Source: a virus (taxonomy: Duplodnaviria; Caudoviricetes). Taken from it: a stretch of DNA of 34,110 nt. Of the stretch, positions 1 to 34,110 are shown piece by piece. Both the position numbers and the translations under genes were made by a program. The notes under the pieces were generated by a model. The model did not search any database. It had not been told where the DNA came from and saw only the letters and a list, made by a program, of their open reading frames with translations. Where the stretch lies: positions 1-34,110 of IMG/VR virus record IMGVR_UViG_3300044641_006127; one strand, 5' to 3'. How positions within the stretch are numbered: the stretch's first letter is position 1; the number at the start of each line of letters is the position of its first letter.

Positions 1-71
1 ATTCAACTAAACCTATTCCTAGAATAGAGGGTGAAAAACTTATAGTTGCTAATCCAGCTTGGAGTTTGTAA
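1..71 (+). CDS. 3' end of an upstream gene (partial), hypothetical protein
   Basis: Open frame from position 3 reads STKPIPRIEGEKLIVANPAWSL then TAA at 69-71; same strand as the downstream genes. Confidence 0.5.
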   Translation, partial: STKPIPRIEGEKLIVANPAWSL

Positions 72-121
72 TAAAATTCAAAAAATATTAGAAATCATTT
101 TTTATAATAAGAAATGATAAT

Positions 122-129
122 TACTTTTG
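122..129 (+). promoter_or_regulatory. Bacteroidota housekeeping-sigma -7 box TAnnTTTG (putative early promoter)
   Basis: TACTTTTG followed by TAA, ending 4 nt before ATG 134; the same TAnnTTTGTAA occurs at 6355 and 27765. Confidence 0.55.
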
Positions 130-133
130 TAAT

Positions 134-703
134 ATGAAAATTTTGTTCCTGGATCACGACGGGGTAATTTGTCTTTCTCAGCAATTTGGAGGACGTTACA
201 AGAAGCAGATTAAGCTTAGAACAAAGCTTTCGCAAAATCTGATGACTTTTCCTGTTGAAGCTAGGTTTGATAATTTTGATAAGAAAGCAATTAAGGTTCT
301 AAACGCAATCTTAGAAGAAACAGGAGCTGAAATAGTGGTTTCTTCAGATTGGAAGAACTGGGCAACTGTAGAGGAAATGTGTGAATACTATAAAGAGCAA
401 GGAATTATTAAAACTCCTATAGATTTTACACCCAGAGAATACACAATGCCAGAGAAACAAGAATGGCATCCAGAATGGGATTTAGAAGCATCAAGAACTT
501 TAGAAATCCAAGAATGGTTAAAAGAGCATCCAGAAGTCACACATTGGGTAGCAATAGATGATTTGGACATGAGTTTTAAAGAAGTGTCTTCTAATAGAAG
601 CGGTACTGGATGGGGATTAACAAATTTTGTACACACTCCAAGCCTTAATGAAGGTATTAAAAAATGTGGGATTAAAGAAAAAGTTTTAAAATTCCTGTTG
701 TAA
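134..703 (+). CDS. HAD-superfamily phosphatase (Swiss Army Knife RNA-repair-like HAD domain)
   Basis: Motif I FLDHDGV, motif II VVSSDW, R..EI..WL, motif IV VAIDD. Confidence 0.8.
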   Translation: MKILFLDHDGVICLSQQFGGRYKKQIKLRTKLSQNLMTFPVEARFDNFDKKAIKVLNAILEETGAEIVVSSDWKNWATVEEMCEYYKEQGIIKTPIDFTPREYTMPEKQEWHPEWDLEASRTLEIQEWLKEHPEVTHWVAIDDLDMSFKEVSSNRSGTGWGLTNFVHTPSLNEGIKKCGIKEKVLKFLL

Positions 704-839
704 TAACAAGAAAGATGATAGAACACCAGAAGAGGCTGGTATGAAAATGAGACAGAAGCCATTTAAACCAGGCTATGGTTATTTCATTCGTAATTTTGCA
801 AAAGGATTAGATGTATGGACATCATATTTACCAGATTAA
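696..839 (+). pseudogene. C-terminal remnant of an HNH (McrA-like) endonuclease
   Basis: Frame reads CCNNKKDDRTPEEAGMKMRQKPFKP...WTSYLPD*, matching the HNH tail CNxKKxxRTPEEAGM; in-frame TAA at 687-689 and no start codon ahead of the motif. Confidence 0.7.
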
Positions 840-843
840 AATT

Positions 844-876
844 AACCCCAGATTTTATTAGAATCTGGGGTTTTTT
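844..876 (+). terminator. Intrinsic terminator
   Basis: Stem AACCCCAGATT / AATCTGGGGTT with a 7-nt loop, followed by a T-run. Confidence 0.85.
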
Positions 877-879
877 GTG

Positions 880-907
880 GAAATCTTTATTGTATAATAA
901 TCTATAA
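880..907 (+). promoter_or_regulatory. Putative middle promoter (GAAAT-N18-TATAA variant)
   Basis: GAAATC at 880 and TATAA at 903, same spacing as the AAC-N18-TATAA family. Confidence 0.4.
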
Positions 908-923
908 GAAGTAAACTATTATT

Positions 924-1988
924 ATGTTATTTGATTTTGATGATATACTGATTGAACCTGAAATGCACACAAGCATTAGATCGAGAAAACAGGTGGATGC
1001 GATGGATGAAAAACAAATGCTTCCTCTTTTTACTGCTCCCATGGACACAGTTATAAACGAAGAAAATGTTAAACTGTTTAATGACAATAAAATATATGGA
1101 ATTATTCCAAGAAAATCTAATTCTGGTTTAGATTATATCTCAACAGACTATAAGGTATGGTATTCTTATGGTTTAGATGATTTTAAGAAGATATTTATTG
1201 AAAATGATATAAACCTAAAGATTGGTGAAAAAGCTTTCGCCTTAATTGATGTAGCAAATGGACACATGAATGAGGTTAAGGATCTTGTTGTGAATTCAAA
1301 AGAAAAATACGGAAGGACATTAGTACTTATGGTTGGTAACTGTGCTAATCCTATTACATTTCTTTCCCTTTCACAAGCAGGAGCAGATTATGTTAGAATG
1401 GGTATTGGAAATGGGGCAGGATGTTTAACCACAGTACAGACAGGTATTGGTTATCCGATGGCATCTCTAATTCATGAAACAGTTAAGATTCAGCAAGAAA
1501 GAAATATCACAACAAAAATTGTAGCTGATGGGGGATTTAAAAAATACTCAGATGTTATCAAGGCATTAGCTTTAGGAGCAGATTATGTGATGCTGGGAAG
1601 TATATTCAATAAAGCTTTAGAAAGCTGTGGTGAAACATTCGAAGGTAATAAAAAATACGATTCTTGGACAGAGCCAGGAGATAAGGTAGATCAATATTCA
1701 ATAGATGTACTTTTACAATTTGAAGCTGGAAGAAAATTCTATAAGAAATTTAGAGGAATGTCTACTAAAGAAGTTCAAAAGAGCTTAGGTAAGACAGAAT
1801 TAAAAACATCTGAAGGTATTTCTAAAATGCAACCAGTTGAATATACGCTCACAGGTTGGATCGAGAACTTTACTGATTATCTAAAATCTGCTATGAGTTA
1901 TACTGACTGTTTAACTATTGGAGAATTCATCGGAAAGGTTAGATTCAATAAAATTTCAAAAAATTCAATGGAAAGATTCAATAAATAG
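924..1988 (+). CDS. guaC: GMP reductase / IMP dehydrogenase family protein, no CBS domains; closer to GMP reductase
   Basis: FDDILI, APMDTV, DVANGH, GN, catalytic loop GIGNGAGCLTT, ADGG, KALALGADYVMLG, FRGMS, SEG. DVANG is the GuaC-type motif. Confidence 0.75.
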   Translation: MLFDFDDILIEPEMHTSIRSRKQVDAMDEKQMLPLFTAPMDTVINEENVKLFNDNKIYGIIPRKSNSGLDYISTDYKVWYSYGLDDFKKIFIENDINLKIGEKAFALIDVANGHMNEVKDLVVNSKEKYGRTLVLMVGNCANPITFLSLSQAGADYVRMGIGNGAGCLTTVQTGIGYPMASLIHETVKIQQERNITTKIVADGGFKKYSDVIKALALGADYVMLGSIFNKALESCGETFEGNKKYDSWTEPGDKVDQYSIDVLLQFEAGRKFYKKFRGMSTKEVQKSLGKTELKTSEGISKMQPVEYTLTGWIENFTDYLKSAMSYTDCLTIGEFIGKVRFNKISKNSMERFNK

Positions 1989-2016
1989 GAAACATGTTCA
2001 AAAAAACGTGTATAAT
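1989..2016 (+). promoter_or_regulatory. Putative middle promoter GAAAC-N17-TATAAT
   Basis: GAAAC 1989-1993 and TATAAT 2011-2016 upstream of ATG 2031. Confidence 0.55.
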
Positions 2017-2030
2017 AAAGAAAATAGCTA

Positions 2031-2816
2031 ATGAAAAAGTTTGGCCGCTTCAATGATGTAATTAAATGGACTGCACAACAAATGTATGATTACTCATATG
2101 AAGTACATACTGAAAAATGGCAGGGTAAGGAGATTAAGCATGATCCTAAGTACACAATGATTGAAACATTGAACCTCTCTTTTTCATGTCAGATGTCACC
2201 AGACATTAAAGTCATAGGCGAACAGATCAATCCTAATTTTGCTTGGGCAGATGAGCATTTCGAAGAAAGAGTTAGTGGTTTACCATTAAACCCTCCTCCA
2301 TCACATGAGAGATGGCCTTATGCTCAGAAGAATAATGAGGAATTTGGGGGCCTTGAAAAATTCTCTCACACATATCCAGAAAGGATCTGGCCTAAATTTG
2401 CATCAGATATTCCTAATAGTAAAATGACAGGAATAAGATATAATTATGGAGATTTCAATGATGTTGTTTCTTTAATGGCTAGAGAACCTTTTACTAGACA
2501 GGCATTCCTTCCTATTTGGTTTCCCGAGGATACTGGATCAGTTACAGGAGAAAGGGTACCGTGCTCAATTGGTTATCACTTTATTAGAAGAGGAGATTAT
2601 GTACATGTTGTTTATTATATTAGATCCTGTGATTTCTTTAGACACTTTAGAGATGACATTTATCTTTGTGCTAAAAAAGTATTTTGGTTGATCGATAAAT
2701 TAAAAGAAATAGATCCTGAGAATTGGAATCATATTAAGCCAGGTGTGCTAACATTTCATTGTACATCCTTACACGCTTGGGCAGTAGAAAAGCCTTTGTT
2801 AAAGAAAATAATGTAA
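2031..2816 (+). CDS. Thymidylate-synthase-fold enzyme, probably a dCMP hydroxymethylase/methylase
   Basis: TRQA..PIW, catalytic PC (RVPCSIG), RSCD motif, H..SLH. Asp sits at the position equivalent to ThyA Asn177 (RSCDFFRHFRDD). Confidence 0.75.
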   Translation: MKKFGRFNDVIKWTAQQMYDYSYEVHTEKWQGKEIKHDPKYTMIETLNLSFSCQMSPDIKVIGEQINPNFAWADEHFEERVSGLPLNPPPSHERWPYAQKNNEEFGGLEKFSHTYPERIWPKFASDIPNSKMTGIRYNYGDFNDVVSLMAREPFTRQAFLPIWFPEDTGSVTGERVPCSIGYHFIRRGDYVHVVYYIRSCDFFRHFRDDIYLCAKKVFWLIDKLKEIDPENWNHIKPGVLTFHCTSLHAWAVEKPLLKKIM

Positions 2817-2817
2817 T

Positions 2818-2825
2818 GATATATA
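2818..2825 (+). promoter_or_regulatory. Putative late promoter GATATATA
   Basis: Exact octamer in a 13-nt intergenic gap, ending 4 nt before ATG 2830. Confidence 0.6.
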
Positions 2826-2829
2826 TTAG

Positions 2830-3669
2830 ATGCTTAAACATGTAAAAGATTTTAAAAATTTTAGTTTATTCGAATCTGTACGAATAGAAAGAATGGACCC
2901 TTCAACATACAAGAATGAAACTGTTACCACTTTGCCTTATGTAAATAAGATAGAGGAAAATAGACAATTATTTCTTAAAAAACTTTGCAAAATTTCAGAA
3001 GATTTAGATATAAAACCAGAATGGCTTTTACATACAATCTTTCATGAAAGTAGATTTGATTCAAAGTATAGAGATCAGATGTCCCGTGCAGTAGGACTTA
3101 TTTCATTTCTTCCTAGCATTCTAAAAATATTTATAAACGATGAAACGGGTAAAACAATAACACCAAATGATGTTTTACAAATGAGCAATATCGATCAATT
3201 AGATCTAGTTGGAGAATTTTATAAAATGTGGTTTGATAAAATGAAACTAAAATCACCAATTATTGCTGGTGATTTTGCAGCTTTAACTTTCTACCCTGCA
3301 GTGATTCAAAAAGATTGGTCGTGGGAATTTCCAGATTATGTAGTGGATCTTAATATAGAAATGTTTAAAAAGTTCCCTTCGGGTGTAGGAAGAACTAAAA
3401 AAGATTACTACGATTATATTGATATTGTACTAAATAACGATACAGAGCAAGATGAATCTAACTATTATATTTTAGGTAATTTTGGGGGTGCTTTTGCCGA
3501 ACCAGGAGCATATAACAACAAAAAACCTTTAGAATTTTATAAAGATTTATTATTTGCTATACAAGATCCTACACAAAATCAAGATCTCCAAGCACAGGAC
3601 GTAGAAAATACAGAAAAATCTAAACAAATTGGCACTTTAGGTGTATTAGGATTAAATAATGTAAAATGA
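2830..3669 (+). CDS. Lytic-transglycosylase/lysozyme-like protein, probably virion-associated
   Basis: SLT-like motifs WLLHTIFHESRFD (catalytic E-S) and SRAVGLISF; N-terminal KHVKDFKNFSLFES resembles a capsid-targeting leader. Confidence 0.6.
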   Translation: MLKHVKDFKNFSLFESVRIERMDPSTYKNETVTTLPYVNKIEENRQLFLKKLCKISEDLDIKPEWLLHTIFHESRFDSKYRDQMSRAVGLISFLPSILKIFINDETGKTITPNDVLQMSNIDQLDLVGEFYKMWFDKMKLKSPIIAGDFAALTFYPAVIQKDWSWEFPDYVVDLNIEMFKKFPSGVGRTKKDYYDYIDIVLNNDTEQDESNYYILGNFGGAFAEPGAYNNKKPLEFYKDLLFAIQDPTQNQDLQAQDVENTEKSKQIGTLGVLGLNNVK

Positions 3670-3678
3670 AATTATAAA

Positions 3679-3854
3679 ATGAAATCAATTATTATTTTTT
3701 TTAAATCGCTCTTCACCACTAAAAAAAGAGATTTTTTGTGAGACTGTAAAAAAAAGCGGCAAAAGCTAAAAGAGGAAGAAAGCCTAAATCTGGAAAAGAA
3801 ATAAGAAAAGAAACTAAGGTTTCTACTAAAAAATCTAAAAAGAGTGAAAATTAA
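3679..3854 (+). pseudogene. Small Lys-rich basic protein broken by two poly-A frameshifts
   Basis: MKSIIIFFKSLFTTKK / EIFCETVKK / AAKAKRGRKPKSGKEIRKETKVSTKKSKKSEN*; removing one A from each of A7 (3721-3727) and A8 (3748-3755) gives one 58-aa ORF. Confidence 0.5.
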
Positions 3855-4110
3855 AAGACTGACAGAATTTCTCGAGGAGACAAATCGATCTTTAGGATAC
3901 AGTGGTGGAGATGTTACAAAAATGCCAATTATAGGTAGTGTAATAACAAAACCTATTGGACCTTTTGGAGAAGGCTATTACGATATAGTTGAAGTGATTC
4001 AAGATCCACAGGGTAAAGAAATTTACATAGCTAATTCCTGGTATAAACCTGGAGTTCCCCAATTAATACATTCAGATTTAGTAAGACAGTTTAATCCATT
4101 ACTTTACTAA
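3844..4110 (+). CDS. Hypothetical protein (possible internal head protein)
   Basis: 88-aa ORF with GTG start; N-terminus MKIKRLTEFLEE. Confidence 0.7.
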   Translation: MKIKRLTEFLEETNRSLGYSGGDVTKMPIIGSVITKPIGPFGEGYYDIVEVIQDPQGKEIYIANSWYKPGVPQLIHSDLVRQFNPLLY

Positions 4111-4115
4111 TTTTT

Positions 4116-4144
4116 GGAACTTTATTTTCAGATAAATATATAAT
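4116..4144 (+). promoter_or_regulatory. Putative middle promoter GGAAC-N18-TATAAT, overlapping an AATATATA late-like box
   Basis: GGAACTT at 4116 and TATAAT at 4139. Confidence 0.6.
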
Positions 4145-4150
4145 AATAGA

Positions 4151-4222
4151 ACTAGAGGTTTCTAGTCACTTCCCGGTCAACAAGCCGTAGAGTTTTCAGA
4201 AATGGAAACAAAGGAAGGGGCC
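4151..4222 (+). ncRNA. Candidate structured 5' leader RNA (hairpin plus three-way junction)
   Basis: ACTAGA/TCTAGT hairpin; P1 CTTCC/GGAAG, P2 CGGT/GCCG, P3 GTTTTCA-GAAA-TGGAAAC; GC-richer than other intergenic DNA here. Confidence 0.45.
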
Positions 4223-4238
4223 AAATAAAATAATCTTT

Positions 4239-5036
4239 ATGTATTATTCAACGCCAAGCGTGATGTCGGCATGTACTGCTCACATTACAAAAAACAGAAA
4301 TAGATCTAAGATCTATGATGATTCCGTCTATCTAAAAGACGGTGAAAATTTCGAGATTGAGTTATTCAATCCAACAACGTCAAGGGTACTTGCAAAAATC
4401 ACTATCAACGGTAATTATATTTCTAATTCAGGAATTGTACTAAAACCAGGAGAGAGAGTTTATCTGGAAAGATTTATCGATTCAAACAACAAATTTGTTT
4501 TTGAAACGTATGAAGTAGAAGGATCAAATGAAGCTTTAAATGCCATCAGAAATAACGGAGGTGTAGAAGTTTCTTTCTATACCGAAATTATGACTTCCAC
4601 TTACTCATCATTTAATGATGGTTCTCTTACAATCAATTCTGGTAGTAGTACAGTATACGGATCCGGTACATTGTATGATACTTATAGCTATCCATTTGGA
4701 GGTACCACTGTTAATAATCTGTTTACCTCCAGCAGTTTAAGTGGTGTTTCAGGTTTATCTGGTCCAATAGGTTTAAACGGAGATGCAGGACCAGAGGGTA
4801 TTAAGGGTTCAATAGAAACTGGTAGAATTGAAAAAGGCGATTCCAGTAATCAATTATTTGAAACTGTAAATGGAAATTTTAGCACATTTACTACAAGTTC
4901 TATTACTATCAAATTACTTCCAGAGTCGCAAAAACCAGTTGAGGTTTCTACACTTAGAAACTACTGTACAAATTGTGGAACAAGAGCTAAGAAACAATCT
5001 TGGAAATTTTGTCCAAGCTGTGGATCAAAAATCTAA
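4239..5036 (+). CDS. Hypothetical protein: beta-rich N-terminal domain, Ser/Gly linker with short collagen-like GXY run, C-terminal zinc ribbon
   Basis: GVSGLSGPIGLNGDAGPEGIKGS; C-terminal CTNC...CPSC. Confidence 0.8.
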   Translation: MYYSTPSVMSACTAHITKNRNRSKIYDDSVYLKDGENFEIELFNPTTSRVLAKITINGNYISNSGIVLKPGERVYLERFIDSNNKFVFETYEVEGSNEALNAIRNNGGVEVSFYTEIMTSTYSSFNDGSLTINSGSSTVYGSGTLYDTYSYPFGGTTVNNLFTSSSLSGVSGLSGPIGLNGDAGPEGIKGSIETGRIEKGDSSNQLFETVNGNFSTFTTSSITIKLLPESQKPVEVSTLRNYCTNCGTRAKKQSWKFCPSCGSKI

Positions 5037-5049
5037 ACACCTACTGCAC

Positions 5050-5085
5050 AAAAAACCCAAGAGAGATCTTGGGTTTGTAGTTTTT
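5050..5085. terminator. Bidirectional intrinsic terminator between convergent genes
   Basis: AAACCCAAGA-GAGA-TCTTGGGTTT, flanked by an A-run and T-rich sequence. Confidence 0.8.
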
Positions 5086-5086
5086 A

Positions 5087-5899
5087 TTAATTAAGGTATA
5101 CGTCCCAATTCTGAGCCATTTCAGCTTGTGAAATTTCTGTATCTGTATAAGGTCTAATGTTTTTTAAAGGAGTACCCCGATAGTTCATATAAGCTTCTTT
5201 TGGTACTGGTATTTGCTGTTGCTGTTGTTGTTGTGAACCGTATCCAACGTAAGTGGGTTGCGTTGTTTGCGTGTTGTTTGCTGAAGCCCCTGTTACCGAT
5301 TTTACCACTTTAATACCAGTTTTAAGTTTAACTGCACCGACTTTTAGCGATTTAATTTTTTCTTTGTTTTTACTAAGAGCTACTAATTTAGCCCCGCCAT
5401 CAATAATAAAAGATTTTAAAGATGCCAAGATTTTCCCAACGAACGGTGCAATGCCAGAAAATTTGGATAAAAATTTAGAGCTTTTTATAAACTTAACAAT
5501 TTTGGGAAAGAATTTAGCAACTGCATTAATTAACGGTTTAAGAATTCCTTTTCCTATTACTGACCCTTTCCTTAAGGCTTTAACAAGTATAGTACCACCA
5601 GCTCCAATATACTGGCCAAATAATGGAATTAATCCAATTGCACAAAGCCCAGCAAGAAGAAATTCTCCTTGTTTGGCGTAAGAAACTAAATTGATTCCTT
5701 CTGCTATTGATCCTATACCAGGAATAAGAGCTGCAAAATCTAAAATAGTATTATACCAAGCTTCTAGTAATTGATTATCGTTAGAATTTAGATATTCTAT
5801 AGATTCAATAATTTGTTTGCGTGAAAAATCGTTTTGTGTGAAATTAAAGCTATTCTCGTTTTCGAATAAGAATCCATCCATTGATAATATGTTATTCAT
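5087..5899 (-). CDS. Protein with pre-toxin-TG-like helical hairpin domain and poly-Q tail
   Basis: LDFAALIPGIGSIAEGINLVSYAKQGEFLLAGLCAIGLIPLFG; SQQQQQQQ; GATATATA on the minus strand upstream. Confidence 0.7.
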   Translation of the reverse strand: MNNILSMDGFLFENENSFNFTQNDFSRKQIIESIEYLNSNDNQLLEAWYNTILDFAALIPGIGSIAEGINLVSYAKQGEFLLAGLCAIGLIPLFGQYIGAGGTILVKALRKGSVIGKGILKPLINAVAKFFPKIVKFIKSSKFLSKFSGIAPFVGKILASLKSFIIDGGAKLVALSKNKEKIKSLKVGAVKLKTGIKVVKSVTGASANNTQTTQPTYVGYGSQQQQQQQIPVPKEAYMNYRGTPLKNIRPYTDTEISQAEMAQNWDVYLN

Positions 5900-5913
5900 A
5901 CTATTTTTTCTTT

Positions 5914-5921
5914 TATATATC
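5914..5921 (-). promoter_or_regulatory. Putative late promoter GATATATA (minus strand)
   Basis: TATATATC on +; orientation matches the minus-strand gene starting at 5899. Confidence 0.65.
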
Positions 5922-5930
5922 TGATAAAAG

Positions 5931-5957
5931 GAAACTTTTAAACTTTTTTACTATAAT
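5931..5957 (+). promoter_or_regulatory. Putative middle promoter GAAAC-N16-TATAAT
   Basis: GAAACTT at 5931, TATAAT at 5952, ATG at 5962. Confidence 0.5.
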
Positions 5958-5961
5958 TATC

Positions 5962-6315
5962 ATGTTATATAGATCGAGTAAAATATATGTAGATGATTCA
6001 TACATTCATGGACGTGGAGTATTTGCATCAGAATTTATAAAAGCTGGCGAGATATTAGAAGAATGTCATTTCTTGGAATTAGAAAAAGAATCACAATACC
6101 CAGATATTCTACATAGGCATTTTTTTGCATGGCCAAAAGGTGTAGGTGATAAATTAGCAATATGCCTAGGGTATGGAAGTATTTTTAATAACTCAGACGA
6201 ATCTCCTAATGCTGATTGGCAAACAGATACATCTAAAAATAAAATAATCTTTTTTTCAATTAAGGATATAAATAAAGGAGAAGAGATTTTTACTAATTAT
6301 AGCAAGTATGATTAA
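5962..6315 (+). CDS. SET-domain protein-lysine methyltransferase-like protein
   Basis: S.IHGRGVFA..I..GE, GSIFNNS..PNA (NHS-equivalent), KDI.KGEEIFTNY. Start moved from 5881 to the in-frame ATG 5962. Confidence 0.85.
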   Translation: MLYRSSKIYVDDSYIHGRGVFASEFIKAGEILEECHFLELEKESQYPDILHRHFFAWPKGVGDKLAICLGYGSIFNNSDESPNADWQTDTSKNKIIFFSIKDINKGEEIFTNYSKYD

Positions 6316-6354
6316 TTTTTAACAAAATCTTTTTTTTTAATAAACTAATATTAT

Positions 6355-6362
6355 TAAATTTG
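6355..6362 (+). promoter_or_regulatory. Bacteroidota -7 box TAnnTTTG (putative early promoter)
   Basis: TAAATTTG followed by TAAAATAA in the intergenic gap upstream of ATG 6383. Confidence 0.6.
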
Positions 6363-6382
6363 TAAAATAAAATCGATATCAA

Positions 6383-6649
6383 ATGGACACAGAAGACCGA
6401 AAAAGATTAGAAGAAATAGAGAACAGCATCGAAAAGCTCTATGATGAACAATCAAGAAAGCTTTTTGATTACATTGTTCAAATGAAAGAAGAGGCTTTTA
6501 TGGAAGGCCAACCTTTGTATAAGTTTAGAGACACAGACCTTTTTGATAAACTCATAGCACATTTTGAATCTGTTGAAGAATATGAAAAATGTGCATTCAT
6601 TCTAAATCAATCCACAAAAATCAGACAAGCAATTATAGAAAGAATGTAA
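6383..6649 (+). CDS. Small helical protein with C-terminal UVR-like motif
   Basis: LIAHFESVEEYEKCAFI resembles the UvrB/C motif (E.YE.AA.I/L). Confidence 0.7.
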   Translation: MDTEDRKRLEEIENSIEKLYDEQSRKLFDYIVQMKEEAFMEGQPLYKFRDTDLFDKLIAHFESVEEYEKCAFILNQSTKIRQAIIERM

Positions 6650-6656
6650 TATTGAA

Positions 6657-6687
6657 GAAACTTTTCCAAGTTCTTTTACTATAAATA
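6657..6687 (+). promoter_or_regulatory. Putative middle promoter GAAAC-N18-TATAAA
   Basis: GAAACTT at 6657, TATAAATA at 6680, ATG at 6692. Confidence 0.6.
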
Positions 6688-6691
6688 ATGT

Positions 6692-6946
6692 ATGGGAAAA
6701 GGACGAAGATACATAAAAAAATCTGCTGATGGCAGATTTTTTTTGCATATAGAGAAGCCGGAGTATCAGATAGATCTTGATAAAAAAACAAAATTGTGGA
6801 CCTCATCAGATTATTTGTTCTTAGAGTCACTTAAAGAAGATTCAGAAAGCACAAAAAAAACATTAGATGTATTAATACAATGGAATGAATTCCAACAGAA
6901 TTTTGAAGCTTGTAATAGATTGTTAGTTTTAAGAAAAACTTTCTAA
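6692..6946 (+). CDS. Small hypothetical protein with degenerate UVR-like C-terminus
   Basis: 84-aa ORF; LIQWNEFQQNFEACNRL. Confidence 0.7.
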   Translation: MGKGRRYIKKSADGRFFLHIEKPEYQIDLDKKTKLWTSSDYLFLESLKEDSESTKKTLDVLIQWNEFQQNFEACNRLLVLRKTF

Positions 6947-6949
6947 AAT

Positions 6950-6978
6950 AAAAAAAGAGTGAATTCACTCTTTTTTTT
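6950..6978. terminator. Intrinsic terminator formed by a perfect 28-bp palindrome
   Basis: AAAAAAAGAGTGAATTCACTCTTTTTTT (6950-6977). Confidence 0.8.
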
Positions 6979-6979
6979 G

Positions 6980-7008
6980 TGAACCTAAATCAAAAAATTG
7001 AGTATAAT
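6980..7008 (+). promoter_or_regulatory. Putative middle promoter TGAAC-N18-TATAAT for the recombination/replication operon
   Basis: AAC 6982-6984 and TATAAT 7003-7008, directly after the terminator. Confidence 0.6.
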
Positions 7009-7023
7009 AATCAAATAGAAATT

Positions 7024-7329
7024 ATGGAATCGATTTTTGAAAATGAAAAATTATTTTCTGGCAGAATGCTTTCTTTCTCTAAATCTGGATACAGAGACAA
7101 ATTTCCTGACAACGAAGTTTATTTCAACGCAAACATTTTTGTTTTAGGAGAGGGTAAAATTTGGTATGGCGACATTGATGTCACAAAAGAAAAAGAACAA
7201 TTAGAAAATGTAGCAAGGGAAATTGGAAAAGATCTATACATTCTTAGAGAAATGGATGGAAGATTTGAAAATGAGGAATTAAAGGATTCTGAAATTATTA
7301 CTAGGGCAATGTGTAAAATAACTAAATAA
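7024..7329 (+). CDS. Hypothetical phage protein
   Basis: GRMLSFSKS..FNAN..IWYGDID..LYILREMDGRF. Start reassigned to ATG 7024 because GTG 6979 lies within the promoter. Confidence 0.75.
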   Translation: MESIFENEKLFSGRMLSFSKSGYRDKFPDNEVYFNANIFVLGEGKIWYGDIDVTKEKEQLENVAREIGKDLYILREMDGRFENEELKDSEIITRAMCKITK

Positions 7330-7340
7330 TAAAAATAAAT

Positions 7341-8501
7341 ATGGCAAAGAAAGAATTTTCATTCGCAGAATTAGACAAATCATTATCTAAAATAGATGGG
7401 TTTGAAATGGGATCAATTTTAGAAACTAACGAGTTTTCAAAAACAACAGAGTGGATCTCAACTGGTAACTATCTTTTAAATGCTCAGCTCTCTGGAAGTT
7501 TATTTGGAGGTATAGCAAATAACAGATCAATAGGAATTGCTGGAGATCCTTCTACAGGTAAGACCTTTCTTGCAATGAATATTACAAGAGAGGCTCAGAA
7601 GCAAGATTATGATGTTATTTATTGTGACACGGAAGGTGCTATAGATAAAAGCTCAGCCAAAAAATTCGGAGTTGATCCAACAAGAGTTAGATACCAGCCT
7701 ATTAAGACTATTAATGATTTTAAAATATTCACAACAAACATTTTAGAAAAAGTTAAGATTGCAAGAAAAGAAGGTGCAGAGCCTAAAATCATGATTATTT
7801 TAGATTCTCTTGGTATGCTTAGTACAGATAAAGAAACTGGTGATGCTATTAAGGGTAAAAGCGCAATGGATATGGGATTAAGATCTAAAGAAATGAGATC
7901 ACTATTTCGTGTTATAACATTAGATCTAACAGGTGTTAGAATTCCCTTGGTTTGTACTAATCACACAACAACAGGGGGAATAGGAGGATTTATGCCAACT
8001 AAAGAAGCATCAGGAGGTGATGGGCCAATTTTTTCAATGAGTAATGTTATTATGCTTTCTAAAGCACAATTAAAAGAGAATGACACAAAAACAGGAATTA
8101 TTGTAACATCAACACCTAAAAAAGCAAGATTTACTAGACCTTATCCTGTTAAATTTCATATATCATTTATGAATGGCATGAATCCTTATGTTGGATTACA
8201 AGATTTTGCTTCTTGGGACATTTGCGGAATTGAAAGAGGTAAATTAGAGGTTGATAAAAAAACAGGAGAAATGGAATTTACACCTAATGCTACTTCTACA
8301 CGATGGGCAATTAAACATTTAGGTAAAACCGTTACTTCTTCCCAATTATTTAATGGAGAAATATTTACAGATGAGGTATTAAGTATGATTGATGAGAAAG
8401 TAATTAAACCGCATTTCTTATTACCCGATCTTTTTGATGAAGACGAGCTAGCAATATTAGCTGAACCAGAAGAAGACACTGAAGAAGATGGAGAAGAATA
8501 A
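7341..8501 (+). CDS. uvsX: UvsX/RecA-like recombinase
   Basis: ISTG..LN..LSG, Walker A GDPSTGKT, DTEGA, Walker B IILDSLG, NH, SGG.G. Confidence 0.92.
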   Translation: MAKKEFSFAELDKSLSKIDGFEMGSILETNEFSKTTEWISTGNYLLNAQLSGSLFGGIANNRSIGIAGDPSTGKTFLAMNITREAQKQDYDVIYCDTEGAIDKSSAKKFGVDPTRVRYQPIKTINDFKIFTTNILEKVKIARKEGAEPKIMIILDSLGMLSTDKETGDAIKGKSAMDMGLRSKEMRSLFRVITLDLTGVRIPLVCTNHTTTGGIGGFMPTKEASGGDGPIFSMSNVIMLSKAQLKENDTKTGIIVTSTPKKARFTRPYPVKFHISFMNGMNPYVGLQDFASWDICGIERGKLEVDKKTGEMEFTPNATSTRWAIKHLGKTVTSSQLFNGEIFTDEVLSMIDEKVIKPHFLLPDLFDEDELAILAEPEEDTEEDGEE

Positions 8502-8781
8502 ACTTAAAATGAAATATCTATTGGGTATTTGGAAAGATCTTCCTGAATATCCCACAAAAGAAGATGTTATATATGAGCTTAACTCCTATTTAATTAAGGA
8601 TGGTAGGCCGGACGGAGAGTTTTCGGATCAGACGTTTAATTCTTTTCTTCCTGAGGGATGGGAAGAAAATAAATTTGGAGAAGCAGTTAATGAACTTATA
8701 GAGACAGATATTTTTGAAAAAACTGAAAAAACATTAGGAAACAAAAATTGGTATAAAATAAAGGATAATCCTCACTATTAA
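8488..8781 (+). CDS. Hypothetical protein
   Basis: 97-aa ORF overlapping the uvsX end and abutting the helicase gene. Confidence 0.75.
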   Translation: MEKNKLKMKYLLGIWKDLPEYPTKEDVIYELNSYLIKDGRPDGEFSDQTFNSFLPEGWEENKFGEAVNELIETDIFEKTEKTLGNKNWYKIKDNPHY

Positions 8782-8783
8782 AA

Positions 8784-10085
8784 ATGCAAAATCAACACTT
8801 AGAAAATATTTGGTTTAAAGCCGTAATTGACAATCCAGCTTATATTGAAGCAACAGAATCTAGTTACTTCAAGAATGCTGATTTTCAGGAAGCTTTTAAA
8901 GTCGTAAAATCATTTTGGAAAAAATATCAGCAGGTACCTAGCAAAAATCAAGTTAGAGAATCAGCAAAGCTTCTTAAATTAGAAGATAAACTCACTGATT
9001 CTTTACTTGAATCCATGTGGTCAATCTCTCTTAACGATTATGATACCGATTGGCTACAACAAAATACAGAGTCATGGATTGAATGGAAAACGCTCGAAAA
9101 AAGTGCAGTAGATTCAATAAATTATATTAGAAGTACTGATGTTACACCAGATAATATTAAGGACGTAATTAACACATATAAATCGATAGTCGTTGATCGT
9201 AATAAGGTGGATTTTTCATTCGATATGGGACTTAACTTTAAAGATCCAGAATCTCACAAGCAGCCAAGTAGCTTAACTTTCTCTAGTGGATATGATTACA
9301 TCGATCATTGTCTCGGGGGAGGATTTTCAGCTAAATGTCTATATGTTTTATTAGGACAACCTAAAGTTGGTAAAACCCTTTGGCTTGGTAACATAGCAAC
9401 ACAAGCCATTAGAGCAGCAAATAATGTTGCTATTGTTACATTAGAATTAGGTGATAGAAAATATATGAAAAGATTAGGATCTAATCTTTTAGGAATTAGA
9501 ATGTCAGAGTACAAAGACTCAGCAGAGAATGACTCGCAAATTAAGAAGAAAATAACAAATCTTGGATTTGACAATTTAAGAACCCCCGGTGAATTAGTAG
9601 TTAAGGAATTTCCAACTTCACAAGCATCTGCAATAGACATAGAGAATTGGTTAACTAAAGTTGAACAAGTAATGGGAATTAAATTTAAAATTGTTATCAT
9701 TGACTACATCAATATTATGAAGAACTGGAGAAATCCAAATTCAGAAAATACATATATGAAAATCAAGCAGATTGCAGAGGATCTTAGAGCTGCAGCACAA
9801 AGAAATGATTGGGCAATAGTAACAGCAACTCAGACAAAACAAAGTGAATTTGATGCTACAGATCTTAGTATGAATTCAGCATCGGAATCATCAGGACTAG
9901 TAGCAACAGTTGATGGTATGTTTGGTATTATACAAGACCCTATGATGCTTACTAATAATGAATACAAGTTAAAATTGCTTGCAAATAGGGATGAAGGCTA
10001 TAAAAACTCTTACAAAAAGTTTATAGTTGATTACACCTTCATGAGAATATCTGAAGATCCCAACTCTCAAATAATAAATGACTGA
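8784..10085 (+). CDS. DnaB-family replicative helicase (T4 gp41-like)
   Basis: Walker A GQPKVGKT, TLE, KEFPT, IIDYINIM, AEDLR, TATQ, SESSG..ATVD. Confidence 0.92.
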   Translation: MQNQHLENIWFKAVIDNPAYIEATESSYFKNADFQEAFKVVKSFWKKYQQVPSKNQVRESAKLLKLEDKLTDSLLESMWSISLNDYDTDWLQQNTESWIEWKTLEKSAVDSINYIRSTDVTPDNIKDVINTYKSIVVDRNKVDFSFDMGLNFKDPESHKQPSSLTFSSGYDYIDHCLGGGFSAKCLYVLLGQPKVGKTLWLGNIATQAIRAANNVAIVTLELGDRKYMKRLGSNLLGIRMSEYKDSAENDSQIKKKITNLGFDNLRTPGELVVKEFPTSQASAIDIENWLTKVEQVMGIKFKIVIIDYINIMKNWRNPNSENTYMKIKQIAEDLRAAAQRNDWAIVTATQTKQSEFDATDLSMNSASESSGLVATVDGMFGIIQDPMMLTNNEYKLKLLANRDEGYKNSYKKFIVDYTFMRISEDPNSQIIND

Positions 10086-10561
10086 TGAAAAAACAACAAA
10101 AACTGATTGAAGATGAAAAAATAGACCTTGACGAAAATCAAGAATCAGAAGATAAAAATAACAAAAAAGATACTGAAGATGAAGAGTTTGAAGTGGATCC
10201 TAGCACAGATTATAGAAGCTTACAATCTATAGTAACTTATGAAGATGAAGATTATATTTATTCATGTAATCTAAACAATAAAATAGACGAAATTTTTAAA
10301 GTATCAAGATGGTCAATCATAAGTCCGAGTAAAAAAATACCAAAAGATCTTATACCTCTAATATTCCAAGACATACTAAAAGAATTAGAGGAAACAGAAT
10401 TTACAATGGTGGAAAAATTTGTTGCTATATGTGATTATACTGCAATAAATTATCAAAAAGCTTACGAATCTATTCACATGAAATATAAAGAAATCATAGT
10501 GCATGAGATGGATCAAAAATATAGTATTTTAAGTAAAAAAGGAATTAAAAAGATATTTTAA
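10085..10561 (+). CDS. Hypothetical protein, C-terminus resembling T4 gp33 late-transcription coactivator
   Basis: Acidic N-terminus; helical pattern EE..FTMVE...AICD...I........I....KEII..E. Family call is tentative. Confidence 0.45.
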   Translation: MKKQQKLIEDEKIDLDENQESEDKNNKKDTEDEEFEVDPSTDYRSLQSIVTYEDEDYIYSCNLNNKIDEIFKVSRWSIISPSKKIPKDLIPLIFQDILKELEETEFTMVEKFVAICDYTAINYQKAYESIHMKYKEIIVHEMDQKYSILSKKGIKKIF

Positions 10562-11673
10562 TGGAGAAATTCTCAGATATTAAGAGAGTAATTTTTATTA
10601 CAGATACTCACTTAGGTGTAAGAAACAATTCTAACGATTGGATAGACATTCATGAGGATTATTTTAAAAATTGGTTTATTCCTCTTTGCAAAAAAATATA
10701 CAGACCAGGGGATTGCCTAGTGCATCTTGGTGATGTTTATGACAGTAGACAATCTCTTAATCTTAGAGTTCTTAATCTGGGAATAGAAATATTTGAAGAT
10801 CTTTCAGCAATTTTTAAAGATGGTATTTTTATAATCTGTGGTAATCATGATATTTATGGGAAAAATACAAATGAGGTAAATTCTTTAAAATCTCTTAAAT
10901 GGATCCCTGGAATAAAAATATATGAGGAACCTGAATCTATACAACTAGGTAATAGAAAGATTTTTCTTATGCCATGGAGAAAAGATCATGATGCTGAGAG
11001 GGAAACATTAATGACGGTAAAAGAACCACATGATTATATGTTCTGCCATACGGATCTTAAAGGCCTAATGTTTAATAAGTTTGTAAGAATTGATGCAGGA
11101 TTAGACTATGCAGACATGAATAAATTTGAAAGAGTTTATTCTGGTCATATACATTATTCTCAGACATTTGGAAAAATGAGAATGCTAGGATCTCCTTTTC
11201 AGCTAACAAGATCTGATACAGATAACACAAAAGGAATAACTGTACTTGATTTAGAAACAGGATTTGAAGAGTATTACGAAAATAATTACTCACCTAAATT
11301 TGTCAGAATTACCTTCGAAAAAGTTTTAAATTCAACCCCTAATGAATTAAATCCTATATTCAAAAACAATTTTATAGACATATTGGTTGATCCAGAATTA
11401 GCAGTAAAAGCTCCGCTTGGATTATTAACCGAATATGTAATTTCCCCATTAAAAATATCATTCACACCAGTAACTAATCCGGGTGAGGAATTAGTCGATG
11501 AAGGATTCCATGACCTAGAAGGAAAAAGCTTTTCTATTTTAGATCTAACTAAATTATACTTAGATAAGTGTAACTATGAAGATGATAAGAAAACTAAGAT
11601 CTATAAAGCGATAGAAAAATTATTACATAAAGTTTCAGTACAAGTTAAAGAAGATGAAGATCAAGAAGATTGA
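10561..11673 (+). CDS. Mre11/SbcD-like recombination nuclease (T4 gp47-like)
   Basis: Metallophosphoesterase motifs DTHLG, GDVYD, GNHD, H, SGHIH, GSP. Confidence 0.92.
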   Translation: MEKFSDIKRVIFITDTHLGVRNNSNDWIDIHEDYFKNWFIPLCKKIYRPGDCLVHLGDVYDSRQSLNLRVLNLGIEIFEDLSAIFKDGIFIICGNHDIYGKNTNEVNSLKSLKWIPGIKIYEEPESIQLGNRKIFLMPWRKDHDAERETLMTVKEPHDYMFCHTDLKGLMFNKFVRIDAGLDYADMNKFERVYSGHIHYSQTFGKMRMLGSPFQLTRSDTDNTKGITVLDLETGFEEYYENNYSPKFVRITFEKVLNSTPNELNPIFKNNFIDILVDPELAVKAPLGLLTEYVISPLKISFTPVTNPGEELVDEGFHDLEGKSFSILDLTKLYLDKCNYEDDKKTKIYKAIEKLLHKVSVQVKEDEDQED

Positions 11674-13321
11674 ATGGAGAAATGTTGCTTCTTATGGTAA
11701 CAAATTACAAAAATTAGAATTACCAGATAAATCTGGTCTAATCCAAGTAGTTGGTGAAAATGGGGTAGGTAAATCTACCATATCGGATGTTATTACATTT
11801 GGTCTATACGGAAAACTTGAAGGAAAAAAACTGAAAGATATTCCGAATAGATCAAACAAATCTGCTTGGATGAAGATCGAGTTTGAACAAGACGGTAAAG
11901 TTTATGAGGTTGAAAGAGGCTTAGATCCTTCACATTTTCAATTGACTATTGATGGAAACATCTACGATCAAGCAGGAAAAAATAATGTACAGGAATTTTT
12001 AAGTGAGGACATTTTAAAAATCCCTTATTACGTTTTTAATAACACAATATCCTTATCAATTAATGACTTTAAAAGCTTTCTTAAAATGAGTACAGCTGAT
12101 AAAAAATTAATTATAGACAAGATTTTTGGATTTTATATTCTTAATGAAATGCGTGATATTCTTAAGGAAGAATCAAAGACAATAAAATCATCAATTGATC
12201 GATTATCCGGTGAAATATTTGCTACGGGAAGATCTATAGCAGCATCTCAGAAAGAATTAGAAGAGTTACAACAAAAAATACTAGAAAATTCCGGATCAGA
12301 AATAGAAAGTAGTAACGAACAATTAGAAAACTATAGAGAACTTCTAAAATTACATGGGGATAAATTAAAAGATTTTAGATCTAAAGAAAATGAAGCAACT
12401 AGGAACGTAACAAAATCATATGAATTGTATAGTGATTTAGGTTCTAAAATTAAAGATATAGATTCAAAAATGAATTTATATAATAACGAAAAATGTCCAA
12501 CTTGTGCATCAGATCTTTCGACAGATTTTCACAAGAACGTGTTTGACGATCTTTCAGATCTTAAGATTAAATTCACAGGGGATTTAGCAGATTTAAAAAA
12601 GAATTATGAAGATGCTAAGAAAGTCCAAAGCCAATTGGCTACCATTAAGAATGATCTATTTACCAAAGGAGGTAAAATAGAAAGTGCAATTAGAACATTA
12701 CAAGATAAGATTAAAACACTTAAGACTTCAAAAAATAACGACCAAGTTAATTCGGTAAGAAAACTTCTTAATGCAGCCAATGACGATCTTTCAGATTTTA
12801 ACCAGGAAAAAACAGTTTGGGAAGAAAGACAGATCTGGATTAAGACATTAGACGAAGTGCTTAGTGAGAAAGGTGTTAAACAATTAGCTATTAAGTCCAT
12901 ATTGCCGTCTCTAAACAACGAAATACTAAATACCTTATTATCCCTTCACTTACCATATAAAGTCGTTTTTAACGAAGAATTTAATGCACAAATATTTCAC
13001 TTAGGAGAAGAGATATCAACACAGACACTATCAACAGGGGAAATGAAAAAAGTGGATTTTGCAGTGCTTGTTGCTATTATAAAATTAATGAAAATAAGAT
13101 TTTCGTCGGTTAATATTCTTTTTCTTGATGAAATATTTAGTTCAGTAGATCCTGATGGTGTTCATAGTATATTAAACACCTTGAGGAAATTATCAGACGA
13201 TCTAAGCATGAACATTTTTGTAATAAATCATGCTCCAATGCCAACGGAAATATTTGATTATAAGATAGAAATATCAAAAAAGAATAATTTCTCTGATATT
13301 GCTTTCGATAAAATGGTATAA
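11654..13321 (+). CDS. Rad50/SbcC-like ATPase (T4 gp46-like)
   Basis: Walker A GENGVGKS, coiled coils, zinc hook CPTC, signature LSTGE, Walker B LFLDE, H-loop. Confidence 0.92.
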   Translation: MKIKKIEWRNVASYGNKLQKLELPDKSGLIQVVGENGVGKSTISDVITFGLYGKLEGKKLKDIPNRSNKSAWMKIEFEQDGKVYEVERGLDPSHFQLTIDGNIYDQAGKNNVQEFLSEDILKIPYYVFNNTISLSINDFKSFLKMSTADKKLIIDKIFGFYILNEMRDILKEESKTIKSSIDRLSGEIFATGRSIAASQKELEELQQKILENSGSEIESSNEQLENYRELLKLHGDKLKDFRSKENEATRNVTKSYELYSDLGSKIKDIDSKMNLYNNEKCPTCASDLSTDFHKNVFDDLSDLKIKFTGDLADLKKNYEDAKKVQSQLATIKNDLFTKGGKIESAIRTLQDKIKTLKTSKNNDQVNSVRKLLNAANDDLSDFNQEKTVWEERQIWIKTLDEVLSEKGVKQLAIKSILPSLNNEILNTLLSLHLPYKVVFNEEFNAQIFHLGEEISTQTLSTGEMKKVDFAVLVAIIKLMKIRFSSVNILFLDEIFSSVDPDGVHSILNTLRKLSDDLSMNIFVINHAPMPTEIFDYKIEISKKNNFSDIAFDKMV

Positions 13322-13329
13322 GATATATA
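13322..13329 (+). promoter_or_regulatory. Putative late promoter GATATATA opening the morphogenesis block
   Basis: Exact octamer in a 12-nt gap, ending 4 nt before ATG 13334. Confidence 0.65.
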
Positions 13330-13333
13330 AATC

Positions 13334-13753
13334 ATGGCAGATATATTTCCAGCAGGCACAGAATCTATAAGAAATCTTACACCGAAATTTAACTATTTTT
13401 TAGTGGTTAAAGGTGATTCTATTGCAGACGATATTCCACAAAAAGAATACTTCGTTTATAGATTTAAAGTGGCTATTAGCGCTAAAGATGGAATTAGTGA
13501 ATTGAAAAAATATTTTAGATTCACCTTAAATTCACAGGTTTTTACGTGTAGAGAACTTAGTGATATTGAATATGCTACTGGTGATTTTTATCATCCAGAT
13601 TATAAAAATCACAAAAAAGAACCTATAGCTTTTAAATTGAGAGAGATTCCTATTTATATGCAATCAGTGATAAGAGTTATAGATTTTAATAAAGATCCGT
13701 ATCAATACGGCAGTAAACCTATAATAAAGGATAATACATCATTTATAACGTAA
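13334..13753 (+). CDS. Hypothetical late protein
   Basis: 139-aa ORF behind a late box. Confidence 0.75.
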   Translation: MADIFPAGTESIRNLTPKFNYFLVVKGDSIADDIPQKEYFVYRFKVAISAKDGISELKKYFRFTLNSQVFTCRELSDIEYATGDFYHPDYKNHKKEPIAFKLREIPIYMQSVIRVIDFNKDPYQYGSKPIIKDNTSFIT

Positions 13754-13762
13754 TAACAAAAT

Positions 13763-14599
13763 ATGAATTTTTTAGAAAAATATAACACAGATGAGGTATT
13801 CTTTAGAGGAATAATACTTGGATTATTAACTAAGTTAAACCAAACAATAACTTACGAACAAACCGACAACGATCAAGTAACTAGTGTAATTCATATACCA
13901 TTCTTTTATTCTATGGTAGGAGATGAGCCATTCTTACAAGACTTTTACCTTTCTTACGAAGATTGTGACGGCAATCCTGCATTTGCTGAAGGAAATTATG
14001 ATGTTGTTCCAAGAGGAATTATCGAAATGGGATCAATAAGAATTGATTCTTCATCTGCAACAACAAAATTTGTTAGAGGATCATATGTCAAAGAAGTTGA
14101 GAAAGAAGAAGGAAGTGAAATGACTACTTTCTCTTCTTATTTCAATCCGATACCATTATCATTGCAGATTGTTGCTAAAATAAAAGTTGACACAACTCTT
14201 GATGCTTTTAAAGTTCAACAAAGTATTCTTGAAATACTTTATAAAAGGTTCGTGTATAATTTTCAATATAAAGGATTTAGAGTTCCTGTACAAGTAGTTA
14301 TGCCTGATTCTCCACCAGATAAACAACCTAATAATTTTCAAATGTCATATGGATCTCAAAGAGGAGAAGCTATCACACTATCTTTCACTATGGACTTAGA
14401 AACATATTTACCTGATATAGATATAACTACAGAGCGATTCAGAGGTAATTTAATGCAAGGTGGGATAAAATTAAATGTTGAGTTTGGAACTGCTCCAGTT
14501 GATGACAGCCAAATAATATCAGGATTAGGAGTTTATGCAGTTAGAAGTGATATAAAAGGCGAAACTGGCGTAACAGGAGCTGCTTCATCCAACCCTTAA
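13763..14599 (+). CDS. Tail terminator / sheath stabiliser (T4 gp15-like)
   Basis: IHIPFFY, VPRG.I, PIPL, DAFKV...IL, L.FTMDLETYLP pattern; located in the neck cluster. Confidence 0.65.
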   Translation: MNFLEKYNTDEVFFRGIILGLLTKLNQTITYEQTDNDQVTSVIHIPFFYSMVGDEPFLQDFYLSYEDCDGNPAFAEGNYDVVPRGIIEMGSIRIDSSSATTKFVRGSYVKEVEKEEGSEMTTFSSYFNPIPLSLQIVAKIKVDTTLDAFKVQQSILEILYKRFVYNFQYKGFRVPVQVVMPDSPPDKQPNNFQMSYGSQRGEAITLSFTMDLETYLPDIDITTERFRGNLMQGGIKLNVEFGTAPVDDSQIISGLGVYAVRSDIKGETGVTGAASSNP

Positions 14600-14913
14600 G
14601 AATTCAAAGACTGATCCTCTGTAGTTACTTCTTCAACAACTTCTTTTACTTCTTCAAATTCAGTAACTCCAGAATCTTTAGATTTTCTGTAGCCTAAAAG
14701 AGTTGCACCTATTGATACAAAAATAATTGATTGTATTAAAATATCTACATTCTCGTTTAAAAACATTTTATCGATACACCCAAGGAAGAAAGTAATTCCT
14801 CCTATAAAGACGATGTATAAGCCTGCTGTACCACTTCCCGAAGTTTTTCCGTCTGAGTTAGAAGTGAGTTGTGAAAAACTAAACTTCTCCATAGATGCTC
14901 TGAATTTTTTCAT
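14596..14913 (-). CDS. Small two-TM membrane protein (holin-like candidate)
   Basis: SNSDGKTSGSG, then two hydrophobic helices and a charged C-tail; start reassigned to ATG 14913. Confidence 0.65.
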   Translation of the reverse strand: MKKFRASMEKFSFSQLTSNSDGKTSGSGTAGLYIVFIGGITFFLGCIDKMFLNENVDILIQSIIFVSIGATLLGYRKSKDSGVTEFEEVKEVVEEVTTEDQSLNS

Positions 14914-14924
14914 ATTGTTTTTCT

Positions 14925-14934
14925 GATATATATT
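14925..14934. promoter_or_regulatory. Putative bidirectional late promoter
   Basis: GATATATA on + and AATATATA on -, within a 37-bp divergent gap. Confidence 0.55.
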
Positions 14935-14950
14935 ACAAACATAAGCCAAA

Positions 14951-17140
14951 ATGGCAGAGAACTTAATAGATTTTACTTCAATTGGAAATTATAGAATAAT
15001 TTCCTGGAGCCAACCATTTAAAAATGTTCAATCATTTAATGGATGGATAATTGATACAACAGGAGAAGATCCCCCGCATATTTTTTTATATTTAGAATTT
15101 AGATGGAGTATTAATGGGTCTAATTGGTCTTTATGGAGTCAACTGACTGAACAATCGGTTCAATCACTATCTATATCTCCTGATAATCCATTATGGTTAG
15201 AGATAAGAATGTCTGCTATGTCCGATGAAAATTCTAGTCCTTATTATTCACCAGGAACTTCATTAAGTCCTCCTATAATTTTATTAGATTTTGAATTTGA
15301 TTTGTCTTACAAGACAGTAGACCCTAGGGATTTAATGGGTAATCCACCTTCACCTATATGTGGTAAAGAATTAACTAATTATCCTATAGTTTTTTCCGAT
15401 TGTAATTTTACATTTAAACCATACGATATAAATAGAGCTGTAAATCTATATCAAGATTTAAGTAAAATTGTAAATAATGTTTTTGGCCACGAGGTTATTT
15501 ATTATTCAGTACAACCACAAGGTAGGGGAAAAGACGTGGTATTAAAAGAGTATACATTATTTGATGTTGTCGAAGAAAAATGTGTAAAGGTAATGGTTCC
15601 AAATAACACGTTCCCTGATGCAGCTTTAACATTCGAATCGTGGGGATTAAATTTTAATCAACCTTTTGAAATTCACATAGATAGAAAATACTTCGAAAGT
15701 ATTTTTGGAAAAGGATCTCAACCAAGAAAAAGAGACATTATTTTCTTCCCTTTAACTAATAGAATTTACCAAATAGATTCTATGTATGTTTTTAGAGACA
15801 TAAATAATTATCCAGTATATTTTAAAATACAATTAGTTAAATATGAAATTAAAAAAAATACATCTTTTCTTAACCCTTCTTCTGAATCTGCTTTGGTAGA
15901 TTACACTGTAAACACACAAGAATTATTTGGCGAAGAAACTAAAAATCAAGAAATTGAATTAACTAAACCTCAACAATACACAATAACATCACAAAGAAGA
16001 CTAGAAGATCCTATAAGATCCTATATAAGCAAAGGCCTTCCTATAATAGAATATGATCTAAATAATAATTGGACTATAGTTTTTAATAACTATTATGACT
16101 TAGATAAATTATTTATTGACGCAGAAAATATAGTAGATCCTCAATCTCCTGCACTATTAGATTTTGAAAGAGATGCTGTTAGATGGAAGTCAGATCCAGT
16201 TTTAACTGAAACCGACGAGAGATCTTTTATGTGCTGGTTTAGAACAAGAAATTTCTTAGATAGAAGTAAATTAGTTCCGAAGCCTGCTCCTAAATTGACA
16301 ATAACTATTGATACGATAGGAACAAACGAAATAACTTATACAACTTATCCAATACCACATAAATTAAGTCTTGGTGAAAATCCTAACGGATTTATATCAA
16401 TACTTGGGGATGCAACAAGATCTGGAGGATTTGAAATATTAGAAATTGTCGATCAATTTAGATTTAAAGTGAAAGATAATGGTGCAGCTGCTCCTGTTAC
16501 AACTGCTGGGTGGAAAGCACAAAAAGCACAATCAAGAATTCTATTTGATGGATATTACGGAGGTCAAGGATTACGCTTAGATTTCATATGGAGTGGATCA
16601 AATGCAGTTACTAGTCCAACGGATAATAATTACATACAAACGGGAAGTTTTAGAATAAAGATAAATAACTTAGAAGTATACTCTCCTTTTGGAGCTGGGA
16701 TAGCTAGCACTATAGGACAATTTATACCTTCTGTTGATGATTGGTATGGATTTGTTTTTAATTTTTCTAACATATTCAGACAATATTCGCTAAAGGTTTG
16801 GCAATTGACCTATGATCCTGATAATCCATTAGCTCAAACTTCGGATTTGAGTCTAATACATTCAATGGATGGAGTTACTTCACAGGCTTACACTTTTAAT
16901 ATTTCGCCTGTAATTGAAAATGATTATGATAGTCCATTTTACGGAACTAATAATTATTCATATAAAACTAGTTCTTGTCCACTTTGGGCAACTAACTATA
17001 GATTTTTTAAACATATGGTAGAAGAGGAAAAACAGTCAACAATACTAAATCAGAATATAATAGGAGATGCGCATCTTGCTATTATAATAGATAATGCTAA
17101 ACCTGTACTGAAATTGCCGCGTGTGGCTAGAAACAGATAA
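14951..17140 (+). CDS. Neck / head-closure protein (T4 gp14-like core) with N- and C-terminal extra domains
   Basis: FGHEVIYY, FEIHID...FE, PRKRDIIFFPL.NRIYQI correspond to the gp14 P.EGDLIYFP...FEI pattern. Confidence 0.65.
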   Translation: MAENLIDFTSIGNYRIISWSQPFKNVQSFNGWIIDTTGEDPPHIFLYLEFRWSINGSNWSLWSQLTEQSVQSLSISPDNPLWLEIRMSAMSDENSSPYYSPGTSLSPPIILLDFEFDLSYKTVDPRDLMGNPPSPICGKELTNYPIVFSDCNFTFKPYDINRAVNLYQDLSKIVNNVFGHEVIYYSVQPQGRGKDVVLKEYTLFDVVEEKCVKVMVPNNTFPDAALTFESWGLNFNQPFEIHIDRKYFESIFGKGSQPRKRDIIFFPLTNRIYQIDSMYVFRDINNYPVYFKIQLVKYEIKKNTSFLNPSSESALVDYTVNTQELFGEETKNQEIELTKPQQYTITSQRRLEDPIRSYISKGLPIIEYDLNNNWTIVFNNYYDLDKLFIDAENIVDPQSPALLDFERDAVRWKSDPVLTETDERSFMCWFRTRNFLDRSKLVPKPAPKLTITIDTIGTNEITYTTYPIPHKLSLGENPNGFISILGDATRSGGFEILEIVDQFRFKVKDNGAAAPVTTAGWKAQKAQSRILFDGYYGGQGLRLDFIWSGSNAVTSPTDNNYIQTGSFRIKINNLEVYSPFGAGIASTIGQFIPSVDDWYGFVFNFSNIFRQYSLKVWQLTYDPDNPLAQTSDLSLIHSMDGVTSQAYTFNISPVIENDYDSPFYGTNNYSYKTSSCPLWATNYRFFKHMVEEEKQSTILNQNIIGDAHLAIIIDNAKPVLKLPRVARNR

Positions 17141-17143
17141 TTT

Positions 17144-17911
17144 ATGCCAAGAAGAAAACCAAAAATACCGAATCTTTCAAAAGAGGCAGAGCTTAATCTT
17201 AAAGATAAGCTTGATGGGATTGTTTTAGCAGATGAAATGCTAGCAGGGCTAAGTACACCAGATATCCCGGCAATGAAGCCTCAAAGATTCATAAATGTAG
17301 ATAGTGTAAAGAATGAAGTTGAAACAGAAGCTAGAGCTATATTAGATTCATTATCTAGGTTCTATGCAGATTTAGAAGATATTCCAGAAGACAGCTACTT
17401 AAAACACAAGCAGAAAATAGATGCTCTTAATATATCAACTATGGCATTTCAGATAAGAACTGCACAACATGCTATATCAAAGCTTGTAGAGGAAATAGAT
17501 TCAGGAAGAATGGAGCCTAGACTTTTTGAGGTTCTAGCCCAACTTCAGAATCAGATCATGCAAATGCCTAAAAATTTTTCTAACTATATGTCGCAGATGG
17601 AGAAAAATTATAAACAACTTAAAAATGAATCAGAAGAGATTAAAAGAGGCGGTAACATTCAATTAGATGAATACGGTAATGTTATACAAACCGATGAAAA
17701 TATGGATCTTTTAAAAGTGAGAGGTACAAAAAGTCTTATGGAGAATTTACAATCTGTAATAAAATCAGGAAACCTTATTAAAGATGCTGTAATAGTACCA
17801 CACAATGATGATTTAATAAATCCAAGAACAAAATTTGGAAAGGGATCAGGAGATTCTTTAGGAGGAGACGATGACATCGACTTTGAAATAGAAGACGACA
17901 TCTTCGAATAA
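17144..17911 (+). CDS. Terminase small subunit (gp16-like)
   Basis: EPRLFEVLAQL matches the gp16 PR..EV...L motif; immediately upstream of the large subunit. Confidence 0.65.
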   Translation: MPRRKPKIPNLSKEAELNLKDKLDGIVLADEMLAGLSTPDIPAMKPQRFINVDSVKNEVETEARAILDSLSRFYADLEDIPEDSYLKHKQKIDALNISTMAFQIRTAQHAISKLVEEIDSGRMEPRLFEVLAQLQNQIMQMPKNFSNYMSQMEKNYKQLKNESEEIKRGGNIQLDEYGNVIQTDENMDLLKVRGTKSLMENLQSVIKSGNLIKDAVIVPHNDDLINPRTKFGKGSGDSLGGDDDIDFEIEDDIFE

Positions 17912-17921
17912 TTAATAAATT

Positions 17922-19727
17922 ATGGCAATTAAAGAAGATAAAATAGGTAATTTCTGGTCGTCAGCAAAAGTTGAACAATTAGTTTATAATGCTGAGGAGA
18001 ATGGTATAGATTACAAAGATGTTGATAATCCCTTTCATGAGAATGATCCGGAATTAAGAAAAGGACAAATTCTATTCGAATACACAGAATGGGAATTAGA
18101 AGAGATGAAAAAATGTGCCGAAGACGTGGTATATTTTGCAGACAAATACTGTAAAGTAATGACGGATGATGGTATACAAAAAATTAATCTTAGAGACTAT
18201 CAAGTACAAATACTAAATCAATACCAAACACACAGAAAAAATATCTTCGTTTCACCAAGACAATCAGGAAAAACTATAACATCATCAATATTTCTTTTAT
18301 GGTATTTACTTTTTAATTTTGAAAAAAATGCCATGATTATGGCAAATATTGGGGATACTGCTGCGGAATTAATGGATAAGATTAAAGTTATTATGAAGGG
18401 ACTTCCTTTCTTCTTAAAGCCAGGTCTAATTGTTTATAATGTGATGACCATGAAGTTTGATAACGGATGCAGAATAATGGCTAAGACGACAACTAAAACA
18501 TCGTCTATCGGTTATACAATTCATATGTTATACATGGATGAGTTTGCTCACATTAATCCTAACTTCATTAACCAATTCTTTAAATCTGTTTATCCTACGA
18601 TATCATCTTCGCAAATTGCCAGGGTTATTATAACTTCCACACCTAACGGAATGAATAAATTCTGGGAACTTTATAAAGGAGCAATAGAAGGTGAAAATGA
18701 ATTCAACCCAATTCGAGTAGAATGGTGGCAAATACCTAATAGAGATGAAGAATGGAAGAGAAAAGAAATTGCTGCATTAGGATCTGAAGAAGATTTTAAT
18801 CAAGAATACGGATGTCAATTTCTTTCATCATCAAGGCTTTTATTAGATTCTTACACATTAAAAAGATTAAAAAATAGCGAAGAGCAATTTATTTTTCATG
18901 AACTCTCACCATTTGAAAATAGCCCTATAGATTATTCTAACCTTATATGGCATCCTAAATTTGATCCCACATCAATTTTTGAAAAAGATGGACAAAAATT
19001 CTATGTTTCAATAGATACGGCAAGTGGAGGGGGAGGAGATTATTCTGTAGCAAATATATTTAAAGTTGCTCCTATGCCTGCTAATGTCATTAAGAATAAA
19101 AAATTCTTTGAATATGAAAGTGATTTTTTTTGTCTTTTACAAGTTGGTATTTTCAGATCAAATATAGTGGAAATAGACGAATTTAAGATTTTATTAGAAA
19201 TATTAATAAGTGGTGTATTGGGTGTTGATAACACAAGGATAGTTCTTGAGCTTAATTATAAAGGGGAGATTCTAATGGATAAACTTTTAGATTGTGAAGA
19301 ATTCTTTGATGAAATGTTTGTTTATACAAAACATTCAGAAGCTTCTAATAGATTAAAGCCAGGAATTAAACTAACAGTTAAGAACAAAGAAAAATTCTGC
19401 TATGATTTAAAGATAAACACCAGATCATCTAAAATAATTCCCTGTAATAAAAATGGAATTCATGAATTAGCCAATTTTGGAATAAATCCTAATGGAAGTT
19501 TTTCTAGTCAAATTGGAAAAGATGACGAGGCAATGACATTGGTAAATATAAACTGTGTATTTGATACAGGGGATTTCCAAGAGACAGTTTCAGATCTGTA
19601 TGATATAATACCAGAAAAATTCAGAAAACTTATAGAAGAAAGGTTATTAGAAAATATAGAAACCAATCAAAATAAGACTAATGACATCTCGAGTTATACT
19701 TTCTTAAACGGACTCCTTGATTATTAG
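17922..19727 (+). CDS. terL: Terminase large subunit (T4 gp17-like)
   Basis: LRDYQ, Walker A SPRQSGKT, Walker B YMDEFAH, STPNG, FNQEY, nuclease IDTASG.GGDYS and DD..M. Confidence 0.95.
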   Translation: MAIKEDKIGNFWSSAKVEQLVYNAEENGIDYKDVDNPFHENDPELRKGQILFEYTEWELEEMKKCAEDVVYFADKYCKVMTDDGIQKINLRDYQVQILNQYQTHRKNIFVSPRQSGKTITSSIFLLWYLLFNFEKNAMIMANIGDTAAELMDKIKVIMKGLPFFLKPGLIVYNVMTMKFDNGCRIMAKTTTKTSSIGYTIHMLYMDEFAHINPNFINQFFKSVYPTISSSQIARVIITSTPNGMNKFWELYKGAIEGENEFNPIRVEWWQIPNRDEEWKRKEIAALGSEEDFNQEYGCQFLSSSRLLLDSYTLKRLKNSEEQFIFHELSPFENSPIDYSNLIWHPKFDPTSIFEKDGQKFYVSIDTASGGGGDYSVANIFKVAPMPANVIKNKKFFEYESDFFCLLQVGIFRSNIVEIDEFKILLEILISGVLGVDNTRIVLELNYKGEILMDKLLDCEEFFDEMFVYTKHSEASNRLKPGIKLTVKNKEKFCYDLKINTRSSKIIPCNKNGIHELANFGINPNGSFSSQIGKDDEAMTLVNINCVFDTGDFQETVSDLYDIIPEKFRKLIEERLLENIETNQNKTNDISSYTFLNGLLDY

Positions 19728-19736
19728 AAGACTGAT

Positions 19737-19787
19737 GATATATACATAGAAAAAGAAGTCTAAAGCAGTTGATTTCTTAGATATATA
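19737..19787 (+). promoter_or_regulatory. Tandem late promoters (two GATATATA boxes) ahead of the sheath gene
   Basis: GATATATA at 19737-19744 and 19780-19787. Confidence 0.65.
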
Positions 19788-19807
19788 TATAAAAATTAAA
19801 ATTAAAG

Positions 19808-22800
19808 ATGGCCAAACAAATTAAACTTGACTTATCCCAATTCAAAGCATCTGGCGTTTACACGTTAGAATTTGATGCTTCCGAAAATATTATCATTAAT
19901 CCTCAGACAATTCGATTAGTGATAGGTTACTCTAATATTGGACCTTTTAATACGCCAGTATATTGTCCAGATATTACAACTTTTCAGTCAATATTCGGAA
20001 GCACTGATAAAGCTTTAGAGAAAAAGGGATCATTTTTTCATAGATCTGTTTTAACATGTATAGGAAGTGGGCCAGTATTTGCTTTAAATCTAAGATCTCT
20101 TAATAATACTGTAGATACTAACGGAGATCCAGATTACGCTGCTGGTGCTGACATTGCTAGATATCGTGCTTTCTCTATGGATTCAGAAGAGCAAAATGGT
20201 GCTAACGCAACAGGAGCATATTCAGATCCTTTGACAAATCAAGATAAATTAGTTTCTTCTTATTATAACAAAGAGAAATTCTGGTTCCCTGACACTAATT
20301 ATTTCTTAGCAACTGAAGATTCTGCTGGTGCACAACCAGATTCAAGAAAGTTATTCAGTCTTGTTAACTTAGGGCAAAATCCAGTAAGTATTATCGTAAG
20401 AAAATCTTTAGATTCTACATTCCCTTTAAGAGGATTTGATATTACTGCTAAAGAATATTTTGGATCTGATAATGTTCCTTCATATATGAATCAATATGAT
20501 TATCTTTCAGATTGGTTTATTGATGTTATTGTACTTAGCGGAAATTGGACAGATTATCAATCATTATCTAATGATCCTATTTACAGTACATATTTCACAT
20601 CTAAAGGATTTATTAAATCAAGAATTGATAATTTCTTATCACAAAATGGAGTTAATACATTATTAACTGTTACGGGTACTGTTATTCCTAACTTTACTGA
20701 TCAAAATGGTACTCTTAGATACATTCAGACGTTAATCAACAACCAAACACCAAGTACTGGTATATTCTGTGCAGTTAACGAAGAAGCTTTAGATGATTTA
20801 TTAGTAAACTCTTCAGTCTTTGATCTAGTTGGACATCACTTAGTTGATGAGATTGGCTCACCTGCTGATGCTGATATCACAACATTTCCTAGGAACTTAA
20901 ACTTCTTATCTTATAGCCAAAATCTATTTGCAGATTACACTTACGATAAAAACGTAGGTGGTTCTACTGGAGGTACAGAAATTGCTGATACGGGGGTTTC
21001 ACCTTCTACTGGATTTGATATCCTACCAGAAACTGGTACAATGTTAGAAGATACTAACTACAATGCTACAGGAGACGCTGGTATACCTTTTACTGAATTT
21101 GATACATATTCTCCAACTGCAAGAGATGGAGGATCTATTTATTTAGATACATTATTTGTAAATTCAACTCTACACGACACTCAGATTGAAACTCTAGTGG
21201 ATTTCTTAGATACTACTCCTGATACTCCTGCAGATAGATGGGTATTAGGTAAAGTTACATCTAATTTACCAACAGCAGGATATTTAGGATTCTATGTTGG
21301 GGATTTAGTTAAAATGAGAGTAGCTGAAGCTAAATTCATTACTAACGATACATTACCTGTAGGTGAAAGACAACAGTTAAGAATTAGAATGAATCATCCA
21401 TTAGTTGGTTCTACTGCTTCTACAACTTATGTTGAGCCTTGGTACGAAACTAACAAAAGTGTTGCTGATGCTTACCAAATCGGTACTCCTGATTACTTTG
21501 ATAATGATGATGTTTTCTTCTCTCCAGATATCCCAGTAGGTGCAGATAGCTATTTAGCTTACGAAAACTCGCCTATGTACAGAGACTGGGCTAAAGGAAA
21601 TATTGGTGATGGAGATCAAGATTGGAAGGATGATACAGGTTCATTAGTTCAATATTTAAAATTCGAATCAAACGTAGACCGAGACGGATTTAGCATCTTA
21701 GTATGTAGAGCGTTTTCTGATGATACACTTACAACTCCAGAAGCAATTGAAGGATTTGGGGATACTTTCATCAGTTCTTTACCTACTGGAGCTAATGCAG
21801 CTGGAACTTACCAATTTAATATCGTTTCAACCGCAGGTAACATTAGTGATTATATAGATATTATTACTCAATTACAGCCTAACGTTATTGAATTAACTAC
21901 AACAGTTGCTGATTCTTCGGGAATTAAGGTAGGAGATCTATTAGTTTCTACTGATACTCAAATTTATGATAATCCATTAACTGAAAATCTTCAGTCAAGA
22001 TTAACTAGAGTACTTGAGGTTAAAACAGTAGCTCCTCCTTCTTCTCCAGGAATTTACACAGTACAGGTTAAAACTGAAAGACCAATCAAATTGTATCCAG
22101 GTACAACAACAAGAGTTTGGAAATTTAAAAATATCCAAGAATTTGTTACATCTTTCAATTTCACTTATTTACCAGGAGCTCAGATTAAAGCTGCTTCTGT
22201 ACCAAATGGAACAGATCAAAGAATGAATGATATCTTGGATGTACTTTCTAATACAAACTTAGCAAGAACATTAGCTGATACTGATGTAATTACATTCAGA
22301 TACATCGTAGATACATTCGATGGTGGTATTCAGCCAAACTGTAAATTCCAACTTACTAGACTTGCTAAAAACAGACAAAAATGTTTAGCAATTTGTAATG
22401 TACCTTCAATGAAGAAATTTGCAGATTCTATTGATCCTAGATTTACTTCAGCACCTACTGCAACTGATCCAGCTCCAATTTTACAAGCTAGATATATTGC
22501 AGATGGAGGTAACTTAAGTTTGAATCCTTCATTTACTTTCTCTTTACCTGATGAAGATTTAGGAGCAAAATTCTCAGGATTCTTTGCACCATTCTTAACA
22601 ATCAGAGAAAATGGTAAGAACTTAGACGTTCCTCCATCAGCATATGTTTCTAATAACTTTATTCGTAAATTTATTACAGGGGAACCTTATTCAATAGTAG
22701 CTGGTCTTAAAAGGGGTATTATTTCAGCTGGTAACTTAGTTGGCCTAGAATACGATTTTGATATCGAAGACAGAGAATTTTTGGAGCCATTTGGTATTAA

Positions 22801-23215
22801 TCCTATCATTAGAAAAAGAGGTATTGGTATTGTTATCTACGGTAACCAAACAAGCTACCAAAGAACTAACTCAGCATTTAATAACCTACACGTTAGAGAC
22901 TTATTAATTACAGTTGAATCCGCAATAGAAGAAATACTTAACAACTTTGTGTTTGATTTTAATGAAGACAATGTAAGACTTGAAATTAAAACATTAGTAG
23001 ACAATTACTTAACTGGGGTAAGATCCGTTGGAGGTATTTATAACTATTTAACTATTATGGACTCTTCTAATAATACACCTGCAATTATTGATCAAAATAT
23101 TGGTATTATTGATGTAATTATTGAACCTGCAAGAGGTATCCACAAGTTTATTAATAGAATGACAGTTACAAGAACAGGCGGTATTGCTTCTGGTGGATTT
23201 GCACAATTTAGCTAA
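19808..23215 (+). CDS. Contractile tail sheath protein (gp18-like), 1135 aa
   Basis: SGVYTLE.D.S, GPFNTPV, IFG; C-terminal VPPS, AG..RG, INPI, YGNQT, LHVRDLL, FDFN, EPAR. Confidence 0.93.
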   Translation: MAKQIKLDLSQFKASGVYTLEFDASENIIINPQTIRLVIGYSNIGPFNTPVYCPDITTFQSIFGSTDKALEKKGSFFHRSVLTCIGSGPVFALNLRSLNNTVDTNGDPDYAAGADIARYRAFSMDSEEQNGANATGAYSDPLTNQDKLVSSYYNKEKFWFPDTNYFLATEDSAGAQPDSRKLFSLVNLGQNPVSIIVRKSLDSTFPLRGFDITAKEYFGSDNVPSYMNQYDYLSDWFIDVIVLSGNWTDYQSLSNDPIYSTYFTSKGFIKSRIDNFLSQNGVNTLLTVTGTVIPNFTDQNGTLRYIQTLINNQTPSTGIFCAVNEEALDDLLVNSSVFDLVGHHLVDEIGSPADADITTFPRNLNFLSYSQNLFADYTYDKNVGGSTGGTEIADTGVSPSTGFDILPETGTMLEDTNYNATGDAGIPFTEFDTYSPTARDGGSIYLDTLFVNSTLHDTQIETLVDFLDTTPDTPADRWVLGKVTSNLPTAGYLGFYVGDLVKMRVAEAKFITNDTLPVGERQQLRIRMNHPLVGSTASTTYVEPWYETNKSVADAYQIGTPDYFDNDDVFFSPDIPVGADSYLAYENSPMYRDWAKGNIGDGDQDWKDDTGSLVQYLKFESNVDRDGFSILVCRAFSDDTLTTPEAIEGFGDTFISSLPTGANAAGTYQFNIVSTAGNISDYIDIITQLQPNVIELTTTVADSSGIKVGDLLVSTDTQIYDNPLTENLQSRLTRVLEVKTVAPPSSPGIYTVQVKTERPIKLYPGTTTRVWKFKNIQEFVTSFNFTYLPGAQIKAASVPNGTDQRMNDILDVLSNTNLARTLADTDVITFRYIVDTFDGGIQPNCKFQLTRLAKNRQKCLAICNVPSMKKFADSIDPRFTSAPTATDPAPILQARYIADGGNLSLNPSFTFSLPDEDLGAKFSGFFAPFLTIRENGKNLDVPPSAYVSNNFIRKFITGEPYSIVAGLKRGIISAGNLVGLEYDFDIEDREFLEPFGINPIIRKRGIGIVIYGNQTSYQRTNSAFNNLHVRDLLITVESAIEEILNNFVFDFNEDNVRLEIKTLVDNYLTGVRSVGGIYNYLTIMDSSNNTPAIIDQNIGIIDVIIEPARGIHKFINRMTVTRTGGIASGGFAQFS

Positions 23216-23260
23216 TAAATTTGTTAATAAATAAGATAGAAAAATATATAAAATAAAAAC

Positions 23261-23833
23261 ATGGCAGGATTACCACATTATACAAGTTCAAAAGCTTCAG
23301 TTAATAAATTTGAACCAGTTTTTCTTAATCAGTTTGAGGTGACTATTTCACCACCTGCTGGAGTGATATCAGTTCAAGGAAATCCTGGTAGCGGAAACAT
23401 CCTTTTAGAGCAAGTGACCAACATTTCGGGTTTGCAAGTGGATCAAAATGCTGGTGAGATCACTCAACAGTACAAATTTGCTAAAAGATACTATTCAGGA
23501 GCAGCTCCACAAAGAACAGGATTAGATGTTTCAATATCATTTGAAGTTAACCTTGATGATAATAATTCCATGTATGTTTTCAAAATACTTCGTCAATGGT
23601 CAGATTTAATTTATAATCCTATTACAGGAGCAATGGGACTTAAAAGGGATTATACAGGAAACATTTTAATTAACGTTTTCAATAAACAAGGAGATATTTT
23701 TAGAAAAATTAATCTTAGAGATTGTTTTCTTATGTCACCTATAACAGATATGGCATTAAACTATACCCAAGCATCTATTTATAAAATTGATGTACAATGG
23801 GCAGTAGATTATTTCGAAGACATATTCATATAA
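23261..23833 (+). CDS. Tail tube protein (gp19-like), copy 1
   Basis: Follows sheath; EPV..NQFEV, W..L.YNP.TG, FNK.G, DYFED. Confidence 0.85.
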   Translation: MAGLPHYTSSKASVNKFEPVFLNQFEVTISPPAGVISVQGNPGSGNILLEQVTNISGLQVDQNAGEITQQYKFAKRYYSGAAPQRTGLDVSISFEVNLDDNNSMYVFKILRQWSDLIYNPITGAMGLKRDYTGNILINVFNKQGDIFRKINLRDCFLMSPITDMALNYTQASIYKIDVQWAVDYFEDIFI

Positions 23834-23845
23834 ATATAAAACAAA

Positions 23846-24424
23846 ATGGCAGGATTACCACATTTTAGCTCATCAAAAGCAGCAGTTCAATTATACGAAC
23901 CAGTATATCTTAATCAATTCGAGGTTATTATTCAGCCTCCTGCGGGTGTATCTACACCACAAGGAAATGGAGGAAGATCTTTATTAGTAGAAAATGTACT
24001 TTCTATTTCGGGTTTATCTGTTGATAAAAACCCAGGAGTAATGGAACAAAGGTATAAATTTTCAAGAAGAAGATATGCAGGTGGAGCAGTTGATGATACT
24101 GGAGTAAAAATTAGAATTGATTTTGAAACTAACTTAGATGATAACAATAGCAACTATGTATTTAAAACTATGCGTGAGTGGTCTGATTTAATATATAATC
24201 CGTTAACAGGTGCTACTGGAATTAAATCAACATATGCAGGAGGAACTTATATACTTATATCAATATTCAATAAAGAAGGAGATGTATTTAGAAGAATAAA
24301 ACTAGTGAATTGCTTTCCTACAGATCAAATAAAATCAATGGATTTGGATTATAGTAACGGAACAACTCCTTATAAAATTGCACTTTCTTTTAGAGCTGAT
24401 TATTTTGAAGATATATTTAACTAA
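23846..24424 (+). CDS. Tail tube protein (gp19-like), copy 2
   Basis: Paralog of copy 1 (MAGLPH..SSKA, NLDDNNS, WSDLIYNP, DYFEDIF). Confidence 0.85.
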   Translation: MAGLPHFSSSKAAVQLYEPVYLNQFEVIIQPPAGVSTPQGNGGRSLLVENVLSISGLSVDKNPGVMEQRYKFSRRRYAGGAVDDTGVKIRIDFETNLDDNNSNYVFKTMREWSDLIYNPLTGATGIKSTYAGGTYILISIFNKEGDVFRRIKLVNCFPTDQIKSMDLDYSNGTTPYKIALSFRADYFEDIFN

Positions 24425-24444
24425 AAAAAATTAAAAGAATATAT

Positions 24445-24478
24445 AAATGGAGACTTTATTAATAGAGTCTCCATTTTT
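24445..24478 (+). terminator. Intrinsic terminator (32-nt inverted repeat with one G-U pair)
   Basis: AAATGGAGACTTTATT/AATAGAGTCTCCATTT followed by T residues, after the tube genes. Confidence 0.75.
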
Positions 24479-24533
24479 ATTTGATATTATTTCTTATGAG
24501 AATGGCAATATTAAAATAATATGGACGACGAGT

Positions 24534-24749
24534 GTGAATCAAAAAAAGAAAAGAAGACTTGCCACAATCTGCTTAATCTTAGCAACATTTTTCAATCCCT
24601 TTGGATTCGATATTCTTTTTGCAACATTAATGAAATGGACAGAATCTTATTGGCATACTGTTGTAATTTTTTATTTCCTTTCGGGGTTATTCTTTGGTCT
24701 TTACTTTTTTTTATCGTCTAATAAGAAACTAAAAAGAAAACAAGAGTAA
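24534..24749 (+). CDS. Small two-TM membrane protein (start uncertain)
   Basis: KKKRR-LATICLILATFFNPFGFD...SYW....FYFLSGLFFGLYFFL-KK; ATG 24447 lies in the terminator stem, GTG 24534 is in frame. Confidence 0.55.
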   Translation: MNQKKKRRLATICLILATFFNPFGFDILFATLMKWTESYWHTVVIFYFLSGLFFGLYFFLSSNKKLKRKQE

Positions 24750-24770
24750 AAGAAATATAAGAAAAAAAAT

Positions 24771-25802
24771 ATGATTGACAATTTTGATGATGAGCTTCTA
24801 AATGAGCTCAACCAAAAAGAAGCTAAATCTAAGTTCGAGTATGATTCTATTCAAAGAATCGAAGAACCTGATCCAGATGTACAAAATGTAAAAATTCCCG
24901 ATTGGATCCCAACCTCTGATAATATAACATCAACAAATTTAGGAAAAGTTAATGTTAACAGAACTCCACTTGGAATGGAGTCTGAATGGAAAAATATACC
25001 ATCGGAAACTTTACCTTCTAAAGGATTTGGATATCCTGACGGATTTGAAATTGCTATTAAAGCAGCTAAGGTTACAGAAATACGTCAATTCTCTACTGTT
25101 GATGAAAGCGATAGATTAGATCTAGACGACAAATTAAACGCTATTATTGAAAAATGTATGAAAATACGATGGAATGGCGGAATATTAGAATCATATGATC
25201 TTTGGTACGAGGACAGATTTTTTATTATTATGTCAATAAGGGATATGACTTTCTTAAAAGGAGAGAATAGAATCTTATTACCTATTACAAAAAACTGTAC
25301 TAAAGAAGATTGTAATATTCCTGATATGATAGAATTAAAATCTAATTTATTAGACAGCTTTGTTATAGAGAATGAGATATTAAAAAGATACAACAAAGAT
25401 TCTTATTCCTTCAAATTTATACCAAAAGACGGAAGCGCAGAAATGGATCTGTATATTCCTACTATAGGGGTAACCACTATATGCAGAAAAATAATTTCAG
25501 AGAAAAAAAGAAGAAATAAAAACTTCGACGAGAGTTTTGCAAAAGTTGCAACTTTCATAATACCAGATTGGAGAGGTCTAGATGAAAGATTATATGATCA
25601 ATATGAGAGACTTTCAATAGAATGGACTCCATTACAATTTTCAATAGCAGATCAGATTAGCGAAAAAATTAATTTTGCAACAAAATCAAGAATTTATACC
25701 AAATGTGAAAGCTGTGATGGGGAGGTCACAGCAGATATTACCTTTCCCGGAGGATACAGATCCCTTTTCATTATTTCAAATATCCTTGAGCAACTATTTT
25801 GA
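24771..25802 (+). CDS. Baseplate hub assembly / tail assembly chaperone (T4 gp26-like)
   Basis: LPSKG..Y, DR.F.....R, PT.G, C-terminal CESC; position after the tube genes. Confidence 0.65.
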   Translation: MIDNFDDELLNELNQKEAKSKFEYDSIQRIEEPDPDVQNVKIPDWIPTSDNITSTNLGKVNVNRTPLGMESEWKNIPSETLPSKGFGYPDGFEIAIKAAKVTEIRQFSTVDESDRLDLDDKLNAIIEKCMKIRWNGGILESYDLWYEDRFFIIMSIRDMTFLKGENRILLPITKNCTKEDCNIPDMIELKSNLLDSFVIENEILKRYNKDSYSFKFIPKDGSAEMDLYIPTIGVTTICRKIISEKKRRNKNFDESFAKVATFIIPDWRGLDERLYDQYERLSIEWTPLQFSIADQISEKINFATKSRIYTKCESCDGEVTADITFPGGYRSLFIISNILEQLF

Positions 25803-25980
25803 TATCAAATTTAGACTTTGGGAAGAATTTAAACTTTCAATAGATAATATAGAATCTCTTCCTTTTTATGAATATCAGTTATATATAGATAAGCTTAACG
25901 AAAAAATAGAAAGAGAGAATAAGAAATCTGAACAAGGTGATTTAGTAGAAGCATTTTCATTTTCAAAGCCAAAAAGTTAA
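25762..25980 (+). CDS. gp51-like small chaperone domain; start unclear, possibly reached by frameshift
   Basis: F.L.....SI..IESLPFYEY..Y...L......E pattern; +1 frame relative to the gp26-like gene; no ATG in the conserved part. Confidence 0.55.
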   Translation, partial: PFSLFQISLSNYFDIKFRLWEEFKLSIDNIESLPFYEYQLYIDKLNEKIERENKKSEQGDLVEAFSFSKPKS

Positions 25981-25994
25981 CTTTTTGGCTTTTT
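25965..25994 (+). terminator. Intrinsic terminator formed by a perfect 28-bp palindrome
   Basis: AAAGCCAAAAAGTTAACTTTTTGGCTTT (25965-25992), spanning the stop codon. Confidence 0.8.
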
Positions 25995-26018
25995 AGGTAT
26001 ATAAAATAAAATAATATT

Positions 26019-27734
26019 TTGGCAGAAGAAACAGGAACACAAGGATCAGAATTTCCAATTTTTAAATCAGGAGAAGGTGCTTTCGATAGAGCAAAGTACA
26101 ATGAGCAATTAGATGCAAGCTTTGTATCTGATGGTATAAATGTTAGATTAACAGGAAAAGAAATAGATGATGATTTAAAAAAGAAGAAGAAATCTGCGGA
26201 TGAGGTTATAAAAGAAGCTAATAAATTTTATACTGAATCTTTTCAAAAAAATCTAAAAGCTTTAGACCCAGCTTATGATGCAAGTATTATATATTATTCA
26301 GAAGCTTATGCAGGGGATTTATCAGATAGGATTAAAATAAAAAGAAAAATAGAGGATGGAGAGGCATTAGACGGAAAAGAGATTTTCGAAATGTCTAAAG
26401 GATCTGCAGAGAATAAATTAGCAAATGCACAGATTCTTAAAACTGGTAACGTTACACAGATAGTAGAAAATTTAGGAATTAAAAATATAAAAGGTTATGA
26501 AAAATATGATGAAGTAAAAGAAGACTTTAATAGCAAACTAAAAGATGATAGTCTTAAATTTGATGATCTATTAAGTAAATTTTCAAAAATTGTTAGTTAT
26601 TTTAATGAAACTGGGCCTATGGCTGGAGAGTCTGCTGCTTCATTATATACACCAGAAAATAATTTAATAATATCAGCATTAGCTAAAATACTAGAAAGCG
26701 AAGGATTTAGTAGCGAAAGTGTTTTAGCTATGTCTAAAAGATACGAAGAAAATCTAGAAAAACTTATAGATAAATCAAAAAGTGGATCTATCGAGACAAT
26801 GAAAATGTTCAATGAGGGAGATATAGTAGCAGCTACTGTCCCTACGGAAACAGTTTCAGAAACTAGATTAGAAGAGAAAATAATTGCTACTGAACCTACT
26901 GAAACGCAAGCAGAACCAGTGAGCACGACAGAATCTTCTATTGAACCTATAACAAATATTATAGGACCAACTGTTGATAAAGGAACAACTGGACCTGATT
27001 CAGTATTTAATGAAACCAAATTAGGAGAAACAATAAGTGGTACAGGAGCTACTGGATTTATCGGGGCTACTATTAATTCTCAACCCCAAAAAATAGAAAA
27101 AACATTAGATAGCAGATATGATGATCTAATTAAAGATCTATTTGGTATAGATTTAGGAGCTGCTAGTGTAACTGGAGGAACTGGAGGAACTGGAAACGCA
27201 AAAGATTCTAGTAAGTTACAGACGGGGCAAGAAAAACTTGTATCAAATAAAGCTGAAGATTTATTTGGAATAAATTTTGGAGCTGCTAGTGTAACTGGGG
27301 AAATAGAAAATAAAGTATCAGAGAAAAAAATTGAAGAAACTAACCTAGGGACTAGAATAGAGAAAAAAAATGAAGTAAAAAATGAAACTTTACCTCCTTC
27401 TACTAGTAAAATAGAAACTAACCCCCAAAATTTATCTAGTGTAAGTACACCAGTAGAAAAACCTAAAGAGACAGAATCTATTGCTACTAACACTAATAAT
27501 AATGTAAACACTACTAGTAATATTGTATCTAATAGAGAAAATTCTGAAAATCCAACTACAGAATCTCCAAAGAGCGAAACCACTAACAACGAAAAAAAAA
27601 TTGAAGAAAATGGAATTGGAGAAGGAAATAACGAAATGTTAGAGACAATGAAAACTATATCTACGTTATTGATTCAACTTAATAGTACTATGCAAGGGCC
27701 ATTAATTGTTACACCATCAAATAAAAAGTTTTAA
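26019..27734 (+). CDS. Hypothetical virion/tail-associated protein: helical N-half, low-complexity T/E/G/N-rich C-half
   Basis: 571-aa ORF with TTG start; GGTATATA late-like box at 25996-26003. Confidence 0.75.
   Translation: MAEETGTQGSEFPIFKSGEGAFDRAKYNEQLDASFVSDGINVRLTGKEIDDDLKKKKKSADEVIKEANKFYTESFQKNLKALDPAYDASIIYYSEAYAGDLSDRIKIKRKIEDGEALDGKEIFEMSKGSAENKLANAQILKTGNVTQIVENLGIKNIKGYEKYDEVKEDFNSKLKDDSLKFDDLLSKFSKIVSYFNETGPMAGESAASLYTPENNLIISALAKILESEGFSSESVLAMSKRYEENLEKLIDKSKSGSIETMKMFNEGDIVAATVPTETVSETRLEEKIIATEPTETQAEPVSTTESSIEPITNIIGPTVDKGTTGPDSVFNETKLGETISGTGATGFIGATINSQPQKIEKTLDSRYDDLIKDLFGIDLGAASVTGGTGGTGNAKDSSKLQTGQEKLVSNKAEDLFGINFGAASVTGEIENKVSEKKIEETNLGTRIEKKNEVKNETLPPSTSKIETNPQNLSSVSTPVEKPKETESIATNTNNNVNTTSNIVSNRENSENPTTESPKSETTNNEKKIEENGIGEGNNEMLETMKTISTLLIQLNSTMQGPLIVTPSNKKF
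27135..27298 (+). repeat. Intragenic direct repeat (DLFGI.xGAASVTG twice) with ACTGGAGGA tandem
   Basis: Identical 20-mer GGAGCTGCTAGTGTAACTGG at 27156-27175 and 27279-27298. Confidence 0.85.
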
Positions 27735-27764
27735 TAATATGTTTACTTATTAAAAGAGATTCTA

Positions 27765-27772
27765 TATATTTG
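27765..27772 (+). promoter_or_regulatory. Bacteroidota -7 box TAnnTTTG (putative early promoter for the dCMP deaminase/sigma operon)
   Basis: TATATTTG followed by TAAAATAA, same context as 6355. Confidence 0.6.
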
Positions 27773-27797
27773 TAAAATAAAACCTAAAATAAAAAGT

Positions 27798-28070
27798 ATG
27801 AGTAAAAACTATGAGATTTCGAACGAGCTTAGACAGGCATCAGCTCAATTCCTAAAGGAATATTCGAACTATGAAAAATGTCTGCAGAATTTGGATAATG
27901 AGGAAAAATTGGAGTTTACAGAAGATGAAGTTAATGAGATATTAAATCTCCTTGGTGCTTTTAGGCTAAGAGACGTGTTTTCAATCGTAGAACGCTATAA
28001 AATCGAAGTCGTACCTTTAAAAGCACAAACTGATGATCAATCAGAACCTACCGCAAGCGAAGCAGAATAA
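27798..28070 (+). CDS. Hypothetical protein
   Basis: 90-aa ORF with A-rich start context. Confidence 0.75.
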   Translation: MSKNYEISNELRQASAQFLKEYSNYEKCLQNLDNEEKLEFTEDEVNEILNLLGAFRLRDVFSIVERYKIEVVPLKAQTDDQSEPTASEAE

Positions 28071-28470
28071 GATCGATTTATTGTACTTAAGAATGGCCAA
28101 AGTTTGGTCAGAGAATTCCCACTGTAAAAGAAGTCAAGTTGGGTGTTTAATAGTCAATAATCGTACGATAATATCCGATGGATATAATGGAACTCCATCT
28201 GGATTTCCTAATCAGTGTGAAGATTGCGACAACAACACGCTCAATACAGTTTTACATGCAGAAGCTAATGCTATAACAAAAATAGCTAAGAGTACAAATT
28301 CGGCGGAGGGTGCTACATTATATGTAACGCTATCACCTTGCTTTGATTGTGCTAAACTTATAATTCAGGCAGGGATTAAAAGGATAGTATACTCGGAAGT
28401 TTATAGAAAGACAGATTCTTTTAAACTTTTTGAGGAAGCAGGGATAGAAATAAGAAGATTAGAAATTTAA
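28033..28470 (+). CDS. dCMP deaminase
   Basis: S.C.R.QVG, GYNG.P.G, HAEANAI, PCFDCAK, IQAGI. Confidence 0.93.
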   Translation: MINQNLPQAKQNKIDLLYLRMAKVWSENSHCKRSQVGCLIVNNRTIISDGYNGTPSGFPNQCEDCDNNTLNTVLHAEANAITKIAKSTNSAEGATLYVTLSPCFDCAKLIIQAGIKRIVYSEVYRKTDSFKLFEEAGIEIRRLEI

Positions 28471-28486
28471 AAAAATTGGAACTAAA

Positions 28487-29107
28487 ATGGCAGTAAAAAA
28501 CATTCAAGAATTAGCGGAGAGCTTCATGAGAAGCTCATCAGAGAAAGATTTTGTAGAACTATACAAAAGAATCAAACCAGGATTATTAAATCATTGTAAA
28601 TCTATATTAATAGAACAAGAAGCTGCAGAAGATGCAGTTTCTAATACAATGGCTAAAATATGGACTAAGATCACACAGTATGATCCTATTAGAGGTAATT
28701 TTTCAACTTGGGTTTATAATATAGCTAGAAATGAATCTTTAGTTATTAAGAAATGCGAGGATCGATATATGCCTATCATACAAGAAATGGTAAGAAATTC
28801 AGATGACTCGGATGACCACGTAATAAAATCTAGTTCAAATATAGTTCAGGGGGATACCACATGCGATTATATAGCTATGGATAATGACGAGATGGAAGAT
28901 CTTTACTATAACGTCATAGAGAAGATGAACAATCTTCCTGAAATTTATAAAGACATCCTTTATGATAGGGAAATTCTAAGAATGAAATATCAAGAGATTG
29001 CAGATAAGCACGGAATGAAGAAAAGAGCTATAGCTACAAGAATCAGAAGAGCAAGACTAAAAGTCAGAGAAATGTTTCCTGGTGTTAATTTAACTTTTAA
29101 CGATTAA
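28487..29107 (+). CDS. ECF-type (sigma70 group 4) RNA polymerase sigma factor
   Basis: Region 2 AEDAV...KIW..YDP..GNFSTWVYNIARN; region 4 LPE.Y......YQEIA......TRIRRAR. Confidence 0.88.
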   Translation: MAVKNIQELAESFMRSSSEKDFVELYKRIKPGLLNHCKSILIEQEAAEDAVSNTMAKIWTKITQYDPIRGNFSTWVYNIARNESLVIKKCEDRYMPIIQEMVRNSDDSDDHVIKSSSNIVQGDTTCDYIAMDNDEMEDLYYNVIEKMNNLPEIYKDILYDREILRMKYQEIADKHGMKKRAIATRIRRARLKVREMFPGVNLTFND

Positions 29108-29108
29108 T

Positions 29109-29137
29109 GTAACTTTTCTGGTAGTATAATCTAAAAT
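29109..29137 (+). promoter_or_regulatory. Putative middle promoter GTAAC-N18-TAAAAT
   Basis: GTAACTT at 29109 and TAAAAT at 29132. Confidence 0.45.
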
Positions 29138-29149
29138 TAATAAAAAGTC

Positions 29150-29611
29150 ATGCAATATCCCTTTAAAAGAGTTATAAGAGACATAAGAAATTATTTCTTT
29201 GTGAGAAAGACTATAAAGAGTAATATGGGTTCTATAGAATGGAATAAATTTAAGCTTAGAGTGGATTGGGTCGGAAGAATTTACACGGTTATAAATTTAC
29301 CACCCGAGGTAATTTATTCTCCTGATACACCGGAAGAAATAAGGCCCGCATATGTTATCGAAGAATCTAGACCTCTAAATCAATATCTTACTAATTTAGG
29401 ATTATCAGAAGTTATTTTACCTGAAATAACACCCATACCAAAATCTGTTTCTTATCTTATTACATACACTCCAGCTTTTCAAAGATTATCTTTCAGATGG
29501 ATTTTTTATAGGATTGGATTAATTCTATTAGTTACATATCTTCAATACAAATTCGGATTAATATCTTGGATGCTTGGATTAATAAAATCCCTATTTGATG
29601 TCATTTTCTAA
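29150..29611 (+). CDS. Hypothetical protein with C-terminal membrane anchor
   Basis: LRVDWVGRIYTVINLP; hydrophobic C-terminus. Confidence 0.75.
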   Translation: MQYPFKRVIRDIRNYFFVRKTIKSNMGSIEWNKFKLRVDWVGRIYTVINLPPEVIYSPDTPEEIRPAYVIEESRPLNQYLTNLGLSEVILPEITPIPKSVSYLITYTPAFQRLSFRWIFYRIGLILLVTYLQYKFGLISWMLGLIKSLFDVIF

Positions 29612-30353
29612 TATAGAAATCAGAAGAAAAGCTTACCCTTGGGGAAGAGCTTATATTGTTGAAGGGGCTTTTGAAGCTCCTTTAATTCTGCCATCTGTTA
29701 CTACAGTTTTAAAACTAGTGAAAAATGAAAAATACGAAATGCTCAGAAAGCAATTTGGTGAAAAGAAATGGGATAAGATATTACACGATGCTGCAGAAAG
29801 AGGGAATGTAATGCACAGAATGCTAGAACTTTTTCTTCTCGAATGGGCAAAAGAAAAAAACGTAGACAGATCATTAAAGAAGGCACAAATATTTGCAATA
29901 GAGGAATCTAGAAGAGAAGAAGGGAAATTTGCTAAATATGTAGTTAAAGGAAGGGATCTTTTTTGGAACTTTTATCATGGCAAGTTTTGGGAGAATATCT
30001 TAGAGGTTGTAGATAATGAAGCTTTCCTATACACAACATTTAAAGGCGGATGGGCTGGTGCGTGCGATTTTGTTTATAGAGATCTAGAATATAATCTAAT
30101 AGTTGAGGATTTTAAATCATCGACTTCTCCTAAGGATGAGGAAGATATATTGAGCTATAAATTACAAATAGCAGCCTATATGTTTATGTGTGCTGAAAAA
30201 TATAAGGAAGTTCCTAAAGTTGGAAAGATCAGAATAGCAAATGAACAAACATCGGAAATTCAGACATTTGAAGTGCATGATTATGAATTAAAGGATTATC
30301 TTTCACAGTTCATAGATTTGTGTGAAAAATTCAGAGAAATTAATAATATCTAA
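29598..30353 (+). CDS. PD-(D/E)XK exonuclease (phage RecB/Cas4-like fold)
   Basis: PSVTTVL, RG..MH, E..LY, AGACD, DFKSS, Y.LQ.AAY. Confidence 0.85.
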   Translation: MSFSNIEIRRKAYPWGRAYIVEGAFEAPLILPSVTTVLKLVKNEKYEMLRKQFGEKKWDKILHDAAERGNVMHRMLELFLLEWAKEKNVDRSLKKAQIFAIEESRREEGKFAKYVVKGRDLFWNFYHGKFWENILEVVDNEAFLYTTFKGGWAGACDFVYRDLEYNLIVEDFKSSTSPKDEEDILSYKLQIAAYMFMCAEKYKEVPKVGKIRIANEQTSEIQTFEVHDYELKDYLSQFIDLCEKFREINNI

Positions 30354-30382
30354 GAAACTTTCCATTATAAATAACCTATAAA
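30354..30382 (+). promoter_or_regulatory. Putative middle promoter GAAAC-N18-TATAAA
   Basis: GAAACTT at 30354 and TATAAA at 30377. Confidence 0.6.
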
Positions 30383-30397
30383 ATATAAAAATACAAA

Positions 30398-30898
30398 ATG
30401 GCAAAAGAACCAAAAATGAAAGTGATTCAAGAAGAAGCAAACGAAGTTGCTCTCGAAAAATTCATCTCTAATGTTGATCAGGATAAAGTTGATTCTATTA
30501 AACAAGATCTAGAGGATTATAAAAAGAGTCTAGCAGGAAAAGAATATGCTGTGTCTATGACACCAGAACTTTTGGACAGATTTGAAGTCTATATGAGAGA
30601 TGAAGTTCAATGGAGATCTAAAGAAGCTCTTGGAGTTAAAGAGATTTTAAAAACTATCGGGAAATCGAAAAAAGAGGGAATTAAAGACGGTGTTGCTTAT
30701 TTCAATAATTTAGAAGTAGAAGCTTCACATTACTTCATTCTAAAAATGGAAGGCACAGGGGAAAGACAAATTGATAATTTTGTAAGTCTTTGGAAAACTT
30801 TTGAAGAGACATTAGTTCTAATTCAGCAAGATAATATGGTTGTTAAAGATCTTGAGCATCAATTAGCTGCTGCAGAACAAGGATTAGAGCTAGCATAA
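30398..30898 (+). CDS. Hypothetical helical protein
   Basis: 166-aa ORF with its own promoter and terminator. Confidence 0.8.
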   Translation: MAKEPKMKVIQEEANEVALEKFISNVDQDKVDSIKQDLEDYKKSLAGKEYAVSMTPELLDRFEVYMRDEVQWRSKEALGVKEILKTIGKSKKEGIKDGVAYFNNLEVEASHYFILKMEGTGERQIDNFVSLWKTFEETLVLIQQDNMVVKDLEHQLAAAEQGLELA

Positions 30899-30921
30899 TA
30901 AACCTCAAACCATAATATAAC

Positions 30922-30953
30922 AAAAGACTAGGAATATTCCTAGTCTTTTTTTT
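30922..30953 (+). terminator. Intrinsic terminator formed by a perfect 28-bp palindrome
   Basis: AAAAGACTAGGAATATTCCTAGTCTTTT (30922-30949) followed by more T residues. Confidence 0.85.
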
Positions 30954-30956
30954 GTG

Positions 30957-30964
30957 GATATATA
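30957..30964 (+). promoter_or_regulatory. Putative late promoter GATATATA
   Basis: Directly after the terminator, ending 4 nt before ATG 30969. Confidence 0.65.
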
Positions 30965-30968
30965 AGAC

Positions 30969-32186
30969 ATGAAGAAAAAATTGTTGCCTTGGCTCATAGC
31001 ACTTTCAGCATTATCAGTATCTGGTTCTGCTGCTTTTTATTCTGTATCTGGTTTAGGTAAGTTGTTTGCTGGAGCAGCTACACAGGTAATGGTACTAGCA
31101 GGAAGTCTAGAACTTGCGAAATTAGTTACTGCATCACTTTTGTATCAGTATTGGAAACAGCTAAACTCATTCCTTAAAATATATCTTTCTATAGCCACTC
31201 TAATATTGATTTTAATCACGTCTGCTGGGATTTACGGGTTCCTTTCATCTGCTTATCAAGAAACAGCATTTAAAGTCCAGAATCAGGATAAAAACATTGA
31301 AATATTGGATAAGGATATTTCGATGATGCAGACTGAAATTAAGAACTATGAATCTCGTATATCACAGAAAGACAGCAGACTAGCTCAGCTCATGACAATA
31401 AGAACAAATCTGCAATCAACACAGGATGTTCTTATAGAAAAATCTAAATCTACAACAGCGGTAAGAAAACAAATTACAGATATAGATTCAGAAATAAAAA
31501 GAATAGACTCAGAAATATCATCAATGAATGATTCCATATCTTCTAAGAATGTAAAAATAGGAGAGATCGAACGAAATAAACTAGGAGTAGCATCTAACTC
31601 AGATTTAGCAAAAGAAGTTGGCCCATTAAAATATATAGCTAATCTCACAGGAAAAAGCTTAGAACAAGTTGTAAACTGGTACATTATTGTATTAATGTTA
31701 GTTTTTGATCCATTAGCAATAGCATTAGTAATTGCAGCAAACTTCGCTTTTCAAAAATCTAAAGATGAAGACAAAGATCAACCAAATGATATAAAAGAAG
31801 ACAAAGAAAAAAAAGAAATTAAAATGAAAAAAATCTGGAATAAAATGAAAAATATGCTAAATATTTTTAAAAGCAAAAAAACGATTACACAAGAACAGAT
31901 AATTAATGACCCTATAGAGCACGAAGAATTAATTATAGAAAACATAATAGAGGAAGAAAAAATATTAGATATAGAAATTCCAACAGAAGAGGTTAAAATA
32001 AACGAGGTTGTAATAGAAAATCCAGTAGAGCCTAATATTATATTAGAAGAAAATAAGGAAGAGGTAGAGAATAAAGTAGAAGAAAAGGATAAATATAAAG
32101 ATAATACTTTTTCTATCGAAAAACAAAAAATTATCAGAGAAAGATTTAGAAATAATCCAGGGTCTGATCCCTTAAAATTAAAATGA
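30969..32186 (+). CDS. Membrane protein: three N-terminal TMs, long coiled coil, fourth TM, acidic tail
   Basis: AAFYSVSGL.KLFAG, LE.AKLV.AS, TSAGIYGFLS, EVGPLKY, VFDPLAI. Confidence 0.8.
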   Translation: MKKKLLPWLIALSALSVSGSAAFYSVSGLGKLFAGAATQVMVLAGSLELAKLVTASLLYQYWKQLNSFLKIYLSIATLILILITSAGIYGFLSSAYQETAFKVQNQDKNIEILDKDISMMQTEIKNYESRISQKDSRLAQLMTIRTNLQSTQDVLIEKSKSTTAVRKQITDIDSEIKRIDSEISSMNDSISSKNVKIGEIERNKLGVASNSDLAKEVGPLKYIANLTGKSLEQVVNWYIIVLMLVFDPLAIALVIAANFAFQKSKDEDKDQPNDIKEDKEKKEIKMKKIWNKMKNMLNIFKSKKTITQEQIINDPIEHEELIIENIIEEEKILDIEIPTEEVKINEVVIENPVEPNIILEENKEEVENKVEEKDKYKDNTFSIEKQKIIRERFRNNPGSDPLKLK

Positions 32187-32767
32187 TAAAACCTGTTTAT
32201 ACTACAAATCCAGTTAATATTAAATATCTAGATTGTAATCCTGCAGTCTATAGAAGGGTTAATTTTCAATCTTGTAATCTTGTAATAAAAGAGGGATCGA
32301 ATATTTTGTCTACTACTTCTTTGTGTGATTTTAAATTGGAATCATTAGGAAGTTCCGAATTAGGTGGATGTGGAGGATCTTTAAAAAAAAATGTGATATT
32401 AAGTGCATCTAATACTTACACATTAACAGCATCAGAAATTGGACAAGCTCAAGGGGAGGTTCAAATGATAGTGGTAAAAGCTACTTATCAAAAAAACCAC
32501 CCAGTTGAAGATAGACTTATATATTGGGAATATAAAGGGAATGTTTATCCATTAAATAATTTAATGATTTTAACTGGAAGAACGCAGGCAGAAATTGCAT
32601 GGCAAGGATGGGATTTAGGATATTATTCAAATAATCCTCCTAGTCCTATGTTTAGCCCACAGATTTTTCCTCAAATATCTTCACCAGATTTATCATTCGG
32701 AGGAATAATGTTCAGTAATCCTAATGATACATATGATATTGAACTAGAAATATTTGTTTTTAACTAA
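32183..32767 (+). CDS. Hypothetical beta-rich late protein, paralog A
   Basis: Shares motifs with the next ORF (FQ.CNL, SLCD, GEV..I..KA.Y, LTG, GWDL, GG....NP). Confidence 0.8.
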   Translation: MIKPVYTTNPVNIKYLDCNPAVYRRVNFQSCNLVIKEGSNILSTTSLCDFKLESLGSSELGGCGGSLKKNVILSASNTYTLTASEIGQAQGEVQMIVVKATYQKNHPVEDRLIYWEYKGNVYPLNNLMILTGRTQAEIAWQGWDLGYYSNNPPSPMFSPQIFPQISSPDLSFGGIMFSNPNDTYDIELEIFVFN

Positions 32768-33252
32768 TGGCAACACCACCTATAGTATGTAACACAATAC
32801 AATTTGAGGGAGCAATATTCCAAAGATGTAATTTACAGGTAATAAAAGGAACTACAGTTCTTAGAGAAATAAGTCTTTGTGATACTGATATAATTTTAAA
32901 TAATTACACATCTTTTAATGGGTGCATATATGGTAATTCGAGTCTTATTCTTAATTCGGAAGGATTAGGTGAGGTTTCATTTATAATGATAAAAGCCAGT
33001 TACCCATCAACGCTTCCAATATACAATAGATTTATTAATATCATTTATAACGGATCATATTTACCAATGTCAGATTTAACATTATTAACTGGAAATCCAT
33101 CAGATCTTTCTCCGTATTTTTTAGGAAGAGGTTGGGATTTAGACCCAAATGGAAGTGATATCGAATCACCATATTTTGATCAAGGAGGTATGTTATTATA
33201 TAATCCACATTCAGTTAGAGTTAACATTGAAGTTATTATTGGTGGAAATTAA
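32767..33252 (+). CDS. Hypothetical beta-rich late protein, paralog B
   Basis: Translationally coupled (TAATG) paralog of the previous ORF. Confidence 0.8.
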   Translation: MATPPIVCNTIQFEGAIFQRCNLQVIKGTTVLREISLCDTDIILNNYTSFNGCIYGNSSLILNSEGLGEVSFIMIKASYPSTLPIYNRFINIIYNGSYLPMSDLTLLTGNPSDLSPYFLGRGWDLDPNGSDIESPYFDQGGMLLYNPHSVRVNIEVIIGGN

Positions 33253-33322
33253 ATAAAAAGTATCGAAACTTACTTCTAAAAAGAACATTAAATAATAACA
33301 AAAAGGAATTTATAAAAGAATA

Positions 33323-33330
33323 GATATATA
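33323..33330 (+). promoter_or_regulatory. Putative late promoter GATATATA
   Basis: Exact octamer upstream of ATG 33350. Confidence 0.65.
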
Positions 33331-33349
33331 CTAAAAAAGCGAATTAAAA

Positions 33350-34110
33350 ATGGAAAAAAATATTAATCCAGAGATCAACAGATTAAATATGGAAACATCT
33401 AAACAAGCAGCGGATTCTTTAAAAGAATGGGCAGGATTAGGTGCTTCACAAGCTCCTGTTGCTTCTTCATTTCTTAATGGCTCGACTGCTCAACATTTAA
33501 ACGAATCTGCATTTCCAGATATGTCAACTAAATCAACTAAAAGAACTTCTTTTAGTTTTGGTGTTTTAAATACTATTTCAGCATTAAGAAACTCAAGCTT
33601 AAATGAATTACCAGCAGGTAAAATTCTTTTAGAAAAATACAATTACTTGCTAATTGATAAAGGAATATCTGAATCTTTTATTATTGAAAGTTTATTGAAC
33701 GATCTTAAATCTTTCTCATGGGAAAATTCGGTTAAACCAGTTTTAGAGAATTTAACAAACACATTTGAAAGTAACAGAAGAGAAGTTGAGGTTTTAAAAA
33801 CCTATGAAACAATTAGAAATAACTCAGGAAGAGAGCTTTTTTCTGACGCTACAGACCAAATGAAAAATTGGCTATCTTCAGAAAAAAGAAGTTCTGACAC
33901 ATTAGTCCATGGATTAAAAAGATTTGGTTTTAATCCAATGGTAAGAAACTTAGTTAGCTTCCTTTCAGTTTATGAAAATCAAGGAGCTAGCAGCAAATTC
34001 AATGTGGGATTTGACAATAATGTTTGTGAGATTAGTAACATCTATTCTCCCGTTTATGTCAACGAAAATGAAGTGGTATTCTATTCTTCTGGTAAATTCT
34101 TGAAGCTTCA
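33350..34110 (+). CDS. 5' part of a large late protein (partial; not in the ORF track), possibly a prohead core/internal protein
   Basis: Open from ATG 33350 (MEKNINPEINRLNMETSKQAADSLKEWAG...) to the window end; repeated LNE/LLE/IIES/VNE motifs resembling prohead-protease sites. Confidence 0.75.
   Translation, partial: MEKNINPEINRLNMETSKQAADSLKEWAGLGASQAPVASSFLNGSTAQHLNESAFPDMSTKSTKRTSFSFGVLNTISALRNSSLNELPAGKILLEKYNYLLIDKGISESFIIESLLNDLKSFSWENSVKPVLENLTNTFESNRREVEVLKTYETIRNNSGRELFSDATDQMKNWLSSEKRSSDTLVHGLKRFGFNPMVRNLVSFLSVYENQGASSKFNVGFDNNVCEISNIYSPVYVNENEVVFYSSGKFLKL

Follow-up and report, generated by a model that had tools for sequence, protein, structure and literature searches.

What does a leader of some 90 nt do in front of one gene of a large phage whose genes mostly follow one another with hardly a gap? 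The window analysed here, a whole contig of 34 kb, encodes a T4-like large phage with a terminase, tail sheath, RecA, DnaB and a sigma factor. Among its 38 gaps, 23 measure 25 nt or less; the gap between ORF 3844-4110 and ORF 4239-5036 measures 128 nt and ranks third longest, and its stretch from 4151 to 4222 reaches 47% GC, against 38% at most in any other gap. An earlier note, made from the letters alone, had remarked on this long, GC-rich leader, and the measurements confirm it. The note described a hairpin and a three-way junction with a competing pairing, recognised no known riboswitch or ribozyme and proposed a cis-acting switch or operator of the downstream gene. Rfam 15 likewise yields zero matches in the window at the gathering threshold and, at E values up to 10, only sub-threshold unrelated matches, none of them a ribozyme. 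Our analysis suggests that the Y-shaped leader is likely a switch that hides or frees the start site of the gene. The features on which the argument rests are these:

4116..4144, plus strand: promoter-like pair, GAACTTT at 4117-4123 and TATATAAT at 4137-4144; similar pairs precede the window genes at 6658 and 30355.
4151..4166, plus strand: 5' segment (X), predicted to fold into hairpin P0 (5 bp, loop 4156-4161) and containing the anti-start-site stretch 4154-4160.
4165..4221, plus strand: P1, 4169-4173 with 4213-4217, then an A.G mismatch and a P1 extension, 4165-4167 with 4219-4221; two-sided changes accompany the pairing at all pairs.
4174..4187, plus strand: P2 hairpin, 4174-4177 with 4184-4187, loop CAACAA; the third pair is G-C in 213 of 216 leaders and the loop varies in the family.
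4188..4191, plus strand: J2/3, UAGA (family U-N-G-A; putative 1b G and 2b A of a k-junction), with G in 214 of 216.
4192..4209, plus strand: P3 hairpin, 4192-4198 with 4203-4209, GAAA loop; the closing pair is purine-pyrimidine and the loop varies across the family.
4210..4212, plus strand: J3/1, AAA (family R-A-W; putative 2n and 1n), with a purine first in 213 of 216.
4223..4238, plus strand: A-rich initiation region; it can form 7 bp between 4232-4238 and 4154-4160, or a 5-bp pseudoknot between 4232-4236 and the P0 loop.
4239..5036, plus strand: gene of a phage family, 265 aa, with an Ig-like beta-sandwich split by a long disordered linker and a C-terminal zinc ribbon (predicted structure, pLDDT 76).
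5053..5085, plus strand: intrinsic terminator-like hairpin (hairpin 5053-5076) after the stop of the 4239-5036 gene.

The hairpin, P1, P2, UAGA, P3 with its GAAA loop and the AAA joint are thus all present where the earlier note had placed them. The junction leaves 0, 4 and 3 nt unpaired, and the window holds one copy of the motif, no further copies having been found.

The letters around the leader suggest a message of its own. Transcription would start at about 4148-4151, so that the mRNA would carry one gene behind a leader of about 90 nt and likely end at the terminator at 5053..5085. Of 216 leaders of the family, 193 have a -10-like word upstream and 104 have both promoter words, as counted with loose patterns in AT-rich DNA and without a chance control; a sigma-70 scan did not call the pair at 4116-4144. 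In the window the pair recurs at 4117, 6658 and 30355 as RAACTTT, some 13-16 nt, and TATAWA, and is perhaps read by the phage's own sigma factor (28487-29107). The terminator region, 5039-5085, has an A-run before the hairpin and a T-run after it, and the flanking genes converge on it; termination may therefore work in both directions. Initiation regions in the family are A-rich, with A at -3 in 155 of 216 leaders and SD-like words in 62, and Prevotella Lak phages carry homologs of the gene. These regions fit Bacteroidota-type initiation (PMC6847099); as to the host, this is no more than a lead.

Several other places in the window deserve a remark. The 174-nt gap at 3670-3843 looks by eye like a short gene, rich in lysine, whose frame is broken within an A-run, and resembles, again by eye, a small basic gene upstream in loci L001, L011 and L013. 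At 924-2816 an IMPDH/GMP-reductase-like gene stands beside a divergent thymidylate-synthase-like gene, a pair that possibly represents a DNA base-modification pathway. Two tail-tube-like genes, adjacent and alike, occupy 23261-24424.

Whether the leader structure is real was judged by comparison. Protein-led homolog scans supplied 46 loci, the best 80 of 344 and the best 80 of 368; parsing of all 399 loci, unsuccessful for 21 of them, gave 216 distinct leaders, and the parser demanded the U and last A of UNGA and the middle A of RAW and also favoured G-U. From the parsed set, 52 leaders hand-picked for diversity were aligned by sequence only. In this alignment pairing holds in 89% of cells, two-sided changes occur at 18 of 19 pairs, and the covariation score is 0.727, compared with 0.265 for shuffled alignments (0 of 500 as high) and at most 0.243 for slid ones; the structure proposed from a single sequence is thus conserved, with covariation, upstream of the homologs. 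Folding energy is modest on its own: the sense-strand core at 4164-4222 (z -2.42) beats 197 of 200 shuffles, three being as good, while z is -1.59 for 4145-4238 and +1.05, no better than chance, for the opposite strand. It is the decisive covariation that makes the leader structure real.

A covariance model matches 73 of the 80 metagenome homolog loci listed, some of which are in its seed; two of the seven misses are without upstream DNA and five have altered junctions. Altered junction letters are seen in L148, L154, L162, L163 and L201, which seem to retain three helices without UNGA or RAW. The model-fitted alignment is 94% paired, and P2 99%; RNAalifold, run on the sequence-only alignment, recovered P1 and P3 and missed P2, probably owing to a two-column shift of about eight rows in that region. 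Over the 216 leaders, P1 is 94-100% paired at pairs 1-5, 47% at position 6 and 89-99% at pairs 7-9, and the family consensus reads P1 (5 bp, mismatch, 3-4 bp), P2, U-N-G-A, P3, R-A-W. P3 closes with G-C in 174, A-U in 32 and G-U in 10. Helix letters are free to vary except for the G-C pair of P2, loops are variable, and what stays constant is the letters of the junction. Such constancy of unpaired letters, among helices that covary freely, points to a site of binding or to a set three-dimensional fold.

The motif scores 37-52 bits in all six full-length homologs of the genome collection and 40-48 bits in three huge phages, one of 735 kb; it is weaker (13-19 bits), with its position unchanged, in the Lak phages and three other huge phages, and it is retained in phages of 462-735 kb. 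In two gut-phage leaders (L456, 912-962; L457, 915-958), P2 appears by eye to be shrunk or missing while UUGA, P3 and GAA remain, a form that resembles a simple kink-turn. Pairs of the G-U type outnumber A-C in the junction helices by 674 to 14, an excess partly built in by the parser, which favours G-U; taken with the excess in the end pairing described below, it points to sense-strand RNA and not to DNA inverted repeats. In 4 of the 24 runs listed, RNA-library contigs span the leader or the gene in relatives; they were not counted as expression since they show neither strand, ends nor level.

The leader is also tied to a single gene. Three DNA-pattern scans made without reference to the protein found at least 196 loci. 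Among the matches listed, 155 have this gene downstream and five are full motifs at contig ends; the remaining 36 are without model support (at most 21.3 bits). The covariance model was run on these 41 and on 32 of the 155, and every complete motif among the matches listed stands before a 4239-type gene or at a contig end, although a divergent version before other genes could be missed by patterns built from known clades. Nor was there a motif near 13 loci having only weak or zinc-ribbon-only protein matches. Within the window and the pattern matches listed, the element is therefore found only with its gene, as an autogenous operator would be. Two homologs with a different C-terminal tail and no zinc ribbon retain the RNA, so the ribbon is not required for the link. 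Homologs L233 and L234, which lack the zinc ribbon and come from phages of 634-642 kb, retain the junction as well as the end pairing. In L207 and L210 the gene and leader lie on contigs of 254 kb and 425 kb whose bins carry the labels Bacteroidetes and Pacearchaeota; phage contigs have probably been binned here, so that the host cannot be read from the labels. At the level of sequence comparison, three helices, fixed junction letters, sense-strand action and a one-to-one link to the gene can be regarded as demonstrated.

The product of that gene offers few clues. It has 2304 homologs, and 3003 representatives at E values of at most 0.001, the weaker of which may be zinc-ribbon-only matches; a match to PF13240 (24.6 bits) falls just under the cut-off of 25. 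There is no informative PHROG, the Atlas clusters are unnamed, and a comparison with solved structures gave no relative, only generic Ig-like matches (best Z 6.4). Predicted viral structures gave 23 fold matches at E of at most 0.001 (3e-11 to 1e-3), uncharacterised proteins of giant viruses, nudiviruses, iridoviruses and baculoviruses and wsv390 of WSSV, the top match being labelled SHOCT-containing; ranavirus ICP-18 is just below the cut-off (E 0.002). These model-based matches suggest one fold family common to huge phages and eukaryotic large DNA viruses. The core does not belong to the known RNA-binding folds, nor is it basic: residues 11-117 contain 12 K/R and 15 D/E.

Where, then, does the switch lie? 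The earlier note had GTTTCTA (4158-4164) pair with TGGAAAC (4203-4209), opening both hairpin and P3. The letters do allow it, but the pairing has an ensemble probability of at most 0.01, is complete, with 7 of 7 pairs, in no more than 7 of 25 clade members, and is down to four pairs or fewer in 184 of the 191 other leaders. The proposal of a cis-regulatory switch or operator of the downstream gene survives in its broader part, through conservation, covariation and exclusive linkage, and fails in the pairing into P3. The 5' segment, 4151-4166, is the likelier switch.

In the window, P0 has a predicted probability of about 0.65 before the pre-AUG bases are made and about 0.3 after. A hairpin better than -1 kcal is found in the 5' segment of 23 of 35 group representatives, and P0 has no two-sided change among 20 clade rows. 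With the leader plus 9 nt, 4232-4238 pairs with 4154-4160 at a probability of about 0.55, and the 5-bp start-site pseudoknot, in which hairpin and pairing can coexist, is 94% paired, with two two-sided changes, in the 20 clade rows; the hairpin state and the pre-AUG-paired state of the window both come to -18.7 kcal. Pairing between the 5' segment and the pre-AUG bases spans 4-9 bp across the family, and cognate partners pair better than non-cognate ones, both over 35 groups (-6.75 vs -4.15 kcal, p 1e-5) and over 15 families (-4.96 vs -3.59, median p 0.004, worst 0.03). It beats 95% of shuffles in only 16 of 35 groups, exceeds a probability of 0.3 in only 19 of 32 representatives with the end pairing and 6 of 13 without, and is weak in clade members L142 and L150 and in Lak leaders. 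In the full-length window mRNA it drops to 0.01 without any end pairing, lost to non-specific partners.

In about three quarters of the relatives the same bases have a second partner in the 3' UTR. This clamp is better than -12 kcal in 149 of 194 complete loci (median 12 bp), stronger for cognate than non-cognate ends over 15 families (-14.2 vs -6.9, p at most 0.001) and better than all 200 shuffles in 29 of 35 groups; at the family level it is a covarying 5'/3' UTR helix like that of the hbs mRNA discussed below. It shares bases with the pre-AUG pairing in 137 of 138 cases, in 118 of 138 its 3' arm begins 9-16 nt beyond the stop codon's first base, and it ends near the base of P1. The sense duplex is better in 73 of the 138 clamps and the antisense in 36; G-U exceeds A-C by 47 to 9, scored without parser bias, which argues that the clamp acts as RNA and rules out terminal inverted repeats of a transposon at the DNA level. 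Pairing of the 5' segment with the pre-AUG bases and, in these relatives, with the 3' UTR through the same bases is thus supported statistically.

When the 3' end is added to 32 clamp-bearing representatives, the median predicted pre-AUG pairing falls from 0.51 to 0.0, with a drop above 0.2 in 22; in clamp-less mini-constructs it falls from 0.20 to 0.02. Since the pairing declines there too, and in the full-length window mRNA, the predicted switch is partly non-specific competition and the mini-construct test suggestive only. The clamp is absent in 45 of 194 loci, including the window clade and the Lak phages, and occurs in 1 of 32 of the window clade's family; the window itself has no complement to the 5' segment between stop and terminator, so that the hbs-type helix is absent here. 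Losses and gains cluster on the protein tree (12 changes vs 27 shuffled, on a quick tree with many open forks that gives no direction). Two other partners were considered. The best duplex that the 5' segment forms in the window, with an arm of the terminator (-13.8 kcal), would require the terminator itself (-17.7 kcal) to open; in 9 of 22 clade members over 20 of 200 shuffles do equally well, and the duplex, which is not conserved in the clade, was not accepted. A short match of the 5' segment to stop-codon bases was inconsistent.

The reading that we prefer, and to which we give about even credence, is that the leader acts as a translational operator and that its junction would be bound by a protein, probably the one that the gene encodes, as judged from the sequences and their linkage. 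The junction would fold as a k-junction and bend the leader, setting the 5' segment beside the start region, and pairing of the 5' segment with the pre-AUG bases would be the OFF state. In the window that state is marginal alone, about equal in energy to the hairpin, and could therefore be tipped by a ligand; a bound protein would stabilise it, giving negative feedback. In clamp-bearing clades the finished 3' end would strip away the 5' segment and turn full-length messages ON. The window clade would have only the local hairpin/pseudoknot toggle and, the window being without a clamp, the full-length-ON step does not apply here. Autogenous feedback fits the leader because of its one-to-one linkage with a single non-metabolic gene, and the phage proteins Aca2 and Aca1 are described as repressing translation through structured 5' UTRs (10.64898/2026.07.27.740549). 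Against an operator stand the core of the protein, neither a known RNA-binding fold nor basic, the shortness of the pre-AUG pairing and the five homologs with altered junction letters.

Other readings of the same evidence must be weighed. The junction might instead bind some different phage protein or a host factor, for instance a ribosomal protein or the 30S subunit, and the leader would then be a translation enhancer in a closed loop: the clamp would set the stop codon beside the leader and favour re-initiation on intact messages. We consider this unlikely, though the likeliest of the alternatives, given how regularly the clamp's 3' arm follows the stop codon and its end adjoins P1, that k-junctions occur in rRNA (PMC4005666), and that the junction lies 13-35 nt upstream of an AUG it does not cover. 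The loci without a clamp, the window clade and Lak phages among them, speak against it, and a general host factor might predict the motif before other genes, where none was found in the window or among the pattern matches listed. A broader and similarly unlikely reading would see a closed-loop mRNA device common to huge phages, from lake myoviruses to Lak megaphages, in which the k-junction leader binds protein or ribosome and the 5' segment toggles between start masking and the 3' clamp. The start codon would be masked on unfinished or cut transcripts; with the 3' end clamped beside the stop codon, only intact messages would be translated and ribosomes would recycle from stop to start. The window clade, its junction and start-site pseudoknot intact, would then serve as nature's own deletion control, and the regulated protein would come from a fold family common to giant and animal DNA viruses.

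Rather improbable is an mRNA stability element whose hairpin, junction and clamp guard against nucleases or set a processing site, with no ligand-controlled switch. The structure does begin at the putative 5' end of a message with its own promoter-like site and terminator, and the median clamp of 12 bp is close to the 14-bp pairing given for the hbs mRNA of Bacillus subtilis (PMC5737220); this reading leaves the fixed junction letters, the near-invariant G-C of P2 and the covarying pre-AUG pairing unexplained. We hold it improbable that the leader is a riboswitch sensing a metabolite or ion, its junction serving as aptamer and the pre-AUG pairing as expression platform. A junction with mutually exclusive pairings is riboswitch-like, and the TPP riboswitch is built on a k-junction (PMC4005666), but there are only about eight conserved positions, the P2 and P3 loops vary freely, the element is too small for a typical aptamer, and it is tied to one gene family without a metabolic domain and has no Rfam match. 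Least of all do we expect a self-cleaving ribozyme, or the hairpin-into-P3 switch of the earlier note, either of which would be very improbable. The UGA and RAA that flank P3 resemble the tandem G.A pairs of hammerhead stem II, and the 7-bp alternative pairing exists. The hammerhead core is CUGANGA and GAAA with a UH cleavage site; neither the window nor the consensus has a CUGANGA core or cleavage triplet, and the 0/4/3 junction offers only UNGA and RAW. Likenesses to twister and hammerhead both fail on conservation, and the P3 pairing is neither probable nor conserved.

We thus describe a structured, probably translational leader, with end pairing in about three quarters of its relatives, that is absent from Rfam 15. 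No description of the motif was found in the literature searched, but the alignments of Fremin 2023 may hold it; the main text of a 2026 language-model survey makes no mention of a zinc ribbon or three-way junction. The catalogue of Fremin 2023 (PMC10690425) lists DNAVirus_8941, a 76-nt candidate from tailed phages of the mammalian gut, six times upstream of zinc_ribbon_2 genes, with only 11 sequences and two covarying bases; the main text mentions neither zinc nor ribbon. Compared by catalogue description only, this candidate could be the Lak version of the motif. Few regulatory RNAs have been described for huge uncultured phages, and the retention of this one across proteins of about 35-85% identity, in lake and gut phages, marks a gene whose dose matters widely. 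Clamp-bearing and clamp-less clades are ready-made controls.

Among known folds the nearest is the k-junction (PMC4005666), in which a third helix interrupts the strand that faces a short loop, with G.A and A.(G/A) positions coming next. By sequence mapping P2 would be the C helix, P3 the NC helix and P1 the T helix; in secondary structure P1 lies between J3/1 and P2, with 0 nt between P1 and P2. The expected G1b.A1n and A2b.G/A2n letters are present, with G in 214 and a 2n purine in 213 of 216, the adenines being required by the parser and five homologs departing from them. The junction letters thus fit a candidate k-junction. Unlike the described examples, it stands by itself in a phage leader, measures about 57 nt and has no ligand-binding arms, and its 3b-3n pair is G-C or A-U where TPP riboswitches have C-G (PMC4005666); it would be a compact natural candidate outside rRNA and TPP riboswitches. 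As an operator, the leader resembles other structured leaders tied to one phage protein family. One is the T4 gene 32 operator, an autogenous translational operator; the 5'-UTR operators of Aca2 and Aca1 are another. Unlike in these systems, the present protein has no helix-turn-helix or known RNA-binding fold, the RNA is a three-way junction and not hairpins, and binding is putative.

The end pairing has precedents as well. In the hbs mRNA of B. subtilis, pairing between 5' and 3' UTR modulates RNase Y cleavage (PMC5737220), and the ends of one mRNA pair at long range over 12-14 bp, as in about three quarters of the motif's relatives; the motif's pairing, in contrast, is absent from the window clade and elsewhere competes with start-site pairing beside a conserved junction. 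The aapA/IsoA and hok/Sok toxin mRNAs (PMC6733600) share transient masking of the start in the nascent transcript followed by 5'-3' pairing, whereas no antisense RNA or small toxin is seen here. In those mRNAs the long-distance pairing is OFF until trimmed; the clamp is predicted to free the start. The leader family offers a testable case, in an mRNA of bacterial type, in which completion of the 3' end may turn translation on, where the toxin mRNAs follow the reverse logic.
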